IMG/VR virus record: IMGVR_UViG_3300042482_001698 | Span: 1 to 64,000 of that record | From: a virus | DNA length: 64,000 nucleotides | Direction: 5' to 3' (one strand) | In this document: positions 1 through 64,000 of the stretch, piece after piece | How positions within the stretch are numbered: the stretch's first letter is position 1 | How the letters are laid out: every line of letters starts with the position of its first letter | The notes under the pieces: model-generated | Seen by the model: only the letters and a program-made list of their open reading frames with translations | Database searches by the model: none | Told to the model about the DNA's origin: nothing | Program-made: the position numbers and the translations under genes

Positions 1-1
1 A

Positions 2-373
2 TGGCAGAGGGAGAAATACGATTTTTGTTTAATTATTCCGATGGAATTGTGGACTACTATTTTGAAGGTTGATCAGAGGGAGGCGTATATTGATCTTATG
101 TTGACTCGTTGTGACATGGAATATGTACCAGAAGTTATCGAGGAGAATGGGAAAAAGATTAAGCTTACGGATGAATTTGGCAGGATTCAGTACAGTAAGG
201 TTCCCAAAGAGGACAAGGAAGGAAATGTAAAATGGAAAATAGATCCTTTAAATCTTGAAGTTTTTGCCAAGAATGTTCGTAAATATGGATTATGGCAAGA
301 AGATTTGTTGATTCTCAAAGAAGCGATCTTAGCCGTTGATGGGGGAACAAGTGGGCAAGTCAAAGATAATTGA
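2..373 (+). CDS. Phage metallopeptidase-like protein, 5'-truncated, HExxH apparently lost
   Basis: Frame 2 is open from base 2 (WQREKYDFCLIIPMELW...). The C-terminal LEVFAKNVRKYGLW resembles the putative phage metallopeptidase family. DLMLTRC sits where HExxH is expected. Confidence 0.5.
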   Translation, partial: WQREKYDFCLIIPMELWTTILKVDQREAYIDLMLTRCDMEYVPEVIEENGKKIKLTDEFGRIQYSKVPKEDKEGNVKWKIDPLNLEVFAKNVRKYGLWQEDLLILKEAILAVDGGTSGQVKDN

Positions 374-770
374 ATTAATAGTTTTGGGTCTTTGGCTTAT
401 GATTGCAATAATTCTCTTTTTAAGGGTTCAATCGCCAACAACATATATTCCTTCTGGTGATAAAGAGATTAATTTGCCTATTGATAAATCTTATTCAGTT
501 AAAACCATAACAGTTGTCGATGCCAACTGTTATGATATAACTCTGATTGATAATGGTTCATCGCAGCGTATTATGGCAGAATTTCCAATAAATGCTGTGA
601 TTGATTCTAAGAAAAAACTTATAGAATTGTTTAACGATGGCACAAAACCAAGAGTTGTTTTGAAAGAAAAGAAAGATGGAAAATGGATAATTGATGCATT
701 TATTACTATTAATGGGAAAGAAATTTGTGTAGTTGAATGGATGAAGGAAAATAAATTAGTATATCAGTGA
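336..770 (+). CDS. Membrane-anchored protein, possible degenerate thermonuclease (SNase)-like fold
   Basis: N-terminal TM helix. VKTITVVDANCYDI and VVEWMKENKL loosely echo SNase motifs without the catalytic D/R residues. Confidence 0.4.
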   Translation: MMGEQVGKSKIIELIVLGLWLMIAIILFLRVQSPTTYIPSGDKEINLPIDKSYSVKTITVVDANCYDITLIDNGSSQRIMAEFPINAVIDSKKKLIELFNDGTKPRVVLKEKKDGKWIIDAFITINGKEICVVEWMKENKLVYQ

Positions 771-782
771 CTAATTTAATTT

Positions 783-980
783 ATGGAAACACCAAAAAAC
801 TTTATGATTAGATGCCACAAGTGTAGATGGGCCAGATTGTCAACGGGTTTGACATCTGACTTAACTGATTTAACAGAAATAAAAAACAATTGTTCAACAT
901 GTGGGTCTAAAAGACAATTTAAATGCCCCAAATGTGGTCTACCTGCAAAGATGGATAGAATAAAGAGAACCGATGGATGA
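783..980 (+). CDS. Small zinc-ribbon protein
   Basis: Three CxxC pairs in 65 aa; overlaps the next start. Confidence 0.7.
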   Translation: METPKNFMIRCHKCRWARLSTGLTSDLTDLTEIKNNCSTCGSKRQFKCPKCGLPAKMDRIKRTDG

Positions 981-2149
981 GACTTTTAACTTCGTGTCGT
1001 CGTAATCAGGGCGATGGTAAATTATTACCAAGAGAATTTTTGTATAATGAAATAAATTTTCGTAAATATAAATTTAATAATCGTCCAAAGCCAGAAAACA
1101 TTAATCGTATTTTAATTATAACTTGTTTTAGTGAATTTGGCTGTGAAACAATTGGTTTGATGTATTGTATTCCAATGTTGATTGCGAACAATCCTAGTGC
1201 ATATGTAATTTGTGTTGGTTGGTATGGTCGTGAGTATTTGTACAGGCACTTAGTTGATGAATTTTGGGAGATAGAAGAGAGTGCCATGTGTTTGCGAGAA
1301 TATGCAAATGCCTTTATCAATAGTTCGATTAATATTCGTCGAATAGAAAAAAGTTTAGATAAATATGGTATGCTTTTCAAAGGTGCCAGTCTTGGTTATC
1401 TTTGTGTTGGCAACACATGTGAAGTGTGCAAGAAAATGTGGGCTTCTGCCGATGTGGATAAAGGTTGTCCAATTTGTCATTCAATGAAAGTAAAAAAGGG
1501 TTTTTTGTCGGATGTGTCGAATCATAGGGAAAATGCTGTAAAAATTCCTTTTCCTTGTCAAAAAGTGCAGGAGAGGGCGAGAAAGTATCTTAAGGAAAAT
1601 TCAGTTGGTATTTTCGCCAGATCAAGAAAAGCTTATGGAAGAAATTTACCATCTGAGTTTTACATTAATCTTATCAAGAATTTGGAAAAAAAGGGATATA
1701 ATCCAATTTGGCTAGGTGAAAAGCAAAGTGTATTGCCTTGTCCTGTGGATCACATTGTAGATTTTAGCAGGATGCCAGAATCAAGGGATTTAGAATTAAC
1801 TCTTGCGATTATTTCTAATTTAAAATTTACTGTTCAGTTTTGGACTGCTTCGACAAGATTGGCGAGTATTATTGGTATTCCTTGGATATTATTTGAGACG
1901 CCTGATCAAATTGCTGGCAATGGTCAGGAAGGTAAGCGAATAGCGTTGACGACTGATAGTAATAAGAAAAAATTGATATTGGCTCATTATTTTAATGTGT
2001 TGGAAAATCAGGACAGAGCATTAAAAGTTTTAGATGAAGCGATTGATGAAATGTGTCAAAATAATTGGGATGATGTTTTGGGTTTAATTGAAGACGAAGG
2101 CATAGTGAACGACATGTTGAAAAAACAAGAAAATTGGAGGCGATTGTGA
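977..2149 (+). CDS. Glycosyltransferase-like protein (GT-B/GT9-like) with zinc-ribbon insert
   Basis: GT9-like C-terminal pattern (LAIISNLKFTV...STRLASIIGIP); CEVC...CPIC insert. Confidence 0.5.
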   Translation: MRLLTSCRRNQGDGKLLPREFLYNEINFRKYKFNNRPKPENINRILIITCFSEFGCETIGLMYCIPMLIANNPSAYVICVGWYGREYLYRHLVDEFWEIEESAMCLREYANAFINSSINIRRIEKSLDKYGMLFKGASLGYLCVGNTCEVCKKMWASADVDKGCPICHSMKVKKGFLSDVSNHRENAVKIPFPCQKVQERARKYLKENSVGIFARSRKAYGRNLPSEFYINLIKNLEKKGYNPIWLGEKQSVLPCPVDHIVDFSRMPESRDLELTLAIISNLKFTVQFWTASTRLASIIGIPWILFETPDQIAGNGQEGKRIALTTDSNKKKLILAHYFNVLENQDRALKVLDEAIDEMCQNNWDDVLGLIEDEGIVNDMLKKQENWRRL

Positions 2150-3288
2150 ATTCTGTTGCAGATTTTTTAAAACGGTCGGCAGAACGTAATGGTTTTAACA
2201 GAGATCGCTATGAAGAAAAGAGAATTCCAACTGACTTTACGAATGTTTGTATTTTACCTTTTTTTGGCGATTTAAGAAGCCTTACTATTCTTTCATCATA
2301 TATTTTACATCGATACAGGGAAGAGTATAGAGGCTCAAAATACTTCATAGTTGCTTCATGGCCCGGATTTCAAGGTTTATTTCCATATGCTGATGAGTAT
2401 TGGTCTTTGACAGATGATTCGATTATGAAAAAGTTTTATGAAAATTCCGAGGGAATGAAAAATAGGTCTGATATAAGTTTGTCTTATACTAGAAACATCA
2501 ATGAGTTTTTCAGGGATGTTATTGATGTTTCTGAAATGCAAAAATATTACAGGAATGGTTTTACCAATTTCTTTTTTGAAAAATTTAACAATGTAAAGAG
2601 ATTTTTGCCATTTGTGCCGAGTGCTTCTATTATAGGCAGAGATTTCAATAAGCTTTTGATGACAAAATCTGGTTATAAGGTTTTTATTCATCCATCAATT
2701 TATGGTAAATTTTGGCATAATGGGATTAGTGATCAGATTAAAGCCAAGCGTGAATTTTACATTGGTTTAGTTGATTATTTGGTTGAAAATAAAGTAACGC
2801 CTGTGTTGTGGCAGAATTTCTTGTCTTTTGATCTTTCTGAGGAATTGGGAGACAAGTGTATTTATTTGCGAGAGCCAGATGTGATAAAGGCTCTTGCTGC
2901 CATGCGTGCTACGGGTTGTGTTCTTGATACTTTCAATAGTATTTCTCGTTTGGCTATTTTGGCCAGATGTCCTTATTTGGTTTTGGATGAAAGATCGAGA
3001 TATGCTGGGACCAAAGAACATGAAATTGATGATTTAGGCGGATCACAATTGCCTAAGCAATATATTTTTTCATTTTCTACTATCATAAACAATGGCGATG
3101 CTGGTTTTTGGAATAAGGACACATATTCAACTATTATGAATAAGTTGGACTTATTTTTACCAGAATTAAATCGTGACAATTGGCCTTCTACGGCGGAATC
3201 GTACCAGATGACACCGTATGAAGAATATGTGCAGCCGCAGAAGAAAAAGAAGATAGGCACAAGATTCATCAAGGTAATTAAAGATTAA
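2146..3288 (+). CDS. Glycosyltransferase-like protein (GT-B/GT9-like), distant paralogue of the upstream gene
   Basis: ALAAMRATGCVLDTFNSISRLAILARCP; GTG start overlaps the previous stop. Confidence 0.45.
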   Translation: MNSVADFLKRSAERNGFNRDRYEEKRIPTDFTNVCILPFFGDLRSLTILSSYILHRYREEYRGSKYFIVASWPGFQGLFPYADEYWSLTDDSIMKKFYENSEGMKNRSDISLSYTRNINEFFRDVIDVSEMQKYYRNGFTNFFFEKFNNVKRFLPFVPSASIIGRDFNKLLMTKSGYKVFIHPSIYGKFWHNGISDQIKAKREFYIGLVDYLVENKVTPVLWQNFLSFDLSEELGDKCIYLREPDVIKALAAMRATGCVLDTFNSISRLAILARCPYLVLDERSRYAGTKEHEIDDLGGSQLPKQYIFSFSTIINNGDAGFWNKDTYSTIMNKLDLFLPELNRDNWPSTAESYQMTPYEEYVQPQKKKKIGTRFIKVIKD

Positions 3289-3299
3289 AGGAAAATAGC

Positions 3300-3587
3300 A
3301 TGGCTTGTAAGGTTGAACTTCGTGATTTGCCCTTAAATCCTAGTTGGTATGAGAGGGAAATAGCATTTAAGAAAATGTTCACAGCTTTTAAAAAGCAAGT
3401 GGCAGAGGCTGGAATTTTACATGATTATAAAGAAAGGGAGTATTATGAAACTCCCGGTCAGTTGCGTCGAAGAAAAAATCGTGAAGCTCAGAATGTTCGT
3501 CTCAAGGAAAAACTTCGTGAAAATTTTCCTGAACGAAGAAAGCCCAAAAAGAGTGATAACAAGAAGGCAAAAGCCAAAGGTGAATAA
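3300..3587 (+). CDS. rpsU: Ribosomal protein bS21
   Basis: FKKQVAEAGILHDYKEREYYETPGQLRRRK matches the bS21 signature. Confidence 0.85.
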   Translation: MACKVELRDLPLNPSWYEREIAFKKMFTAFKKQVAEAGILHDYKEREYYETPGQLRRRKNREAQNVRLKEKLRENFPERRKPKKSDNKKAKAKGE

Positions 3588-3847
3588 TGACAGCTAAGAA
3601 GGGTACGATCATGAGCCTGAGTGTTGATCCAGACATTCAGGAGAAAATGAAGTTAGTTGCAAAGAAAAGAAATATTAGTGTTTCTAAATTAATCAGGGAT
3701 TTGGTTGAAAAGAATTTACCAGAAATTGACGAAGATGTCGATGTTGTTGTATTGAAAATTCCCGTTTCTTACAGGTCTAATCCTGATACACTGAAGCAGT
3801 GGCTTGGTTTGAGGATAGATGCTATTATAAAGGCATTGACTAGCTAA
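3587..3847 (+). CDS. Ribbon-helix-helix DNA-binding protein
   Basis: IMSLSVDPDIQEKMKLVAKKRNISVSKLIRDLVE. Confidence 0.65.
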   Translation: MTAKKGTIMSLSVDPDIQEKMKLVAKKRNISVSKLIRDLVEKNLPEIDEDVDVVVLKIPVSYRSNPDTLKQWLGLRIDAIIKALTS

Positions 3848-4347
3848 TGATTAATATTAATGAACCGCTGAAGATTGTTGCTGAAAGTCAGATTCCAAAG
3901 GCAGAAAACATGCCTATTGATAATCTCATGAATATTTTTCGTCTTTGCAATAAGATGGAAAAGATTTGTGATGAAAATATTGGGATTGGTCTTTCGGCTG
4001 TACAAATCGGCATTCCGTGGAATCTGTTCATTGTAAAAAGGGGCAGATCCTACGAATATTACGTTAATTGCGAATACTCAGGATTGGGTGCTACAAGAAG
4101 GTCAATCGAAGGTTGCTTGTCCATTAAGAATGAAGATGGGAGCATGAGGCGATTTGAAGTTGAGAGATTTGAGAAAATTATGTTAAAGGGCAAGCAGCTT
4201 CGAGTTTCTGGGACGCCATCTTTGGTTCTTGATGATATTAATCGAGAAGAAAATAATTTAATGGCAATAGTATTTCAGCACGAGATTGATCATGGAAAAC
4301 AAATATTAATAAGTGATATAGGCAAAGAAATTGAATTGATGGAGTGA
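3847..4347 (+). CDS. def: Peptide deformylase
   Basis: All three motifs are present: GIGLSAVQIG, EGCLS, QHEIDH. Confidence 0.93.
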   Translation: MININEPLKIVAESQIPKAENMPIDNLMNIFRLCNKMEKICDENIGIGLSAVQIGIPWNLFIVKRGRSYEYYVNCEYSGLGATRRSIEGCLSIKNEDGSMRRFEVERFEKIMLKGKQLRVSGTPSLVLDDINREENNLMAIVFQHEIDHGKQILISDIGKEIELME

Positions 4348-4351
4348 CAAA

Positions 4352-4630
4352 ATGTTGAGTTTAAAACAAATAAATGATGTTTGCTTGTCAAATGATTTAA
4401 CTTATAGGAAATGTCGTTATTTGTGTCAAGATGAAAGCGACAGGTCAAAATTTTATTGTTTAAAGTTATCTGTTAAGGGACAAAAGATTGATAGAGAAAT
4501 AGACATATATGTCGATAATTTAAAAGCCAAAGGGAAATCTATCATTCAAGACAATTTGCCTTTAGGAGACAATTGCTCTGGTTATCCTATGTTGCGATAT
4601 TTGCAGCAGGGTTATGATCAGAAGAATTAA
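4352..4630 (+). CDS. Hypothetical Cys-rich protein
   Basis: ORF in the operon; CRYL/FYCLK/DNCSGY. Confidence 0.65.
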   Translation: MLSLKQINDVCLSNDLTYRKCRYLCQDESDRSKFYCLKLSVKGQKIDREIDIYVDNLKAKGKSIIQDNLPLGDNCSGYPMLRYLQQGYDQKN

Positions 4631-5127
4631 ATTTCTTCAATTCTTTTTTTAATTAGATCGTAAACATTTTTCCCTTGATTGATTTTTATGGCACTTTTAA
4701 ATATACTTTCATTAAGTGTGGCATTGTTGAATCTAGCAATTTCTATTGCCATAACTTCGGTTGTTTTTTCGCTTTTGATTGCTCGATCACGGTAGTAAAA
4801 CAAAAACATAGCTATGACGATGATGGCGAAAACAAATATCAATGCCCCATCTCCTTGAATGATTTGAATGCCAGTATTCTCATTGCGTGAAACTGCGGCA
4901 TTTATGTTGACTAGGCCGCTTTGTATCTCTTTCAGTTTACTGTTTTGAGCAGTTATATCTTGCCTAATTTTAGCAAGTTCCAGCATTAGCCCATTTTGAT
5001 TAGTTCGTATATCCTCTATTTTACCACTTTTATTTTCAATTTTTGGATTGTTTCTTGGGTTGAAGTTAGCGCATCCTGCCAAGCTTATCGAGATTGAAGT
5101 AATTATGATGATTAAAAATTTTGACAT
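4627..5127 (-). CDS. Lipoprotein with coiled coil and C-proximal TM helix
   Basis: Lipobox LAGC, strong AGGAGG RBS, TM ALIFVFAIIVIAMFLFYY. Confidence 0.75.
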   Translation of the reverse strand: MSKFLIIIITSISISLAGCANFNPRNNPKIENKSGKIEDIRTNQNGLMLELAKIRQDITAQNSKLKEIQSGLVNINAAVSRNENTGIQIIQGDGALIFVFAIIVIAMFLFYYRDRAIKSEKTTEVMAIEIARFNNATLNESIFKSAIKINQGKNVYDLIKKRIEEI

Positions 5128-5213
5128 GATTCCTCCTTTCTATCTATTTACAATTTACTGTTTTCCACATATGCTAGTACGGTCTTGTTCAATCGCTGGA
5201 GGGATTTGGCGTT

Positions 5214-5645
5214 ATGGATTACAAGGATGTTGGGTCATTAGATTTCGATGATTTTGAGAACGACGATCTTTCGTTAAATGAAAACGATAAGATTGTTAGT
5301 GAATTTAAGTGCAATGCTAAGTCATTAGCGAAGCAGTATGTCGAGCAATTTTTCAAGGATAAATCTTTACATATTGGTGGAAAAATACCGAATAAGTTTT
5401 TGCACAATGAAAAAAGAATTTCAATGATTTTGAACTATACTGTTTGTGATGGCATAGATCATTCTATAAAAGCTTTAGCAATGACATATCCAGAAATGGC
5501 AAATGATATAAATCAAAAGGTTAGTCGTGATAGTGAGTTGATCAAAGAAGTTCTAGTTAATATTGGTAATGCTAGAATTCCGAAAGAATTTGCTGGTGGT
5601 ATTTTATGTGTTTATTTAGAACTTATTGAAGGTGTTGATTTTTGA
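5214..5645 (+). CDS. Hypothetical protein
   Basis: 143-aa ORF with RBS. Confidence 0.7.
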   Translation: MDYKDVGSLDFDDFENDDLSLNENDKIVSEFKCNAKSLAKQYVEQFFKDKSLHIGGKIPNKFLHNEKRISMILNYTVCDGIDHSIKALAMTYPEMANDINQKVSRDSELIKEVLVNIGNARIPKEFAGGILCVYLELIEGVDF

Positions 5646-5956
5646 GTCGTGATTTATTTTTGTTGGGAAGGCAGTTTGATTTTTATGAACTGCCTAAAGA
5701 AAAAAAGTACCTCCTGAATTATTTTGACACGCCAATTCAGGAGGCTTTTCTTAAATATTTTTTTGTTTTTGGAGACTATAAAAACTTCACTGATCACACG
5801 GGAAATGTAGTTCAAATGCGATGGTTGAAGGTTTTACATGAAAAATTAATTACAATTGAAAAAGCTCATAAAGAAGCTCGTGCCAATATGGATATGGCTG
5901 GTTTAGTTGATATTGAAAAAGGAAAATTAAAATTTAGTAAAAAAAGTTCTAAATAG
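5642..5956 (+). CDS. Hypothetical protein
   Basis: TTG start overlapping the previous stop. Confidence 0.7.
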   Translation: MSRDLFLLGRQFDFYELPKEKKYLLNYFDTPIQEAFLKYFFVFGDYKNFTDHTGNVVQMRWLKVLHEKLITIEKAHKEARANMDMAGLVDIEKGKLKFSKKSSK

Positions 5957-5959
5957 TAC

Positions 5960-6190
5960 ATGGCACTTTTATCATTTAAAGACTGGCGCAAAAAAATCTC
6001 AGAGGCTAGTCCCACGACTCGTCTTAGGGCAGGGATAATGATGGGTAACTATCCCATGTCTGCTGGCGTAGCAATGTCACGGTCTACTCCTAACCCTGAA
6101 TTTGTAAAAAAGGCGATTGAAGAATTTGGGACGCCTGATCATCCAAAGAAAAAGAAGAAGAAGCGTAAAAAGAAAAAAGGCAGTAGATGA
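5960..6190 (+). CDS. Small basic protein, candidate internal head protein
   Basis: N-terminus LSFKDWRKKISE/A, poly-Lys tail, TAAATA just upstream. Confidence 0.65.
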   Translation: MALLSFKDWRKKISEASPTTRLRAGIMMGNYPMSAGVAMSRSTPNPEFVKKAIEEFGTPDHPKKKKKKRKKKKGSR

Positions 6191-6717
6191 TTTTGTTTAT
6201 GGAATGGATGGATGAACTTAACGAGGCCCGTAAAAAGGGTAAGCCTCGTCATGCTCCCATTCCACATCATGATATTGAGCGTTGGCTGAAATCTGTTGAA
6301 TTACTGGCTAAGGATTTAGAGGATTTGAAAAAATCTAGAAAACAGGCTGCTGAACGGTTTGCTAAATTGGCTAAAAAGAAAAAAGAAGACGAAGAGAAAA
6401 AGAAAAAAGAAGACGAAGAGAAAAAGAAAAAAGAAAAAATAATTAAAAAATTAAAGAATGATGAAGAATCAGAAGAATCAGAAGAAGCAAAGAAAAAGTC
6501 AGATGCTTCTGACAAATTTAGGAACATTAAGAGTCAAAGACGCAAAGATGGCTCTCGAAATGAGCCTGAAGAATCAGATGTTCCTGAAAAATTTAGGAAC
6601 ATTAAGAGTCAAAGACGTAAAGATCTCTCTCGAAATGAGCCTGAAGAATCAGATGATTCACTCAAGCAAATTAAGAGTCAAAGACGCAAAGATAGGATTC
6701 CTAAAGATAAAAAATAG
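6187..6717 (+). CDS. Highly charged repeat protein, candidate internal head protein
   Basis: N-terminus MILFMEWMDELNE/A; K/E-rich with 8-aa and 25-aa repeats. Confidence 0.7.
   Translation: MILFMEWMDELNEARKKGKPRHAPIPHHDIERWLKSVELLAKDLEDLKKSRKQAAERFAKLAKKKKEDEEKKKKEDEEKKKKEKIIKKLKNDEESEESEEAKKKSDASDKFRNIKSQRRKDGSRNEPEESDVPEKFRNIKSQRRKDLSRNEPEESDDSLKQIKSQRRKDRIPKDKK
6373..6693 (+). repeat. Intragenic tandem repeats: 24 bp x2+ (KKKEDEEK) and 75 bp x~2.5 (KFRNIKSQRRKD.SRNEPEESD)
   Basis: Direct repeats visible at 6373-6430 and at 6514/6589/~6670. Confidence 0.9.
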
Positions 6718-6764
6718 ATTGATGGCTGTAAATTTGCTATAATAAATTATAGTGGGGTGTAGTC

Positions 6765-7211
6765 ATGAGCGAATTTATTGATACAAATGATTCTTTGGTT
6801 AAAGCGCAGCAAGTTAAAATTTTGAAGGAAGTACATAATGGTGTTTATGTTTTGAAAGAATTGCTAGAAACATATATCATTGTTGTTGCTACAAATAAAG
6901 ATTCAAATAAAAATTTCATTAATAGGATTAGCTGTAAAAAAGGCATTCCCATTGAGGGATATGTTTATGATGCACAATCAGATTGTTATTTTATTGAGTG
7001 TTCAGATTTTTTACATTTAGGGGTTATTCCATTTTCTTTTGTCATTAAGTCTAAAAGTAGTCAATATTGGAAGACAAATATACCGATTCCTGAATCTGTC
7101 ATTAAAAAGAATCTTACTGATTCGCAAAAAAAAGATTTGAGAAACTTTAAGAATCATTTTAAATCTGACGATTATATCATTAATTATGTACAAATGGTCA
7201 GTCCCAACTGA
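6765..7211 (+). CDS. Hypothetical protein
   Basis: 148-aa ORF. Confidence 0.7.
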   Translation: MSEFIDTNDSLVKAQQVKILKEVHNGVYVLKELLETYIIVVATNKDSNKNFINRISCKKGIPIEGYVYDAQSDCYFIECSDFLHLGVIPFSFVIKSKSSQYWKTNIPIPESVIKKNLTDSQKKDLRNFKNHFKSDDYIINYVQMVSPN

Positions 7212-7663
7212 TGAGTCAAATTAAAAAGAAAAAATATTGGTCACAGATTGAAAGTCATGACTATTGGATGGGAATGGCTTTCATGTATGCCATTAAATCA
7301 CGCACAGGAAATGCTAGTTTGATTATTGATGCATCTGGTAAAATGACTTCTTATGGTTTAGAGTCGCCTCCTTATATTTCTTCTTCGCAAAATTCTGTTG
7401 TAATTCCAAGTGAAATCAATGCAGTTTTGAATAATAAATCGGAATTAATTGATGGAACCATATATTCGACAAGTCCGCCAACATATGAGGCAGTTTTGAC
7501 AATTATCGCAAACTCTGGATTTAAAAAAATATATTATTATCCAAAATGCGATATAGATTCACGTTCAGTAGAGGCAATAAAGTCTGTTTTTATTGATATC
7601 GAAGAATATAAGTGTAATTTGAATTGGATTAGAGATTATTTTATGTGTTTAGAACATAAATAA
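7211..7663 (+). CDS. dCMP deaminase-like protein lacking Zn ligands
   Basis: DYWMGMAF..AIKS...SEINAVLN...GTIYSTSPP...GFKKIYY; HAE is replaced by PSE and PCxxC by PTYEA. Confidence 0.7.
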   Translation: MSQIKKKKYWSQIESHDYWMGMAFMYAIKSRTGNASLIIDASGKMTSYGLESPPYISSSQNSVVIPSEINAVLNNKSELIDGTIYSTSPPTYEAVLTIIANSGFKKIYYYPKCDIDSRSVEAIKSVFIDIEEYKCNLNWIRDYFMCLEHK

Positions 7664-7667
7664 TTTT

Positions 7668-8492
7668 ATGGCATGTTCATCTACAGGAATCGGTTGTAGT
7701 TCTCCTCCTTCTGGCTGTCCAGACGAATATGGATGTATTGGTGGGTTATGCCCAGATTTTACTATTCGTAGACACGATACTAAGCCAGCATTTAAGGTTA
7801 AAATAGAAGATTGTGATGGTCCTTTGGATTTAACTGATCTTGTCTTAGAAGCCACTATGTGGGCCAAGGGCAAGATCAAAGTTAACCTAGATCAGGACGA
7901 CACTGTTATTGGCTTTGCTGATAACATTGGATTTGGTCAGATTATGGTTGGTGATGTTATTATTATGAATCAGGCTAGATTGCCTGAAAAAATGTTGGTT
8001 CTTGGTTTTGATGAAGTGAATAAATTGATTAATGTGCAGCGAGGCTATCATGGAACGCCTATTCAAACTTGGAAACGTGGCACAATTGTAAGAATCATAA
8101 AATTTTCTAATGCTGTAGCAACAAGTGAAATGGTTTATCAAGATATAATTAATATCGATGGCACTACTTCAAAAGATGTTTTGGTCAACAGTTATTTTGT
8201 TTATGAGTGGTCGTCTGGTGATACTTGTTTGCCCGGATGTTATTATTTGGAATTTAAGTTGTTGAAAATGGTTGTTGCTCCAATGTTAGCGATACAGTCA
8301 ACTGTGCCAAGCAATCAAATTCCAAGTAATTTATTGCCAGATGATATTGTTCCAAGTTTTACTGATTCGAGTTTAATACCATCAAATTTCTCTTGTGGAA
8401 TGGATGCGGCGATAGAATGGGTTAGAAGGTTCCCAGTTGATTCAGAAGGTTTTTATATTAAAATAGTTGATTCAATTACAATTGATGATTGA
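7668..8492 (+). CDS. Probable virion structural protein (baseplate/BppU-N-like)
   Basis: FTIRRHDTKP...YEWSSGDT..PGCYYLEFKL; TAAATA upstream. Confidence 0.5.
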   Translation: MACSSTGIGCSSPPSGCPDEYGCIGGLCPDFTIRRHDTKPAFKVKIEDCDGPLDLTDLVLEATMWAKGKIKVNLDQDDTVIGFADNIGFGQIMVGDVIIMNQARLPEKMLVLGFDEVNKLINVQRGYHGTPIQTWKRGTIVRIIKFSNAVATSEMVYQDIINIDGTTSKDVLVNSYFVYEWSSGDTCLPGCYYLEFKLLKMVVAPMLAIQSTVPSNQIPSNLLPDDIVPSFTDSSLIPSNFSCGMDAAIEWVRRFPVDSEGFYIKIVDSITIDD

Positions 8493-8558
8493 CACGGCTT
8501 ATTATTGGTAGTATTTTTCTATAGGTTTATTTTTGTGGGGGCTAACAGGTTTCAAACG

Positions 8559-9113
8559 ATGAATATGAATAATGGAAATAAGTTCAACAAGGAAAGTCGT
8601 GATGATCAAAACAGAATTAATTGGCAGATAAGAGTACCACAAGTCAGAGTTGTCCATGACGATGAACAGCTTGGCATAATGTCAACAGAACAGGCAAGAA
8701 AAATTGCAATGGATCAAGGTCTTGATCTTGTTGAAATCGCTTCAACTGCAAAGCCACCAGTTTGTAGAATAATGGATTACGGTCGTTATAAATACGAACA
8801 AAACTTAAAGAAAAAAGAAACTGCTAAAAAACAAAGAGAATCACAGGCTCAAATAAAAGAAATTAGATTGCGTCCTGCAATTGCCAATCATGATGTAGAA
8901 ACAAAAGTCAATCAAGCCAAAAAGTTTTTAGAAGAAGGATGTAAAGTTCAATTTAATCTTCAATTTAAAGGTTATCGTGAATTAGGCCATAAAGAGCAAG
9001 GTTTTAGCGTGATGAAAAAGATCGTTGAACTCGTAGAGCAGTTTGGTATTGTTGAAAAGCAACCAACTATGGAAGGCAATAGAATTATATGCTTTTTTAC
9101 GCCCAAGGCCTGA
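8559..9113 (+). CDS. infC: Translation initiation factor IF-3
   Basis: RINWQIRVPQVRVV, LDLVEIA, PPVCRIMDYGRYKYE, IKEIRLRP; both domains present. Confidence 0.96.
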   Translation: MNMNNGNKFNKESRDDQNRINWQIRVPQVRVVHDDEQLGIMSTEQARKIAMDQGLDLVEIASTAKPPVCRIMDYGRYKYEQNLKKKETAKKQRESQAQIKEIRLRPAIANHDVETKVNQAKKFLEEGCKVQFNLQFKGYRELGHKEQGFSVMKKIVELVEQFGIVEKQPTMEGNRIICFFTPKA

Positions 9114-10330
9114 TGGATAATTTCATGAAAAACGAAATTCTCAATTGTAAAGTCTTTGATGTTCAGAATGAGTTTAATCGTCGTTTGTATTATAACCAAC
9201 AAAAAATTATTCCATCAAATCCTCCCCTTATTCTCAGAATAATTCATGATGCAAGTCAAGAGTTGCTTGAATTTGCATTTGGGCATTTTGGTAAAAAATT
9301 GGGTTATCTTGCCAGTATTCTTGACATGACACATCCAGATTTAGTTTCAATTTTTGATGGTAGTTTTTCCGATGATCAAGAGTTTTCAAAACAATGTGTT
9401 CAGTTTCTTGCTATGGCAGAATATGCTAAAAACAATGATTTAAATCATATTTTTCCACTTCTTGGATCGCTTCTTATTAAAGAATCTTTAGACAAAAATA
9501 TTGTTCGTAAAATTGATTCTATCAGTTGCAATAAATCTTATGCAAGAATGATATTGAATTCTGATGAACGTGAAGCTATTAGATTTTCTAAAAAAATGCA
9601 AACCATTGATTTGCAAGCTTTTTACAAGAAAGGCGAAGAAGCATGGAATTCTCAGCCTGATAATTTCAAACAATTCATTCGTTATGATGCGGCTTACTTG
9701 CGTGAATTAAAGCAAGCAGAGAGAAAAATGAAGCGTTATCAGGAGTTGGGCTGTCATAGTCTTGCTTCAGAAATATGTAAAAGTATTGATTTGTTTCGTG
9801 AAAACATGGAACAAGCTTATTATGGTTTTAACCGTATAACAATGACCAGTGCCGCAGTAATTTTGGCAAAATCATTAGGATATTCATTTAATCCTTCTTA
9901 CCAATTGTCGGTAGGCGGTCATGTAATGCGTGTGGAAGCACAAGTAACTATAAATCGTTCTTTCTTTACTGATTATTATTTTGATTCATCTTTGGTTGTT
10001 GACGCAAATTATCATTATGATCCAAAGGTTTATCCATTTCATGAATTGAAAGAAATAGCTTCTCCTGAAGTTATGCATACAATTAATATGTTGGAGAAGT
10101 TTCCAGAAGCAAACGATAAGCCAATATTTGATCATTTTGGAGTAATTGTTCCAACAATTGCTTATAAAAATAAAATGTTCAATAATGAAAATGGTATTTT
10201 GCAAGATTATGAAAATTTAGAAGATGCCACTAGGGATTTGGATAAGATATTCATTAAGAAAAAGTTTTTTTATCCAATCATTGTTGGTGAAAAAGATGGT
10301 AAGTGTTTCTTTATTTGCTATTGGACTTGA
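9113..10330 (+). CDS. Hypothetical protein
   Basis: ~405-aa ORF coupled to the infC stop (TGATG). Confidence 0.75.
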   Translation: MDNFMKNEILNCKVFDVQNEFNRRLYYNQQKIIPSNPPLILRIIHDASQELLEFAFGHFGKKLGYLASILDMTHPDLVSIFDGSFSDDQEFSKQCVQFLAMAEYAKNNDLNHIFPLLGSLLIKESLDKNIVRKIDSISCNKSYARMILNSDEREAIRFSKKMQTIDLQAFYKKGEEAWNSQPDNFKQFIRYDAAYLRELKQAERKMKRYQELGCHSLASEICKSIDLFRENMEQAYYGFNRITMTSAAVILAKSLGYSFNPSYQLSVGGHVMRVEAQVTINRSFFTDYYFDSSLVVDANYHYDPKVYPFHELKEIASPEVMHTINMLEKFPEANDKPIFDHFGVIVPTIAYKNKMFNNENGILQDYENLEDATRDLDKIFIKKKFFYPIIVGEKDGKCFFICYWT

Positions 10331-10339
10331 GGTTTTGCA

Positions 10340-10591
10340 ATGCTTTATAATTTAACAAAAGAAGAACTTCTTGAATTTGCACATATGATTTATGAGCAAT
10401 CTGTGAATGGCTACCTAGATCTGAAAGAAGGTACTTGTCACAAGTTGTTGGTAAATTTTCTAACAAACAAGAAAACTTCTATCCCAGATACTAATGTAAA
10501 CATGAGTACCAATTTTGTGGACACAAATCAGATTTTTAACTCTGATGTTTTCACAGTAACGGAAAGTTTTATCATCAATCAAACTCATTGA
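10340..10591 (+). CDS. Hypothetical protein
   Basis: ORF with GAGG RBS. Confidence 0.65.
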   Translation: MLYNLTKEELLEFAHMIYEQSVNGYLDLKEGTCHKLLVNFLTNKKTSIPDTNVNMSTNFVDTNQIFNSDVFTVTESFIINQTH

Positions 10592-10615
10592 GTTTGTAAA
10601 TTTACGGGGATAATT

Positions 10616-10987
10616 ATGTCGAAGAGTAAGATTCTTACACCTATGGGTTCAATTTATGATTCCACCATTATTGGCAGTGGAGCAAAAGTTCCTAAAATCA
10701 AATCTGTTAAGCCAACTGGCTCACAGGTTCTTATTGAATTTTTGACATCTCAGGAAATGCTTGGGACAAGTCTGGCTGTTAATGAAAAAACAGATTTGAA
10801 AGTTCCTTTGCAAGGTTATGTTCGTTCTGTAGGTCCTAACTTCAAGTCATCAGATTATGGCTTTAATATAGGCGACAGAGTCACTGTTTCAGGTCCCGGC
10901 ATTCATGTCCCTAATTGGGACAACATTCATCGTGATCGATTCTTGATGGAGCCTTCTTCAATCAAAGGTGTGATAATAGAAGAATGA
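10616..10987 (+). CDS. GroES/Cpn10-like co-chaperonin
   Basis: VKPTGSQVLIE...QGYVRSVGP...IGDRV...IKGVI; adjacent to dnaJ. Confidence 0.65.
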   Translation: MSKSKILTPMGSIYDSTIIGSGAKVPKIKSVKPTGSQVLIEFLTSQEMLGTSLAVNEKTDLKVPLQGYVRSVGPNFKSSDYGFNIGDRVTVSGPGIHVPNWDNIHRDRFLMEPSSIKGVIIEE

Positions 10988-12051
10988 AAGACCCTTATGC
11001 CGTTCTAGGCGTTCCTAAAAATGCAACAAAAGATGATATAGTCAGGGCATACCGTAAGGGTGCCCTGAAGCATCATCCTGATAAAAATCCCGGCGATTCT
11101 GAAGCCGATGTTAGATTTCGTGAAATTCAAGAATCTTATGATATTTTAATTAATGATAATAAACGTGCCGAATATGATAGCGTTGGACCCTCAATGCATT
11201 TCCGCAGAAGAGGATTTGAAGGCGGTTCGTTTAATGGTTCCTTTGGCGACGTAATGAATGATTTTTTTCAGCACAGTACATTTCGTGGAAGAAATCTTAC
11301 AATCAGATTGGAAATTGATCTCCAAGAAGTCTATACAGGTTGCGATAAAGATTTAATTGTCAAAATGAAAAATACTTGTACCACTTGCAAAGGTCAAGGT
11401 CAGGTGAGCAATGAAGCTTGTGGAAATTGTAATGGAGAAGGTTTCACCAAAGTCAATAACGCTCCTTTTGAATTTAGAACAAATTGCTCTGTGTGCAATG
11501 GTCTTGGAAAAATAAATCCAATACTATGCGTTGATTGCAATGGTACGGGATTGCTCTCTGGCTACAAAGAAAAGAATATAAAAATTCAAATTCCATGTGG
11601 CATTGAAAGTGGAATGAATTTGAAAATTAGTGGTCAAGGCGAAGAATCGCTTCGTGGTGGAAAGTCTGGTGACTTAATTGTTCATGTTTTGGTTCGTGAA
11701 CATGAATGTTTTGATCGTGATGGAATTGATTTGTCGATTGATGTTCCAGTGAGTTATAGCCAATTGGTTTTAGGGTGTGATCTTTTGGTTCCTACCATTA
11801 CAGATGAAATGATTACGGTAAAAATACCAGAAGGAACTCAAAGTCACGCCAAATTCAAATTGCGAGGCAGAGGATTGCAACTGCCCAATGGAATATTGGG
11901 AGACATGTATGTTTCCGTAAAATTAGAAGTACCTAAGAAAATATCAAATGAATATATGCAATCAATAAAAAAAATCGAAGAATATGAAAAAACAACTATC
12001 GGTGAGCGTAGAGAAAAATGGATTAAAATTATCAATAAAAAACGTAAATAA
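10984..12051 (+). CDS. dnaJ: Chaperone DnaJ
   Basis: J-domain HPD, G/F region, four CxxCxGxG repeats, C-terminal domain. Confidence 0.95.
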   Translation: MKDPYAVLGVPKNATKDDIVRAYRKGALKHHPDKNPGDSEADVRFREIQESYDILINDNKRAEYDSVGPSMHFRRRGFEGGSFNGSFGDVMNDFFQHSTFRGRNLTIRLEIDLQEVYTGCDKDLIVKMKNTCTTCKGQGQVSNEACGNCNGEGFTKVNNAPFEFRTNCSVCNGLGKINPILCVDCNGTGLLSGYKEKNIKIQIPCGIESGMNLKISGQGEESLRGGKSGDLIVHVLVREHECFDRDGIDLSIDVPVSYSQLVLGCDLLVPTITDEMITVKIPEGTQSHAKFKLRGRGLQLPNGILGDMYVSVKLEVPKKISNEYMQSIKKIEEYEKTTIGERREKWIKIINKKRK

Positions 12052-12075
12052 ATTAAATCAATTATTGGAGTCACT

Positions 12076-12276
12076 ATGAAAGCTATGAATAATAAGTTTT
12101 TTTGGATTGTTGTGGGCTTGACAGGGGCTATGCTTTTGATAGGTGTTGGCGGTAAGTTTTTCGTAGATAGAGTCGCAGACGTTGTAATTGATAAGCTTAA
12201 AAAGGATTATAGCCCATCACCATATGGTCCCGGTATAGATCCTGATAAAATCGATGCCAATAAATTTAAGAAATAA
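12076..12276 (+). CDS. Small membrane protein
   Basis: One TM helix; GGAG RBS. Confidence 0.7.
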   Translation: MKAMNNKFFWIVVGLTGAMLLIGVGGKFFVDRVADVVIDKLKKDYSPSPYGPGIDPDKIDANKFKK

Positions 12277-12616
12277 TGTGACAACTTTTAATTTGCGAAG
12301 GCGCAAAACTATTGTCTGTTGGTAATCTCAGCATTTTAACTGCCATAATTTTTCCAATTTCTGGATTTCCATGAATTCTTCTAAACTCATCATGGGTAAA
12401 GAAAAGTTTTGTTCCATCGATTAGTTGTATGTAAATGGGATTTTTCTTACGAATAATCATATGAATTTTTGATTTTTTGTTTATAACTGGCAAATCTAAA
12501 TCTATTTTTGGCAAAACGAATGATTTGGCCCATGAGAAATTTTCTTGAACCGCAACGGCTCCATATTTCTCAACACAATCACGAAGATTGATAAATTCTA
12601 AAAAATTGTTGATCAT
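12266..12616 (-). CDS. Hypothetical protein, CTS-like N-terminus
   Basis: MINNFLEFINLRD; TAAATA upstream on the minus strand. Confidence 0.65.
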   Translation of the reverse strand: MINNFLEFINLRDCVEKYGAVAVQENFSWAKSFVLPKIDLDLPVINKKSKIHMIIRKKNPIYIQLIDGTKLFFTHDEFRRIHGNPEIGKIMAVKMLRLPTDNSFAPSQIKSCHIIS

Positions 12617-12634
12617 TGTTACTTATTTAGAATA

Positions 12635-12937
12635 ATGAGCGAAAAATATAAAATAAACTCGGTGTCCAATATTCTCACCATGATTGTTGACTTCAAAGAC
12701 CAATCGGGTCAAAATAAAACAATTCATGTGGGTTTGGATTATTTACAAAGAAAAGTACATTTTGTTGGCGATATTCCAAAAGATATTGATATATCTGAAT
12801 TGGAACAATCTATTCTAATGTATGTGGAACCAGAATCCATTGATGAACTATCCGTTCCAAATGAAATTTGGCAGCGTGCGATGGAAATTAAAACAGGAAA
12901 ATTTGAAAATAATGAATTTATGAACTTTCAAGGATAA
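12635..12937 (+). CDS. Hypothetical protein
   Basis: 100-aa ORF. Confidence 0.65.
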   Translation: MSEKYKINSVSNILTMIVDFKDQSGQNKTIHVGLDYLQRKVHFVGDIPKDIDISELEQSILMYVEPESIDELSVPNEIWQRAMEIKTGKFENNEFMNFQG

Positions 12938-12939
12938 AA

Positions 12940-13284
12940 ATGCCAACCAATAATACAGAAAAAATGGGATTTTCAGTTTCTATGGGACAAGAAAAAAGAG
13001 AGCCGTGCAATTTGAGAACTATTACTTTAGAGAGAGTTTATAAGTTTATTGAAAATAAAAATATTGATGCAAAATTAACTTTTCAATTAAAAAAAATGGC
13101 CGCTGTTTATCCACAACAAGCATTGGAAAATTGGATGAAAAATTTCAATATACACTTGCTTAAAGCAAGAAGTCTTGTAAAATTAAGTAAGCCAGAAATA
13201 AGTCCAGTTGAATTGGGTGATGAACCAAAAATACCATCAAGGGAAGAAATTGAACATGTCCCGCAAAATGAAGAATTTGAATGA
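12940..13284 (+). CDS. Hypothetical protein
   Basis: 114-aa ORF. Confidence 0.65.
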   Translation: MPTNNTEKMGFSVSMGQEKREPCNLRTITLERVYKFIENKNIDAKLTFQLKKMAAVYPQQALENWMKNFNIHLLKARSLVKLSKPEISPVELGDEPKIPSREEIEHVPQNEEFE

Positions 13285-13294
13285 CGCTTTGCTT

Positions 13295-13762
13295 ATGCAC
13301 GGGAACAAAATACCAGTTAAAATCATTGCTGATGATCCTATGTTTTTACCAAAATATAAAACATTTGGATCAGCAGCATGTGATTTAGTTGCAAATATTC
13401 CCACTAATGATGCTGGTCATACCTTTATCAGCGTTATGCCTAATCAAACTGAAGTTATTGATGTTGGTTTTAGAATGTCGATACCATTTGGTTGGGAAGT
13501 TCAAATCCGCATTAGAAGCAGCTTTGCCATACAAGGTCTTCAAGTGACTAACAGTCCCGGCACCATCGATAGTGATTATCAAGGCAGAATCAAGGTAATT
13601 GTTAATGGTGCAAGTAAAAATATTATCAGAATAAATCACGGTGATCGGTTTGCTCAAATGCTAATTAAACCAATTTGGCAAGTTGATTGGATTGAAACAG
13701 ATGCTTTTGATCCAACAGATCGTGGCGATAAAGGATTTGGATCAACAGGAATTAAATCATGA
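13295..13762 (+). CDS. dut: Trimeric dUTPase
   Basis: GSAACDL, RSS, NSPGTIDSDYQG, GDRFAQ, RGDKGFGSTG; start uncertain. Confidence 0.95.
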   Translation: MHGNKIPVKIIADDPMFLPKYKTFGSAACDLVANIPTNDAGHTFISVMPNQTEVIDVGFRMSIPFGWEVQIRIRSSFAIQGLQVTNSPGTIDSDYQGRIKVIVNGASKNIIRINHGDRFAQMLIKPIWQVDWIETDAFDPTDRGDKGFGSTGIKS

Positions 13763-13968
13763 AAATATTTTTAGTTGTGAGCGTGGCTAGACAAATCGAT
13801 GGCGAATATGTCGTAGTAAAAGCCGAAAAGGCATTTAAAGAATCAACAAAGGCATCAGAATTCGCAAATGGTCTTGCGAAGCGTTATGCTGAAACAATAA
13901 ACACACCATCAGGACCGTTGCAATGTGTGTGTGAACGTGGCGTTCAAGAAGTTGATCTAGAAGAATAA
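13759..13968 (+). CDS. Hypothetical protein
   Basis: ATGA overlap with dut. Confidence 0.7.
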   Translation: MKIFLVVSVARQIDGEYVVVKAEKAFKESTKASEFANGLAKRYAETINTPSGPLQCVCERGVQEVDLEE

Positions 13969-13979
13969 AAGGAGCTATT

Positions 13980-14708
13980 ATGTCTGTTCACAATCCACTC
14001 GAAGGCGACCGTCCAGAAATGACGGTGAAGCTTCATGAAAATTCAGACGATCATATTTCGATTATTATCGTTCATAAAGATAGGCCAGAATATTTGAATA
14101 TATGCCTTCAATCCATTGCTGTTACTAGCTTTAACAATAATTACGAAATTATTGTTGTTGATAATGGCAGTGGCAAAGAAACTCAAGATTTTCTTAATGA
14201 TATTGAAAAAGAAGTTAAAGTTGTTCGTAATCAAAAGAATTTGTATTGGTCGGCAGCTTGCAACAAAGGCGTGCAAGCAGCCGATAAAAATAGTAAGTAT
14301 TTTATCTTCATGCATTGCGATGTGGTGATATTGAATCCAGCTTGGATTGATTTGATGATTAATGTTTCTGAGGCACAGAAATCTGGATTCGTTGGCGTTG
14401 ACACACAATCATACATGATGGGCAATCAGAAGGTTGACTTCTTACAAGATCATCTGTTACTATTTACTAGAGAATCATGGAATGATATTGGCCCTTGGCC
14501 AGAACAACTTCCTCAAATTGGGCCTTCTTTTATTTTAACACTTAGGGCGCAACAAAAGGGGCAAAGACCTCAAATTATGAAGAATACAATTATTCATCAC
14601 TATAAAATTTTTAGTATGGATATTTCAGAATATGAAAGAATGACCGAACAGGCAATGACAACTCTTCCTAAACTCATGACAGAAATAAATTCTAAGGCAG
14701 TAAAATGA
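13980..14708 (+). CDS. Glycosyltransferase family 2
   Basis: ISIIIV...EIIVVDNGS...NKG...FMHCDV. Confidence 0.85.
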   Translation: MSVHNPLEGDRPEMTVKLHENSDDHISIIIVHKDRPEYLNICLQSIAVTSFNNNYEIIVVDNGSGKETQDFLNDIEKEVKVVRNQKNLYWSAACNKGVQAADKNSKYFIFMHCDVVILNPAWIDLMINVSEAQKSGFVGVDTQSYMMGNQKVDFLQDHLLLFTRESWNDIGPWPEQLPQIGPSFILTLRAQQKGQRPQIMKNTIIHHYKIFSMDISEYERMTEQAMTTLPKLMTEINSKAVK

Positions 14709-15370
14709 AATTAATTTTAAAAACAGCAAATTTTGGAATTCTTGATCAAGTATTACCTCAGGAAAACTTCAATGCTTTTGTGAAATTTTTTTGTGATTTG
14801 GATTTTGAAAGAAGTAGTCATAAATTATTGAAGGTTTGGCGTATTAATGATGGCGAGATTTTTGGTGGCACTTCCTATAAAGACAAAGGCTATCCCTTTA
14901 ACAATCCAATGGATTGGATTCACAAGAATGTTTACGGTCTAGCTAAAGATCAAATGAAAGAATTAGTCGGAGAAGAAGGCGTTGATTGGGAAGGAATATC
15001 TTATCGACCATACATTTATCCACCCGGTAGCAAGATCAGTTGGCACAATGATTGCGGCTATTCAGCAGCTTGTATTTTTTATTGTCATAAAAAATGGCAG
15101 CATTTTTGGGGTGGTGAATTAATGTTAGCAACTACAAAAGACAATGCAGTTCCCAAACTAACAGATGCAACTGATGATTTATTCTCACGAGATTATATGC
15201 AGCCAATTTTAGATCAATATGGATTTGGCCAATATATAACACCATTGCCAAATCGTATGGTTTTCACTAAAACTGGTGTTTGGCACTCAATAAATAGAGT
15301 CGATCCATCAGCAGGTGACAACAATCGCTTTTCAATCGTTGCTTTTTTTCATAAAAAGAAAAGTACTTAA
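14705..15370 (+). CDS. 2OG-Fe(II) oxygenase (prolyl-hydroxylase-like)
   Basis: SWHND, WGGEL, PNRMVF, WHSINRV, RFSI. Confidence 0.85.
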   Translation: MKLILKTANFGILDQVLPQENFNAFVKFFCDLDFERSSHKLLKVWRINDGEIFGGTSYKDKGYPFNNPMDWIHKNVYGLAKDQMKELVGEEGVDWEGISYRPYIYPPGSKISWHNDCGYSAACIFYCHKKWQHFWGGELMLATTKDNAVPKLTDATDDLFSRDYMQPILDQYGFGQYITPLPNRMVFTKTGVWHSINRVDPSAGDNNRFSIVAFFHKKKST

Positions 15371-15847
15371 TTATTTTTTTAATTTTTCTATGCTTTTGAT
15401 AAATTTAATCCATTCCTCATTCACCCATATAATGGGCGAATGACTACAGTATGTTGCTGCATAGCTCATGCAGAAAATTTCTTCTGCATTTTGTCGCAAA
15501 GCATGTTTTTGTTCCTTATGTGGAAACTTATCTATTTGCTTTTGCTTAGTGCTTTTGACCAGTTCAGACCATTTATTTCTTAGTTCTTTGGTCATTAGGT
15601 GTTCCCAAACTAAGTGGGCGATTTCATGCAATGTTGTGAATGCTCTGCTATAGTTCCATGGAGCAGCAACAACTATCCTGTCCTTGAAAATATAACCAAT
15701 GTGATCCTTGTCATCATCTAAAGTGTTGCCACTCGTATATTTGAATTTATACCCATTCAGAAGATCACGATGTCCTTTAGGAAGAGAAGAAATTAACTTC
15801 TCAACATCTTTTTGTTCTTCAGATTCAAGAAAAGTTTTGAATTTCAT
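15371..15847 (-). CDS. Zincin metallopeptidase with CTS-like N-terminus
   Basis: TLHEIAH plus downstream EEIF; starts MKFKTFLESE. Confidence 0.7.
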   Translation of the reverse strand: MKFKTFLESEEQKDVEKLISSLPKGHRDLLNGYKFKYTSGNTLDDDKDHIGYIFKDRIVVAAPWNYSRAFTTLHEIAHLVWEHLMTKELRNKWSELVKSTKQKQIDKFPHKEQKHALRQNAEEIFCMSYAATYCSHSPIIWVNEEWIKFIKSIEKLKK

Positions 15848-15978
15848 CTTTTTCTCCAAACATATAAATGATTCAACCATATTATTTAACAATAAATTCG
15901 ACTATATTGTTTCCAAATTACCAATACATAAAACAATATTTTTTAATCAAATGATTAAATAGGTAAAGGAGTCTATTT

Positions 15979-17541
15979 ATGACTATGGAATCAACTATCA
16001 ATTTCCCGAATGGAATCAATAATGGCAAACCAATTCCTGTTGGAATTGTTTCTGGAAACATTTCTGTTTCATCTGGAGCAATTTCTCTTTACACATCAAG
16101 CGGAATAATAAGCAACAGCAATCCTCTTCCTGTTGATATTGGCGGCGGAACAGTTAACATCAATGTTAATTCAGGCACAAATCTTAATGTTTCTGTTACA
16201 TCAGGTCTGTTTGCGATTTTATCAGGTAGGGTAAGCGTTTCATCTGGTAACACTTCAATTTACACAGCAAGCGGAACAGTTAGCCAATCAAATCCTTTCC
16301 CTGTATCAATTTCATCTGGTGCATTTTCAAATAATACTATTCCAGTTAGTTTTGCTGCTGGAACAAGTGATGCATTTGGAAGACTTAGGGTGAGCAATCC
16401 TTTTACCATTTTTGACAGTCAACATCGTTATCAAGTCAATGACAAATGGAATTATCAAACAACTGCTGGTGGTTCAACTTCTTACGATACAAACGGTAGC
16501 CTAGTGAACTTGAACACAAGTTTAGCATCTGGTGCTCAAGTAATTGCTGAAACCAAAAGGGTTATGCCTTATCAACCCGGCAAATCACTTCTTATCTACA
16601 ATACATTTACAATGTCATCTGTACAAGAAACTTTGAGACAAAGAATTGGTTATTTCGGCGAACAGAATGGAATTTATTTCGAGGTTGATGGGGAATCAGT
16701 AAGTTTTGTGAAAAGAAGTTATGTTAGTGGTAGCGTTGTTGAAACAAAAGCTACTAGAGGATCAGGATGGAATGTTGACAACCTTAACGGCAATGGACCT
16801 AGTGGATATAATATTTCAAATTACAGCAGTTCTTTTATCTTCTATATTGAAATAGAATGGCTCGGAGTAGGCGATGTTCGTGTTGGATTTGTTTTGAATG
16901 GTGCTTATGTTCCATGTCACGTTTTCAAACACACTCCAGCAGGAGGAAGCCCTATAAGCGGAACATATATGACAACCGCTTGTTTGCCTCTTAGGGCTGA
17001 AATTACAAATAAAGGACCAATTACTAATTCTGGTAATTTCAAACAAATTTGCAATAGTGTTATTTCAGAAGGTGGCTACGAAGGATTTAGCAGAAGATAT
17101 AATGTAGATTTAGGAACAACCCCTAAAAATCTTACAAATGATGATGAGTTATATCCAATTATTTCTTTGCGTCTCGCTTCAGGAAGATTAGATTCAATTA
17201 TTGTTCCTTCAAATTTGAATGCAATTGTGACAAGCAATCAAGATGTTCAATATAGAATTATTTTGGACGGCACCACTAGTGGCGCAGTTTGGACTACACA
17301 TTATAATGGCAATGTTCAATATGATACTTCAGCTACATCATTGGCAAGTGGAAGTGGAACAAATGTCATTGGCGGATATATCAACAAGCAAGGATCTATT
17401 GATATTACCAGCCTGAATCAATTTAACTTTCAAATAGGAAGATTACTAGATGGAACAAGTCAAGTGTTGACAATTGCTATGGCTCCTACATCAGCAAACA
17501 CGAAAGTTTTAGCTGATTTATCATGGTTTGAAATTATTTGA
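15979..17541 (+). CDS. Probable virion structural protein
   Basis: S/G-rich N-terminal repeats followed by the DAFGRLRVS.P.T.FDS domain common in large-phage virion proteins. Confidence 0.65.
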   Translation: MTMESTINFPNGINNGKPIPVGIVSGNISVSSGAISLYTSSGIISNSNPLPVDIGGGTVNINVNSGTNLNVSVTSGLFAILSGRVSVSSGNTSIYTASGTVSQSNPFPVSISSGAFSNNTIPVSFAAGTSDAFGRLRVSNPFTIFDSQHRYQVNDKWNYQTTAGGSTSYDTNGSLVNLNTSLASGAQVIAETKRVMPYQPGKSLLIYNTFTMSSVQETLRQRIGYFGEQNGIYFEVDGESVSFVKRSYVSGSVVETKATRGSGWNVDNLNGNGPSGYNISNYSSSFIFYIEIEWLGVGDVRVGFVLNGAYVPCHVFKHTPAGGSPISGTYMTTACLPLRAEITNKGPITNSGNFKQICNSVISEGGYEGFSRRYNVDLGTTPKNLTNDDELYPIISLRLASGRLDSIIVPSNLNAIVTSNQDVQYRIILDGTTSGAVWTTHYNGNVQYDTSATSLASGSGTNVIGGYINKQGSIDITSLNQFNFQIGRLLDGTSQVLTIAMAPTSANTKVLADLSWFEII

Positions 17542-17589
17542 TAATTTCGTAAAAAAACCACTCAAATATTTTTATTTGAGTGGTTTTTC
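17533..17589. terminator. Bidirectional intrinsic terminator
   Basis: AAAAACCACTCAAATA...TATTTGAGTGGTTTTT between convergent genes. Confidence 0.6.
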
Positions 17590-17604
17590 TGTAAAAATAA
17601 ATTT

Positions 17605-18558
17605 TTAGGCTATTACAGATGTGTCAACACTCTTCCATGCACCGCCAACATAGACCTCTATGTTGCTTGTGGCTGTGTTGTAGCAAATCATACCGTTGGT
17701 TGCAGTGCCAGCAGCAGCATCTCTTGCGGTAGCATTAGCATAGACTGGAATTCTTGGCATAGAGTTCAAATAAATATGACCATTTCTGCCAGCACCAGAA
17801 TTAGTGCCGCAAGTGATATTTATATCACCAGCACGATCTGTGCCAACGCTATTACCAGTAATCAAGGTTAAATCACCACCACGACCATCAACAGTACCAT
17901 CGCCAGCTTCGATAAAGATGTCTCCGCCATTCACATCCATAGTAGCGGTTGAATTACCAGCATATATGCCTATGTCGCCTGCTTCTGGATCATCTTCGTC
18001 GCCGCTGCTGCCATCTCCATTACCACTATTACCAGCACGAATAGTTACACCACCAGCTTGACCATCATCGCCAGCATGGCCAGCTTCAATATTAATATCA
18101 CCACCATCGCTGTCGCCAATGCCAGTAGATGCATCGCCACCATAGATGTTTACATCGCCAGCATCGCTGTTGTTTGCGCTGTCAGCATTGCCACCTCTAA
18201 TTGTTACATCTCCAGCGTCTGCATCTGGGCCATCTCCAGTATTGCCAGCTTCGATGTTGATGTTTCCGCCATCTCCGTCTCCATTTGCATTACCAGCATA
18301 AATATTTACATCGCCACCATCAGCATCTACAGGGTCTGCTGCATCAGGATGTCCATCACCTGCTTCGATTGTAATGTTTGCTGCATCAACGGAATTCACT
18401 GTTCCATCAGCGGTAGAAATGATTATTTCCCTACTCAAATTTTCAAGAATTTGGCTGACATTGACAAAGTTTTCTTGTCTTACAACATCGTTCACGATTT
18501 TCGGAATGATGTTTGCTACTGATCCCTTTCCTGTGCCCTCAGTTGTTTGTGCACCCAT
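17605..18558 (-). CDS. Gly/Asp-rich repeat protein, probable fibre or virion protein
   Basis: About 10 repeats of GGD(V/I)xI.AG; C-terminal ATNGMICYNT...EVYVGGAW module. Confidence 0.7.
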   Translation of the reverse strand: MGAQTTEGTGKGSVANIIPKIVNDVVRQENFVNVSQILENLSREIIISTADGTVNSVDAANITIEAGDGHPDAADPVDADGGDVNIYAGNANGDGDGGNINIEAGNTGDGPDADAGDVTIRGGNADSANNSDAGDVNIYGGDASTGIGDSDGGDINIEAGHAGDDGQAGGVTIRAGNSGNGDGSSGDEDDPEAGDIGIYAGNSTATMDVNGGDIFIEAGDGTVDGRGGDLTLITGNSVGTDRAGDINITCGTNSGAGRNGHIYLNSMPRIPVYANATARDAAAGTATNGMICYNTATSNIEVYVGGAWKSVDTSVIA

Positions 18559-18647
18559 ATTTTCTCCTAAATAAAATAAAATAAAATCATTGCCTTTATA
18601 TTTATTGTTTTGCATTAAAATAAATTACAGGACATCTAAATAACATC

Positions 18648-19379
18648 ATGGCAAAACCAAGAAAAAAACCCGTCAAGAACGAGAAGGCAAATACAACACC
18701 AGCACTACATGCTAGTAGTAAAAAGCCATTTCACATTGAGTTTATGAATGCAGCCCAAAAAATGGCTTGGGGCGCATTCGATCAACATGATGTTTTGTTT
18801 TTGTTGGGAGCGCCGGGGACAGGGAAGTCGCATCTCGGTTGCGCCTTTGCAATTAGTGAGATTTTATCTAAAAGAAAAGAAAAAATTGTTATAACAAGAC
18901 CAACCATTGAAGCTGGTGGCCGAGGACTTGGGTTTTTACCCGGATCGGCGGATGAAAAACTACATCCTTATATGCTTCCTCTTTTTGATTGCATGGACAG
19001 GTGTTTAGGCCGTCTTTCTCCACAGAGGGACATAATCAATAAAAGCGTAGAGCTTGCTCCTCTTCAGTTTATGCGTGGCAGAAGCTTCCATGATTCTGTT
19101 TGTATTCTCGATGAGGCTCAGAATTGTAATTATGCCGAAATCAAATTGTTTCTTACAAGGTTTGGACAGAACAGTAAAGTAATTATTACTGGTGATCCAA
19201 TGCAAAGCGATTTGCCTTGGAAGGACAGAGCTTTGATGAATGTCGTTGATAGGTTGTCAAGCTTAAAGGGAGTTGGAATAATAAACTTCAAGGCTAATTC
19301 TATTGTTCGACATCCATTGATTGCTGGTATTCTTGAAAGGTTGGAAGATAAGGAGGAAAATGGCACTAGTAGTTCCTGA
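18648..19379 (+). CDS. phoH: PhoH-family ATPase
   Basis: GAPGTGKS, LGFLPG, FMRGRSF, LDEAQN, TGDPMQSD, VRHPL. Confidence 0.95.
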   Translation: MAKPRKKPVKNEKANTTPALHASSKKPFHIEFMNAAQKMAWGAFDQHDVLFLLGAPGTGKSHLGCAFAISEILSKRKEKIVITRPTIEAGGRGLGFLPGSADEKLHPYMLPLFDCMDRCLGRLSPQRDIINKSVELAPLQFMRGRSFHDSVCILDEAQNCNYAEIKLFLTRFGQNSKVIITGDPMQSDLPWKDRALMNVVDRLSSLKGVGIINFKANSIVRHPLIAGILERLEDKEENGTSSS

Positions 19380-19770
19380 TGAAGGAGAAATTGAACTTTT
19401 AACCAAATTGTTAAAAAACACCGTTGATACAGAGGATTTTATTGTTCATTTGTATAAAAATGATTACAATCCAATTGCAGCTACAACTGGGACAGATTTT
19501 ACAGAAGCAAATTTTACAAATTATGTAGAAAAAACAATAGTTAGAGGCGATTGGGCAACACCATCAACAGTTAGTAATAAGGCAGAATCAAGCGTAACTG
19601 CTCAGTCTTGGACATGTGGAGCAACAGGCAACACTATCTATGGTTATTATATTCTGGGTTCTAACTCAGGTGTTGTTTTGTGGGCAGAAAAGTTTGCTGC
19701 CTCTAGAATTTTAGCTGATGGAGACATACTAAATCTTACTCCAAAATTTAATTTAAGTAGTGCAAACTAA
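19360..19770 (+). CDS. Probable tail/virion protein
   Basis: AGGAGG RBS; TIYGYYI...LWAEKF...GDILNLTP pattern. Confidence 0.6.
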   Translation: MALVVPDEGEIELLTKLLKNTVDTEDFIVHLYKNDYNPIAATTGTDFTEANFTNYVEKTIVRGDWATPSTVSNKAESSVTAQSWTCGATGNTIYGYYILGSNSGVVLWAEKFAASRILADGDILNLTPKFNLSSAN

Positions 19771-19871
19771 AATATTTTTTTTGAATATTATGAATCAGTG
19801 AGAAAAAATAAATATTCTTGGCCATTGCTTATTAATTGTTGGATTTTCCGTTTGTCCAATAAATAGTTTAT

Positions 19872-21398
19872 ATGACAATTTACAATGATACAATGTCTGA
19901 TGGCGTCTTGTTAGATGGCACTTCACTTGTTTCTAAGGAAACAAGTTTGGAAGCATCTGGAGGCGTACTTGCAAATGGAATTTTTAATTTTTATTTGATT
20001 TTTGACAAAATTTCAGAAGATGGCATTTCACTTGATGGCAGCATACTTCTTATTCAAGAATTCAGCAATGATCAATTAATCACATATGCCACAGACGCAC
20101 AGTTTGATTTTGATATTTCATTTGTTTGGACAACAGGTATTGTTGCTCAATATTGGTATGTAGTAGAGGGTTATGTTTGGCCTCCAGATGACACTCAATG
20201 TCTTGACATAACTGTTCAGGAAAGACAAAATTTTATTCAAACAATTTTGGCAACAAATGTTTCTGATTTGTGTTCGCAATTTTCTCGTCAGGATTTGAAC
20301 TGGGAAATTGTAAACATTAAGCGTTATGCTCGTCCTGCTGATTTTACTTTGCCTCGTCCAGATTCATATTGTAATAATTTAACCAAATTAGTTTCAGCGA
20401 CATGTCCTGAATTTTCAGTAAGTGTTAGAGCTTTGACGAAAATAGGCGCTCATTCGGTAGCAATGACAGTTTTAAAATATAGTGGTTCAGGAACTGCTAA
20501 ACTATCTGGCAATGCTGACACCATAATATCTAGCGGTGCTGTAACTCCAGTTGTTGGAAGTTATTTATATGATCCTAGTTTTGATCCTATTTATACTGGC
20601 GGTTCTGCCGAAGTGAGTTCTTCTTGGGATGCAATTCTTTTGACATATGCTGGTGTTTCTGCTACATTGTCACAAGAGCAAATTATTTTTGGTACTGGAG
20701 TATCTGTAAGTGATTTAGTGGCTCCCAAAAACACTATTGCAACTGCTTGTGGCTCATGTATAGCTTTCCCTTTGAATTTGTACATTGAACACAACATCAA
20801 TAATCAAAGTGTTTTTTATAATTTTATTCAGCGAAATGGGTTGACTTTGCCTATTTCTGTTTTAGTTTCGTATAATGCCAAACTAGGTATTTGGGTTGGT
20901 CATCAGCATTTTACTGGTTTATCTGATGATAATATAAATCAAGAAAATTGGAGATTTACATTTGAATGGTCGTGTTTAAGTGAATATGGCGGTGAAGAAA
21001 TTGGCACGCCAAATTTAAAGTTTGCTATTTCTGTCATCAAAAAGAATACTGGGACAGCTGTTAATATTGAAAGTCGTATTGTGGTATTATTTCCTTCTGA
21101 TGAAGTTTGTAATTTAGTTAGAAATTTTAAAGATAGTTTGTCTTTTAGCTTGAACACTAAGACAAATTTTATTTATAATTCAAATGGCATTACTGCAAAC
21201 AGTGTTTTTCTTAATGATAAGATTGGTTTGTTCAATTCTTTATATTGGACAAATAATCCGGGTTTAAATATAAGAATTTCTAGCAGCGGACTCAGCACAA
21301 AGGTTGAAATGAAAGACATTAGTTCTATATTCCCAGCCCCCGATACTTTTTATCAGCAAGGTCAAGTGTTCGGCAATTCCAATACTTTGGTTAAATAG
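19872..21398 (+). CDS. Probable virion structural protein
   Basis: 508 aa, beta/S/T-rich; TAAATA upstream. Confidence 0.55.
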   Translation: MTIYNDTMSDGVLLDGTSLVSKETSLEASGGVLANGIFNFYLIFDKISEDGISLDGSILLIQEFSNDQLITYATDAQFDFDISFVWTTGIVAQYWYVVEGYVWPPDDTQCLDITVQERQNFIQTILATNVSDLCSQFSRQDLNWEIVNIKRYARPADFTLPRPDSYCNNLTKLVSATCPEFSVSVRALTKIGAHSVAMTVLKYSGSGTAKLSGNADTIISSGAVTPVVGSYLYDPSFDPIYTGGSAEVSSSWDAILLTYAGVSATLSQEQIIFGTGVSVSDLVAPKNTIATACGSCIAFPLNLYIEHNINNQSVFYNFIQRNGLTLPISVLVSYNAKLGIWVGHQHFTGLSDDNINQENWRFTFEWSCLSEYGGEEIGTPNLKFAISVIKKNTGTAVNIESRIVVLFPSDEVCNLVRNFKDSLSFSLNTKTNFIYNSNGITANSVFLNDKIGLFNSLYWTNNPGLNIRISSSGLSTKVEMKDISSIFPAPDTFYQQGQVFGNSNTLVK

Positions 21399-21406
21399 AG
21401 GGATTT

Positions 21407-21712
21407 ATGGAATTAATTATTTATTCGTTAGTTTTGTTGATTGTGATTGTTAATTCAGTCTTCTTATTCTTTCTTGGTGTTTATCTTGTTAGATTGAGCG
21501 ACAGAATAAATTTAATGATGTCTGATCTTATAGCAATTATTTCTCAGGAACCTTCAGTTGCGCCTCCTACTCCTTCTGTTGCAAAGAAAAAACCAACAAC
21601 TTGGGATGAAAAATATGAAATGGAATTAGAATCAGTTCAAAGAAGATTGCGGATTGATTCAGGTCTTTCTGATTTGCCAAACAGTCCGTCTTATGATTTA
21701 CCGAACAAATAA
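21407..21712 (+). CDS. Membrane protein
   Basis: Long N-terminal hydrophobic helix. Confidence 0.7.
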   Translation: MELIIYSLVLLIVIVNSVFLFFLGVYLVRLSDRINLMMSDLIAIISQEPSVAPPTPSVAKKKPTTWDEKYEMELESVQRRLRIDSGLSDLPNSPSYDLPNK

Positions 21713-21781
21713 TAATCTTCAAAAAATTGCTTGCTTGTGCCGATCAAAATGGCTATGATCCTGTGCATTCGGAGAAGTGAA

Positions 21782-22789
21782 GTGGATCAATTAAAATTGA
21801 AATACAAAAAATTTGATAGTCTCCGAAGATTCGGAGTCGAAATAGAGGTAGGCAGTGAAGTAAAAAAGAAAGTTGTGCAAACGGCTATTATGGCATCATC
21901 TAAATATGATGCTCATGTAAGCCGATACTCTCTTTCTACGAACAATCGTTACTGGCACATTAAAGATGATGCAACGTGTGGGATCAAGGGTCGTAAAGGT
22001 CCTAAAGGCGTAGAAATAGCTTCTTTTGTTGGCCATGGAATTAATGATATTAATCATATATCTTTCATTGCTTCCAAGTTGTCAGAAATAGGATGTCGTG
22101 TTAATGAAAATTGCGGTCTTCATGTTCATGCGGAAGTCAGCGATCTTTCTGTTGAGCAAGTGAGTATTTTCATGGCTCATTGGATAAAATTAGAAAAAAT
22201 TTTTAGTTTAATTTTACCGATGCGTAGAAATAAAAGCGAATATTGTAAGTTCATATTTCCAATTGATGTTGAAAAAAACGAAAATAATATTTGTCGGGAC
22301 AAGTTTTACTCACCTGATAATTTATGGAGTATGCTTTCTCCGAAAAATTTGAGTTATTACGACAACGATGATCGTCGATACAATTTAAATCTTGTCAATT
22401 TAGTTCGAGCAATTAAGTATAATCACAATAATAGAAAAACAATTGAATTGAGATGGCCAGAAGGAACTCTGGACCCTCGTGACATTCGTTGTTGGGTAAA
22501 ATTGTTTTTGATTTTTATAGAAAATTGTAAAAATAAAAAAATGCCTACCAATTTAAAATCTTGCAATTTAAAAGAGGCGCTTGATTATTTCGGATTATTG
22601 AATACGAACAATAATTTTTCAATCATGAGTGCTTCAATTCAAGAAACTAAAACATGGTTTCTTGAAAGAATTATTGATTATAACCCTGATGCAATCATTT
22701 TTCACAAAGATGAAAAATTGGTTAAAATAGCGGATGAGGCAAGATTGATCTTGAATGAAATGTGGAGGCCAATTCGTGTTTATTCTTGA
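21782..22789 (+). CDS. Putative amidoligase (COOH-NH2 ligase type 2)
   Basis: RFGVEIE, W.IKDD, GVEIAS, CGLHVH, TIELR. Confidence 0.8.
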   Translation: MDQLKLKYKKFDSLRRFGVEIEVGSEVKKKVVQTAIMASSKYDAHVSRYSLSTNNRYWHIKDDATCGIKGRKGPKGVEIASFVGHGINDINHISFIASKLSEIGCRVNENCGLHVHAEVSDLSVEQVSIFMAHWIKLEKIFSLILPMRRNKSEYCKFIFPIDVEKNENNICRDKFYSPDNLWSMLSPKNLSYYDNDDRRYNLNLVNLVRAIKYNHNNRKTIELRWPEGTLDPRDIRCWVKLFLIFIENCKNKKMPTNLKSCNLKEALDYFGLLNTNNNFSIMSASIQETKTWFLERIIDYNPDAIIFHKDEKLVKIADEARLILNEMWRPIRVYS

Positions 22790-22853
22790 TTTTTATTTAA
22801 AGCAACTATATAATCTAACTAGTTAACTACCAACCTACTTTTAAGGAACTTTC

Positions 22854-23369
22854 ATGAACACAAAAGAAATTAACAATCTTATTGTTTCAAACATTGGTTA
22901 TGCTGAAAAAATTGCTAAAATAAAAAAACGTAAAATAACTCATATACCATACGATGACCTTCGTTCTGCTGCTTTTTTTGGTTTAGTTCAAGCAGCAAAC
23001 CGCTTTAATCCAAAAAAAAATGATAATTTTTTGTTGTATGCTTATGCTCGAATAGTTGGCTCGATTAGTGATTATTTGCGTGAATTGAAGTGGTGTAAAA
23101 ATAATTTGGAGAAAAAAGAAGTTGATTTTGAAATGATACAATCTCGTAATGTTTTCATTTCGGATAATTTTACAGAAGATTTTGAAAAATTGATAGGCAA
23201 TGTTAATATTGTTAAATATAAAGAAATTTTAAGAGAATATTATTTAATGGGCAAAAACCTTCAATCAATTGCTTCTCAATATAATGTTAAAATATCAATG
23301 GCATCTCAAATGCTTTCAAGTGCTAGGGATAAGCTAAAAACTCAATTAGAGAAAAATCAAATAAACTAG
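22854..23369 (+). CDS. Sigma-70 family factor (FliA/WhiG-like, regions 2 and 4)
   Basis: DDLRSAAFFGLVQAANRFNP...YAYARIVGSISDYLR; C-terminal HTH. Confidence 0.8.
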   Translation: MNTKEINNLIVSNIGYAEKIAKIKKRKITHIPYDDLRSAAFFGLVQAANRFNPKKNDNFLLYAYARIVGSISDYLRELKWCKNNLEKKEVDFEMIQSRNVFISDNFTEDFEKLIGNVNIVKYKEILREYYLMGKNLQSIASQYNVKISMASQMLSSARDKLKTQLEKNQIN

Positions 23370-23408
23370 TGAGCAACTAAATAATTACAAATGTATTCAA
23401 GGTGAATT

Positions 23409-24281
23409 ATGAAAAAATCAATTTTTATATCATTAATTTTTATTCAATCTCTTATTGCTCAAGATAATTTACCAGCGACAACTGCAATTGATGTTGTTGC
23501 TGATGATCCTGAAATAAAAAATTTAGAATGGAATCGGTATGTTACAAATAATTTTACAATTTTAAGCATTGATGATAAAAAAGGGAAAGAAATTAGCGAA
23601 AACATTGAATCGATAAAGGCATCAGCCTTGATTCGTTGGGGCTTCCCAGATGTGAAATTCAACAAAGAATGTCGTATTTTTTGTGTTCCCAATTATAGTC
23701 TTCTAAAGAAGTTGTTTAATATAAACACTGGAAAGGTGCAGCTTAGAAAAGAAATCAATGTTATTTGGTGTATCGGTGATGACAATCCAAGCAGATCTCT
23801 TCTTCCTTTTGTTACTCAGGTTTGTTTGTCTGAATATGAAACATCTAAGTCAACAGTTCTGCCATTTTGGTTTAAACGTGGATGCATCGCTATCAATAAT
23901 TCTATTCCAGATGTTAAAGATTTATTGAAATCTTTCAATGATGTTGCTCGAAAAGAACAATTTACTTATTCTTCTGAGCAGATGTTTACAGTTGCCGAAG
24001 ATGATTATAATAAGCAGAACACAGAAAGTAAAAAGATTTTTGATCAGCAGGCGGCTTGTTTATGTTTAATGCTCCGTAAGGAATTTGGGGAAGCTAAGCT
24101 TCAGGGCTTTATAAGGTTGCAAATAAAGAATAAACCAGAAGATGTCTTAAGACTCATTTATGGTTTCAGCAGTTTTTCAAATTTTGACAAACAATATGTT
24201 CGGTACATGAAAGATTTGTGTTCTGATATTGTTGACGAAAAAACGCCAGATTCGTATCTGGAAATAAAACCGTCCAATTAA
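23409..24281 (+). CDS. Secreted peptidase-MA-like protein with degenerate active site
   Basis: Signal peptide. YVTNNF...LLPFVTQVCL...PFWFKRG stands where PHEVTH...PxWxxEG is expected. Confidence 0.5.
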   Translation: MKKSIFISLIFIQSLIAQDNLPATTAIDVVADDPEIKNLEWNRYVTNNFTILSIDDKKGKEISENIESIKASALIRWGFPDVKFNKECRIFCVPNYSLLKKLFNINTGKVQLRKEINVIWCIGDDNPSRSLLPFVTQVCLSEYETSKSTVLPFWFKRGCIAINNSIPDVKDLLKSFNDVARKEQFTYSSEQMFTVAEDDYNKQNTESKKIFDQQAACLCLMLRKEFGEAKLQGFIRLQIKNKPEDVLRLIYGFSSFSNFDKQYVRYMKDLCSDIVDEKTPDSYLEIKPSN

Positions 24282-24374
24282 ACGTCTCTGCCGACTGATT
24301 CTATGTTTGATTTAGCAAGTTTTATGGTTGATGCAAGAATTGCACAATTTTACACTTTTTAGAAAGCAGATTTT

Positions 24375-24674
24375 ATGTTTTTTATTTTTTCGTGGCTCAT
24401 TTTTGGTTTAATTGTTGGATGTCTTGCAAAATCTTTGCATCCCGGCGATGAGCCGATTGGATATGTGCCAACTTTGGCTATTGGCGTTGTTGGTTCTTTT
24501 ATTGGCGGTGGAATCAATTATGTTCTTGGAATGGGCCATAATCCCTTTCAGGCATCAGGTCTTTTGATGTCAATTATTGGCGGAATTATTTTTTGTGCAG
24601 CATGGAGATACTATAAACTTAAAAGTTCAGATGGTGGTCCTAAAAGTTTTTTGATGGGTAAAAAGATTCGATAA
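24375..24674 (+). CDS. GlsB/YeaQ/YmgE (transglycosylase-associated) membrane protein
   Basis: WLIFGLIVGCLAK..PG...GVVGSFIGG...SIIGGII. Confidence 0.85.
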   Translation: MFFIFSWLIFGLIVGCLAKSLHPGDEPIGYVPTLAIGVVGSFIGGGINYVLGMGHNPFQASGLLMSIIGGIIFCAAWRYYKLKSSDGGPKSFLMGKKIR

Positions 24675-24709
24675 TTTGTTTTCTTTCTTATAGATGAGTA
24701 CAATTTTAT

Positions 24710-24934
24710 ATGCTTGATCAAACAGTTGTAGCGAAATTAAAAGAAACATATTCACAATTGCATCCGCTTTTGTTCCATCGTTCTTTAGAGAGATCTAAAA
24801 CCAATGGAGATTTATTTGATATCATCGATACGGTTCCAAAGGTTTATCCCTTGCTGTGGAACGAAAAGGACAATAGGTGGTCAACTGTGAGTGACCCTTA
24901 TTTAATTGAACAGTTTTTAAGCGACTTTAAATAA
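24710..24934 (+). CDS. Hypothetical protein
   Basis: 74-aa ORF. Confidence 0.65.
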   Translation: MLDQTVVAKLKETYSQLHPLLFHRSLERSKTNGDLFDIIDTVPKVYPLLWNEKDNRWSTVSDPYLIEQFLSDFK

Positions 24935-24942
24935 TAATCTAT

Positions 24943-25596
24943 ATGCGTTTATATGAAGAATATTTAAGTAGACATCAAATTAATGATGTGCCAATGGTAC
25001 ACCATGCATTAAATTCTTGTATATTTTTTAAATTAAAAGATATAAATTTGTGGGCTGAATTAGTTAATCAATCTTCAATCCAAACATATAAGCCTTTATA
25101 TGGAATTTTTCAAGTTCGATGGATTCAAAGTGATCACCATCCCGGCCATTACGAAGCCTCTATTTACAATCAAATTCACGATGGATATGCACAAGATAAA
25201 ATACTAAACACTTGTCAAATAGCAAACTTGAAGTGGCATGAATATGAAAACTTCATGCAGATTTATACAAAAAAATTCAAAAAATTTGAATTAATCAAAG
25301 GTCAAAACGAAACATTTTTGGCAGGATGGGAAATGTTCGTTGGTGCTTTTGATGGTTGGTTTGCCAAGCAAGGAGGAGATATAAAATATATGCTATTCCA
25401 ATCTTTAGATGAAGATGTTCCAGTTAATTTCAGAATGGAATATGCAAGTGAAATATTAAGAAAAATTTCTCATTTTCACACATCAGTTATGAGAAGTTGG
25501 AAAAACGAAGTTTTTCAAAAGATACAAAATTACTCTGAATGGCTTGTTAAATTAATTGAAAAAGATGAAAAAGAATTATTGCCCTGTAAAGATTAA
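24943..25596 (+). CDS. Hypothetical protein
   Basis: 217-aa ORF; TAAATA upstream. Confidence 0.7.
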   Translation: MRLYEEYLSRHQINDVPMVHHALNSCIFFKLKDINLWAELVNQSSIQTYKPLYGIFQVRWIQSDHHPGHYEASIYNQIHDGYAQDKILNTCQIANLKWHEYENFMQIYTKKFKKFELIKGQNETFLAGWEMFVGAFDGWFAKQGGDIKYMLFQSLDEDVPVNFRMEYASEILRKISHFHTSVMRSWKNEVFQKIQNYSEWLVKLIEKDEKELLPCKD

Positions 25597-26404
25597 GAAC
25601 CCTAGTTCTAAAAATTCTTTGGTCCAATTGTTATCGGGCCAAAAAATGAATATATTTTTTGATGGTAAAGACTATCAAGACTATAAAATTGATATTTTAG
25701 GTACATTTTTGAAAGTTGATGAAGTTTCTGAAACATCCAATGGTTGGATGACATCAATATCTCAAAAAAAAGATATTATCAAATACAATGAAAGTACATT
25801 GTTCCTTGGTGGAATTAATTTTTTTGATGGTAATAATGAGAATAAGTCTTCTCTTTGTGTTGTAAGTAATCATAAAAACGATGATTATCTTAGAGTCATT
25901 AATCCTAAAAACATTAGTTGCAACTTAAGACCCAATCAGGTTTTAGATGTTGTTGTTCATAGCGACATAGCCGAAAAATGGCAATGTTTTATTTCTTGCG
26001 GTGATTTGCACCTTGAACTGATTCAAAATTCAACCAGAGTTGAACGAAACATATGTGATGGTGAATTTGATTCACAACCTGCTTTTGAATATTTTTTTAG
26101 ATTTAGATTTGATCAAAAAAGCATTGAATACTTGTCAGAATTACCTTTTTCTAAATATGATGGCGGTCATATTATATTCATTAATTCAAATAATGAAAAA
26201 AGAATAATTAAAGTTTATTGTTCTTGGCGAGGTAAAAGTTCTATTTACAAGGCTTTACTTTTGCCTAAAATACCCACAACAAACATTAATTTTTTGGGCA
26301 AAAAACCTAAAAAATGTGTTCACTCAGTCGTTGTTGTAAGTAGAATTAAGTCAGAAGAATTAGAATTCGGATGCAATGTTTTATTTTCAAAGGTTGAAAA
26401 ATGA
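25565..26404 (+). CDS. Hypothetical protein
   Basis: ~280-aa ORF. Confidence 0.7.
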   Translation: MKKNYCPVKIKNPSSKNSLVQLLSGQKMNIFFDGKDYQDYKIDILGTFLKVDEVSETSNGWMTSISQKKDIIKYNESTLFLGGINFFDGNNENKSSLCVVSNHKNDDYLRVINPKNISCNLRPNQVLDVVVHSDIAEKWQCFISCGDLHLELIQNSTRVERNICDGEFDSQPAFEYFFRFRFDQKSIEYLSELPFSKYDGGHIIFINSNNEKRIIKVYCSWRGKSSIYKALLLPKIPTTNINFLGKKPKKCVHSVVVVSRIKSEELEFGCNVLFSKVEK

Positions 26405-27072
26405 AAACACAAGCCAAAGTTATAAAATTGCCAATTAGGAATATAACTTTGGCCTATTGCAATCCAGCAATAAGTAGCTTTGGTTTAGAATCAGAAAACC
26501 ATAAAGTAAATCACTGGGATCATTGTAGAGAACAGTTTGCAGCTAAGTTTACTGAAAACACCAAAGGCTTTTATTTTTCTCATAAACCTGATATGGAAAA
26601 AGAAATTGTAGGACTAATCAAAAAATTTGAAAATGTTTTGCATAAAAGTAAAAATTTCTCTAACTTCCAATACACTAAATTTGCAAAAACAAATGTTCAA
26701 TCAATAATTTATATCGAGCCTTCGCCATTTTGGCTCGACTGCTACTTTAAGAGGTCAATTTACACTTTGATTGTAAGATGTGGTCATAATTATAAAATAA
26801 AAGAAGATAATTTCGATGAAGCTCTATTCGGCGTTCAATACAAAGAATCATCTTGTCTAATCGATACAAAGCCAGCCGTAATGAGATTTATGTTCGGCTT
26901 CACCAAATATACTGGAATCAGTCCTGTTGTCGGACAATCTACAGTAATAAAACATGGATGGAAAGAAGAATTTTACAAATTAGATGAAAATGAAATTAAA
27001 CAAAGATTAATTCTACCAGAAAATATAAAGAAAAAAATCAATATTGTTGGCGCAGATTCTCTGTGGGCTTAA
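26401..27072 (+). CDS. Hypothetical protein
   Basis: ATGA-coupled 223-aa ORF. Confidence 0.7.
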   Translation: MKTQAKVIKLPIRNITLAYCNPAISSFGLESENHKVNHWDHCREQFAAKFTENTKGFYFSHKPDMEKEIVGLIKKFENVLHKSKNFSNFQYTKFAKTNVQSIIYIEPSPFWLDCYFKRSIYTLIVRCGHNYKIKEDNFDEALFGVQYKESSCLIDTKPAVMRFMFGFTKYTGISPVVGQSTVIKHGWKEEFYKLDENEIKQRLILPENIKKKINIVGADSLWA

Positions 27073-27084
27073 CTGGAGACTTTT

Positions 27085-27858
27085 ATGTCGTGGTTTTTCA
27101 CTGCTGATACTCATTTTGGACACGGAAATATAATTAAATACTGCAAAAGACCATTTTTAAATAAAGAAGAATTAGATTTTTGCGATTTAATTAAGCGTGG
27201 CATTGTACCACATACTGAATTGAAAATTAGCAAAGAAACAATTGAATTGATGGACGAGACAATTATTCAAAATATTAACTATTCTGTTGGCAAAGATGAC
27301 AACCTAGTCATAATAGGAGATTTTTGCCATAATGGGAAAAAAGAAAAAATCAAAGAATATAGAAATCACATAAAATGTAAAAATGTATATCTGATTTTAG
27401 GAAATCATGATGATAGAAAAAATTCAATAGATGTTTTTAAATCTGTATATGAAAATTATCTTTTTAACATTGATGGGCAAAGCATTTTCACCAGTCACTA
27501 TCCAGCAAGATCTTGGGACAAAGCATCAAAAGGATCTTGGATGCTCTACGGACACGTTCATAATGCTTACTATGAAGAAGACAATGGCAGAATTTCTTCT
27601 TATCACAGTAGGATTTTCAACGATGGATTTGCCTCTGTTCTTGAAAGACATGGAATAAAAAATAAATTAATCATAAATGATCTGTTGGCAGTTTGTGCGT
27701 CAGTCAACGGAATTGATCTTACTCTCGATGTTGGCGTAGACAACATTCGTGAAGGTGTTGGATTTGGAACACCTTGGAGCATGAAAGACATTCGTGATTA
27801 CATGGCAAATAAAATGACAATGTGGCTGGCAAGGAAAACTATGTCAAAGTTGATTTAA
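27085..27858 (+). CDS. Calcineurin-like metallophosphoesterase
   Basis: DTHFGH, GDF, GNHD, HYP, GHVH. Confidence 0.9.
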   Translation: MSWFFTADTHFGHGNIIKYCKRPFLNKEELDFCDLIKRGIVPHTELKISKETIELMDETIIQNINYSVGKDDNLVIIGDFCHNGKKEKIKEYRNHIKCKNVYLILGNHDDRKNSIDVFKSVYENYLFNIDGQSIFTSHYPARSWDKASKGSWMLYGHVHNAYYEEDNGRISSYHSRIFNDGFASVLERHGIKNKLIINDLLAVCASVNGIDLTLDVGVDNIREGVGFGTPWSMKDIRDYMANKMTMWLARKTMSKLI

Positions 27859-27877
27859 ATCTCACCTTGGTTTTTTC

Positions 27878-27906
27878 TTTACATTCATCGTCTACTGCTG
27901 TATAGT
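27878..27906 (+). promoter_or_regulatory. Sigma70-type promoter
   Basis: TTTACA-17 nt-TATAGT. Confidence 0.65.
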
Positions 27907-27981
27907 GTCTTTGCGTGTTGCAGAACACGGGGTTTAGCGTGAACCTGATATTACGCTTTTTTGGTATGGAAGTGCCACGAG

Positions 27982-28326
27982 ATGATTAAGAACTTGATCG
28001 CTTTGACTTTGACTATGGTTGTTGTCACCACTAGCATTCAAGCTAGACCATTCAATAAGACCACTAAGACAACCAATTCTAGTCGTCCTATTGCTAATGC
28101 TGTTTCTCACAGTCTTTCTTCTGCTCAAGCCGTAGCCAACCATATGTCTAAAATTGGAAGGATTGGACACTTTGGAGGCAACCCGTATTCCCGTGAAGGA
28201 GTTGGCATGGGCGGAACTGCACAACAAGCCATTCGCAACTGTTGCTTCTATGGGCAATATTCCATCAAAGATCAAGGTGTAGCTCAAGGAAGTAATGGCA
28301 TGTGGTATGCTTGCAATCGATATTAA
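27982..28326 (+). CDS. Secreted CAP/SCP-like protein of planctomycete type
   Basis: Signal peptide; AQAVANHM...GHFGG...EGVG...AIRNCCFYG...GVAQGSNGMWYACNRY. Confidence 0.7.
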   Translation: MIKNLIALTLTMVVVTTSIQARPFNKTTKTTNSSRPIANAVSHSLSSAQAVANHMSKIGRIGHFGGNPYSREGVGMGGTAQQAIRNCCFYGQYSIKDQGVAQGSNGMWYACNRY

Positions 28327-28484
28327 TCGTATTGGGCCAGCAATACTGCATATTGTGTGTCTTGGGCAAGATGACATAGTGTGTTGTTAAGTGTTACTGG
28401 CCCGATTTATCCTAAAGATCGGGACTTTTGTCCCGATCTTTTTCGTTTCATACTATATTATTTTGTCAATCATCGAGGAATAAA

Positions 28485-29294
28485 ATGGAACCTAAATTTT
28501 TTATTGGTCAACGAGTTATTTTCCAAAATCAAATCTCAGTTATTCTTTCGCAAAAAGAAAATTCAGATGGCATCAATAAGTATTATTGTCAAATAGGAGA
28601 ATCTGGACTCACAATGTGGGTTCTTGAAAATAATTTAGAAGATGGCAATCCTACTGGACCACCTTTGACTCATTTTAATCGAAGAACACCTCACTTAATC
28701 ATTGTTGATAGTTTTTATAAAAATCCTGATGAAATTCGTTCTTTTGCCATGGAACAAGAATTTGAAGCTGATAATAGATTTTATAAGGGTAAGAGAACTA
28801 AAGAAAGATTCCTTTGGCCTTTCCTTAAAGAAGAATTTGAGCGTATTATCGGCAGGCCAATTATCGATTGGCTCAATCAGCCTGCTAACGGGTGCTTCCA
28901 AATTACAGGCTATAATGATCCACTTGTCTATCATAGCGATGCTCAAAGCTACGCAGCAGCAATTTATTTGACTCCATTTTCACCACCATCTGCTGGCACA
29001 AGTTTTTGGAGGGATAAAAAACATCATTCTCGTCGTCCAACAAATCATCCTTTAGAATTTGATAGATTCCAAACTGATGACCAACGCAGAGCAGCAGATG
29101 AAGAAATTTACAACGATTATAACATACTCCATCCAGATAATTGGGAATTAGTCGATAAGGTTGGAGCCATTTATAACAGATTGGCAATTTGGGATGCGAA
29201 AATGATTCACTCAGCAAGCACCTATGAAGGACTACAAAGTGATGTCGTTGACAAGGCAAGAATGGTTCAACTTTTCTTCTTTACTGTTAGATGA
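28485..29294 (+). CDS. 2OG-Fe(II) oxygenase (DUF6445-like) with small N-terminal domain
   Basis: IIVDSFYKNPDEIR, HSD, AAAIYLTP, GTSFW, YNRL, HSA, RMVQLFF. Confidence 0.8.
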   Translation: MEPKFFIGQRVIFQNQISVILSQKENSDGINKYYCQIGESGLTMWVLENNLEDGNPTGPPLTHFNRRTPHLIIVDSFYKNPDEIRSFAMEQEFEADNRFYKGKRTKERFLWPFLKEEFERIIGRPIIDWLNQPANGCFQITGYNDPLVYHSDAQSYAAAIYLTPFSPPSAGTSFWRDKKHHSRRPTNHPLEFDRFQTDDQRRAADEEIYNDYNILHPDNWELVDKVGAIYNRLAIWDAKMIHSASTYEGLQSDVVDKARMVQLFFFTVR

Positions 29295-29318
29295 CGCTTT
29301 TGGTAATATTTTAATGTT

Positions 29319-29352
29319 AAAATATCTCTCTTTATGGAGAGATATTTTTTTT
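29319..29352 (+). terminator. Intrinsic terminator
   Basis: AAAATATCTCTC-ttatg-GAGAGATATTTT plus T run. Confidence 0.65.
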
Positions 29353-29396
29353 TAACATATATAATATAAGATAAAATTTTCCGTAGAGGAGTTTTC

Positions 29397-30104
29397 GTGG
29401 AAAATAATGAAGTACAAGCACAAGTTGAATTAATTCGTTCTGATGCATTGGCAGATCAGAACATTGGCGATACACCAATTAAATGGGATAGCTGTATGGG
29501 TGACCCCGAAGCAGTCGCAAACGCTGAATTTGATGGCAATAATTTTACTGCATATTATGATAATATAAATCAGGGCGTTTACCTAACAGAAGCCACAGCT
29601 GATACAAAAGGTTCTTTATATTGGGATAAAGATTTTGATTATACTAAAAACATTTATATTTCTGGTACATTTCTTGCTGGAGGAGAAGGAGCAGTAGATG
29701 ATGGAGACGGAATAACTGTTTTTTTTGGTGTAGATGATAGTCTAACAGTTTCAAGTGACGCAACAAATGGAATAGCTGTATTTTTTGATGAATATAATGA
29801 TGATGTTGTTAAAGTATACAAAAACGGAGTCTTGATTGACACAACATTTAACACAAATTTGACGTTAGATGATCTTCAGTGGAGAAAATTTGAAATTATC
29901 TATGAATACATAGACAGTTCAAGCGCCTTTGTTCAAGTCCAAATAGATAATGTATATGTTTGCCGTGTTGATGTTGGGTCTTGGGTAGGTGACGCAGGAA
30001 CATATATCGGCGCAAGCGGTTGGTGCGGTGCAGCAGATAACAATCACCAATGTAAATCATTTGATGTCAAAAACGCAAATCCTTGGCTGGCACTAAACAG
30101 ATAA
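29397..30104 (+). CDS. L-type (legume) lectin/ConA-like protein, paralogue 1
   Basis: LT...GSLYWDK...GDGITVFF...IAVFFDEYN. Confidence 0.6.
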   Translation: MENNEVQAQVELIRSDALADQNIGDTPIKWDSCMGDPEAVANAEFDGNNFTAYYDNINQGVYLTEATADTKGSLYWDKDFDYTKNIYISGTFLAGGEGAVDDGDGITVFFGVDDSLTVSSDATNGIAVFFDEYNDDVVKVYKNGVLIDTTFNTNLTLDDLQWRKFEIIYEYIDSSSAFVQVQIDNVYVCRVDVGSWVGDAGTYIGASGWCGAADNNHQCKSFDVKNANPWLALNR

Positions 30105-30123
30105 TTTGATAAAGGAATAAATT

Positions 30124-31455
30124 ATGGAAAACAATCAAGAAGTCACTGCTCAGGGTGGCAAGATTGGTCATCGTAGCGGAAAAAGCAATCGTGATCCTCT
30201 TCGTCCTGTTAATATTGGAGATTCAAAAATATTTTGGAATGCTTGTCAAGGCGCTCCTTGGGATGTTGATCCCGATGCTAATTATGATGGAGATGCATCA
30301 TACGATAATCATAATACAGGTTTAATTCTTACTCCTAATAGTGCCAACCAATCTGGTGCGGTTTACTGGGATAGACAATATGATCTGACAAAAGATATTT
30401 ATCTCAAAGGAACATTTCTGGCTGGACTTGGAACTGGTGGCAATAATTGTGGAATTTATGTTTGTGGTGTTTATGTTTATTTTAATGACACAGATAATTC
30501 CATATATGTAGAAACAAGTGGATTTACTAGCGATGGTTATGATTCTGGTGATATTCTTGGCGATACCACTTGGCGTACTTTTGAAGTTATTTATGAATAC
30601 AAGAAAAGCGATGTGATATATGTAACAGTTTTAATGAACGGAAAACATATTTGCAGAGTAGATATTGGTGGCGGATACACCACTGAACCAACTGTTGGAG
30701 TATTTGCCAACACAGCAACTTTAACCAATATTCATTATTGCAAGTCTTTTGAAGTAAGAAGCGCAATTCCTTGGTTTTCAATAAATGTACCGAAAATTAC
30801 AAATAAAAATGATAAAATTTTTATTCTCATCAATGACACTTATGTTGATTATGTTGTTGGAGAATCGTTCTTTTCCAATGAACCAAACAATATTATTGCT
30901 TACTTAGATGCTAATACTATAGATTATGAAACATTTACAGATATATCTGAATCTGGATGGGATGATATATTTGTTTTAGGAAAAGCTGGTTATGTTATTA
31001 TTCCCGAACTTGAAACTAGTGACATTCTTCCAGATTTGACTTCAGGTGCTAAAAATAAAATTAACAATTTTGTTTCTTCTGGTGGTAATCTTTTGATGTT
31101 CAGCCCCGGAAATGGAGACTTGGTGCCTTTCTTGAATGATGTGTTTAGTTTTAGCATCACTGATGGTGGAGCTTCTGCGCCAATAAGCCTCACAGTTGAT
31201 GGTTCTGGTCTTTTCCCAAGTGAAAGTGCTACTATTCCAAATCTCAGTGATACTAATTCTTTAGACACTACTAGTTTGCCAGTAAATTCTGTAACAATTT
31301 ACGAGGGAAATGGTGCGGATGAATCTGTAGTAACCATGATTCCATATGGTTCTGGGAAAATATATGTTCTTGGCTGGGATTGGTATGATGCTGCGCCGAT
31401 AGGTCCAGAAGATGGTGGTTGGCTACATTTGCTTGAGTCTATTTTGCAATCTTGA
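30124..31455 (+). CDS. L-type lectin-like protein, paralogue 2, with extra C-terminal alpha/beta domain
   Basis: LTPNSANQSGAVYWDR; C-terminal VIIPELE...FVSSGGNLL...GSGKIYVLGWDW (GATase1-like fold). Confidence 0.6.
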   Translation: MENNQEVTAQGGKIGHRSGKSNRDPLRPVNIGDSKIFWNACQGAPWDVDPDANYDGDASYDNHNTGLILTPNSANQSGAVYWDRQYDLTKDIYLKGTFLAGLGTGGNNCGIYVCGVYVYFNDTDNSIYVETSGFTSDGYDSGDILGDTTWRTFEVIYEYKKSDVIYVTVLMNGKHICRVDIGGGYTTEPTVGVFANTATLTNIHYCKSFEVRSAIPWFSINVPKITNKNDKIFILINDTYVDYVVGESFFSNEPNNIIAYLDANTIDYETFTDISESGWDDIFVLGKAGYVIIPELETSDILPDLTSGAKNKINNFVSSGGNLLMFSPGNGDLVPFLNDVFSFSITDGGASAPISLTVDGSGLFPSESATIPNLSDTNSLDTTSLPVNSVTIYEGNGADESVVTMIPYGSGKIYVLGWDWYDAAPIGPEDGGWLHLLESILQS

Positions 31456-31463
31456 GGAGTTAT

Positions 31464-32309
31464 ATGTTAAATATTGATGTATCAACGGATAAAATTGCAG
31501 ATTTGAAAAAACTATTCAACGATGCTAATGTTTATCATCGAATAGTTGGCACAAGCTCTGATGGTTTGACCACCACTTTGAAATTCAACAAAAAAGTTGA
31601 TTTTGAAAAAGCCAAAGAAATAATTGATGGCAAGGTTGCCATACAAGCAACTTTGAAACGTAGTAGCCCAGTTTCAAAAGTCAGTATTGGTGATACTCCA
31701 ATTGACTGGTGTGCTGATCAGGGAGATCCATCCATTGTTGCTGATGCAACTATATCTGACGATGCTTTTTATGACACTATAAATAATGGTGTTGTATTGA
31801 CAGAAGATATTGATGAGCAGCTTGGATATCTTTATTGGGAAAAAAATTATGATTACAATAAAAATATTTACATAAGGGCTACAACTTATTCTGGCGAAGG
31901 GGATGGCGCAGACAACATTACAATTTTCATGGGGTCAAATAGTGCTGGAGGTGGCGCTAATGGCTCAATATCTGTATACATCGATGAAGATGATGGTGAT
32001 ACTGTTAAGGTTTATAAAAATAACTCTTTAATAGAAGACGCAATCTCAACCAATCAAACACTTGATGATGCGACTTATAGAGTTTGGGAAATTATTTACG
32101 AATATGCTTCTGCAACAGAGCAATATCTTCATGTTTGTATGAATAATGTTAAGATTTTAAGATATAACATGTATCTTTCTGGTGGCGTGTGGATTCCCGG
32201 TGGCAATTATATTGGAATTTATGGTGTCACTGGTACAGATAATAATTTTCATATTTGCAGGTCATTCAAGGTAATGAGTGCAAATCCTTGGCTTGCAATC
32301 AATGGTTGA
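31464..32309 (+). CDS. L-type lectin-like protein, paralogue 3, with N-terminal extension
   Basis: IGDTPI.W...GYLYWEK...GADNITIF...SFKVMSANPWLA. Confidence 0.6.
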   Translation: MLNIDVSTDKIADLKKLFNDANVYHRIVGTSSDGLTTTLKFNKKVDFEKAKEIIDGKVAIQATLKRSSPVSKVSIGDTPIDWCADQGDPSIVADATISDDAFYDTINNGVVLTEDIDEQLGYLYWEKNYDYNKNIYIRATTYSGEGDGADNITIFMGSNSAGGGANGSISVYIDEDDGDTVKVYKNNSLIEDAISTNQTLDDATYRVWEIIYEYASATEQYLHVCMNNVKILRYNMYLSGGVWIPGGNYIGIYGVTGTDNNFHICRSFKVMSANPWLAING

Positions 32310-32311
32310 TG

Positions 32312-32606
32312 TTAATCAATTTTGAATTGTTGTAATCCGCCTTCACAAGGCGGATTTTCTTTTTTGATTCTTTCTTGTGCCATGATACAATAATCAGGAT
32401 TAAGATCTATTCCAATAAAATTTCTTTTAAGTTTATTTGCAACTGCTGACGAACTCTTCTGGAGTCTTCTCTGTTCCGAGTTGATCTTTCTGGCCATAAT
32501 CTCTTAATTGCCAGTAAGGAGGAGATGTTATGCATGTTTGTACACTATTACGCTCGATTTGTTTTAATCCTTCGAGGCAATCTGAATTTATTATTTTTGA
32601 TTCCAT
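32312..32606 (-). pseudogene. Internally deleted DNA (N4-C/N6-A) methyltransferase
   Basis: Minus strand from 32606 reads MESKIINSDCLEGLKQIERNSVQTCITSPPYWQLRDYGQKDQLGTEKTPEEFVSSCK*. It joins out of frame to AVANKLKRNFIGIDLNPDYCIMAQERI. Confidence 0.85.
32334..32366 (+). terminator. Intrinsic terminator of the lectin cluster
   Basis: AATCCGCCTT-cac-AAGGCGGATT followed by a T-rich run. Confidence 0.7.
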
Positions 32607-32684
32607 AAAATATTGAAGTTAGATTTCTAAATATTTCAGAGCATTCGTGCTTCGACACGCTGATGACAACCAGTCTTAGGATTA

Positions 32685-33161
32685 TTAAATTGTTTGTACT
32701 TCGGTGCTAAACAAGCTGGTCGAGGCGGTCTTTTCTTGATAGTTTCCAAGAATTGGTAATGTTAGATTTTTATTGTCATTTAGACTCCAAACAACATTCA
32801 TCAAATTAGATTTTTGCAATGCTATTTCGCATTTGTAACATGGTTTTGCCAGTCTGAATTTTCCATGTCTATTTATTTTCATGCTAAGTATTGTTGTCTT
32901 TCTGTTGTAATACTTTTCATCAAGTTTGAGGAGAAGGTCTGCTTCAGCATGAAGGAATGGGTATTTTTTCCAGTGTGCGATATTAAATTTTTGAGCTAAT
33001 TTATATGCTTTCGCTGACATCATGACGGGATTGTTCTTCCCCATTTCCATGATTCTATTTTTTCTTATTGCAAACGCATAGTGAAAACCAGTGCGGCTTT
33101 TGTCCTCTCCCCAATCTTCTAACATGAGGCAAACACATTTATGGAGAGTAGAGGCTTTCAT
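32685..33161 (-). CDS. Zn-dependent cytidine/dCMP deaminase-family protein
   Basis: LHAEAD and KPCYKC are intact. Confidence 0.8.
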   Translation of the reverse strand: MKASTLHKCVCLMLEDWGEDKSRTGFHYAFAIRKNRIMEMGKNNPVMMSAKAYKLAQKFNIAHWKKYPFLHAEADLLLKLDEKYYNRKTTILSMKINRHGKFRLAKPCYKCEIALQKSNLMNVVWSLNDNKNLTLPILGNYQEKTASTSLFSTEVQTI

Positions 33162-33183
33162 GAAAAATTATAACCACATTCAA

Positions 33184-33212
33184 TTGACATGGCCAACACT
33201 TCTTTGTAAAAT
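33184..33212 (+). promoter_or_regulatory. Sigma70 promoter for tRNA-Arg
   Basis: TTGACA-17 nt-TAAAAT ending 10 nt before the tRNA. Confidence 0.75.
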
Positions 33213-33222
33213 TGAATGTATT

Positions 33223-33303
33223 GCCGCTGACCCAGAAATGGAACTGGATTGCTCTTCTAAAGCAACGGCGAAAGCCATGTGGGTTCGACTCCCGCCAGCG
33301 GTA
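33223..33303 (+). tRNA. tRNA-Arg(UCU) with long variable arm, no encoded CCA
   Basis: Acceptor GCCGCTG/CAGCGGT, D-arm CCAG-AAATGGAA-CTGG, anticodon arm TTGCT-CTTCTAA-AGCAA, V-arm GGC-GAAA-GCC, T-arm GTGGG-TTCGACT-CCCGC. Confidence 0.85.
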
Positions 33304-34092
33304 TTATTTTAGATCATAAAATTTAACCCATTTTCTTATGGAACTATCAGTAACTCCAAACATTATTCCCAATTGTGAAAAATTGTGTTTTTCTAAAAGT
33401 TTTTTTAATTCATCTCTTGTTGGACGATCAACTTTTCTTTTACTTGCAGCAGCACATTGAACAGAGCAATGTTTCGTGTTGTAGACATCAGTTTGACAAT
33501 TTGGACATTTTCCTGTTGGTTTCAAAGTATTAGTTAACAATGGGTTGGCTTCTCTTGTCTGTATCAATGATGCATCTGGATTGTGTGTTTCTCGATGACA
33601 ATTGGCACAAAGAAGAACACATTTTTTAAGTTCTTCAATAGTTTTATTCCACTTCATTTCTCTTGCTTTTACCCATGTCATTTCTTTAACTGATGGATCT
33701 AAATGGTGAAATTCCATTGCCGCATAGTTTTTGCAATATCCACAAATAACACACTTTCCTCCCATTAATTTTATTGCTTCCATTTTACGATCTAACCATC
33801 TATTTTTTTGTATTTCATACAAACAAACCTTGCAATAAGAATAATATTTTCTTTTTCCCTTTATCTTGTGAAAATAATTGACACATTTATATTCATTACA
33901 TTTAATACATTTTCTTTTTATTTCATTATTTTCTATTATTTGCTTTGCTTTTCCTGTTTCTAATTTTTTGGTATTGTGTTCCCCATATGGCGAGCAATCA
34001 AGACAATAACTTCTGTTGCCGAGATTTTTTTCTTTACCATCTATTTTGATGCGATTGGGGAAATTAGCTTGACACTTCTTGCATGTTGGCAT
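33304..34092 (-). CDS. Free-standing HNH (homing-type) endonuclease with Zn ribbons and C-terminal HTH
   Basis: CVICGY...EFHHLDP...CVLLCANCHRETH, several CxxC, FSQLGIMFGVTDSSIRKW. Confidence 0.85.
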   Translation of the reverse strand: MPTCKKCQANFPNRIKIDGKEKNLGNRSYCLDCSPYGEHNTKKLETGKAKQIIENNEIKRKCIKCNEYKCVNYFHKIKGKRKYYSYCKVCLYEIQKNRWLDRKMEAIKLMGGKCVICGYCKNYAAMEFHHLDPSVKEMTWVKAREMKWNKTIEELKKCVLLCANCHRETHNPDASLIQTREANPLLTNTLKPTGKCPNCQTDVYNTKHCSVQCAAASKRKVDRPTRDELKKLLEKHNFSQLGIMFGVTDSSIRKWVKFYDLK

Positions 34093-34251
34093 GATAATCC
34101 TGTATCTTAATTGTTTTGTTACAATTATATATCCAACTGAGAAACAATTAGTAAAAATTAAAAATTATTTCTGCTTTTCTTGCCTTGCATTAACGATTCA
34201 AAAGTTTTAGAATCAAATTGATTTGAATTACCAACCCATTTTGGTGGCACG

Positions 34252-34503
34252 ATGAAAAAAGACATGGATGAAGACGATAAGATTGAAAAGATTCTTACTC
34301 CAGCAGGATCTTTTGTAATTGGCATTACTGCTGTTTTTTGCATGGCCTGTATTATGGCTTTCCCTTTTCAATATGCTTGGAATAATATTTGTGTTGAAGT
34401 TTTGACTTGTTGCAAGGAAATAAATTATTGGCAAAGCACAGGTATGATTTTTTTGATTTTCTTTACAGGAAGAATATTTAATTTCCCAATAGCTAAAGAT
34501 TAA
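34252..34503 (+). CDS. Small membrane protein
   Basis: Two hydrophobic segments; WN...INYWQ pattern. Confidence 0.65.
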   Translation: MKKDMDEDDKIEKILTPAGSFVIGITAVFCMACIMAFPFQYAWNNICVEVLTCCKEINYWQSTGMIFLIFFTGRIFNFPIAKD

Positions 34504-34563
34504 CTTCTTGAATATGCAACGATTTTGCTTTGAATTATATATTATGTGTTTATATATAAGTTC

Positions 34564-34980
34564 ATGGAAAGACTATGTTCTTTTGATGAATTTGTTTTGC
34601 TTAAAGAAGGTAATAGCCGCACGGCATTGAAGTCTTTGCTTTACCCACTTTCTTATGGTGGGCTGGGTAATTATCCTCCTGCTCACTATCTTCCTCAAGC
34701 TGCTGATGCCATTCTATATGTATCGCAGGATGAGAGATTATGGTGTAATGGAGATGGAGCTCCTTGGGACATCACACATCTACCCGGACATAAGCAATAT
34801 GGCGATAAAATAAATAATGGTGAAGGTGAGCCGTGGAACATAAATGTTCTTCCCGGCAAATCTAAAAAACCATTAGATCATAATGTTCTCGGTAAAGAAG
34901 TGCCATATAAGGGATTTTTAAGGCTTGTGACTAAGATCAAATGTATAAGTCCTGAGTATTCAAACCTGCCACCTATTTGA
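34564..34980 (+). CDS. Hypothetical protein, CTS-like N-terminus
   Basis: MERLCSFDEFVLLKE/G; internal NG(D/E)G.PW.I..LPG repeat. Confidence 0.7.
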   Translation: MERLCSFDEFVLLKEGNSRTALKSLLYPLSYGGLGNYPPAHYLPQAADAILYVSQDERLWCNGDGAPWDITHLPGHKQYGDKINNGEGEPWNINVLPGKSKKPLDHNVLGKEVPYKGFLRLVTKIKCISPEYSNLPPI

Positions 34981-35025
34981 CTTTAATTTTTAATTCCTTA
35001 ATAATTGAATTAAGGGGAAAACATT

Positions 35026-35253
35026 ATGAATGATAAACATATTCGCACCATTGCCGCATTTGAACAAGTTGGAGCATTTCTCAATATCTTTGCCAATTTT
35101 CTTTATTCTTATCATAAGGATTTGGTAAACGCTGGTTTTCAGCGTGATGAGGCTTTGAAGCTTGTTCGAGAGCTTCAAGCGACTATTTTCAAGGAATCTT
35201 TCAACAGCAGCACATCGTCTGAGAATAATGATCTTGAAAATGATGAAGAATAG
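35026..35253 (+). CDS. Hypothetical protein
   Basis: 75-aa ORF with RBS; LVNAGFQRDEALKL. Confidence 0.7.
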   Translation: MNDKHIRTIAAFEQVGAFLNIFANFLYSYHKDLVNAGFQRDEALKLVRELQATIFKESFNSSTSSENNDLENDEE

Positions 35254-35334
35254 TGTTTTTGGGAAAAATATTTCTGTAGGCATCAAACATATAAAAATAG
35301 TTCGCCTTCAATGTCTTAGATAGATTAAGCGGAG

Positions 35335-35928
35335 GTGCTTGTGTTGGCCGAGAGAAAAGTTCTTGTCCTTAACAAATCATGGCGTGCTATTGCGATTATT
35401 ACTCTTGAGAAGGCCCTTAGCAAGGTTTTTTCGACATATGATGATGGAACACCAAAAGCAAAAATTATTGATCCTAGCAATGATTTTATGATGTTTGAAT
35501 GGCATGAGTGGTCACAGATCATGCCAGATGATGACGAGTTAAAAATTAGGACTGTAAGTGCGTCCTATAAGGTTCCAGAGGTTATATTATACACAAAATA
35601 TGATAAAGTTCCATGTACTAAGGCGCAGTTTAACAGAAGAAGTATTTATCGAAGAGACAATAGTACTTGCCAATATTGTGGCGAGAAAAAAAAGAACGAT
35701 GAATTATCCTTGGATCATATTGTCCCTCGTTGTCAGGGCGGCAAAACTAATTGGGAAAACATTGTTGTTGCTTGTGTTGACTGTAATTCCCAAAAAGCTG
35801 GCAGAACGCCAAAGCAAGCTGGTATGAAGCTTCTTTGCGAACCCAAAAAACCTTTGTCTAACTTGCATTTGGATGAATCAAGGGCTGAATCTTGGGTTCA
35901 TTTTCTTGTTGCAGAAGATGTTGCTTGA
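35335..35928 (+). CDS. HNH endonuclease (McrA/HNH_5-like)
   Basis: VLVLNKSW...IYRRDNSTCQYCG...LDHIVPRCQGG..NWENIVVACVDCNSQK. Confidence 0.9.
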   Translation: MLVLAERKVLVLNKSWRAIAIITLEKALSKVFSTYDDGTPKAKIIDPSNDFMMFEWHEWSQIMPDDDELKIRTVSASYKVPEVILYTKYDKVPCTKAQFNRRSIYRRDNSTCQYCGEKKKNDELSLDHIVPRCQGGKTNWENIVVACVDCNSQKAGRTPKQAGMKLLCEPKKPLSNLHLDESRAESWVHFLVAEDVA

Positions 35929-35982
35929 TTAAATTCTTATTTTGACTACAATTGATTTGTTCGTTAATTTTTATTTTTTTTC

Positions 35983-36011
35983 AAAGAAATTCGTCCTCTG
36001 TTGACGGACGG
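35983..36011 (+). repeat. Dispersed element, copy A
   Basis: AAAGAAATTCGTCCTCTGTTGACGGACGG. Confidence 0.8.
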
Positions 36012-36026
36012 GAAAGCAGTTTTTAT

Positions 36027-36275
36027 ATGTGGTTGAAATTGTCGAATCAATGGGTTAACATGTCTCATATTGTGCGAGTTGAATTTAAGGTTGAAGGCAA
36101 CACTAAGGTAGCCACCTTTTATTCTACAAAAACAGGTGGTCAGGATCGAACATTTGTACAAGGTCCAGACGCAGATCTTGTAGAAAAATGGCTTAATGAT
36201 CAGATTGTGCCTCCTGTAGAAATCAAGGCTGTCAAGACCAAGACCAAGGGGTTTTTTAGTTCTGTCAAAAAGTGA
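36027..36275 (+). CDS. Hypothetical protein
   Basis: MWLKLSNQWVNMSHIVRVEF; starts just after the element. Confidence 0.7.
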   Translation: MWLKLSNQWVNMSHIVRVEFKVEGNTKVATFYSTKTGGQDRTFVQGPDADLVEKWLNDQIVPPVEIKAVKTKTKGFFSSVKK

Positions 36276-36355
36276 TTGGATTTTTGTGTTTTTCGTCTAT
36301 GATTGCTAGGTGAATATGTCTCACGTTGACAGATAGGAAGGAAGGAGATTGTGAT

Positions 36356-36817
36356 ATGGCATTTCAGCCTATTGAAGAAAAGATTGCTGAAAGACGATTA
36401 ATTACAGACTTTGCAGAAAAAATCAAAGCTAAGGTAGTTAAATTACAAGAAGATGACGATGATGGTGAAACAGATGGTTTTATTGAATATGAAGGTAAGC
36501 CAAAAAGAGTTGAAGCAAGGCGGAAAGGATATCCTAACCATAGAGGAAGGACTTTCTTTTTTAGTAAAGGTTGGGAAACTAATTTTTTAATTAATGATGG
36601 TGGAATATTTCTTAATGAATTGACTATAAGAAAAAGCAAAGATAAGGGTTTTATTTTTGTGGTTGATATTATGGGAGATAAAAGGGCTGCTGTTATAAAT
36701 TCATCAAGGGTCGATGAATTGTTGAAACAGCCTCGTAGGGAAATGAAAAGCACAAATAGTGGGGTAATGCAATCTGTGAAAACAGTGCCATTAGCTTGGT
36801 TCAAGCTTAAATTTTAG
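36356..36817 (+). CDS. Putative PD-(D/E)xK nuclease (restriction-like)
   Basis: TDGFI...VEARRK; lies upstream of a DNA methylase. Confidence 0.5.
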   Translation: MAFQPIEEKIAERRLITDFAEKIKAKVVKLQEDDDDGETDGFIEYEGKPKRVEARRKGYPNHRGRTFFFSKGWETNFLINDGGIFLNELTIRKSKDKGFIFVVDIMGDKRAAVINSSRVDELLKQPRREMKSTNSGVMQSVKTVPLAWFKLKF

Positions 36818-36844
36818 ACTGTTTCAAATGCATATTGAGGTTTC

Positions 36845-37540
36845 ATGATGTTGCATCCGTTTTTTTCATACTTTGGCTCAAAATATAGAATGGCAAAACA
36901 TTATCCAAAGCCATTATATGATATTGTCATTGAGCCATTTGCTGGCGCTGCTGGATATTCTTTATTATACCCAGAAAAAAAAATAATCTTATATGATAAT
37001 TACGAACCAATAGTTGAGCTATGGGACTATTTAATTAAAGTAAAAAAGGAGGAAATACTAAGTCTTCCTCTTGACAATAATGGTCACCAGTTTTCTAAAG
37101 AGTATCCCGTTTCTGATTGCAATATTGCAGCAGAAGCCAAGCTCTTAATTGGCTTTTGGCTAACAGAATCTCAAACTTCTTCTTCTCGTTATCCTTTGTC
37201 AAAGTCAAGAGGCGGTAATTGGACGGAACGCAAAAGAAATATGATTGCAAATCAAGTTAATTGCATAAAACACTGGGAAGTAAAAAATAAGTCTTATGAT
37301 GAAATAGATTTCAACCAAAAATGCACTTGGTTTATTGATCCTCCATATTCACAGGCTGGTAAACGATACAGAAACAATAACATAAATTATGAACAACTTG
37401 CTTCGTGGTGCAAAGAAAGACATGGACAAACAATTGTGTGTGAACAAAGTGGAGCCAACTGGTTGGAGTTTTCTACTTTTCAAAAAACTTCTAATGCCAG
37501 TAACAAAAAATATGAAGAAGTCATATGGACCAATTTGTGA
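36845..37540 (+). CDS. DNA adenine methyltransferase (Dam/D12-like)
   Basis: FSYFGSK, EPFAGAAGYS, FIDPPY. Confidence 0.85.
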   Translation: MMLHPFFSYFGSKYRMAKHYPKPLYDIVIEPFAGAAGYSLLYPEKKIILYDNYEPIVELWDYLIKVKKEEILSLPLDNNGHQFSKEYPVSDCNIAAEAKLLIGFWLTESQTSSSRYPLSKSRGGNWTERKRNMIANQVNCIKHWEVKNKSYDEIDFNQKCTWFIDPPYSQAGKRYRNNNINYEQLASWCKERHGQTIVCEQSGANWLEFSTFQKTSNASNKKYEEVIWTNL

Positions 37541-37594
37541 GAATCATAGTCAAATTAAATTCTGTTAAAAATTTATTTGATTCTTGAAAAAAAT

Positions 37595-37611
37595 TTTCCT
37601 CCGTTGACGGG
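37595..37611 (+). repeat. Dispersed element, copy B (partial)
   Basis: TTTCCTCCGTTGACGGG upstream of tRNA-Ile. Confidence 0.6.
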
Positions 37612-37657
37612 ATTGTTCTTGTATTTTTTTTTATTATGTGTATTATTAAATTGTTAA

Positions 37658-37979
37658 GGGCCTCTAGCTCAACTGGTTAGAGCAAACGACTTAGAAAGGA
37701 AGGCAACCTAAACAAGTTAAATCTTGCATGGTTGACTTCTATAGGGTTGCTAATTGTTTTCATATAATTATGTGGAAGCTATTAGTAGAATCTGTCAAAT
37801 TCGGTGAACCCTGTAAAATGGGAATACCGAGCCAAGCCTGAGAAATCGGGAAGGTGTAGAGACTAGACGGCAGACCCGAAAGGGAAGGTATAGTCCAGAC
37901 CACAAACCCGAAAGGGGCAACGAAAGTTGTAGTGGTAAGCATAATCGTTCGGTTCTGAGTTCAAGTCTCAGGAGGCCCA
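37658..37979 (+). tRNA. tRNA(CAU), most likely Ile2; exons 37658-37691 and 37940-37979
   Basis: Spliced sequence GGGCCTC TA GCTC AACTGGTTA GAGC A AACGA CT^CATAA TCGTT CGGTT CTGAG TTCAAGT CTCAG GAGGCCC A. G1-C72 is paired and there is no GGG/CCC anticodon stem, so it is not the initiator tRNA. Confidence 0.9.
37692..37939 (+). mobile_element. Group I self-splicing intron (IC3-like), 248 nt, no ORF
   Basis: 5' exon ends in U and the intron ends in G. P AAATTCGGTGAA, Q AATACCGAG, R GTAGAGACTAGACGG, S AAGGTATAGTCC. IGS GGTTG (~37745) pairs with exon CGACT. Confidence 0.92.
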
Positions 37980-37991
37980 TTTCAGAATTTT

Positions 37992-38008
37992 GTCCGTCAA
38001 CAGAGGAC
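37992..38008 (-). repeat. Dispersed element, copy C (inverted)
   Basis: GTCCGTCAACAGAGGAC is the exact reverse complement of 35993-36009. Confidence 0.85.
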
Positions 38009-38036
38009 AAACTGAAAGGATTAAGGAAGGACAAGA

Positions 38037-38861
38037 ATGAAGTACCCAGAGGACTTTCTAAACAAAATCATCCACGGCGACTGCTTGGATTTGATGCAGA
38101 CGATGCCAGAAAACTGCATTGATCTGATAGTTACCAGCCCACCGTATAACATCGGCAAGCCGTATTCTGGGTACAACGATAGTCTGGATTTTGCCGACTA
38201 CCACCAATGGCTCAGGAAGATGTGCCATGCGATGTACAGGGTCATCAAGCCCAACAGCAACATCTTCGTGAACATCTGTGACGTTGGCATTTCCAACAAA
38301 GATGCGAAAGGCGAGCATAGGATTGGCGAGCGGGGAAACTTTTACGTTGTTCCCAATCACACGGTTGTCATCGGTGAAATGATTGCTTTGGGCGGTCAGT
38401 ACCTCAATCCGATCATCTGGAAGAAGCCAAGTAACCACAACGCTCAGTTTGGTGCGAATGCTCGGTTCTGTGGTACTTATCCATATCCCAAGAACTGCCA
38501 TGTCCCATCGGAGATAGAGTACATTCTGCATTTCCGAAAGAACGGCTTGTACGAGAAGGTTGACAAACAAAAGAAGGAGCAGAGCAAAATTACCAAGGAA
38601 CGGTGGATGCAGTTGTCGGGGCAGATTTGGGAGTTCAACGGAGTCGTCGGAAGTAAGGGCCATCCCGCACAGTTTCCGATGGAACTACCACTTCGTTGTA
38701 TTGAGGGTTGGAGTTTCATTGAAGATGTAGTCCTTGATCCGTTTTTGGGTGTGGGGACGACTGCTTTGGCTTGCAAAAAGATGAACAGGCAATACATCGG
38801 CATGGATATTTCCAAAGAGTATTGCGATATGGCGATCAAGCATTTGGAAGAGGCTGTATGA
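38037..38861 (+). CDS. DNA methyltransferase, beta class (SPPY, probably N4-cytosine)
   Basis: IIHGDCL, TSPPYN, HPAQFP, VLDPFLGVGTT; visibly higher GC than its neighbours. Confidence 0.92.
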   Translation: MKYPEDFLNKIIHGDCLDLMQTMPENCIDLIVTSPPYNIGKPYSGYNDSLDFADYHQWLRKMCHAMYRVIKPNSNIFVNICDVGISNKDAKGEHRIGERGNFYVVPNHTVVIGEMIALGGQYLNPIIWKKPSNHNAQFGANARFCGTYPYPKNCHVPSEIEYILHFRKNGLYEKVDKQKKEQSKITKERWMQLSGQIWEFNGVVGSKGHPAQFPMELPLRCIEGWSFIEDVVLDPFLGVGTTALACKKMNRQYIGMDISKEYCDMAIKHLEEAV

Positions 38862-38994
38862 TACAGGTCATTCACGGCGAGATTTGGGGTGAAGCCTTCC
38901 TGCAAGAACTGCTCGCAGGGAGCAAAACTTAGGTTTGTAGCCCTTGAAAGAGGGCGATTTTGGAGTCCCATGATTTTCATGGGTTTTAGAAAGC

Positions 38995-40173
38995 ATGATG
39001 TTTTCCACTATTTTAACTTTGGCTGCATCTTTTTTAGGAATATGGGCTTTCTGTAAGTATGTTGTTTTCATTGAAATGAGAGTAGACGGTAACACGTTCA
39101 AGACTCTTTATGATTATTTTAAGGATGAAAATAAATTTGTTTTGTATGAGGAATTTACTTCAGAAGCACAATATCCTGTTTTCTATTCTGTTTTCTGTTT
39201 GCCCAAGTCAGTTCCATTTTTTTTCTTGACTCGTAATGAGCGTCTATTTCAAGCAGGTTGGCAGAGCAAAGACTATTTAACGGTGATCACTTGTTTAAGG
39301 TGGGATTATAATAGATTCAAGAATTTTTTAAATGTTGGTTTGAAAGATGCCAGCTTCAAAATAAGTGGTGTTCCAATTCGATTGTTGTTGCCTTTTGGAA
39401 CTGATAAGATTGGTTCTCTGAAAATAAGAATGAATGAACCAATGATAGATCCTGTTTTATGGCGGGACTTCGACAATGAAGTTGGTGAAATGCTTGCTGG
39501 CAAGAGGATGAAGACAAGCGCACTTCTTCATGGTTTGCCGGGAACTGGTAAAACATCTTTAGTCAAATATTTGTCAACGAAATATGATTTGCCAATTATG
39601 ATTTTTACTTTGAATCCAGAGTGGAACAACCATGACCTTTTGTTTATGTTTTCAAACATTCCATCAAAATGCATAGTTCTTATGGAAGATTTTGATAATT
39701 ATTTTAATAAAAGACAATGCACTATGGGTAATGACAGGAATTATATTAAATTTACTTTTGATATAATTCTTAATGGTTTAGATGGCGTTTATAACACTTA
39801 TGATAAAGTCGTTTTCATTATGACTGTTAATGATATCGATAAGGTTGATGATGCTTTGAAGAATAGACCGAGTCGTTTCAAATTCGTCAAGCATTTTGAC
39901 AATCCATCTTTTGAGGCTAGGGACAGGATATTGGGAAGAGATTGGGCTGATTTGACAGCAGGAATGAATTTGGATCAAATCTATCGGATTAAGGAATACC
40001 AAGATCAAGGACTGACTTTCAAAGAAGTTATGCTGAAATTAGGAAAAAATATTGATTGTACGCAAATCAATAGAATTGCTGAAAACATTTATCGGCGTAG
40101 AATGGCGTTTAATTTGCCCGGAAACGACAGAGAAGATTGGTTTGCTGCCGAGAATATAATCACATCAAAGTAA
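38995..40173 (+). CDS. BCS1-like membrane-anchored AAA ATPase with C-terminal DUF2934-like domain
   Basis: N-terminal TM, LLHGLPGTGKTS, LMEDFD, ILNGLDG, MTVN, RPSRF; tail INRIAENIY...GNDREDWFAAE. Confidence 0.8.
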   Translation: MMFSTILTLAASFLGIWAFCKYVVFIEMRVDGNTFKTLYDYFKDENKFVLYEEFTSEAQYPVFYSVFCLPKSVPFFFLTRNERLFQAGWQSKDYLTVITCLRWDYNRFKNFLNVGLKDASFKISGVPIRLLLPFGTDKIGSLKIRMNEPMIDPVLWRDFDNEVGEMLAGKRMKTSALLHGLPGTGKTSLVKYLSTKYDLPIMIFTLNPEWNNHDLLFMFSNIPSKCIVLMEDFDNYFNKRQCTMGNDRNYIKFTFDIILNGLDGVYNTYDKVVFIMTVNDIDKVDDALKNRPSRFKFVKHFDNPSFEARDRILGRDWADLTAGMNLDQIYRIKEYQDQGLTFKEVMLKLGKNIDCTQINRIAENIYRRRMAFNLPGNDREDWFAAENIITSK

Positions 40174-41107
40174 AATCTACATATTCTATTTCCATTATTT
40201 CTCTTGGAAATTTCTTACCGTTTGCTAAATCTTGATCATCACTTTTTTGCCATTTTTCTTTAATGCGGCGAAGAATTCTTGGGTTATGTGCGAAGAATAA
40301 TTCCACATCATGTTTGATGATATTTTCACGCATGATTGTTAGGCCAACGCTTTGAAACATTTTTTTATAACTTTTTATTGGATTTAGAAATGCTTGTGTT
40401 TTCAATGATTTTATTCCCATTTCGTATAATTCATTTTCTGTAAAAACGAGATGTATAAATGCTTTGTTTAGTGTTGTGTGAGTGTGGCATCCATGTCTGC
40501 TCGTCCATGGATGGCAGCGGATGAATATTCGACCAGCCTCTGATTTTATTTCATTTATTTTTTTGAGTGAATTTTCAAAATCTTGTGCATGATCTAAAAC
40601 ATCATTTATCACAATCACGTCATATGGACCATTTTCTATAATTTCTGACCATTTGGTTGTATAGATTAGATTGGGGTCTTTTTTAAAATTGGTCCATTTT
40701 TTTTCTTCAATATCATATCCAACAACTTTTTTAGTTCCGAATAGATTATTAGCAACATAACAGAGATGGCCTTCTCCGCAGCCAAAATCTAAAACTTTTT
40801 TATCTGTTATGTCAGTTGTGACTAATGAGTTTAATATTGCTGCTGCCTTGTGTAATTTTTCTTCATCATTGTCTCCAACAATTTCTGATTCATCAATTGC
40901 TTCGGGCCATGCGCCAGTTTTTGATAAAATTCTCAGTTCTGTTAATTCTCGAAGTTTTTCATCATTCGATTCTGGTTCGGCGATCAAAGCATTTTCTTGT
41001 TCAAGAAATCGATTCATAAAAACCAACATATTTTCAAGTGTGCTTATGAATTGCTTAACATTTTTTATTTCCATTGATACCTTTTGATTTGTTGGATTAT
41101 TTTTCAT
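40160..41107 (-). CDS. Class I SAM-dependent methyltransferase
   Basis: VLDFGCGEG, GYDI, YDVIVINDVLDH. Confidence 0.85.
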   Translation of the reverse strand: MKNNPTNQKVSMEIKNVKQFISTLENMLVFMNRFLEQENALIAEPESNDEKLRELTELRILSKTGAWPEAIDESEIVGDNDEEKLHKAAAILNSLVTTDITDKKVLDFGCGEGHLCYVANNLFGTKKVVGYDIEEKKWTNFKKDPNLIYTTKWSEIIENGPYDVIVINDVLDHAQDFENSLKKINEIKSEAGRIFIRCHPWTSRHGCHTHTTLNKAFIHLVFTENELYEMGIKSLKTQAFLNPIKSYKKMFQSVGLTIMRENIIKHDVELFFAHNPRILRRIKEKWQKSDDQDLANGKKFPREIMEIEYVDFTLM

Positions 41108-41169
41108 GATTTACACTCATATAGAAGTGATATAATTAATTTTATATAATATTTTATAATTGGCAAATC

Positions 41170-41436
41170 ATGAAAAAAATTGAATTAATGAAAATTTATA
41201 GTGAAGATTTTCAAAAAGAAGTCACAATGGTTTCTGTTGATGGAGAGGTTTTTGATTGGGGTATAGACCCTAATGCATTAGTTCAAGCGAAAGCAACTAT
41301 TTCTAATCATAATGAATTATCTGAGTCTATAGTTTTATCTATGATAGATCATTTTCTTGAATGTTTTTCAGAATTTATTGGAAGAGATATAAATCTTGAA
41401 GAATTCAATAATGCTGTGAGAGAGGGAAAATTATAA
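41170..41436 (+). CDS. Hypothetical protein
   Basis: 88-aa ORF. Confidence 0.65.
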   Translation: MKKIELMKIYSEDFQKEVTMVSVDGEVFDWGIDPNALVQAKATISNHNELSESIVLSMIDHFLECFSEFIGRDINLEEFNNAVREGKL

Positions 41437-41969
41437 TGATTATTTTTGAAGAAAATGACGATAGATTTTACATCAAGGAATCAACCATAAAGACGGCGGG
41501 GAAAGGTCTTTTTGCTAAAAGAAAAATTGAAAAAGATGAATATTTGCCAATTAGTGGCATTATGGTCAAAAGAAATTCTATTGCTGATGAATGCACATAT
41601 TTTTTCAATTCATATAAATTCGCAGCTAATATGAAGAAAAAAGGTGATTTGGTTGATATTGGAGAATATGTTATTGTTCCTCTTGGCTATGCTGGAATTG
41701 TCAATCATATTGACAGTTTAACATTACAAGGTGTTGAAATTCGTTATTGTGGTGATCAATATCCGCAGAAAACTCCACATGCTGGCAAAGCTGTTTATTG
41801 GTTTTTACGAGACATTGAAAAGGATGAGGAAATATTTGGTAATTATGGACAAGGATGGAATAATGTTTTAGATTGGGTTAATGAAGTTCACAATAAAACT
41901 GGCTATGCTAAAAAGTCTTGGCAAGAATTTTTAGATTTTGATTTGTACAATATGAAAGAATTAATTTAG
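41436..41969 (+). CDS. SET-domain protein (lysine methyltransferase-like)
   Basis: IKESTI..AGKGLFAKR.I, GIVNH, LRDIEKDEEIFGNYG. Confidence 0.85.
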   Translation: MIIFEENDDRFYIKESTIKTAGKGLFAKRKIEKDEYLPISGIMVKRNSIADECTYFFNSYKFAANMKKKGDLVDIGEYVIVPLGYAGIVNHIDSLTLQGVEIRYCGDQYPQKTPHAGKAVYWFLRDIEKDEEIFGNYGQGWNNVLDWVNEVHNKTGYAKKSWQEFLDFDLYNMKELI

Positions 41970-41984
41970 CTTAAGGCAAAATTT

Positions 41985-42506
41985 ATGGAAACATTTGATT
42001 TTGGGAAAACAAAGCTTATTGCTTTGGTTTTTGATTTATCTATAGCTCATGATAAAAAAGGGCGAAGAATTATCGATGGAATCAAAAGTCAAATTGTTAA
42101 AAAAATATCAAAAAGCAATGAAGAGGTTTTATTTTTTTTGAATAAAATACCAAAACATTGTGGGGAAAGTGTTCAAGAAGTTGCTTCATATCAAGATCCA
42201 ATTGATTTTAATATTGGTGAAACTGTTAAGAAAATAACTAAAATTATTGGAGAAACATCTGAAGATAAAGAAAAGTATGTTTTATTTATTACTGATCGAT
42301 TTAAGGATAAATTCAAAGGTCACTACAAGTCAATTTTTAATTTGAAGAAATATAAAAATTATGATTTTACCATTTCATTTGTCGGTTTTGGTAAAAACTA
42401 TGACCGTTCAATTTTAGAATCATTAGTATTAGAATGTGAAGGAAATTTTCAACATATTGATTTAGCAGAAGATTTGTCTTTTATTTTTGAAAAGATGGGA
42501 GTTTAA
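41985..42506 (+). CDS. vWA-like protein (degenerate MIDAS)
   Basis: IALVFDLS, VLFITD, FVGFGKNYD...L..L. Confidence 0.55.
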   Translation: METFDFGKTKLIALVFDLSIAHDKKGRRIIDGIKSQIVKKISKSNEEVLFFLNKIPKHCGESVQEVASYQDPIDFNIGETVKKITKIIGETSEDKEKYVLFITDRFKDKFKGHYKSIFNLKKYKNYDFTISFVGFGKNYDRSILESLVLECEGNFQHIDLAEDLSFIFEKMGV

Positions 42507-43292
42507 GTGGTAGATAAAATTTTTGTTGGTAAGCCGATTGAAAATAAACCGTTTTACATGTCGCCAGTTGAAATAATTATTCCTTTTCACAATGAGCAAT
42601 CAAAAGTAATTGACCTTATTAATGATATATTTATTACTGTGCAAAAGAACATGTATGTTATTACGCTTGTTGATGATGGTTCGGATAATAAGAATTTTTT
42701 AAAACAATTGCGAGAAAAAAAGGTTGAGGGTCTTCGTTTTTTGAGTCATGATAAATGCAAGGGTTTTGGAGCATCTGTAAATACTGCTTTGAGAAATCCT
42801 CACAATAAAAACATTCCCTTTGTTGTTATTATGCATTCTGACGTTAGAGTCAAAGATAACAACTGGTTGTTTAATCTTGGCCAAACACTTGTTTCAATGA
42901 AAAATAACGGCGTGAAAATGATTTCATCTTTGACAGATAATCCTATGGCTGATGTCGCAGCGTTATGTGGCGAAAAAGGTGTTGTGAAAAATGATGTTGT
43001 TTTGTCAAATGGTTATTTGCCTATGTATTGTGTTATTGCAAATAGAGAATTATTTAACAGAATCGGTTTTCTAAAAGAATTTCCATATGCTGGAACAGAA
43101 GCAGAAGAATTTGCCTACAGAATGCGATCCAAGGGGTTTAAACAAGGAGTTTGCGGCAGTAGTTGGGTTCATCACATTGGCGGCGCAACATTGAAACAAT
43201 ATGAAAATGATAAGAAAGTTAACAAAATATTGCGAAATACATATGAAGAGTATTTGCTGACACACAAAAACACAAACGATAATAATATATAA
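42507..43292 (+). CDS. Glycosyltransferase family 2
   Basis: EIIIPFHN, LVDDGS, GFGASVN, MHSDV, WVHHIGGAT. Confidence 0.85.
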   Translation: MVDKIFVGKPIENKPFYMSPVEIIIPFHNEQSKVIDLINDIFITVQKNMYVITLVDDGSDNKNFLKQLREKKVEGLRFLSHDKCKGFGASVNTALRNPHNKNIPFVVIMHSDVRVKDNNWLFNLGQTLVSMKNNGVKMISSLTDNPMADVAALCGEKGVVKNDVVLSNGYLPMYCVIANRELFNRIGFLKEFPYAGTEAEEFAYRMRSKGFKQGVCGSSWVHHIGGATLKQYENDKKVNKILRNTYEEYLLTHKNTNDNNI

Positions 43293-43315
43293 TGTATCTT
43301 ACATAGGAGGTTTTC

Positions 43316-43471
43316 ATGCGTTGCAAAAAAGAAGACAACACTTATACCACTACGACTTGGAAATACTACACTGCTCAGTGTACTAGAAATCAACAGGCTC
43401 TTGGCATTTGTTCAGGAGTTTCTGGCGCATGGGTTGCAGCGACCGTCGTCTGTAGCTTAAGGCTTTTTTGA
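43316..43471 (+). CDS. Small Cys/Thr-rich peptide (51 aa), not in the ORF track
   Basis: AGGAGG RBS; MRCKKEDNTYTTTTWKYYTAQCTRNQQALGICSGVSGAWVAATVVCSLRLF; followed by a terminator. Confidence 0.65.
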   Translation: MRCKKEDNTYTTTTWKYYTAQCTRNQQALGICSGVSGAWVAATVVCSLRLF

Positions 43472-43497
43472 TTGATTTTAAAATAATTTTTTAAACG

Positions 43498-43528
43498 ATG
43501 ACTGGCTTTATGCCAGTCATTTTTTTTT
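43498..43528 (+). terminator. Intrinsic terminator
   Basis: ATGACTGGC-tttat-GCCAGTCAT plus T run. Confidence 0.8.
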
Positions 43529-43585
43529 GTCTTGACAATTAATTTAAATATTTGTAATATAAAAAAATCAACACGGAGAAGACTT

Positions 43586-44224
43586 GTGATTGACCTGATT
43601 AAGAAAATTTTTGCCGATCTAAATCAATTTTGTTTTTCAAATAAAATTATAATGCCTGAATTTCAATTGGACGTTGTGAGAAAATTTAATTTTCGTTGGA
43701 TTAGTGATGATGAAGTTTTATGTATTGGTTCAGCGTCAATTGACATGAATAAGCGTGAAATTTGTGTGGCTATGTTGCACGAAATGATTCACATGTATAA
43801 TTATTCACTTCGCATTCAAGATGTTAACGAAAATCAATATCATAACAAAAAATTTATGAATATGGCTATAAATTTGGGATTGGGAATATTTAAAGATAAA
43901 AACCAAGGATGGTCAATTACTACGCTCGATCAATCTAATGATAAAGATGTTAAGATTGATACTGCCAAGAATAAAGAACTTATTAATTATATAGAAAAGA
44001 TTAATATTGATACACACAAATTGTCTCTTGATTATAATGCTATGCGTGAATCAATTGCTTCCTTGAAGCCTTCAAAGGTTTTCTTTTTAAAGTACGAATG
44101 TCGTTGTCCCGCTCCTTTCAACAGTATTCGTTCTGGGAGAAGGCCAGACGGTAATAATGCTCCAGAGATTACATGTGAGCGATGCAAAAGTAAATTTACT
44201 TGTGTTTCCCCGCTTGATGATTAG
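43586..44224 (+). CDS. SprT-like metalloprotease
   Basis: MLHEMIH, YHNKKF, C-terminal CxC...CxxC; TTGACA-17 nt-TAATAT promoter at 43532. Confidence 0.75.
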   Translation: MIDLIKKIFADLNQFCFSNKIIMPEFQLDVVRKFNFRWISDDEVLCIGSASIDMNKREICVAMLHEMIHMYNYSLRIQDVNENQYHNKKFMNMAINLGLGIFKDKNQGWSITTLDQSNDKDVKIDTAKNKELINYIEKINIDTHKLSLDYNAMRESIASLKPSKVFFLKYECRCPAPFNSIRSGRRPDGNNAPEITCERCKSKFTCVSPLDD

Positions 44225-44603
44225 CATGAGGCAATTCCAATTCTGCTTCTGGATCGATTCTTTTGATTATTTTCTGAAAAACTAAATATAGCAATATTGT
44301 GATGATTGTGAATTCAAGAAATGAATTGAGAATTTTTCCTATTTCTATTTCCATGCCTTCCAAAGGAATAAAAATTAAGCTGCGCCAATTGCCATTCGTA
44401 GCAGATAGCGTGTAATTGATAATAGGCATAAGTAATGATTCTGTGATACAAGATGCAAACTTTTGTGTTTGAGTAGCAAGTATTAGTGCTAAAGCCATTA
44501 CAAAAAAGTTCTTCTTGTAAGCAAATTTCTTATAATCTTTAAATTCTTGTTGGATTTGTTCGCTTTTTATAAAATTTTTCTGATCCAATTCACATTCTTT
44601 CAT
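44196..44603 (-). CDS. mscL: MscL-family large-conductance mechanosensitive channel-like protein
   Basis: EFK..KKFAYKKN..MALALIL...LLMPII...IEIGKILNSFLEFTII. Confidence 0.75.
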   Translation of the reverse strand: MKECELDQKNFIKSEQIQQEFKDYKKFAYKKNFFVMALALILATQTQKFASCITESLLMPIINYTLSATNGNWRSLIFIPLEGMEIEIGKILNSFLEFTIITILLYLVFQKIIKRIDPEAELELPHANHQAGKHK

Positions 44604-44959
44604 GGAATATCCTTAAAATTTTATCTATTTTTATTTTGCGAAATATTGGCAAATGGTTGTCTTGACTAATTAAATTAGTCGCCATTAAAAAATTTTAAAA
44701 TTTTCTCAAACCAAATCACATATAGTGTCTAGAAGAAAATGATCGACCAATCTGAGGAGGTAAGACATATGTTTGTATATGGGTTTATATCAAAAGTTTC
44801 CCAAAATATTATTTCTTTGGACGATTTTTTTTGTCGTTTGGGACTAGCTTTGAGGAAGTTTTGAGTATACAACAAACACATGGTTTTTCGCCAAGGTGTT
44901 CGGGCAATCTTCTTGAATGTTTTGGCAAAGCCACTATGAAGCCATTGACGGGACTCATA

Positions 44960-45006
44960 GGAAAGAAATCCGTCTTCCGTTGACGGACGGACGGACGCAT
45001 AGACGG
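44960..45006 (+). repeat. Dispersed element, copy D, with (GACG)4 extension
   Basis: GGAAAGAAATCCGTCTTCCGTTGACGGACGGACGGACG...GACGG. Confidence 0.85.
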
Positions 45007-45044
45007 ATCGTTATGGTTTGTTTCCTTTACAGCGAGGTTTTATC

Positions 45045-46274
45045 ATGTCGAAGATCAAGGAAGATTTATCTGTGAGCAATTTACCTTTGCCAGAAGGTAG
45101 TCAGCATCTGACTGGGAATCTTTTCATGGTTCCGTTTTCCAGTATTAGGGCACCAGAAGGGAACCCTAGACTTTTGACAGAGAGTGGTCTTGCCAACATC
45201 ATTGATAAGCAGTTGGCGAATGAGCTTCGAGAAAGCATTAAGAATAATACACTGCTCAATCCTTTGGTTTGTCGTTGGACTAAAGACGAAAACGGTAATT
45301 TGTTTCCGATTGTCGAAGGCGGTGATCGTCGATATCGTTCGTTAGATTATTTGATCCGTCGCAAGGAAATTGTTGTTGATCCTCGCAACATCAAGGTGGA
45401 TGAAAATGGACAATGGCATCGAAGTATGGTCCCAGCCAACGAAGCTTACGAGTTTGTTCCGTGTCAAGTATTTTTCTGCAACAACGATTTAGAGGCTTTG
45501 GCACTAGCTTGGGCAGATAATAAAAATCGTGTAAATTTGACGGAAGGACATGAGATTGCTGAAGTTATTAAGCTTCGTGATGTAGGCGCTAAAGATGCTG
45601 ATATTATGAACATTCTTCAGCGAGATCAGAAATGGTTGGCCGATACTGATCGGTTAATCGGCTCTCTTGATCACAGTAGTTTGGCCGATCTCATCGAGGG
45701 TAGGCTTGATCGAAATGCAGCGATTGAACTTGCAGCAATCAATGATATAGAGATTAGGGACAAGGTAAGAATTGCTGCCAATGAATCCTCGACAGAGACA
45801 TGGGGTCGTAAGATTTATCGTTTGCAGCGGAGAATCACCCAAGTTGTTGAGGAGAACGAAAAGGCAAAGGGTGATCTTGTTTTTTCTGAAACATCTGAAG
45901 AAAAGCAAGAGGCACAAGAGCGGATTGATCAGACAGAAGCGCAAAGTCGGGCCATTGCTCGACAACGAGATGAAACTAGGCCTGTCACGACTTCGAGAGC
46001 GGTTATTGATGCCAGTAATCAAATTGCTGGCACAAGACCTCGCCCTGTAGGAAAACGAGGCCCTAAGGGTGGTCCTCGTCGCATGAGAGAAATCAAGATT
46101 AAAGAGGGTCGTGATCTTTTTGTTGAGCTTTTGAAAAACAATGGCGAAGCACCTGATGGTTCTTTTACAGCCAGTGTTGAATCACTCAAATTGTTAATCA
46201 AGGTCATAAACGACAATATTTTAAACAATAATCCTGATTGGGCTGCAACAATTAGAAAGCATTATTCTGCTTAA
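45045..46274 (+). CDS. ParB/Srx-domain protein
   Basis: NPR...ELRESIKNNTLLNPLVC...IVEGGDRRYRS...DN..R.NL; coiled coil and basic C-terminus. Confidence 0.75.
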   Translation: MSKIKEDLSVSNLPLPEGSQHLTGNLFMVPFSSIRAPEGNPRLLTESGLANIIDKQLANELRESIKNNTLLNPLVCRWTKDENGNLFPIVEGGDRRYRSLDYLIRRKEIVVDPRNIKVDENGQWHRSMVPANEAYEFVPCQVFFCNNDLEALALAWADNKNRVNLTEGHEIAEVIKLRDVGAKDADIMNILQRDQKWLADTDRLIGSLDHSSLADLIEGRLDRNAAIELAAINDIEIRDKVRIAANESSTETWGRKIYRLQRRITQVVEENEKAKGDLVFSETSEEKQEAQERIDQTEAQSRAIARQRDETRPVTTSRAVIDASNQIAGTRPRPVGKRGPKGGPRRMREIKIKEGRDLFVELLKNNGEAPDGSFTASVESLKLLIKVINDNILNNNPDWAATIRKHYSA

Positions 46275-46289
46275 AACATAGCTTTTAAC

Positions 46290-46335
46290 AAAAACAACAC
46301 TGCTTTTTTTAAAAAGCAGTGTTGTTTTATTTTTT
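46290..46335. terminator. Intrinsic terminator
   Basis: AAAACAACACTGCTTTTT/AAAAAGCAGTGTTGTTTT. Confidence 0.75.
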
Positions 46336-46353
46336 TATTGCATAAATATATCA

Positions 46354-46662
46354 ATGATTATCGCTTGTCCACATTGTGGTCATGATTTACACGAAAAGCT
46401 TAATGACGGTTTATCTAACTGTGATAAATGTCATCAATTTTTTGATTCTAGCGATTTAAATCAACTTCTTTCGGCAGGATGGCTAATACGAAAGCATCAC
46501 TATAATCTTGAGCAATTGAAATGGCACACTAAAATAGAAGATGATATGGCAATATTAGTTTTTGCATATGTATTAGACAATGACTACTCTCATCAAGAAT
46601 TTTTTACAATCTTGACAAAACTAGGTGTCGCAAACAAATGTTACATTAATTACGAAAAATAA
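46354..46662 (+). CDS. Zinc-ribbon protein
   Basis: CPHC...CDKC. Confidence 0.7.
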   Translation: MIIACPHCGHDLHEKLNDGLSNCDKCHQFFDSSDLNQLLSAGWLIRKHHYNLEQLKWHTKIEDDMAILVFAYVLDNDYSHQEFFTILTKLGVANKCYINYEK

Positions 46663-46908
46663 TCAATTTGATTGATCATCATCATCAGATGTAATTGCTG
46701 AAATTTGGCCAGTTGGCGCACGAGAATCAATCTCTACGACATTTGTTTCCAGTTCAGAACGAAGTACAGTTACCTCTTTCTGAGCCTGAATACCCAATCT
46801 GACTTTGTTCCTGTTGTCAATTCTTACAACCGTGATCCTTATGTCTTCTTTTAGACCCGGAACTTTTAGGATGATTTCTTCGTCCTTCTTTCGACTTAGC
46901 ACTAGCAT
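46663..46908 (-). CDS. csrA: Carbon storage regulator CsrA/RsmA
   Basis: MLVLSRKKDEEI...IRITVVRI...KVRLGIQA...VLRSEL. Confidence 0.9.
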   Translation of the reverse strand: MLVLSRKKDEEIILKVPGLKEDIRITVVRIDNRNKVRLGIQAQKEVTVLRSELETNVVEIDSRAPTGQISAITSDDDDQSN

Positions 46909-47089
46909 TTTACGTCCTTTCGTTGCTTTCCATGTGTTGTCGTAGACCATATTAATTGAGTCGATCTTTTGAAATTTTTTGTTCTTTTTAAAATATTTCC
47001 CAAAATAGGGCTTTACAACCAAAAAGGATTTATATATTAATTACTTACTGGCATTAAAAATTAACAACGCCAGCTTTAACAGGAGCAGA

Positions 47090-47572
47090 GTGATGAAGAT
47101 TAATGTATGGTCTGTTGAACTGAATAACCTTCGAGCCGAACATTCCAAGATTTCCAAGAAGATTTCGTTGCTGGAAGATCTTATTGAATTAGAAAACGAA
47201 CATGCATTTGATGCTCCCACATCAAATGAAAATCAATCGACTTCACATAGGCATGAAAATAATCCTCGAATTGTTGCAAATAATGATGGTAGCGAACCTC
47301 GTCGTCGTGGTCGTCCTCGCAAAAATCCATCGGATGAAGTTGCCGTGAAATCACTCAAGCTTCCAAATTTGCTTGAAACAATTGGTCAACAACATGGCAA
47401 ATCGATGAGGTATGATGATTTGGCCATATTGGTAAAATCTTCTGGCTATAAGACCAATAGTAAAGATTTTAACAACATGGTTTATCAGTGCCTCCAAAAG
47501 TTGTGCAAGAAGGGTGTGTTCGTCAGGAATCCAGAAACTCAAGAGTATCATTACGCTGGTAATAATGATTGA
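47090..47572 (+). CDS. AT-hook / winged-helix DNA-binding protein
   Basis: PRRRGRPRK; C-terminal GYKTNS..F.NMVYQCL.KL. Confidence 0.65.
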   Translation: MMKINVWSVELNNLRAEHSKISKKISLLEDLIELENEHAFDAPTSNENQSTSHRHENNPRIVANNDGSEPRRRGRPRKNPSDEVAVKSLKLPNLLETIGQQHGKSMRYDDLAILVKSSGYKTNSKDFNNMVYQCLQKLCKKGVFVRNPETQEYHYAGNND

Positions 47573-47586
47573 TGTCGATTTAATTT

Positions 47587-47627
47587 TTTACCAACAACCC
47601 TTTCTTAACAAAGGGTTGTTGGTAAAT
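47587..47627. terminator. Intrinsic terminator
   Basis: TTTACCAACAACCCTTT...AAAGGGTTGTTGGTAAA. Confidence 0.7.
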
Positions 47628-47784
47628 ATTTTTACAGTTATCGATAGATATATGACACACATTTTTTTCGACAGTTGTATTTTTTAATATTCATTTCGAG
47701 AATAAATTTTGGAAATTATTTTATAAAAGCTGTTTTTTAATGTAAACTAGAGTTAGACGAGTCATCCACATCAAGGAGATTGTC

Positions 47785-49059
47785 ATGGCCAAGCGTAAGC
47801 AGACCTGTTGTGATTATTGTGGTAAAAGCAGCGCAGAAGTAAATGTTCTGGTCGAAGGACCAGTTACTGAACATGAGCAAAATGGCAGGCCTGTGGGCAG
47901 CAGAGTTTATATCTGCTCTGAATGTATTAACCTTTGCAAATCAATGGTTGATAAGCAAACAAAATCTCCATCACTAGTAAATCTTGCCAAAGGGATTCCA
48001 ACGCCAAAGCAACTTGTTGAGCATCTGGACAAAAGCATCATCGGTCAAGATAAGGCCAAGCGCACCCTTGCTGTTGCTATTACGAACCATTATAAGCGTT
48101 TGATGCAAAACACAATTAAATCTGATGACAATCCATTTTCTGATGTTAATATTGAGAAATCTAATATTTTGCTGATAGGTCCAACTGGTTCTGGTAAAAC
48201 TTCATTGGCTCGAACACTTGCTAAAATGCTTCAAGTGCCATTTGCAATTGGCGATGCTACGACTTTGACGGAAGCTGGTTATGTTGGTGAAGATGTTGAG
48301 AATTTGATCCTTAAATTGCTCCGTGAAGCTAGCTTTGAAGTCGAAGCGGCTCAGACAGGAATTATTTTTCTTGATGAAATAGATAAGATTGGCAAGACAA
48401 GTCAGAATGTAAGCATCACCCGTGATGTCAGCGGCGAAGGTGTTCAACAGGCTCTGCTTAAGATGATTGAAGGCACGATATGCAATGTGCCTCCCGGCGG
48501 TGGAAGAAAGCATCCAGAACAGCAATTTGTTCAGGTTGACACAACTAATGTTCTATTTATTTGTGGCGGTGCATTTGTTGGTTTGGAAGAAATAATTAAG
48601 CGTCGAATTGGTAAGAATGTCATGGGTTTTGGTGGTGTTAACAGCAAGCAAGATGACGATGAATGGATTTTAGAACACATTACCCATGACGACTTGATTG
48701 AATTTGGTATGATTCCAGAAATTGTTGGTCGCCTGCCAGTAATTACGCCATTAAAAGGACTTGACCAAGAAGCATTGCTTAAGATTTTGACCGAACCAAA
48801 AGATGCTTTGGTGAAGCAGTACCAGAAGATGTGTTGGCAAGACAATGTTAAGTTACTGTTCACCAATGAAGCGTTGGTTCAAATTGCAAGCAAGGCAATG
48901 GAAAAGGGTACAGGCGCTCGTGGACTTAGAACAGTCATAGAAGGATTCATGATTGACATTATGTACAATCTAACGGATCATAGTGGCGAAGAGATCACTG
49001 TGACTAAGGATGTGGTTCTTGGACAGCCTGCTGTTTTTAACAAGAAGTTTGCAGCCTAG
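47785..49059 (+). CDS. clpX: ATP-dependent Clp protease ATP-binding subunit ClpX
   Basis: C4 Zn finger, [42 protein letters not shown] loop, GARGLR. Confidence 0.97.
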
Positions 49060-49072
49060 TCTGTATGGATAC

Positions 49073-49131
49073 TGGTCAACTACCTTACTGGCGCACAATA
49101 CTTGAGAAGTTGACGGTCAGGTAGTTGACCA
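49073..49131. other. Long hairpin downstream of clpX
   Basis: 13-bp perfect stem TGGTCAACTACCT/AGGTAGTTGACCA followed by a T-rich run. Confidence 0.7.
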
Positions 49132-49242
49132 ATTTTTCTTCTAATTTTCTTAAATTTATTATTGTAAATTATGTTAATTATAGTTAGACTTGAATGATTA
49201 TGACTTTTATAATCCGTTGACAAACGGAAGAGGTATTTTTAC

Positions 49243-49839
49243 ATGAATTATATTGTCTCTACTTTTTTTGATGAGGAAGATTGGAATAAGTTCGGTTTGA
49301 ATTGGGTTCGCAATGCTAAATCCGCATCACTCGACGCTATAATTATAGGTAAGGATCTGCCAGAAGACGCAATTGCAAAAATCGCAGAATTAAATTTTCT
49401 TTATTTTCCTGTTTTAGACAAATTTAAAAAAAATTGCAATGCAATGCACACACTGGTATGCAATCTACCAAAAAATAGTAGATGTTTGTGGACAAAACCT
49501 GAAATTTTACCAAAAGCTGGTATTATAGGAGAAGCAGATTTGATATGTGGTCTTTCTGATTCCCCTATAAGTAAAATAGTCAGTTCTGTTATCAATCTCT
49601 ATGACAGAGCGGCGATGATAGAATCGTTGTCTCAACACATTGAGTCAGTTCATAATAAGTATTTGTCTGCCAATTATATGTTGGGAACGACAGATTTTTG
49701 GAACGGTTTTTTTGGTTGTAAGTCTTATTTGCACGAACGAGGTTATTTGGTTGAAAATTCAGAAGACGACGATCTCGTTTTAAACTTTTTTGTTGCATTC
49801 GCACATTCTTTTTCAGTAGAAATAAAGGACTATTGTTGA
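49243..49839 (+). CDS. Hypothetical protein (possible degenerate GT-A fold)
   Basis: 198-aa ORF; DDDLVLN near the C-terminus. Confidence 0.6.
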   Translation: MNYIVSTFFDEEDWNKFGLNWVRNAKSASLDAIIIGKDLPEDAIAKIAELNFLYFPVLDKFKKNCNAMHTLVCNLPKNSRCLWTKPEILPKAGIIGEADLICGLSDSPISKIVSSVINLYDRAAMIESLSQHIESVHNKYLSANYMLGTTDFWNGFFGCKSYLHERGYLVENSEDDDLVLNFFVAFAHSFSVEIKDYC

Positions 49840-49843
49840 AACT

Positions 49844-49975
49844 ATGGAATTAATACTCTATCACTTTGGTTCTTTTATGTTTTTCATGTTAAGCATGTTT
49901 GTAATTTGTGCTTTCATGGTTGCTCTTACAAGAACTAATAAAGAAGAAACAACAAGAATTAAGGAAGATGAATGA
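49844..49975 (+). CDS. Small membrane peptide (43 aa), not in the ORF track
   Basis: MELILYHFGSFMFFMLSMFVICAFMVALTRTNKEETTRIKEDE; ATGA-coupled to the next gene. Confidence 0.6.
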   Translation: MELILYHFGSFMFFMLSMFVICAFMVALTRTNKEETTRIKEDE

Positions 49976-50400
49976 ACATATTGCTTTTTGTTTATGGAAC
50001 TCTAAAAATGGGGTTCTCTAGAAACTACGCTTTGAATGGACAGATTTATTTGGGTACTGCTAAAACAAAGCCCGAATACAGCATGTATGCACTAAATGGT
50101 TATCCAGCTTTGGTTGATCAAAGAATGGCTGAAAAAAATAAACTTCAAGTTTCTACTTCTGTATTTGGTGAAATTTGGGAGGTAGACGAAGAAGCAATTA
50201 CTAAAATCGATAAAATAGAAAGCACAGATATTGATTTGTTTGAAAGGAAAGCAATAAATATTGATGAGTTTACGCTTTCAAGATTGCCTCTTGATAAATC
50301 TGTATGGCGTTCAATAGAAGATAAAATAGCATTATCTTATATTTACAAACAGAATATATATGGTGCTGCTATCTGTGGTTCCTTTTGGCATAAAAGGTAG
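49972..50400 (+). CDS. Gamma-glutamylcyclotransferase (AIG2-like)
   Basis: LLFVYGTLKMG, YPAL, VFGEIWEVD, IDKIE. Confidence 0.88.
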   Translation: MNILLFVYGTLKMGFSRNYALNGQIYLGTAKTKPEYSMYALNGYPALVDQRMAEKNKLQVSTSVFGEIWEVDEEAITKIDKIESTDIDLFERKAINIDEFTLSRLPLDKSVWRSIEDKIALSYIYKQNIYGAAICGSFWHKR

Positions 50401-50407
50401 TGAAATA

Positions 50408-50776
50408 ATGAATATGAATTATTTATTATCTGGTTTTATTTTAGGTGTGTCGGTATTAACAATTTTTTTATTGATATATCGTTCTATTATGCTGCGTAAA
50501 ATTGAATCATTACAGTCACAAGCTGTTTTGGATGATTTGGAATTAGCAACGAAAGAACAGCTTCTTAATGAATTCCGCAAACGTCCCAATAATTCTTACA
50601 TTCTTTTGTTGCCAATGTCTAATAAAGATGAACAAGGAATAAAAATAGAATTAAATAGATTCACACCTTATGATAGTGTAGGATTATTACACTTGGCTAC
50701 CAGTCTTATTTTTCGTCAAATGAAAAATAAAGGTATGTCTTTACCTGAACTGCCATCTATTATTGACGAAGATTGA
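50408..50776 (+). CDS. Membrane-anchored hypothetical protein
   Basis: N-terminal TM. Confidence 0.65.
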   Translation: MNMNYLLSGFILGVSVLTIFLLIYRSIMLRKIESLQSQAVLDDLELATKEQLLNEFRKRPNNSYILLLPMSNKDEQGIKIELNRFTPYDSVGLLHLATSLIFRQMKNKGMSLPELPSIIDED

Positions 50777-50797
50777 CATTCAAAGTTTATTTCTTTG

Positions 50798-50826
50798 GGA
50801 AAGAAATCCGTCATCCGTTGACGGCG
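50798..50826 (+). repeat. Dispersed element, copy E (perfect palindrome arms)
   Basis: GGAAAGAAAT-CCGTCA-TCCGT-TGACGG. Confidence 0.85.
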
Positions 50827-50841
50827 AATAAGGATTGTATA

Positions 50842-51975
50842 ATGCTCAAGAAAGTAAAAATCTGTTTGAATACAATGGTTGCCAACGAGGCACATGTTAT
50901 TCACAGAATGCTAGAATCTTGTTACAAGTTTATTGATTATTGGGTCATTCAAGATAATGGATCTAATGATGGCACTCAAGATATAATTCGTAATTTTTTT
51001 AAAGAGAAAAATATACCCGGGTTCATTTATGAAATTCCTTGGCAATATCCCGGCTACAATCGTGATCATGCTCTACAAAAAGCTTTACAGGCCTCACATA
51101 ATTGCGATTGGATTTTAAGAATAGATGCCGACGAAATTATTCTAGTTGATGATGATTTCGATTGGACACCAATCAACGATACATCAAATCAAAGCTTTAA
51201 TATTACTGCACAACAAAACAATTGCGTTTATTATAGATGTTGGCTATGGAATTCTAAATTACCATGGAAATTTAAACACGATAAACGACATGAAACCATT
51301 TACATGGAAGAAGTTGGAGAAGATTTTGTCAGGAACAGTCTTTCATCAAAATTTAGACATGTTATTTATGGAGATGGCAAAACTTGGTTTAGTCCTTATA
51401 AATTTTATAGTGATGCTCTAGAAATTGAAAAAGATCTTTTGCTAGAAAATAAAATGAATATTGACATATATCATTTGTTTTATATTGCCAAAAGTTACCG
51501 AGATGCAGTTGTTGATAAAAAAAGCATATGGCCATTTGGTGACTCACACATGAAAGAATGTGCCAGAAGAGCTATTTTCTTTTTCCAACAATATCTTAAT
51601 ATTGTTCACAATTTCAACAACACATCAAAAGCAGATCGCTTAGATGAAATGGGCTACATGGTCTTGGTTTTCATTTCTGAGTGCCAAAGAAAACTGGGGG
51701 ATGATGAATCGGCTCTTTTGTCTTTGATGCAAGCAGAGCCTTTTTGCCCCGAAAGAAATGAACATCTTCTTGAAATTGCACAAATTTATTCCGATCATGG
51801 GCAAAAAATTGGATTTCTTAATACGACAGCAAAACTCGTTGATCCATTAAGAAAAAATCCATTTCCAAAATTTTGCTTCTTCATCAATAATGAAGCATAT
51901 TATGACACAGGAGAATATGTGAAATACCTTCATAATATCTCTTGCATATTCAATAATATTTCTACAGCTACTTGA
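50842..51975 (+). CDS. GT2 glycosyltransferase with TPR-like C-terminus
   Basis: ICLNTMVANE, DNGSNDGT, IDADE, RHE, FYIAKSYRD. Confidence 0.85.
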   Translation: MLKKVKICLNTMVANEAHVIHRMLESCYKFIDYWVIQDNGSNDGTQDIIRNFFKEKNIPGFIYEIPWQYPGYNRDHALQKALQASHNCDWILRIDADEIILVDDDFDWTPINDTSNQSFNITAQQNNCVYYRCWLWNSKLPWKFKHDKRHETIYMEEVGEDFVRNSLSSKFRHVIYGDGKTWFSPYKFYSDALEIEKDLLLENKMNIDIYHLFYIAKSYRDAVVDKKSIWPFGDSHMKECARRAIFFFQQYLNIVHNFNNTSKADRLDEMGYMVLVFISECQRKLGDDESALLSLMQAEPFCPERNEHLLEIAQIYSDHGQKIGFLNTTAKLVDPLRKNPFPKFCFFINNEAYYDTGEYVKYLHNISCIFNNISTAT

Positions 51976-52042
51976 CAAATCGTTGAATTTTTTACTAATG
52001 ATGCTATTGTCTAAAAAACAATAAATCATTATAGATAATTGT

Positions 52043-52603
52043 ATGGAAATTAGTTTTAGAAAATATATTGAATCGTATACTGATATGGGTTTACATATGG
52101 GGTCCAATAACATATTGGATGCTTGGGAAGAATTGGCAGCAGAAAAGCATATTAAAAAGGCATTGAGTTACGGCGAAAAAACTTTAAAAATAGCAGAAAA
52201 ATTAGATAAATTTATAGGGATGAAGAAGATGTTTTTTCTTTTGGGTCCCACAACACATGTTTTGGTTAGCAGTGGAATTTCTTTGTCAAAGATATTAAAT
52301 GAACCGAAAAAAATTTCAAATTGGATTGAATTGAAAGATCAACTTATTGAATTAGTCAAATTGGCAGCAATTAATCCATTAATTGCGGGACCAGCAGCAA
52401 TTGGAATAGCGCATTTGACAGGTTTTGCGGCAAATCAAGAAGCCATATTGCTAGTTGCCAAATTAGCATCGTCTGTTTATTTTTACTTAGAAAGCATTCT
52501 GAAGATCATGCAAACTAGCAAATTAGACTATGTTCAGAAAATTGCCGAATCATTAAAAGACAAATTAAAAATTTTAATGCCTAAGACTCAATTACCGAAT
52601 TGA
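52043..52603 (+). CDS. Hypothetical helical/hydrophobic protein, CTS-like N-terminus
   Basis: MEISFRKYIE/S. Confidence 0.65.
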   Translation: MEISFRKYIESYTDMGLHMGSNNILDAWEELAAEKHIKKALSYGEKTLKIAEKLDKFIGMKKMFFLLGPTTHVLVSSGISLSKILNEPKKISNWIELKDQLIELVKLAAINPLIAGPAAIGIAHLTGFAANQEAILLVAKLASSVYFYLESILKIMQTSKLDYVQKIAESLKDKLKILMPKTQLPN

Positions 52604-53065
52604 TGTTAATGCTTTGATAGTGCTTTCTGCATTAACATGCAATATTCCATTCCCACCCCAATCACGCCATTCTTGAATGTTGATGTGAAGATCATCTATT
52701 AGTATTTTCCCTGCACTAGCGTAATATTTTTTCACCTTGCTTTTCTCGACACAGATGATTCTTTTACCAGAAACACCAATATGATTCTGGCACCATATGT
52801 TTTTCCCATCACATGCTTCCTTTGATTCCGAACATGATGTCAGGATATAAGGTTTATATTTTTTTATATAATTCCATAGAATTTGACAGTCTTTTGTTTC
52901 AGGTAAATTTGCCCAAAAATCAATTTTTTCTTTGCTTGTAAGCTTGTCAATATAATTGTTAAAATAATCTATAAATGTTTCTCCATTGTTAAGTTTAAAT
53001 CCATATATCTCACTTAGCTTTCCAACTAAATCAACAAGAACACCATCTAAATCACAATATATCAT
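52592..53065 (-). CDS. HAD-family 5'(3')-deoxyribonucleotidase-like protein
   Basis: IYCDLDGVLVD, FWANLP, ILTS, ILIDD, W...GG.GILH. Confidence 0.85.
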   Translation of the reverse strand: MIYCDLDGVLVDLVGKLSEIYGFKLNNGETFIDYFNNYIDKLTSKEKIDFWANLPETKDCQILWNYIKKYKPYILTSCSESKEACDGKNIWCQNHIGVSGKRIICVEKSKVKKYYASAGKILIDDLHINIQEWRDWGGNGILHVNAESTIKALTSIR

Positions 53066-53143
53066 AATTTTTTTTCATTTTCTGTTTACAAATTACCTTA
53101 AATTCTATAAGTTAATAGGGGATAAAACAAACTATCGAAGGGA

Positions 53144-53413
53144 ATGGATAAAATGAAAAACCCATTAGGCAAAAATGTCGATCTGAGATTATGCTTGGTT
53201 GACAGCACCTATGACAAGGAAGTCGATGAATGGATGATAGACAAGATTTCCGACACTGATTCAATCTTGCAAATTTCAAGTCCAAGTCAAGAAGAAATAT
53301 GCAGCAAGGTTAAACTTTGCAGGAAGAAGCATATTGCCTATATTTCCAAGAATGACATATTTGTCGTTCATCGTAATAGCAATAAACCAATAGTATGCTT
53401 GAGAAAAGTTTGA
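53144..53413 (+). CDS. Hypothetical protein
   Basis: 89-aa ORF. Confidence 0.55.
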   Translation: MDKMKNPLGKNVDLRLCLVDSTYDKEVDEWMIDKISDTDSILQISSPSQEEICSKVKLCRKKHIAYISKNDIFVVHRNSNKPIVCLRKV

Positions 53414-53499
53414 TTTTTAGCAGAAGAATTTTATGAAATAACTGAGATTCAATCCGAATAAGAGATGTGGAGATCAGGGTAACAGACGGAGAACTGGAA

Positions 53500-54288
53500 A
53501 TGAACGTCAAGAAAGTTTGGTTTTACATCCATCGTTTCGATGCCGCCAAGACCGCACATGTGGCTAGCATAATTCTCAGGAAGTATCCGTTCATCAAGCC
53601 TACTGTCGAAGGTGACAAGTGCATCCTGTTGTGCAGTGATATGGGTAAAGACCCATCCTCTTGGGTCATCGAGAAGCTCGTTGAAAACAAAAAGTTTCTG
53701 GGTCATTTCCACTCAGGAAGCAAGCGATATAATGCCGAAAGGCATGAATATTTGACAGAAAAGCATCATGCTGCTGTCTGTCGGTTTGGTTTTTTTGACT
53801 TATATGATGTTCCCGATGATTTACAGTTTGCTAATTTTATTCTTGGGAAGTTGCAAAACACTCTTTCGGGACAGCCTGCTTATCTCGCTGAAGAGAATGC
53901 TTCTATCAGCAGTGGCCATAAATTGAATTTCTCAAATGAGATCAAAGTGGAAAGGAGGAAGATGTATATTTATAACCTCGTAAAATTCCACAATTATTCT
54001 AAGGAATTAGCAACATTGGTGATTGATCGAAGATTTCCAGAATGGAAAGACATAAAAATCGAGAAGAAAAAGATCATTCTTCGTGATGAAAGAAAAAGGG
54101 CTAGAGATGAGTACAGGAAAGCTTTAGAACTTGCTAAGAAGTTGGCTTTTATGTCACCTAAGAAGAGAAAGATTTATCTAGAAAGTGATAATTTTTTTGA
54201 ATATATACTTTTTATGATGCTCTGTAAGGTAAAGGGTAAAGAGTGGATTTTAGAGAATATTGGACCTGTACCCGGAATTGTCGAGTGA
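53500..54288 (+). CDS. Hypothetical protein
   Basis: ~262-aa ORF with GGAG RBS. Confidence 0.7.
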   Translation: MNVKKVWFYIHRFDAAKTAHVASIILRKYPFIKPTVEGDKCILLCSDMGKDPSSWVIEKLVENKKFLGHFHSGSKRYNAERHEYLTEKHHAAVCRFGFFDLYDVPDDLQFANFILGKLQNTLSGQPAYLAEENASISSGHKLNFSNEIKVERRKMYIYNLVKFHNYSKELATLVIDRRFPEWKDIKIEKKKIILRDERKRARDEYRKALELAKKLAFMSPKKRKIYLESDNFFEYILFMMLCKVKGKEWILENIGPVPGIVE

Positions 54289-54293
54289 TAATG

Positions 54294-54323
54294 AAAAGGC
54301 CAGCTAAAAAGCTGGCCTTTTTT
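54294..54323. terminator. Bidirectional terminator
   Basis: AAAAGGCCAGCT-aaa-AGCTGGCCTTTT between convergent genes. Confidence 0.8.
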
Positions 54324-54343
54324 ATTCACTCTAAAAATTTCCA

Positions 54344-54682
54344 TTAGTTAATCATGTGGCCAATTTTCATGATTATTAAGCCTATAAACATTGTTATCAT
54401 TCCAAAAATTCCCCAATAGTCTAGTTTTACGTTGAAGAAAATTAAAGGGGTAAAGTAAAAAACCGCTATATAAACCAAGTCCCACATTAAAACAAATATG
54501 AAGAATTCTTCTTTATTGTCAACAATTTTGGTGGACCAATACCAAAGTAGACTGTAAAAAAAACCTATGATCATGCAAATCGTAAAATAATTATAACTGT
54601 TTTTATCAAAAAAATCATTAAATGCTATGTATGCATAAGAAAAATATACAATGCTAGCTAGAAATAAAAGTAAACATTCCAT
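54344..54682 (-). CDS. Four-TM membrane protein (SMR/EamA-like)
   Basis: AGGAGG RBS; four hydrophobic helices. Confidence 0.65.
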   Translation of the reverse strand: MECLLLFLASIVYFSYAYIAFNDFFDKNSYNYFTICMIIGFFYSLLWYWSTKIVDNKEEFFIFVLMWDLVYIAVFYFTPLIFFNVKLDYWGIFGMITMFIGLIIMKIGHMIN

Positions 54683-54877
54683 ATACCTCCTTGTTATGGA
54701 CACTGGGCGAAAAATTCCATTCAACCATGATATTTATGCTTTTGACTGACAAAAACATAACATTTTGGCTTAAATTTGTGGCAGTTGCTTGGAAAATTGC
54801 TTTACAACTGGATCTTAATACCATATTATCTTATTGTTGAGCTTTAGCTCCGACAGACACAAGATGAGGTTAGAGTC

Positions 54878-55894
54878 ATGACGCAAGACGAAAAGCAAGG
54901 CAATGATCGAACAATGATTTTTTGCAAGTTTTTGCAAACTTCTGGCATTCCTTCCTCTGGTGATATTGGATCTTTGGAACACGCTGCATTGCAGTGGATT
55001 AAAAATATTCGTAAAAATTGCAATAATTTGTTTGCATCTGATTTGAATATTATTCGCAAGCATGGTCTTTTTAACAAAATATTTGTTGATCAAATTAGAC
55101 AGAACAAGGTCGAAGAATTAGAAAAACAAATGCTTGAATTGTCTCATCAGCTTAGAGCCATTAAAGAAGGCATTCCTTCTGTTCCAGTTCCAAAAATTAC
55201 AGTTCCAAAAATTACCATTAAAAAAGATGTAGAAAAAAGTTTTAGCGAAAATCATAATAGATTTATAGCGGCCTACAAAGCAAATAGGAAAAAATATCGT
55301 ATGAAGTTATTGAGAGCAATTTCTGGAAACAAAGATGGTTTGTCAAAAGGAGAAATGCATATTGTGCTAGGTGGACACGCAACTGGAAAAATACTTCAGG
55401 ACTGTATCAGTTTTCTCGAAAATAAAAATTTGATTTTTATGAAGGCAGTTGAGAAGAGAACTGCAAAAGGTTGCAAGTCTGTTGTTCGTCATTGGTTTTC
55501 TGTTAAAGGCAACAATGAATTAGAAACAACAGAAAAAGCAGTTGTTCAAAAGCAGCTTTTTGATAATTTGCCTATTGCAGATAACTTTATTATCAATAAA
55601 AGGCCATACACATATAACCCCGAATGTGTTTGGGCGAAGAATGTTGAAGTATTTTCTTCGAGGTTGAATGAAGAAGATTTGATTGGCGCTGCAAAAATCA
55701 AAAGCATTAAAACTGGTTTAGTTAGAGATTGTGGCCTAGAAAACTATTGCATTTATCCAAGTGGCGCAATTAAGTATTATCTTCGCTGGCGTAGCCATGA
55801 CGGTAGCTTTGGCTACGCTTTTTGGAGATGGAGTACCTCCAAAGATATTGTTGAAATTAATCTCAAGCCAGAATTCGATTTTGGCGGCAACTAA
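54878..55894 (+). CDS. Hypothetical protein, possible winged helix
   Basis: 338-aa ORF; GLSKGEM...LQDCISFLENKNLI. Confidence 0.7.
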   Translation: MTQDEKQGNDRTMIFCKFLQTSGIPSSGDIGSLEHAALQWIKNIRKNCNNLFASDLNIIRKHGLFNKIFVDQIRQNKVEELEKQMLELSHQLRAIKEGIPSVPVPKITVPKITIKKDVEKSFSENHNRFIAAYKANRKKYRMKLLRAISGNKDGLSKGEMHIVLGGHATGKILQDCISFLENKNLIFMKAVEKRTAKGCKSVVRHWFSVKGNNELETTEKAVVQKQLFDNLPIADNFIINKRPYTYNPECVWAKNVEVFSSRLNEEDLIGAAKIKSIKTGLVRDCGLENYCIYPSGAIKYYLRWRSHDGSFGYAFWRWSTSKDIVEINLKPEFDFGGN

Positions 55895-55919
55895 CAGCGG
55901 CTAGTAAAGAAATACGTCC

Positions 55920-57533
55920 TCACCTGTTCGTATTCCAATCGCCTATTGTGGGTGGAAGACCAGCCCATTTGCGAGCATCCTTCCATGTTTTGGGTTTGAA
56001 ATCTTTAGGGAAAAAGCTGGCTGGTTCTTTTTTCGTATCTTTAGATGGTTCACGCTGAATTACAGGTTCAGGTTCAACAATGCTTTGGAAGTACTCTGCA
56101 TGAGGAATAAATTCGTCAAACATGTATATTTTGTTGTTAAAAAACACAATAGTTTTTAATGGGTCACGAAGTTCTCCATCTTCTTTTAATTTTTTGCAAG
56201 CTGCTGCTGCAACTGATATGGGTGTTTGAGGCCCCTGATAAATTGATATTAAATCAATTTGATCGAAAATTCTTTTGACCTTATTGGAAATAGCGTAAAA
56301 ATTTATAGTTTCAGGCCAATTTGTCTGATCATCTCCATATAAAAACTTTTTTAAATTATTTTCTGTAACTGTGAATTTTAATTGATCAAAATCAGTCCTA
56401 TAGCCTATCCTGCCAACAGCAGAAACAACATCGCCAAATCTAGAATAAATTCCATTATAAGCTTTGATAAGTTTTCTTCCTATATTTTCGTCTTTACGGG
56501 TTTCATTGTCAATTAATTGTCTGTGATATGTTTTATTTTCTCCTAAGTAATTTGTGTCTGTGGATTCAAGATAAATAAATGGTTTATGAGCCGCTGTAAG
56601 CTCCCCATCTATAATTTCAGCAGCTGAAATATCAATGATTTCGTCTGGTTTTTTGAATATTTCTAAACCATTTTCTATAGTAGGAAAATATTCATCAGCT
56701 TCTCGCAAATTAAACCATTTCTGATGGTTTGTGTTCCAATCACCTATTGTGGGTGGAAGACCTACCCATTTTTTGGCTTGTGGCCATGTTTCTGGCTTGA
56801 AATCCTTCGGATAAAGACTCATAGGTTTTTTAATATCTTTAGGTGGTTCAACATTAATTACAGGTTCTGGTTTATAAGGAGGCACATAATAAGAAATAAA
56901 TTCACTGAATATGTATGCTTTATTACCAAAAACAACAATGGTTTTTAATGGATCAATAATTTTACCATCTTGTTCTAATTTTTTACATGCTGCTGCACCA
57001 ACTGAGATGGTAGGGTGTCTAGAGGTAGCATAAATTGCTATTAAATCAATTTGATTGAATATTCTTTTGAATGAATCGCCTATAGCGTCTAAATTCACAC
57101 GTTCAGGCCAATTTGTCTGATCCTCTCCATATAAAAATCTTTTGATATTATCATTTGGAAGCCTTCTTTTTAATTTATCAAAATTAATCCTATAACCTAT
57201 CCTGCCAACAGCAGCAACCACATCAGGACGTGTTTGGTAAATTCCATCATAAGCTTTTCTAAGTTGTAGACCTATATTTGCGTCTTCTCGAATTTTTGCA
57301 TAAATTAAATTATCATGATAACCTTCAGTTATGCCCGAATAAATCGTGTCTGTAGATTCTAGATAAATAAATGGAACATGGGTATCTGTAAGATTTCCAT
57401 CTATAATCGAAGCGGCTGAAATCATAACATTGTCATCTGGCTTCATGAATATTTCTAAACCATTTTTTATATCAGGGGAATACTCATCAGCTTCTCTTAG
57501 ATCAAACCATTTATAAAAAGATAGATTATTCAT
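55920..57533 (-). CDS. Tandem-duplicated protein, each half starting with a CTS-like motif
   Basis: Two ~268-aa units, each running KWF.LREADEY...GLPPTIGDWNTN. Confidence 0.8.
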   Translation of the reverse strand: MNNLSFYKWFDLREADEYSPDIKNGLEIFMKPDDNVMISAASIIDGNLTDTHVPFIYLESTDTIYSGITEGYHDNLIYAKIREDANIGLQLRKAYDGIYQTRPDVVAAVGRIGYRINFDKLKRRLPNDNIKRFLYGEDQTNWPERVNLDAIGDSFKRIFNQIDLIAIYATSRHPTISVGAAACKKLEQDGKIIDPLKTIVVFGNKAYIFSEFISYYVPPYKPEPVINVEPPKDIKKPMSLYPKDFKPETWPQAKKWVGLPPTIGDWNTNHQKWFNLREADEYFPTIENGLEIFKKPDEIIDISAAEIIDGELTAAHKPFIYLESTDTNYLGENKTYHRQLIDNETRKDENIGRKLIKAYNGIYSRFGDVVSAVGRIGYRTDFDQLKFTVTENNLKKFLYGDDQTNWPETINFYAISNKVKRIFDQIDLISIYQGPQTPISVAAAACKKLKEDGELRDPLKTIVFFNNKIYMFDEFIPHAEYFQSIVEPEPVIQREPSKDTKKEPASFFPKDFKPKTWKDARKWAGLPPTIGDWNTNR

Positions 57534-57540
57534 ATTTACC

Positions 57541-57783
57541 TCAAATTAATTCAAGAACTTTTGGTTCTTTGCCAATATAAGTTTCATAACATCTTATTGC
57601 CTTACTTCCATTAAGGGTGAATACATCACCATGTTTTAATGGTTTGTTCCAATAAGGAATAAGAACTTCAGCATTTTTTAATCCCAAAATAATATTCTCC
57701 ATGCTGTTCGGCAATGTTTGACTCGCCAAAGCAACAGGATCAATAGTATTGACACGAAAAGTGTATTCAGGAAAATTATCCAT
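57541..57783 (-). CDS. Stand-alone copy of the shared ~78-aa module
   Basis: YTFRVN.ID...SQ.LP...KPLKHGD.FTL.G.KAI.C...YIGK.PK.LE. Confidence 0.75.
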   Translation of the reverse strand: MDNFPEYTFRVNTIDPVALASQTLPNSMENIILGLKNAEVLIPYWNKPLKHGDVFTLNGSKAIRCYETYIGKEPKVLELI

Positions 57784-57892
57784 ATTTTTAATCATTAAAA
57801 ACCTTGAAACACAATTTGTTTTAAAAAATTATTTTTTTTACTAGCTTCACAATACAATATTATGTATCACAACAAAAATATTTTGGTCAAAA

Positions 57893-58342
57893 ATGAAAGC
57901 AAATCAAGAGTATTGGCGTAGCCCACAACCTCATCCACTTAATCCTAATACGAATGATGCAAAAATATATAAAGAATATATGCTTGATGGATCTACATTG
58001 CTTCTTGGATGCACAAAAAAGCTGGTTTCCATATCAGATTATCAGATGGATTTAGATCCTTGGCTCAAAGGTCCAAATGTCATAAAGGGCGATTGGATAG
58101 AGAACAATCAAGATTTTGTCAATATTATCGGCGATGGAGTTATGAATCTCACCAAAGATTTAGCAAATGGTCTTTTGAAAATGGCAAAAAAACATTCTAA
58201 AAACTTAGTCGTCAGAAGCTTCAAAAGAAAAGAATCTTGGATGAGAGTTGCAGATTATTTTCCCGAAGCTAAAGATTTTAAGATAACTCCATATATCTCA
58301 AGACAACTAATTGATTATAATTTTTATGTTTGGAGATTTTGA
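57893..58342 (+). CDS. Methyltransferase-like protein
   Basis: LLLGCT...IKGDW...NIIGDG; coupled to the next gene. Confidence 0.45.
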   Translation: MKANQEYWRSPQPHPLNPNTNDAKIYKEYMLDGSTLLLGCTKKLVSISDYQMDLDPWLKGPNVIKGDWIENNQDFVNIIGDGVMNLTKDLANGLLKMAKKHSKNLVVRSFKRKESWMRVADYFPEAKDFKITPYISRQLIDYNFYVWRF

Positions 58343-59376
58343 TGCATAATCCGAATGTTGATGTTAAGAATATAATAGACAAATTTGAAAAAAGCCAATG
58401 GATTTACAGCCCCAATTTTGATTCAATTAAACATTTCCCTGTTATTACGAGAGAAGAATTAAGAAATATGCCAATGGAAAAAGGCATGTTTGAATGTAGC
58501 ACTTCAGGCTCAACAGGCGAATCTCTTAAAGTACAAAAAAGTTATGCAGATTATGTCTGGTACACGGCTACGAACGTAAGGGAAATGATCTGGAGGAAAT
58601 GGGATTTCACAAAGAATATTGCCGTGATAAGGCCTGATTCAAAAATAAGAGACTTGAGTGGGTGGGGCATTCCACAAAACATTGCTCCAATACAAGGGAA
58701 TACATATCAAATAAATTTTGCACCTATTTCTCAAATCCAATCTTGGCTTGAGGAAAAGAATCCTCACTACATTCACAGTAGGCCATCTATTCTTGCTGAA
58801 CTAGATTTGACTAAAATACCAAACCTTATTGATGTTAAAAGCACAGGTGAACTCGGTGGGACAATGTTCAGCAGCGAAGAGTGCGGAACGATTTCAATTC
58901 AATGTCCTGACAATCCTTCCGTCCATCATGTGATGGAAAACCAAATCGTCGAAGTAGACGAATCTGGAAACATGATCATTACGACTATGACAAACAAATA
59001 CGTCAAAAGATATAAAAATGGCGATTGCATTGAGCTTGGAGAATGTAATTGTGGTAGAAAATTACAAACAATCAAAAAAATAAATGGTCGTGTAAGAAAT
59101 ATGTTCGTTCTGCCAAATGGTGACAAAAAGTGGCCATTGATTGGAAGTAAAGTCTATTATGAACAATTTGGCATTAAAAGGTATAAAGTAATTCAAAAAT
59201 CAATCGAAGAATTAGAGCTTCATATTATTGCGGAAAATCTTGGAGAAAGAGAAAAAGAGCTTCAAGCCGTTGTTAAAAAATGGCTTGAAGCAGAAGTAAA
59301 TGTGACAATTAAATATGTTGAATCATTCCCTAATTATAAGCATGAAGAATTCATCAGCTTAGTCAACTATCTCTAA
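58342..59376 (+). CDS. Phenylacetate-CoA ligase/F390-like adenylate-forming enzyme
   Basis: STSGSTG, TGE, SSEECG, RYKNGD, CNCGR...I.GR. Confidence 0.8.
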   Translation: MHNPNVDVKNIIDKFEKSQWIYSPNFDSIKHFPVITREELRNMPMEKGMFECSTSGSTGESLKVQKSYADYVWYTATNVREMIWRKWDFTKNIAVIRPDSKIRDLSGWGIPQNIAPIQGNTYQINFAPISQIQSWLEEKNPHYIHSRPSILAELDLTKIPNLIDVKSTGELGGTMFSSEECGTISIQCPDNPSVHHVMENQIVEVDESGNMIITTMTNKYVKRYKNGDCIELGECNCGRKLQTIKKINGRVRNMFVLPNGDKKWPLIGSKVYYEQFGIKRYKVIQKSIEELELHIIAENLGEREKELQAVVKKWLEAEVNVTIKYVESFPNYKHEEFISLVNYL

Positions 59377-60363
59377 TATTTTTGGCAATTTACCAATATA
59401 TTGCTGACTGCACTTAATTGCTTTTTGACCATACAAAGTAAATGTATCACCATGCTTCAAAGGCTTATCGACATAAGGAACATAAACACTTTGATTTTCA
59501 AGATTAAGAATAATATGTTCTAAACTGTCTGGAAGATTTTGACTGACTATAGCCGTGTAATCTATAACATTAACTCTAAATGTAATTGTTGGATTAAGAT
59601 AGGTTAGCCTGCTTGGTTCAACAATAAGGTCTAAAAAAGCCTGAGCAATAATTTGCCGCTCAGAATTGTCCATGTATTCGTTTTCGTCTTTTGCAATTAG
59701 TAGAAAATAAATTTCATCAATTCCAGTTAAATTTTGCAAACAATGATCATCATGCTCATTGTCGGCATCATAAAGATGAACAATTCCACTTCCGTTTCCG
59801 GGTACAAAAATAAAATGATTGATAGATGGATCGTTAGAGTCATAAACTTGCTTATTAAAACATGTAAATTGGCGACCTTTACTTGTCAAAGTAAACACAT
59901 TAACTTCATAATCACCATTGCCATCAGCGCCAATATCTCCTGTGATTGAAAATTCTTCAATATCAATACCAGTTGCCGCCATCACAAACATGTCTGGATA
60001 CATATTTGTAAAATATTGGCTCCCAGCACCAAAATATGAACTGCCATCGGCAATTATTCCATCCATGGGAGGATCAGTGTAATCTCCACTTCCTTCTGCA
60101 ACTGCAACAGTATGAGTGTATGGAATGGAATTAGCACGGGCAGTATCATTATCTACACCATCATTATCCATATTGGCATAAAGCTGAGTTAGATTTGTAT
60201 TTAGGCAATTTGCATCATCATACATGTCACCGCCACCATCAGAAATGTTGGTGTTAACTCCATCATCTTCTGGTTCGTCGCTGAAATAATATGGATTGAT
60301 AATGTTTTCAGTGATTGTTTGATATCCAAGATTCAATCTTGTCAAAACTGCTTCAATACCCAT
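59359..60363 (-). CDS. Acidic beta-rich protein with the shared C-terminal module
   Basis: ISDGGGDMYD..N.LNT...GDIGADG domain plus TFRVNVIDYTAIVSQNLPD...PKILEIVD. Confidence 0.75.
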   Translation of the reverse strand: MGIEAVLTRLNLGYQTITENIINPYYFSDEPEDDGVNTNISDGGGDMYDDANCLNTNLTQLYANMDNDGVDNDTARANSIPYTHTVAVAEGSGDYTDPPMDGIIADGSSYFGAGSQYFTNMYPDMFVMAATGIDIEEFSITGDIGADGNGDYEVNVFTLTSKGRQFTCFNKQVYDSNDPSINHFIFVPGNGSGIVHLYDADNEHDDHCLQNLTGIDEIYFLLIAKDENEYMDNSERQIIAQAFLDLIVEPSRLTYLNPTITFRVNVIDYTAIVSQNLPDSLEHIILNLENQSVYVPYVDKPLKHGDTFTLYGQKAIKCSQQYIGKLPKILEIVD

Positions 60364-60665
60364 AATATTCCTTTTTCAATGTGATTTACAAATTCACTGT
60401 CTCAATATTTTTTGCAATGATTAATAATTCATCAGCTTAGTTAACTAGCTCTAGTATTTTCGGTAACTTGCCAATATACTGCTGATAACACTTAATTGCT
60501 TTTTGTCCATACAAGGTAAATGTATCGCCATGCTTCAAAGGTTTATCAACATAAGAAACATAAACAGTTTGATTTTCAAGATTAAGAACAATATGTTCTA
60601 TTCTATCTGGAAGATTCTGACTGACTATAGCCGTGTAATCTATAACATTAACTCTAAATGTGTAA
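59359..60665 (-). repeat. ~230-bp near-identical direct repeat (59359-~59585 and 60437-~60665)
   Basis: Encodes the shared module; differences are mostly synonymous. Confidence 0.9.
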
Positions 60666-61753
60666 GCTGGTAATGGATAATTTGTACTTGTATCATCCGT
60701 TATGGCCATAGTACTGCCGTAGCCTCCGGCTGAAACGAATTTCCAATTTTTGTCTGAAGCAATTTGAATTGGTGAAGAACTGTCATTTTCAGTTCCGTTT
60801 CCTAATTTACCGCTGTAGTTGTCTCCCCATACCCATAAAGTACCATTAGACTTTAATGCGACAACACTACTGGTTCCAGCAGAAGCACTTGCCCAATTAG
60901 AAGCATTTCCGACTTGAACTGGAGACGATACTATTGCTGTATATCCGTTCCCTAATGCTCCGCTGTCTCCCTCGCCCCATGCCCAGAGAGTGCCATTTTC
61001 TTTCAGTGCTACTGCATTATATAAACTGACAGAAACACTTGACCAATTACTTAGACTTCCAACTTGAGCAGGCGAAGACAAACTAATGGTATCGCCGTTT
61101 CCCAAAATTCCAAAATTTCCTTCTCCCCAAGACCAAAGAGTTCCATTGTTTTTTATGGCAAAAGAAGATAAAGCTGAAGCAGAAATTTGCTTCCAATCAT
61201 TATCTGTTGTTATTTGAACTGGGGAAGAATATGTAAATGTGTCATTTTGACCCAATTGTCCACTACTACCTTCTCCCCATCCCCAAAGAGTTCCATCTGT
61301 TTTGATTGCTAATGCATGGGCACCTGTATTTGAAATTTGATCCCAATTAGAATCACTTCCAACCTGCACAGGAGATGATCTAGCATCGGTATCATTTAAT
61401 CCAAGAATACCAGAATAATTAACTCCCCATGTCCACAAAGTGCCATCTGATCTAATAGCAGAATTATTGAAAAATCCTGCTGAAATTTCTTTCCATGAAA
61501 AACTTCCTATTTGAACTGGAGATGAATAACTAATGTTTTCGTTATTTCCAATTGATCCTCCTGAGCCTTCGCCCCAAGACCAAAGTGTTCCATTTGTTTT
61601 AATGCCAAGAGTATGAGTGGAACTGGTAGAAACTTTTGCCCAAACGCCTCCAGATAGTATGTTTTGAACTGGAGAAGATCTGTTAATAACAGTTCCATCT
61701 CCTAATACACCAGAATTGTTAATCCCCCACGCCCAAAGCTCATTGCCAGCCAT
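60437..61753 (-). CDS. RCC1/BLIP-II beta-propeller protein with the shared C-terminal module
   Basis: About 7 repeats of GTLW.WG...G.LG...SSPVQ plus the same C-terminal module. Confidence 0.85.
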   Translation of the reverse strand: MAGNELWAWGINNSGVLGDGTVINRSSPVQNILSGGVWAKVSTSSTHTLGIKTNGTLWSWGEGSGGSIGNNENISYSSPVQIGSFSWKEISAGFFNNSAIRSDGTLWTWGVNYSGILGLNDTDARSSPVQVGSDSNWDQISNTGAHALAIKTDGTLWGWGEGSSGQLGQNDTFTYSSPVQITTDNDWKQISASALSSFAIKNNGTLWSWGEGNFGILGNGDTISLSSPAQVGSLSNWSSVSVSLYNAVALKENGTLWAWGEGDSGALGNGYTAIVSSPVQVGNASNWASASAGTSSVVALKSNGTLWVWGDNYSGKLGNGTENDSSSPIQIASDKNWKFVSAGGYGSTMAITDDTSTNYPLPAYTFRVNVIDYTAIVSQNLPDRIEHIVLNLENQTVYVSYVDKPLKHGDTFTLYGQKAIKCYQQYIGKLPKILELVN

Positions 61754-61762
61754 AATGCTCCT

Positions 61763-62341
61763 TTACTTTATTTTCTTGAAAACAGAATATGGATAATTTT
61801 CATTATATTTCTTGTTATCTTTTCCAAATTTTACAAATGTGCCGCTATCATTTTTCACTGATAATGGTTCAAATGAATCAGCAATACTTGTATCTGTCAT
61901 CTTGAAATTTGAATTATAAATTACAAAATAACCATCCTTGTTGAGCTTATTGGACAATTCAATAACAGCTTTCTCAAATTTAGAGAAAGGATAAATTTCA
62001 CTGCAATCTTCTTTATTTTCCAATTGTGGATATCGACAGAAAACAGATAATGCAAAAATAAAATCAAATGTACCATGACCTTCAACCGTTGTATCATAAG
62101 ATATTTTATCACTATTTTTCATTCTATTAGCAACTTTTATAAGTCTTTTATTAATATCAACTCCAACAATTTCCGATTCTGGGAAGTAATTTTTTAATGT
62201 TTTGCATTCTAATCCAATTGAACATCCGAAAGACATAATTCGGATTTTTCCTGTTTTTAATTTTGAACAGTAATCAAACAAATCAGGATAACGATTGTTT
62301 TTCGTTATTCCAATATATTGATGTGTTTTATTTCTATCCAT
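61763..62341 (-). CDS. Class I SAM-dependent methyltransferase
   Basis: IMSFGCSIG.E, IVGVDIN, FDFIFALSV. Confidence 0.8.
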   Translation of the reverse strand: MDRNKTHQYIGITKNNRYPDLFDYCSKLKTGKIRIMSFGCSIGLECKTLKNYFPESEIVGVDINKRLIKVANRMKNSDKISYDTTVEGHGTFDFIFALSVFCRYPQLENKEDCSEIYPFSKFEKAVIELSNKLNKDGYFVIYNSNFKMTDTSIADSFEPLSVKNDSGTFVKFGKDNKKYNENYPYSVFKKIK

Positions 62342-62497
62342 AATATTCCTTAAAATAAGTTTTAATTCACTTCTTTATCCTAAATGCATAAAAAATCACC
62401 TATGTATTTATAAAATTTTCTTCAGATTTAATTTGACAACAGACTTTATTGGTAATATTTTATGTATATGGCTATTTATTTTTGATCAGAGGCATCT

Positions 62498-63400
62498 ATG
62501 AATAAGTCTGATTTTTCTCACGAAAAAATTAAATTCTTTCATCATGTTAGTTTTGATGACATTAATCAACGTATGAAAATAATGGGAATAATTCCCGAAC
62601 ACAAAGAATTCCAGAAAAGTCTAAACAAAGTTCAAAAAATCAAGACTGATAAAATAAACCCAGAAATGCTTCCATGTTATCAATCTGCTCTCCTCAACTT
62701 CCCACAAGAACAACATCTTTTCAGAAAACTTAATTTTTTGAAATATCGTGCAAAGAATTTATTTGCTAATACAGACGTAAAATACCCAGAAGCGAAAAAA
62801 AAACTTGCAAATCATATTCATCGAAAATCTCTCGAAGTCAGAAACCAAATTGCTGAATGCAATTTCCGTTTAGCAACGCAAATCATGAAACATAAAAATG
62901 CAATGCAAGATGGCAACAGCACTGAACAAATGCTAAGTGATGCTTATTTCGATGTTTTGAAAGCTGTTGATTACTTCAACTGGACACTTGGCCACAGGTT
63001 TTCAACATATGCTACTTGGGTAGTGAAAAAGAATTTCTTTCGAGACGCTAAGACCAAAATGAATCAGGCTGAAAAAGTTGCCTACCTCGATGATTCCCGT
63101 GCGGAAATGATCGAGGACAGAGGAACTGGAGAAGCTGATGAAAAGAACCATGAGTCGAGACAATGTCTAATTAAACGACTGATTGGAATGCTGGTTCGTG
63201 AGAATATTGGCACAGACAGAGTGAGACAGGCATATGTGCTTGAAAAATACTTCGGGGTTAACGGTCGTGATAAAATGACGCTTGAACAAATCAGCGAAGA
63301 AGTAGGAGTCACGAAAGAAAGAGTCCGACAGTTAAAAGAAAAAGGCTTAGAATGGATTAGGGAAAAGGTGCTGGAATTAGGACTTTCTATTGATGATTAG
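62498..63400 (+). CDS. Sigma-70 family factor (planctomycete-type RpoD/SigA-like)
   Basis: LL..QEQHLFRKLNFLKYRA, IAECNFRL, AVDYFN..G.RFSTYATW, TLEQI..EVGVTKERVRQL. Confidence 0.9.
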   Translation: MNKSDFSHEKIKFFHHVSFDDINQRMKIMGIIPEHKEFQKSLNKVQKIKTDKINPEMLPCYQSALLNFPQEQHLFRKLNFLKYRAKNLFANTDVKYPEAKKKLANHIHRKSLEVRNQIAECNFRLATQIMKHKNAMQDGNSTEQMLSDAYFDVLKAVDYFNWTLGHRFSTYATWVVKKNFFRDAKTKMNQAEKVAYLDDSRAEMIEDRGTGEADEKNHESRQCLIKRLIGMLVRENIGTDRVRQAYVLEKYFGVNGRDKMTLEQISEEVGVTKERVRQLKEKGLEWIREKVLELGLSIDD

Positions 63401-63408
63401 ATTTTTGC

Positions 63409-63437
63409 TTTACATTCAATAAAAAGACGAGTATACT
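63409..63437 (+). promoter_or_regulatory. Sigma70-type promoter
   Basis: TTTACA-17 nt-TATACT; the leader contains the hairpin CCTGACT...AGTCAGG. Confidence 0.65.
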
Positions 63438-63532
63438 GATTTTGTTGACGCAAACGATGTGGTCCTGACTCACAATGTGTGGTAAGTCAGGTCAACCTTC
63501 GCAAAGTATGTGTCAGCAAAGGGTTAGATGAC

Positions 63533-64000
63533 ATGTCAACTAAGCGTGCTGTTTCTTCGCAACAGATTTCCTCTACTGTTGCCTCTGTGGGTGTCAAAAA
63601 AACTGGTCTGGCTGGTCTTGCCAATATTGCCAGTAAGTCATCGTCGTCAAACAACAAGCCCCAGAAATGGGAAATGCCTTTGACTCCTGAGTCTCAATTG
63701 CAGGCTCAACGATGGATCGCCGCCAAAAGCGTCCTTGAGCCTGTGATGGCTCGTGTCGAGAACAGCAAGGACGAATTCGTCCAATATGCCATGGGTGTGA
63801 TGGCCCAGAAGCTTTTCGACAGCAAGAGCAAACCCTCCAACCCAGTTGTTGTCATCCGCAAAGAGGATGGGAGCATCGATAGCACTTTTCAGTTTTTGAT
63901 GACAGACAAGTTCAAAGTGAAGCTGCCTGAAGCTCCAGTTGATCAGGATGTAGCAGAATTTTACGCTACCATCTTTTCTGATTTGGGTTTGCATCCTCAC
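63533..64000 (+). CDS. Hypothetical protein, 3'-truncated (plus strand; absent from the ORF track)
   Basis: Open frame MSTKRAVSSQQISST...SDLGLHPH runs to the window end, downstream of a promoter; higher GC. Confidence 0.8.
   Translation, partial: MSTKRAVSSQQISSTVASVGVKKTGLAGLANIASKSSSSNNKPQKWEMPLTPESQLQAQRWIAAKSVLEPVMARVENSKDEFVQYAMGVMAQKLFDSKSKPSNPVVVIRKEDGSIDSTFQFLMTDKFKVKLPEAPVDQDVAEFYATIFSDLGLHPH

Follow-up and report, generated by a model that had tools for sequence, protein, structure and literature searches.

We found that a tRNA(CAU) gene of a large phage, most likely a gene for tRNA-Ile2, very probably contains an IC3-type group I intron of 248 nt between U33 and C34; the intron carries no ORF and was presumably mobile at one time. 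The gene lies within the window, the 64,000-nt stretch of DNA that was analyzed. The window is part of an 83,754-base virus record in IMG/VR, which has a CheckV completeness of about 19% and an origin in lake-water metagenomes. Besides a virion structural protein (phrog_1645, E 1e-99), this virus record encodes HNH endonucleases and DNA methyltransferases; it is therefore a fragment of a large phage. The original prediction of an ORF-less intron after U33 of tRNA(CAU) on a phage contig is borne out by the spliced cloverleaf, by covariation in P1, and by the lack of a credible ORF. The locus is a clean example, from a phage, of a bacterial intron class that was already catalogued, and it opens no new mechanism.

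The split gene and its intron

When positions 37658-37691 and 37940-37979 are joined in a script, the product is a 74-nt cloverleaf whose four stems pair perfectly and whose anticodon loop is CU-CAU-AA; ARAGORN labels it tRNA-Met(cat). The coordinates originally proposed for the insert, 37692-37939, were thus right, as was the loop that its removal restores. CCA is not encoded in the gene. The same 5' exon is found in L014, L207, and L208. The nearest relative is L014, a 59-kb viral contig that is the same as metagenome contig L207, and it differs from the window gene at 7 of 322 positions. Three of the differences fall in helices, where they keep or repair pairing: in L014, P6a has U-A instead of U.G, the acceptor stem has U.G instead of U-A, and the L1 hairpin has U-A instead of G.A. 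No intron-less allele was found in an exact search of viral and metagenome contigs with 27 nt of the 5' exon; the only matches were the intron-bearing L014/L207 and L208 and two unrelated tRNA-Lys(CUU) genes.

Neither default ARAGORN nor the Rfam tRNA model at its gathering threshold reported the split gene, in agreement with the expectation that standard tRNA callers may miss it. ARAGORN in intron mode, which had been proposed as a check, does find the gene; the position of the intron and the isotype are wrong, with misplaced boundaries and the labels Ser(aga) or Leu(tag). The same misplacement on tRNA introns is described by Williams 2020 (bioRxiv 10.1101/2020.01.27.920355). The gene is therefore unseen by default callers and mislabeled in intron mode, so that phage tRNA inventories undercount such genes, and the codon-usage or host inference built on these inventories is affected as well.

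The other check proposed, Infernal with the group I intron model, gave a match of the insert to the full RF00028 model at 42.5 bits (E 1.7e-9 local and 5.5e-11 for the whole record), which is below the Rfam gathering score of 50. According to Williams 2020, none of the Rfam seeds is bacterial, and cut-offs of 18-20 bits were used in that study for tRNA introns. The minimum free energy of the intron has a z-score of -5.65 relative to 200 shuffles. Since the RF00028 score lies under the Rfam cut-off, the fold was tested independently by covariation. The structure comprising P3, P4, P5, P6/6a, P7, P8, and P9/9a/9b was drawn from the window and mapped on a MAFFT alignment of 53 distinct related cores, in which 42 pairs were scored. 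Standard pairs occupy 95.0% of the cells, as compared to 29-42% when the 3' partners are slid by 1-3 columns, and 29 of the 42 pairs are changed on both sides. The cells changed on both sides number 413 versus 118 ± 9.5 in shuffles, and none of 500 shuffles reached as high a count. Across the 53 relatives, P3, P4, P6, P7, and P8 are 91-100% paired and P5 is 84% paired. Every residue that is invariant over these cores is kept in the window intron, among them the AAA of J3/4, the R and S elements, the bulged A of P7, and the GAAA of L9b. The predicted group I core with a terminal G is supported accordingly, P3 to P9 covarying in relatives and a G occupying position 37939.

The intron has no credible ORF. 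The only candidates are mechanical antisense ORFs of 60 and 79 aa, both running into the exon. A homing-endonuclease ORF is absent from the 248 nt, and long relatives carry PF11645 or unclassified ORFs. The group I intron at 37692-37939 is of the IC3 tRNA-intron type and lacks an ORF.

The 5' splice site follows from P1. The U at the splice site, 37691, pairs with G 37745, and the intron ends in G. When pairs were counted column by column in 42 relatives, the splice-site pair was U.G in all 42 and the adjacent pair was C-G in 41. The -3 pair was A-U in 23 and G-C in 18; the sole exception, L043, is misaligned by one column and in fact has U-A. The first intron nucleotide pairs as U.G (22 relatives) or C-G (20 relatives). 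The covariation score of P1 is higher than that of all 500 shuffles and of all slid versions. In L043, a divergent relative on a 442-kb viral contig, the exon GGUCU/U is accompanied by the guide GGGACU, in place of CGACU/U and GGGUUG in the window, and this compensatory change fixes the guide at its tabulated position. The terminal (omega) G was required by the search pattern for most relatives and is an independent observation in the window, L014, and L043 only. An alignment-free test of P1 with decoy exons did not discriminate between exons, because 5-mers that tolerate G.U pairs match somewhere in any 100-nt stretch. P1 takes up C29 to U33. As with other tRNA introns, it therefore forms in competition with three of the anticodon-stem base pairs. 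By eye, P10 pairing is weak or absent.

The guide had been predicted as a GGTTG that pairs with CGACU and includes the wobble. The pairing and the U.G are as predicted, and the correct copy is the second GGTTG, 37745-37749. The first GGTTG (37730-37734) was considered as a guide and is ruled out by L043 and by alignment A1; it forms the 3' strand of the P1-loop hairpin. The internal loop of this hairpin is CCUAAAC/GCAUGG, and in L014 a change from G to U repairs a G.A mismatch in the hairpin. A CCUAAAC..CAUGG motif also occurs in the Burkholderiales Ile2-type introns L180 and L131. CCUAAAC/GCAUGG resembles the 11-nt GAAA-tetraloop receptor, from which we infer a receptor function, and in this lineage the P1-loop hairpin may serve to dock the substrate helix at a GAAA loop in the core.

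Table 1. Features of the split tRNA(CAU) gene, in window coordinates
Feature	Position	Strand	Evidence and remarks
tRNA(CAU) 5' exon: acceptor 5' strand, D arm, anticodon-stem 5' strand, C32, U33	37658..37691	+	ARAGORN on the sequence spliced in a script
P1 5' strand: C29 G30 A31 C32 U33 and intron U1	37687..37692	+	column-wise count in 42 relatives
Group I intron, IC3-type, 248 nt, omega-G at 37939	37692..37939	+	RF00028 match; core covariation
P1-loop hairpin (P1 extension)	37700..37738	+	MFE folding; stem covaries in L014 and L043
Internal guide sequence GGGUUG (P1 3' strand)	37744..37749	+	covariation; GG invariant and third G nearly so (A1)
P2, long hairpin	37750..37785	+	MFE and Rfam alignment; relatives have P2 in the same place with other sequences
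P3	37791-37796 with 37869-37874	+	6 of 6 pairs change on both sides
P4	37800-37805/37826-37831	+	96.9% paired
P5	37809-37822	+	enclosed by P3 (37791..37874)
P6/P6a	37832-37854	+	P6a: 5 of 5 pairs change on both sides
P7	5' strand 37859-37865; 3' strand 37891-37896	+	100% paired; 5 pairs invariant, 1 covarying
P8, CCC-GAAA-GGG	37875-37884	+	3 of 3 pairs change on both sides; J8/7 follows (within 37875..37896)
P9 with two GAAA-capped hairpins, P9a and P9b	37900..37935	+	P9b 99.1% paired, 4 of 4 pairs covary
3' exon: CAU anticodon, A37 A38, anticodon-stem 3' strand, variable loop, T arm, acceptor 3' strand, discriminator A	37940..37979	+	exon sequence; ARAGORN

The surroundings of the gene were inspected as well. 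A scan for sigma-70 promoters and intrinsic terminators around the tRNA gene returned nothing above chance. The motif CYGTTGACGG occurs 12 times with at most one mismatch, where 2.15 occurrences are expected; copies include window positions 37601-37610 (+), 37994-38003 (-), 35998-36007, 44977-44986, and 50815-50824. The tRNA is flanked by one copy at 48 nt upstream and, within a hairpin, by an inverted copy at 15 nt downstream; the motif, which brackets the gene, might act as a promoter, operator, or terminator of the phage. Elsewhere in the window, a tRNA-Arg(UCU) gene (33222-33304) has an extra GGC-GAAA-GCC stem-loop in its variable region, and its 3' end is adjoined on the opposite strand by an HNH endonuclease gene (33304-34092 (-), phrog_2255, E 1e-44).

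Identity of the tRNA and fate of the intron

The tRNA(CAU) is probably tRNA-Ile2, as was predicted. It carries G3:C70, C4:G69, and C5:G68, and published identity pairs for the lysidine-forming enzyme TilS are 3:70 with 4:69 for B. cenocepacia and 4:69 with 5:68 for E. coli (PMC11947777). Its acceptor stem, GGGCCUC/GAGGCCC, is identical to that of intron-bearing CAU tRNAs of Burkholderia, Aquitalea, Rhodoferax, and Silvimonas, and its overall identity to those Burkholderiales Ile2-type tRNAs is 80-84%. The features of an initiator are absent: G1 pairs with C72, and no GGG/CCC run occurs in the anticodon stem (AACGA/UCGUU).

The same intron and splice sites would equally fit an elongator tRNA-Met, an identity that we regard as rather unlikely. 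It agrees with the ARAGORN label, which derives from the anticodon alone, and with the Met.2Ug class listed in Williams 2020. What counts against Ile2 is a tRNA-Ile(UAU) gene encoded by the same phage (G000:C1:76631-76702, outside the window), so that AUA is already served, a second AUA reader would be partly redundant, and elongator Met retains some probability. The TilS identity pairs and the Burkholderiales-like acceptor stem argue against Met, as does codon usage: the other two tRNAs of the phage read the rare A-ending codons AGA and AUA, and AUA is frequent in the phage itself (22 per 1000 codons, 27% of Ile codons). The tRNA-Ile(UAU) of the phage has an unusual D arm, and in L014 the corresponding gene lies instead 3 nt downstream of the split CAU tRNA. 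No TilS gene (PF01171) was found in the phage record, which is only about 19% complete.

With tRNA-Ile2 as the preferred identity, a self-splicing pathway can be proposed from the sequence. In the precursor, exon nucleotides C29 to U33 would leave the anticodon stem and pair with the guide GGGUUG to form P1, with the U33.G wobble at the splice site. Exogenous guanosine bound in P7 would attack after U33, and the terminal G of the intron would then occupy the G site. Ligation of the exons would give ...GACU-CAUAA..., i.e., the junction ...AACGACU-CAUAAUCGUU.... The host CCA-adding enzyme would complete the tRNA, and host TilS would act as well if the tRNA is Ile2, in which case the mature tRNA would help to read the frequent AUA codons of the phage. 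The intron itself is presumably a formerly mobile, phenotypically near-neutral element whose endonuclease gene was lost or never present.

RNA libraries were consulted for the transcript. The spliced joint 37691/37940 was not found in small shares of the Logan contigs of four metatranscriptome runs, over positions 37400-38300. Contigs from RNA libraries bridge the 5' site (X16 record 2) and the 3' site (X17 record 10) in unspliced form, and these may represent precursor RNA or carried-over DNA. Record 10 of X17, from a lake RNA library, matches 37855-37983 with one mismatch, spanning the 3' part of the intron and the 3' exon. Beyond the tRNA, it runs on into the downstream sequence of L014, where tRNA-Ile(UAU) begins, and not into that of the window, which indicates that an L014-type relative is present in that library.

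That the intron is kept for a function appears improbable. The original prediction had suggested a timed release of the tRNA or a shielding of the precursor from anticodon nucleases, and protection of the gene from tRNA-targeting homing endonucleases can be added. Many large viral contigs carry tRNA group I introns, and one clade of 11 is exclusively viral; both observations would fit such a role, as would the HNH endonuclease genes nearby (33304-34092 and 35335-35928). However, no test made here supports any of these roles, the same class resides in ordinary bacterial tRNA genes across many phyla, and anticodon nucleases would reach the mature spliced tRNA as readily as any other. If such introns were retained for immunity to tRNA-targeting homing endonucleases or for a staged tRNA supply, this would be a new role in infection.

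It is highly improbable that the intron is a decayed, non-splicing relic in a dead tRNA gene. The missing endonuclease ORF, the sub-threshold Rfam score, and the exclusively unspliced contigs in RNA libraries point that way, but all residues invariant over the 53 cores are retained, the differences in L014 preserve pairing, and both exons are intact. Finally, the reading given by ARAGORN in intron mode, a tRNA-Ser(AGA) or tRNA-Leu(UAG) whose intron of 228 or 248 nt would lie at the canonical position 37/38, is hardly conceivable, as its boundaries do not follow a P1-paired U, the Ser version lacks a terminal G and builds a fake long variable arm from the 3' end of the intron, only CU/CAUAA gives a 7-nt loop with U-1 and omega-G in at least 136 relatives, the 5' splice site is fixed by P1 covariation, and this very misplacement has been described (Williams 2020).

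Insertion site, relatives, and other phage tRNA introns

Williams 2020 numbered the anticodon-loop positions 0-7 and recognized four classical bacterial classes, Leu.3Ug, Arg.5Ug, fMet.2Ug, and Ile2.5Ug, in which "2Ug" stands for CU/...g/CAUAA, i.e., insertion after U33. The seed alignment of that study includes Sba135.Met.2Ug and Gba28.Ile2.2Ug. The window intron has the U33/C34 site, U at -1, and G at omega (CU/...G/CAUAA) that define X.2Ug. Its host tRNA has neither the 1:72 mismatch nor the three G-C pairs at 29-31/39-41 of fMet.2Ug hosts, and CAU lies wholly in the 3' exon, which differs from the insertion after U36 of Ile2.5Ug. The window intron belongs to the bacterial IC3 tRNA-intron lineage, class X.2Ug.

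To survey this site, contigs were scanned with the pattern GTAGAGACT-N70-100-GCATAA-N13-17-TTCRA, which matched 43 IMG/VR contigs and at least 120 bacterial genome contigs. Once 5' exons had been located, at least 136 loci proved to be tRNA(CAU) genes split as CU/intron/CAUAA, 31 of them viral and at least 105 bacterial. Among the bacterial loci listed, initiator tRNAs come from Scytonema, Nostoc, Nitrospirota, Omnitrophota, Saccharibacteria, and others, and non-initiators come from Burkholderiales, Neisseriales, Acidobacteriota, Chloroflexota, and others. The combination of intron, gene, and site was originally considered unusual, a view that has to be given up in light of these contigs, of the classical fMet.2Ug class, and of the catalogued Met.2Ug and Ile2.2Ug introns. 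The restriction of tRNA group I introns to cyanobacteria, plastids, and a few proteobacteria is likewise out of date, as they occur in many phyla. The classical fMet site rests here on Williams 2020 and on our own cyanobacterial loci.

By eye, alignments A1 and A2 contain two apparent architectural subtypes of 2Ug introns. The cyanobacterial fMet-type combines a P2 capped by GAAA with a long P8 that bears a receptor-like motif, CCUAAC..GAGGG; in the type found in the window, P8 has 3 bp and a GAAA or GUAA cap, and P2 lacks a GNRA loop. The two look as if the contact between L2 and P8 had swapped polarity.

Long initiator-type introns carry a PF11645 PD-(D/E)XK endonuclease ORF of about 150 aa, which starts about 20 nt into the intron and lies in the P1 loop. 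This ORF family is that of I-Ssp6803I. In long non-initiator 2Ug introns, ORFs of 122-146 aa were seen on the strand opposite to the tRNA (L063:8051-8419(-), L190:2728-3096(+), L093:4959-5399(+), and L081:6352-6789(+)). Three of the four have no significant Pfam match, and that of L081 has a winged-HTH match just over the cut-off and a sub-threshold HNH match; all four may be unclassified homing endonucleases.

A maximum-likelihood tree was built from 116 distinct cores. The window intron and L014 form a well-supported pair of their own within an unresolved polytomy. Viral rows require at least 4-8 label changes and include one viral-only clade of 11, and a few "viral" rows nest within Burkholderiales or Accumulibacter clades. 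This pattern indicates repeated exchange between bacteria and phages, the tree giving no direction.

A 20-nt core motif matched 37 IMG/VR contigs, almost all of them at split tRNA genes, and the viral contigs contain at least five combinations of tRNA and site. The majority of loci are Leu(UAA) split after U34. The others are CAU after U36, the 5Ug type (L010, L012, L017, L019, L020, L026, L027, and L032), Lys(CUU) after U35 (L008 and L030), Arg(UCU) after U36 (L028), and CAU after U33 (the window, L014, and L043). Some of the viral CAU genes split after U36 are mislabeled tRNA-Gln(ttg) by ARAGORN. The cultured Agrobacterium phage Atu_ph07 (MF403008/NC_042013) has a tRNA-Leu(UAA) split after U34 by a 278-nt group I intron (L005:483-844), and the uncultured 735-kb phage LR756501 has one split at the same site by a 205-nt group I intron (L002:530-820). 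No tRNA feature is annotated at the Atu_ph07 locus, and LR756501 is without any annotation. As Atu_ph07 is cultured, splicing of phage tRNA introns is testable at the bench.

According to a 2014 review (PMC3984707), all phage introns then known sat in protein genes. A Lak-phage preprint calls introns in phage tRNAs previously unreported, and its "enigmatic" introns are not described as group I. No later description of phage tRNA group I introns was found in the searchable literature. Such introns are barely described in searchable papers, yet they are common in viral contigs, and with dozens of these contigs the textbook view that group I introns of phages reside in protein genes no longer fits the data. 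A broader reading, that bacterial tRNA group I introns have in large phages a sizeable and essentially undescribed reservoir and vector and that the P1-loop hairpin docks as outlined above, seems to us improbable as a whole.

Comparison with known systems

Group I introns of phages are classically found in protein genes, such as td, nrdB, and nrdD of T4, and in SPO1, Twort, and the psbA of cyanophages. These introns are, like the presumed self-splicing intron described here, phage-borne and of group I, but they interrupt protein-coding genes and ours interrupts a tRNA gene. The core sequence of our intron matches introns in capsid or DNA polymerase genes of pelagiphage HTVC120P, Chosvirus KM23C739, and the crAss-like phage cr116_1.

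The intron of the Azoarcus tRNA-Ile(CAU) gene, of the Ile2.5Ug class, interrupts the same tRNA species and shares the IC3 core sequences AAAUUCGG, CCGAGCCAAG, GGUGUAGAGACUAGACGGCA, and AUAGUCC. It differs in being inserted after U36, where P1 uses ...CAU, and has a short P1 loop with L2-P8 and L9-P5 contacts. The original prediction had set the two sites apart correctly, but had overlooked the cyanobacterial fMet class, which uses the very site of the window intron.

That cyanobacterial tRNA-fMet intron is reportedly present in Synechocystis, Scytonema, and Dermocarpa (Biniszkiewicz 1994), and the Synechocystis copy carries I-Ssp6803I. The fMet.2Ug introns share with ours an identical CU/CAUAA site, a structured insert in the P1 loop, and a P9 with two hairpins, one of them capped by GCGAAAGC. 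In their long versions the P1 loop holds a PF11645 ORF, whereas ours has a hairpin there and no ORF. The fMet host tRNA has a C1 mismatch and a GGG/CCC anticodon stem, in contrast to G1-C72 and AACGA/UCGUU in the phage tRNA. In addition, fMet introns have a GAAA loop in L2 and a long P8 with a receptor motif, and ours has a short, GAAA-capped P8.

The Ile2.2Ug class of Williams 2020 shares with the window locus a CAU Ile2-like tRNA, the site after U33, U-1, omega-G, and an IC3-like core. Burkholderiales introns of the Ile2.2Ug type (L180, L129, L091, L160, and L114) also have the identical acceptor stem in their host tRNAs and the same CCUAAAC..CAUGG hairpin in the P1 loop. Compared to this class, our intron lies on a phage contig, falls outside the Burkholderiales clade, and has a minimal P8 of 3 bp capped by GAAA.

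Follow-up and report, generated by a model that had tools for sequence, protein, structure and literature searches.

Three minus-strand ORFs (57541-57795, 59359-60363 and 60437-61753) in the 64,000-nucleotide stretch of virus DNA analysed here, hereafter the window, share one module of ~78 amino acids that belongs to a previously unnamed domain family. Sequence comparisons support the view of an autonomous domain that is mobile and combines with many different, interchangeable partners of lectin- or adhesin-like type, and we propose, with a probability of roughly 45%, that it is a virion-docking adaptor working like the Hoc or pb10 anchors of other phages, to which it would be unrelated.

The record holding the window comprises 83,754 bp, and a profile of the three copies run against the whole record matched exactly three places, far beyond chance (E 1.5e-53, 2.6e-53 and 2.4e-49), which at E values of 1e-49 to 1e-53 bears out a preliminary description of this DNA that had reported a module common to three genes. 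Alignment of the window copies revealed 43 invariant columns out of about 80. The stand-alone gene (57541..57795, minus strand) encodes a protein of 84 aa (pI 6.55) in which the module occupies residues 5-84 (profile E 2.4e-49), and its orthologues in L035, L036, L037/38 and L039 are 96-78% identical; the gene itself had been correctly described, but its start had been placed at 57783, which is the second in-frame ATG of an ORF reaching 57795. The acidic protein gene (59359..60363, minus strand; 334 aa, pI 4.06) encodes an N-terminal cargo, a short linker and then the module, located at 59362..59598 on the minus strand (residues 256-334; HMM domain 256-334, E 1.6e-36). The third gene (60437..61753, minus strand; 438 aa, pI 4.77) encodes an RCC1-type seven-bladed propeller protein with the module at its C-terminus, at 60440..60679 on the minus strand (residues about 359-438; HMM domain 361-437, E 1.2e-34). 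None of the sequencing runs listed as holding the stretch is an RNA run, which carries no weight either way.

The two fused copies show 86.8% DNA identity over 234 nt and differ by 16.25 synonymous and 14.75 non-synonymous changes (dS 0.44, dN 0.084, dN/dS 0.19), a pattern that points to purifying selection. The preliminary description had called them near-identical with mainly synonymous changes; the constraint on the protein stands, but the identity is lower than that wording implies and synonymous changes make up only about half of the raw count. The stand-alone copy is more diverged, as had been noted, with 56% protein identity to the fused copies and saturated dS. The likeness between the fused copies extends at the DNA level from ~240 nt before the stop codon to 17-20 nt beyond it, including a 3' flank in which the two copies hardly differ for ~17 nt past the stop (59342..59358 behind the acidic gene and 60420..60436 behind the RCC1 gene, both on the minus strand). 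Behind the acidic gene this flank doubles as the 3' end of a convergent plus-strand ligase-like gene, and its complement supplies the codons for the last residues of ORF 58330-59376, while behind the RCC1 gene it is non-coding; this difference implies that module and flank were copied from the acidic gene to the RCC1 gene. Moreover, the module tree requires at least 38 changes of module position, and together the tree and the shared flank show that modules have been swapped between cargos by recombination, in support of the earlier proposal that the DNA repeat would permit cargo exchange. When G000 and L004 were compared, the cargo and the module were, respectively, 85% and 96% identical in the acidic protein and 74% and 88% identical in the RCC1 protein. 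The cargo thus evolves faster than the module, and a conserved module with a variable cargo would fit a conserved anchor carrying a variable head.

The profile search and partner listing that had been suggested as a check recovered at least 108 representative clusters at E<=1e-3 and 139 distinct module sequences with various partners rather than one constant partner. Module loci numbered 13 in IMG/VR and 32 in metagenomes, all carriers that could be placed are phage fragments, and two pattern scans found no module in 185,579 prokaryote species genomes, so that the family looks, as far as these sequences indicate, restricted to phages and to very large uncultured ones. Five carrier records that were checked are fragments of 84-173 kb rated 19-40% complete, which puts the full carrier genomes at about 360-520 kb. 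In LR756511.1, a complete relative of 595 kb, a different gene follows the capsid gene and the match to the module is only weak and partial, so that the module is accessory, a point against docking. The C-terminal position emphasised in the preliminary description is not specific to the family, since the N-terminal position is the commonest (58/139), ahead of stand-alone (41), C-terminal (24) and internal (16) modules.

These architectures also bear on the possibility that the module is a self-associating hub through which bare and fused paralogues form multivalent lectin or adhesin complexes, on the virion or elsewhere. Such a hub overlaps with virion docking and could be the way in which docking is built. 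It would account for the stand-alone gene lying within 8 kb of a fused gene, often adjacent to it, in about six of nine distinct lineages (for example L060, L063, L023/L037 and the window), with module genes in the order 93 aa, 488 aa and 1666 aa in L060, 657 aa then 85 aa in L063, and 284 aa then 94 aa in L023/L037, as well as for the 16 internal-module proteins with cargo on both sides (e.g., P0087 and P0073). Paralogues within one genome can fall in different clades (L023, L060, L063 and L031), a divergence expected of distinct subunits; the same divergence (56% in the window, different clades elsewhere) sits awkwardly with a single shared docking site. However, lone stand-alone genes with no fused copy within 10 kb occur in several lineages (L024, L028/L045/L047), and nothing resembling a coiled coil or a known trimerisation motif is present in the module sequence, hence we regard the hub as a rather unlikely explanation.

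The module had no match in Pfam-A, PHROGs v4 or NCBIfam 20 when the stand-alone protein was searched at E<=0.01 to 0.1, which agrees with the earlier remark that the domain was not recognisable, and no known enzymatic or cytoplasmic family matched it. An AF2 model of the stand-alone protein (pLDDT 79) predicts a small alpha/beta domain of five short strands and three helices with the topology beta-alpha-alpha-beta-beta-beta-alpha-beta. Foldseek and VIA-align returned no convincing fold match, and no link by fold or sequence to any known capsid- or tail-binding domain was found. The conserved motif, a hairpin that turns at G-D and then a G..A helix cap, looks structural; its His and Lys are often replaced among members, the Lys by Arg, Tyr, Val or His in many.

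The cargo domains provide a further indication of what the module may carry. A Pfam partner scan of 106 family members, in which only partner-domain families appear, identified Laminin_G_3 (eight members), RCC1 (five) and PKD (five), in addition to He_PIG, cadherin, fn3, a DUF5122 propeller, GH43, BNR, SASA esterase, legume lectin and Hint. By their family assignments these partners are extracellular-type binding or glycan-active domains, and they differ between relatives and include many lectin and adhesin types, which bears out the earlier expectation of interchangeable adhesin-like cargo. In the sequences read, judged by eye, N-terminal modules start at residues 1-15 and the C-terminal-module proteins show no signal peptide; virion surface proteins of phages usually have adhesion-type domains without an export signal. 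In the window, residues 6-346 of the RCC1 protein match the Pfam families WD40_RLD, an RCC1-like domain (1e-64), and RCC1 (9.7e-59), the cargo exceeding the Pfam gathering score for PF25390 (219.6 bits, cut-off 150) and showing seven RCC1 repeats as seven stretches of PF00415 (196 bits). Its orthologue in L006 is 47% identical and has the same propeller-module junction. The cargo of the acidic protein (about residues 25-250) has no sequence-family match, yet its family has invariant DGGxD, THT, YxTNxYP and DPxxxH motifs and it is predicted to be a beta-supersandwich resembling the carbohydrate-side supersandwich of GH65, GH94 and GH92 or of mutarotase. The best VIA-align match of this model was the GH65 N-domain 7fe3_A (Z 8.9, 176 residues, rmsd 3.9), followed at Z 6-8 by about 40 further glycan-enzyme domains, among them GH94, GH116, GH92, PL and mutarotase N-domains, and Foldseek gave E 1.7e-3 against 7fe3_A; the match is at the borderline stated by the tool.

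Such partners might also be expected if the module, in the manner of cell-wall-binding domains or carbohydrate-binding modules, itself bound a ligand in the host envelope or a glycan and so tethered lectins and glycan-active enzymes, either to the surface of the host or to a glycan that the phage makes. Most of the Pfam-named partners are lectin-, adhesion- or glycan-related, and many loci lie in glycan-synthesis neighbourhoods, an adjacency recorded as raw occurrence in these gene-rich phages. Nonetheless, a conserved module with variable cargo is the reverse of the usual arms-race target-binding domain, the cargos are already binding domains, and the structural look of a motif with replaceable His and Lys, like the lack of an export signal, speaks against ligand recognition; we give this explanation little credence.

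Comparison with known systems clarifies what a docking adaptor may look like. The capsid-binding domain of Hoc, which binds the centre of gp23 hexamers, has a three-helix bundle lying over a sheet of four strands, of which strands 2 and 3 are parallel. The C-terminal domain of T4 Hoc (residues 281-376) resembles the module in being small (about 80-96 aa) and, going by the AF2 model of the module, in combining a beta-sheet with three helices, and displayed proteins are acidic, as are the fused proteins of the window; besides, two module carriers with a gp23-type capsid have a module gene directly after the capsid gene. The Hoc domain stays much the same where the Ig-like or other domains joined to it differ. 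It also turns up at the C- or N-terminus of proteins with other cargos, among them a GDSL esterase, and several Hoc versions can be encoded by a single phage (PMC10385173). The module is more promiscuous (internal in 16 and stand-alone in 41 cases, with more than 10 cargo types), and for it capsid binding is only proposed. With respect to descent, hhalign of the module against T4 Hoc residues 281-376 gave a probability of 0.06%, no PHROG family matched, and Hoc chains in the PDB (5vf3_Z, 8t1x) were absent among the module matches listed by Foldseek and VIA-align; the preliminary analogy to Hoc therefore holds for function only. The N-terminal anchor of pb10 from phage T5, ~75 aa followed by an Ig-like domain, is similarly comparable with N-terminal modules followed by Ig- or fn3-like repeats (by eye) and with stand-alone copies, and T5-like vibriophages have homologues that consist of the anchor alone (PMC5292684). 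In pb10 the anchor is all-alpha, with five helices and an F-G-x2-L-P motif (PMC5292684), whereas the module model is alpha/beta with five strands and its consensus has no such motif, nor was any sequence likeness between module and pb10 found in any library.

Two other arrangements are less close. Adaptors of tail fibres and receptor-binding proteins combine a conserved N-terminus, at which recombination occurs, with exchangeable distal domains. The 58 N-terminal modules and a collagen-like tail-fibre gene adjoining the module gene in L027 recall such adaptors, but these are normally N-terminal only and part of trimeric fibres, while the module is also C-terminal, internal or stand-alone, and the window proteins that contain it lack fibre-type repeats and trimerisation motifs. 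The dockerins of cellulosomes offer an analogy only, as short conserved modules at either end of varied glycan-active cargos that assemble onto a scaffold; the module differs in having no Ca-binding dockerin repeat or signal peptides, in occurring in phage genomes and in that no cohesin-like partner was identified.

The genomic setting of some carriers is consistent with a place on the particle. In both L033 and L075 the gene order is portal-like protein, prohead protease (PHROG-annotated in L033 only), scaffold-like protein and gp23-type major capsid protein (phrog_138, 1.7e-84 in L033; Pfam Gp23, 6.4e-84 in L075), directly followed by a module-LamG(-PKD) gene, and decoration genes often sit directly after the major capsid gene. 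Against docking, the capsid proteins of these two loci are 77% identical but their modules only 32%. Additionally, a module gene follows a virion structural protein gene in L034 (phrog_1645, 3e-101) and the collagen-like tail-fibre gene in L027. The capsid gene is absent from the 19%-complete G000 record and from four other carrier fragments. Also against docking, module genes in the window and at most huge-phage loci lie outside a structural block and are surrounded by genes for glycosyltransferases, sugar epimerases and methyltransferases and by a ligase pair, with glycan-type neighbours such as GT2, GT25, GT11, GDP-mannose dehydratase, HtrL_YibB, an RfaE-like protein and a TylF methyltransferase; at some loci they lie among apparent replication genes (by eye). 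However, the window has a single virion protein with a PHROG annotation, and that one too stands isolated.

The pair consists of a 149-aa protein (57893..58342, plus strand), a recurrent neighbour of module genes with no Pfam, PHROG or NCBIfam match, and a 348-aa candidate adenylate-forming enzyme (58330..59376, plus strand) whose gene is convergent with the acidic-module gene, the two overlapping by 18 nt. Using jackhmmer, homologues of the 149-aa protein were found beside module genes in L074, L041, L006, L057 and L075 (34% identity to the L075 copy, BLASTP E 5e-19), and the ligase candidate is always accompanied by the 149-aa gene, the pair being kept in L074, L041, L006 and L057. The candidate is PaaK- or F390-synthetase-like at sub-threshold scores: NCBIfam TIGR02304 gives 2.5e-6 and falls well short of its cut-off, family matches are confined to the C-terminal third (19-27 bits against cut-offs of 250-700), and PDB 4r1l, a phenylacetate-CoA ligase, gives E 0.0079. 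By eye, it has a Ser/Thr/Gly-rich motif near residue 58. This adjacency, observed in G000 and close relatives as well as in the four loci, together with L075, where a module gene is followed by the 149-aa homologue beside a QueC-like PP-loop protein, could mean that the module serves the pair as a domain for recognition or as an acceptor, so that the pair would modify or process module proteins after translation, and the most conserved motif does lie on a predicted beta-hairpin turn with a frequent Lys. However, the pair is missing at most module loci, the Lys is replaced in many members and the ligase assignment is far below family thresholds. The more usual substrates of PaaK-like ligases are small carboxylates of glycan pathways, and we consider the acceptor role very improbable.

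Returning to the docking adaptor, we infer from these observations that the module would sit on the virion, probably at the capsid surface, as a non-covalent plug by which variable domains that face outward are docked. The docked domains would include lectin-like beta-sandwiches, RCC1 propellers, PKD/Ig-like strings, a glycan esterase and a glycosidase, with cargo on either side of the plug, and stand-alone copies may fill sites of this kind with no cargo attached or assemble together with fused paralogues. The phage of the window would thus display two or more acidic heads that bind glycans, one an RCC1 propeller and one a mutarotase-like supersandwich, on closely similar plugs, and would also make a bare plug that is more divergent. 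As a conserved DNA cassette, the plug would be moved between genes by recombination, with a change in what is displayed. If this is right, the module is an uncatalogued and unusually promiscuous anchor by which huge phages alter their surface display through cassette exchange, a handle for surface and adhesion proteins among the mostly unannotated genes of uncultured huge phages, and a potential natural display tag tolerating fusion at either end. It would then also tie together glycan-synthesis islands, RCC1/LamG-type proteins and the 149-aa and ligase pair, which recur together in these genomes and were hitherto unexplained. A more speculative extension, which we think improbable, is that in huge freshwater phages, possibly with Planctomycetota-type hosts, a universal plug mounts exchangeable heads (lectins, propellers and adhesins) that form an outer coat, made or matured with the phage's glycan-synthesis genes and the dedicated ligase pair; such a coat would correspond, in bacterial viruses, to the glycosylated fibril layer found in giant viruses and would come with a natural 'phage display' cassette reshuffled by recombination. 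Even if the docking proposal were wrong, the module would still be a well-defined phage-restricted domain of at least 108 clusters that merits a database entry.

Two further neighbours lie on the same strand as the module genes. A gene for a 537-aa protein (55920..57533, minus strand) starts 8 nt downstream of the stand-alone module gene and encodes an internal tandem duplication of ~265 aa (halves 62.5% identical, E 1.8e-117); the two genes adjoin also in L005 but not in L023 or L024, and since only close relatives share this arrangement, the protein is no more than weakly tied to the module. A Class I SAM methyltransferase gene (61763..62341, minus strand; Pfam Methyltransf_23/11/12, 4e-7 to 3e-6) ends 9 nt upstream of the start of the RCC1-module gene, and the same order of methyltransferase and RCC1-module genes occurs in L006, where the methyltransferase is 52% identical.

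The module assigned to three genes of the window in the preliminary description was recovered as a stand-alone ORF (57541-57795, minus strand, 84 aa) and as part of the acidic protein (59359-60363, minus strand, 334 aa) and of the RCC1 propeller protein (60437-61753, minus strand, 438 aa; Pfam RCC1-like domain, 1e-64). The three copies share 43 invariant alignment columns, and the profile built from them matched only three places in the 83,754-bp record (E 1.5e-53 to 2.4e-49), which supports their assignment to a single module. The stand-alone copy was also confirmed to be the more diverged one, with 56% protein identity to the fused copies and saturated synonymous sites. The fused copies had been described as near-identical, which overstates their likeness considering a DNA identity of 86.8% across 234 nt and a dS of 0.44. 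Nevertheless, they are clearly related and purifying selection acts on both (dN 0.084, dN/dS 0.19). Their DNA likeness covers roughly the 240 nt that precede the stop codon and another 17-20 nt past it. At the acidic gene, this flank forms the 3' end of a gene (58330-59376) that converges on and overlaps the acidic gene, whereas its counterpart at the RCC1 gene is non-coding. Because the flank is coding only at the acidic gene, we infer that this gene was the source from which module and flank were copied to the RCC1 gene. Concerted evolution of the two fused copies was rejected, since the orthologues of our record and of locus L022 cluster by gene (support 95-98), which leaves support for no more than one older conversion event. 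Promoter-like sites were no commoner than in shuffled sequence (25 versus 31.5 expected), so that we propose no operon structure; an excess over shuffles was seen for terminator-like sites (12 versus 4.1). Just downstream of the stand-alone gene, a 537-aa ORF (55920-57533, minus strand) contains two tandem copies of about 265 aa that are 62.5% identical (E 1.8e-117). Its aromatic-rich motif was considered as an N-terminal capsid-targeting leader, a reading that was discarded because the motif is present at the start of both repeats and is therefore part of the repeated domain.

The module had no match in Pfam, PHROGs or NCBIfam, in agreement with the earlier expectation of a non-enzymatic domain, and it was not described in the full-text literature covered by our non-exhaustive search. 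When 1.84 billion representative proteins were searched with the profile, 108 clusters matched at E<=1e-3, of which 39 reached E<=1e-10, and all ten clusters that were looked up were metagenomic, with generic names at most. Together with the ORFs of the fetched loci, these search results yielded 139 distinct module sequences; the module is N-terminal in 58 of them, stand-alone in 41, C-terminal in 24 and internal in 16. On their maximum-likelihood tree, the position class must have changed at least 38 times. Among 106 members, the Pfam partners included Laminin_G_3 (8), RCC1 (5) and PKD (5), followed by He_PIG, cadherin, fn3, DUF5122 propeller, GH43, BNR, SASA esterase, legume-type lectins and Hint. 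Two recurrent partners belong to no Pfam family, namely the window-type acidic domain (about 12 clusters; invariant motifs DGGxD, THT, YxTNxYP and DPxxxH) and a beta-rich domain with an S-W-L-type motif at its start. With the same RCC1 partner, the module is C-terminal in the window and in L006 (a fetched contig) and N-terminal in locus L031 and the representative proteins P0017 and P0027, and P0073 is a three-part protein with RCC1 and module. Small proteins among the 108 representatives combine the module with an LLLF-type motif and a Gly-rich stretch, and no signal peptide was seen by eye in the module proteins that were read. Overall, this domain family is new to the libraries and papers searched, widespread and mobile, and the modular, multi-partner character first proposed from the window alone holds across it. 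The RCC1-module orthologue of L006 (9995-11485, plus strand, on a 189-kb contig) is extended at its C-terminus by a Cys-rich tail of about 55 aa, and a related tail in P0049 probably accounts for the only Pfam Stig1 match of the family scan (2.3e-8).

Comparison of our record with its close relative L004 revealed that the cargo evolves faster than the module. The cargo was 85% identical and the module 96% in the acidic protein, the corresponding values for the RCC1 protein were 74% and 88%, and the neighboring genes were 86-97% identical. Additionally, the acidic cargo of the window is about equally similar to those of P0001 (83.6%) and P0036 (82.8%), the latter carrying an additional C-terminal domain, whereas the respective modules are 94.9% and 54.7% identical, a pattern that bears out the proposed recombination of the module and shows that modules have been exchanged between cargos. 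In the tree, one group unites the window-type C-terminal modules of RCC1, the acidic domain and the S-W-L domain, three cargos unrelated to each other, and the stand-alone copies make up a separate, well-supported clade. In about six of nine lineages, a stand-alone gene is found no more than 8 kb away from a fused one and frequently borders it. In locus L023 (9145-10255, plus strand), a 284-aa gene with an S-W-L-type domain and a module overlaps the next gene, a 94-aa stand-alone module, by 29 nt, and the two modules come from different clades.

AlphaFold2, based on a 40-sequence alignment, predicted a compact beta-alpha-alpha-beta-beta-beta-alpha-beta module (pLDDT 79, pTM 0.59), with the same elements inside the full-length acidic protein. 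The best-conserved stretch, L-K-H-G-D-x-F-T-L-x-G-x-x-A, spans a predicted hairpin, with G-D at its tight turn, and the helix cap after it. A catalytic K-H-G-D motif was ruled out, since Lys and His are often replaced, and this stretch is thus read as structural. Searches with the module model gave nothing below E 0.19 in PDB and BFVD (Foldseek) and only noise-level matches in the wide VIA-align search (best Z 4.4) and in its second mode (Z 4.5 for a GINS B-domain and 4.1 for the lambda gpFI C-domain), with no Hoc chain among the listed fold matches. The best ESM Atlas scores for module (0.80) and acidic cargo (0.77) were both below the useful level. The acidic cargo (approximately residues 25-250) is a predicted beta-supersandwich, and its best VIA-align matches (top Z 8.9, about 40 others at Z 6-8, borderline by the tool's own statement) were all carbohydrate-side domains of glycoside hydrolases, phosphorylases, lyases and mutarotases. 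That the module itself would be a ligand-binding domain is considered improbable.

Gene context was analyzed in loci taken from IMG/VR and from JGI metagenomes. The fragments L033 and L075 are related to LR756511.1, an uncultured phage of 595 kb that also provides the closest match of the window ClpX (56%), and the capsid protein of L033 shares 75% identity with that of LR756511.1 and 77% with that of L075. In both fragments, genes for a portal-like protein (just 34% identical between them, compared with 77% for the capsid), a prohead protease (PHROG-annotated in L033 only, 1.7e-45), a scaffold-like protein and a gp23-type capsid protein (phrog_138, 1.7e-84; Pfam Gp23, 6.4e-84) stand in this order and are directly followed by a module-LamG gene. 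Within this huge-phage clade, the slot after the capsid gene varies, being occupied by module-LamG (297 aa), by module-LamG-PKD in L075 (651 aa) and by an unrelated gene (212 aa) in LR756511.1, whose genome holds one weak partial module match only. Moreover, a module gene lies directly downstream of a virion structural protein in L034 (phrog_1645, 3e-101) and after a collagen-like tail-fibre protein in L027. The window encodes a 520-aa phrog_1645 homologue (15979-17541, plus strand; "virion structural protein", 1.4e-99), which is isolated among PhoH, amidoligase and glycosyltransferase genes, indicating that structural genes are scattered in this phage.

Taken together, the cargo types combined with the missing export signals, the restriction of the module to phage contigs, the two loci with a module gene directly after the capsid gene, and the conserved anchor joined to a variable head suggest that the module is a putative virion adaptor, which would carry variable, outward-facing binding heads. 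Virion anchoring is plausible, with a probability of roughly 45%. This reading is also favored by close functional parallels with known decoration proteins. The capsid-binding domain of Hoc (phage T4) is reused at either terminus, its cargos include a GDSL esterase, and one phage may have several Hoc versions (PMC10385173), while the anchors of pb10 (phage T5) are also known as anchor-only proteins (PMC5292684). However, the module belongs to neither family, since hhalign against the Hoc C-terminal domain gave 0.06% probability and the pb10 anchor is all-helical, in contrast to the predicted alpha/beta module. For this reason our claim is that the module may work like these anchors, and it can plausibly be classed, as a putative member, with decoration- or fibre-anchor-type modules. 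Against the virion-adaptor reading, most module loci have non-structural neighborhoods and modules diverge strongly inside single genomes. The module could also act as a self-associating hub, a role that is compatible with virion anchoring and that we regard as rather unlikely.

In a second recurrent type of context, besides the structural one, module genes lie among glycan and modification genes, whose products include GT2, GT25, GT11, GT1/GT4, GDP-mannose dehydratase, HtrL_YibB, an RfaE-like kinase/adenylyltransferase and a TylF methyltransferase, and a class I methyltransferase directly precedes the RCC1-module gene in the window and L006 (52% identity). A gene pair encoding a 149-aa protein of no known family (57893-58342, plus strand) and a 348-aa enzyme, weakly PaaK/F390-synthetase-like (58330-59376, plus strand), directly adjoins module genes in the lineage of our record (57893-59376, plus strand), L074 (7671-9148), L041 (950-2444), L006 (11523-12997) and L057 (3603-5100). 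In L075, the module gene downstream of the capsid gene is itself immediately followed by the gene of a 149-aa homologue (8903-9382), whose partner is a QueC-like PP-loop protein instead of the 348-aa enzyme, bringing the association to six lineages. The virion-adaptor reading does not account for this ligase-pair link; that the module serves as a tag for neighboring enzymes is very improbable. In L060, a 51-kb phage-like metagenome contig, a RuBisCO large-chain-like protein (4582-5766, minus strand; PF00016, 2.9e-32) is encoded within a sugar-nucleotide/glycosyltransferase block beside three consecutive module genes.

Completeness is rated at 19% for the window record, an IMG/VR viral contig, and at 21-40% for four further carrier contigs that were checked (87-173 kb); these lengths and ratings suggest genomes of about 360-520 kb. 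GenBank phages gave no match to the region by blastn or to three different modules by tblastn, and in a viral-contig search with an RCC1 fusion protein the matches covered the RCC1 part only. The stretch is present almost word for word (at least 96% of sampled words) in about 20 metagenome runs of lake water, spread over 20 coded studies, which points to a stable, recurrent freshwater population; no RNA run was among the sequencing runs listed as containing it. DUF1559-type proteins are greatly expanded in, and typical of, Planctomycetota. The huge-phage fragment L031 encodes such a protein (13550-14500, minus strand; DUF1559, 1.8e-39) with a prepilin-type N-methylation motif (2.1e-9), which provides a lead, and only a lead, to a Planctomycetota host.
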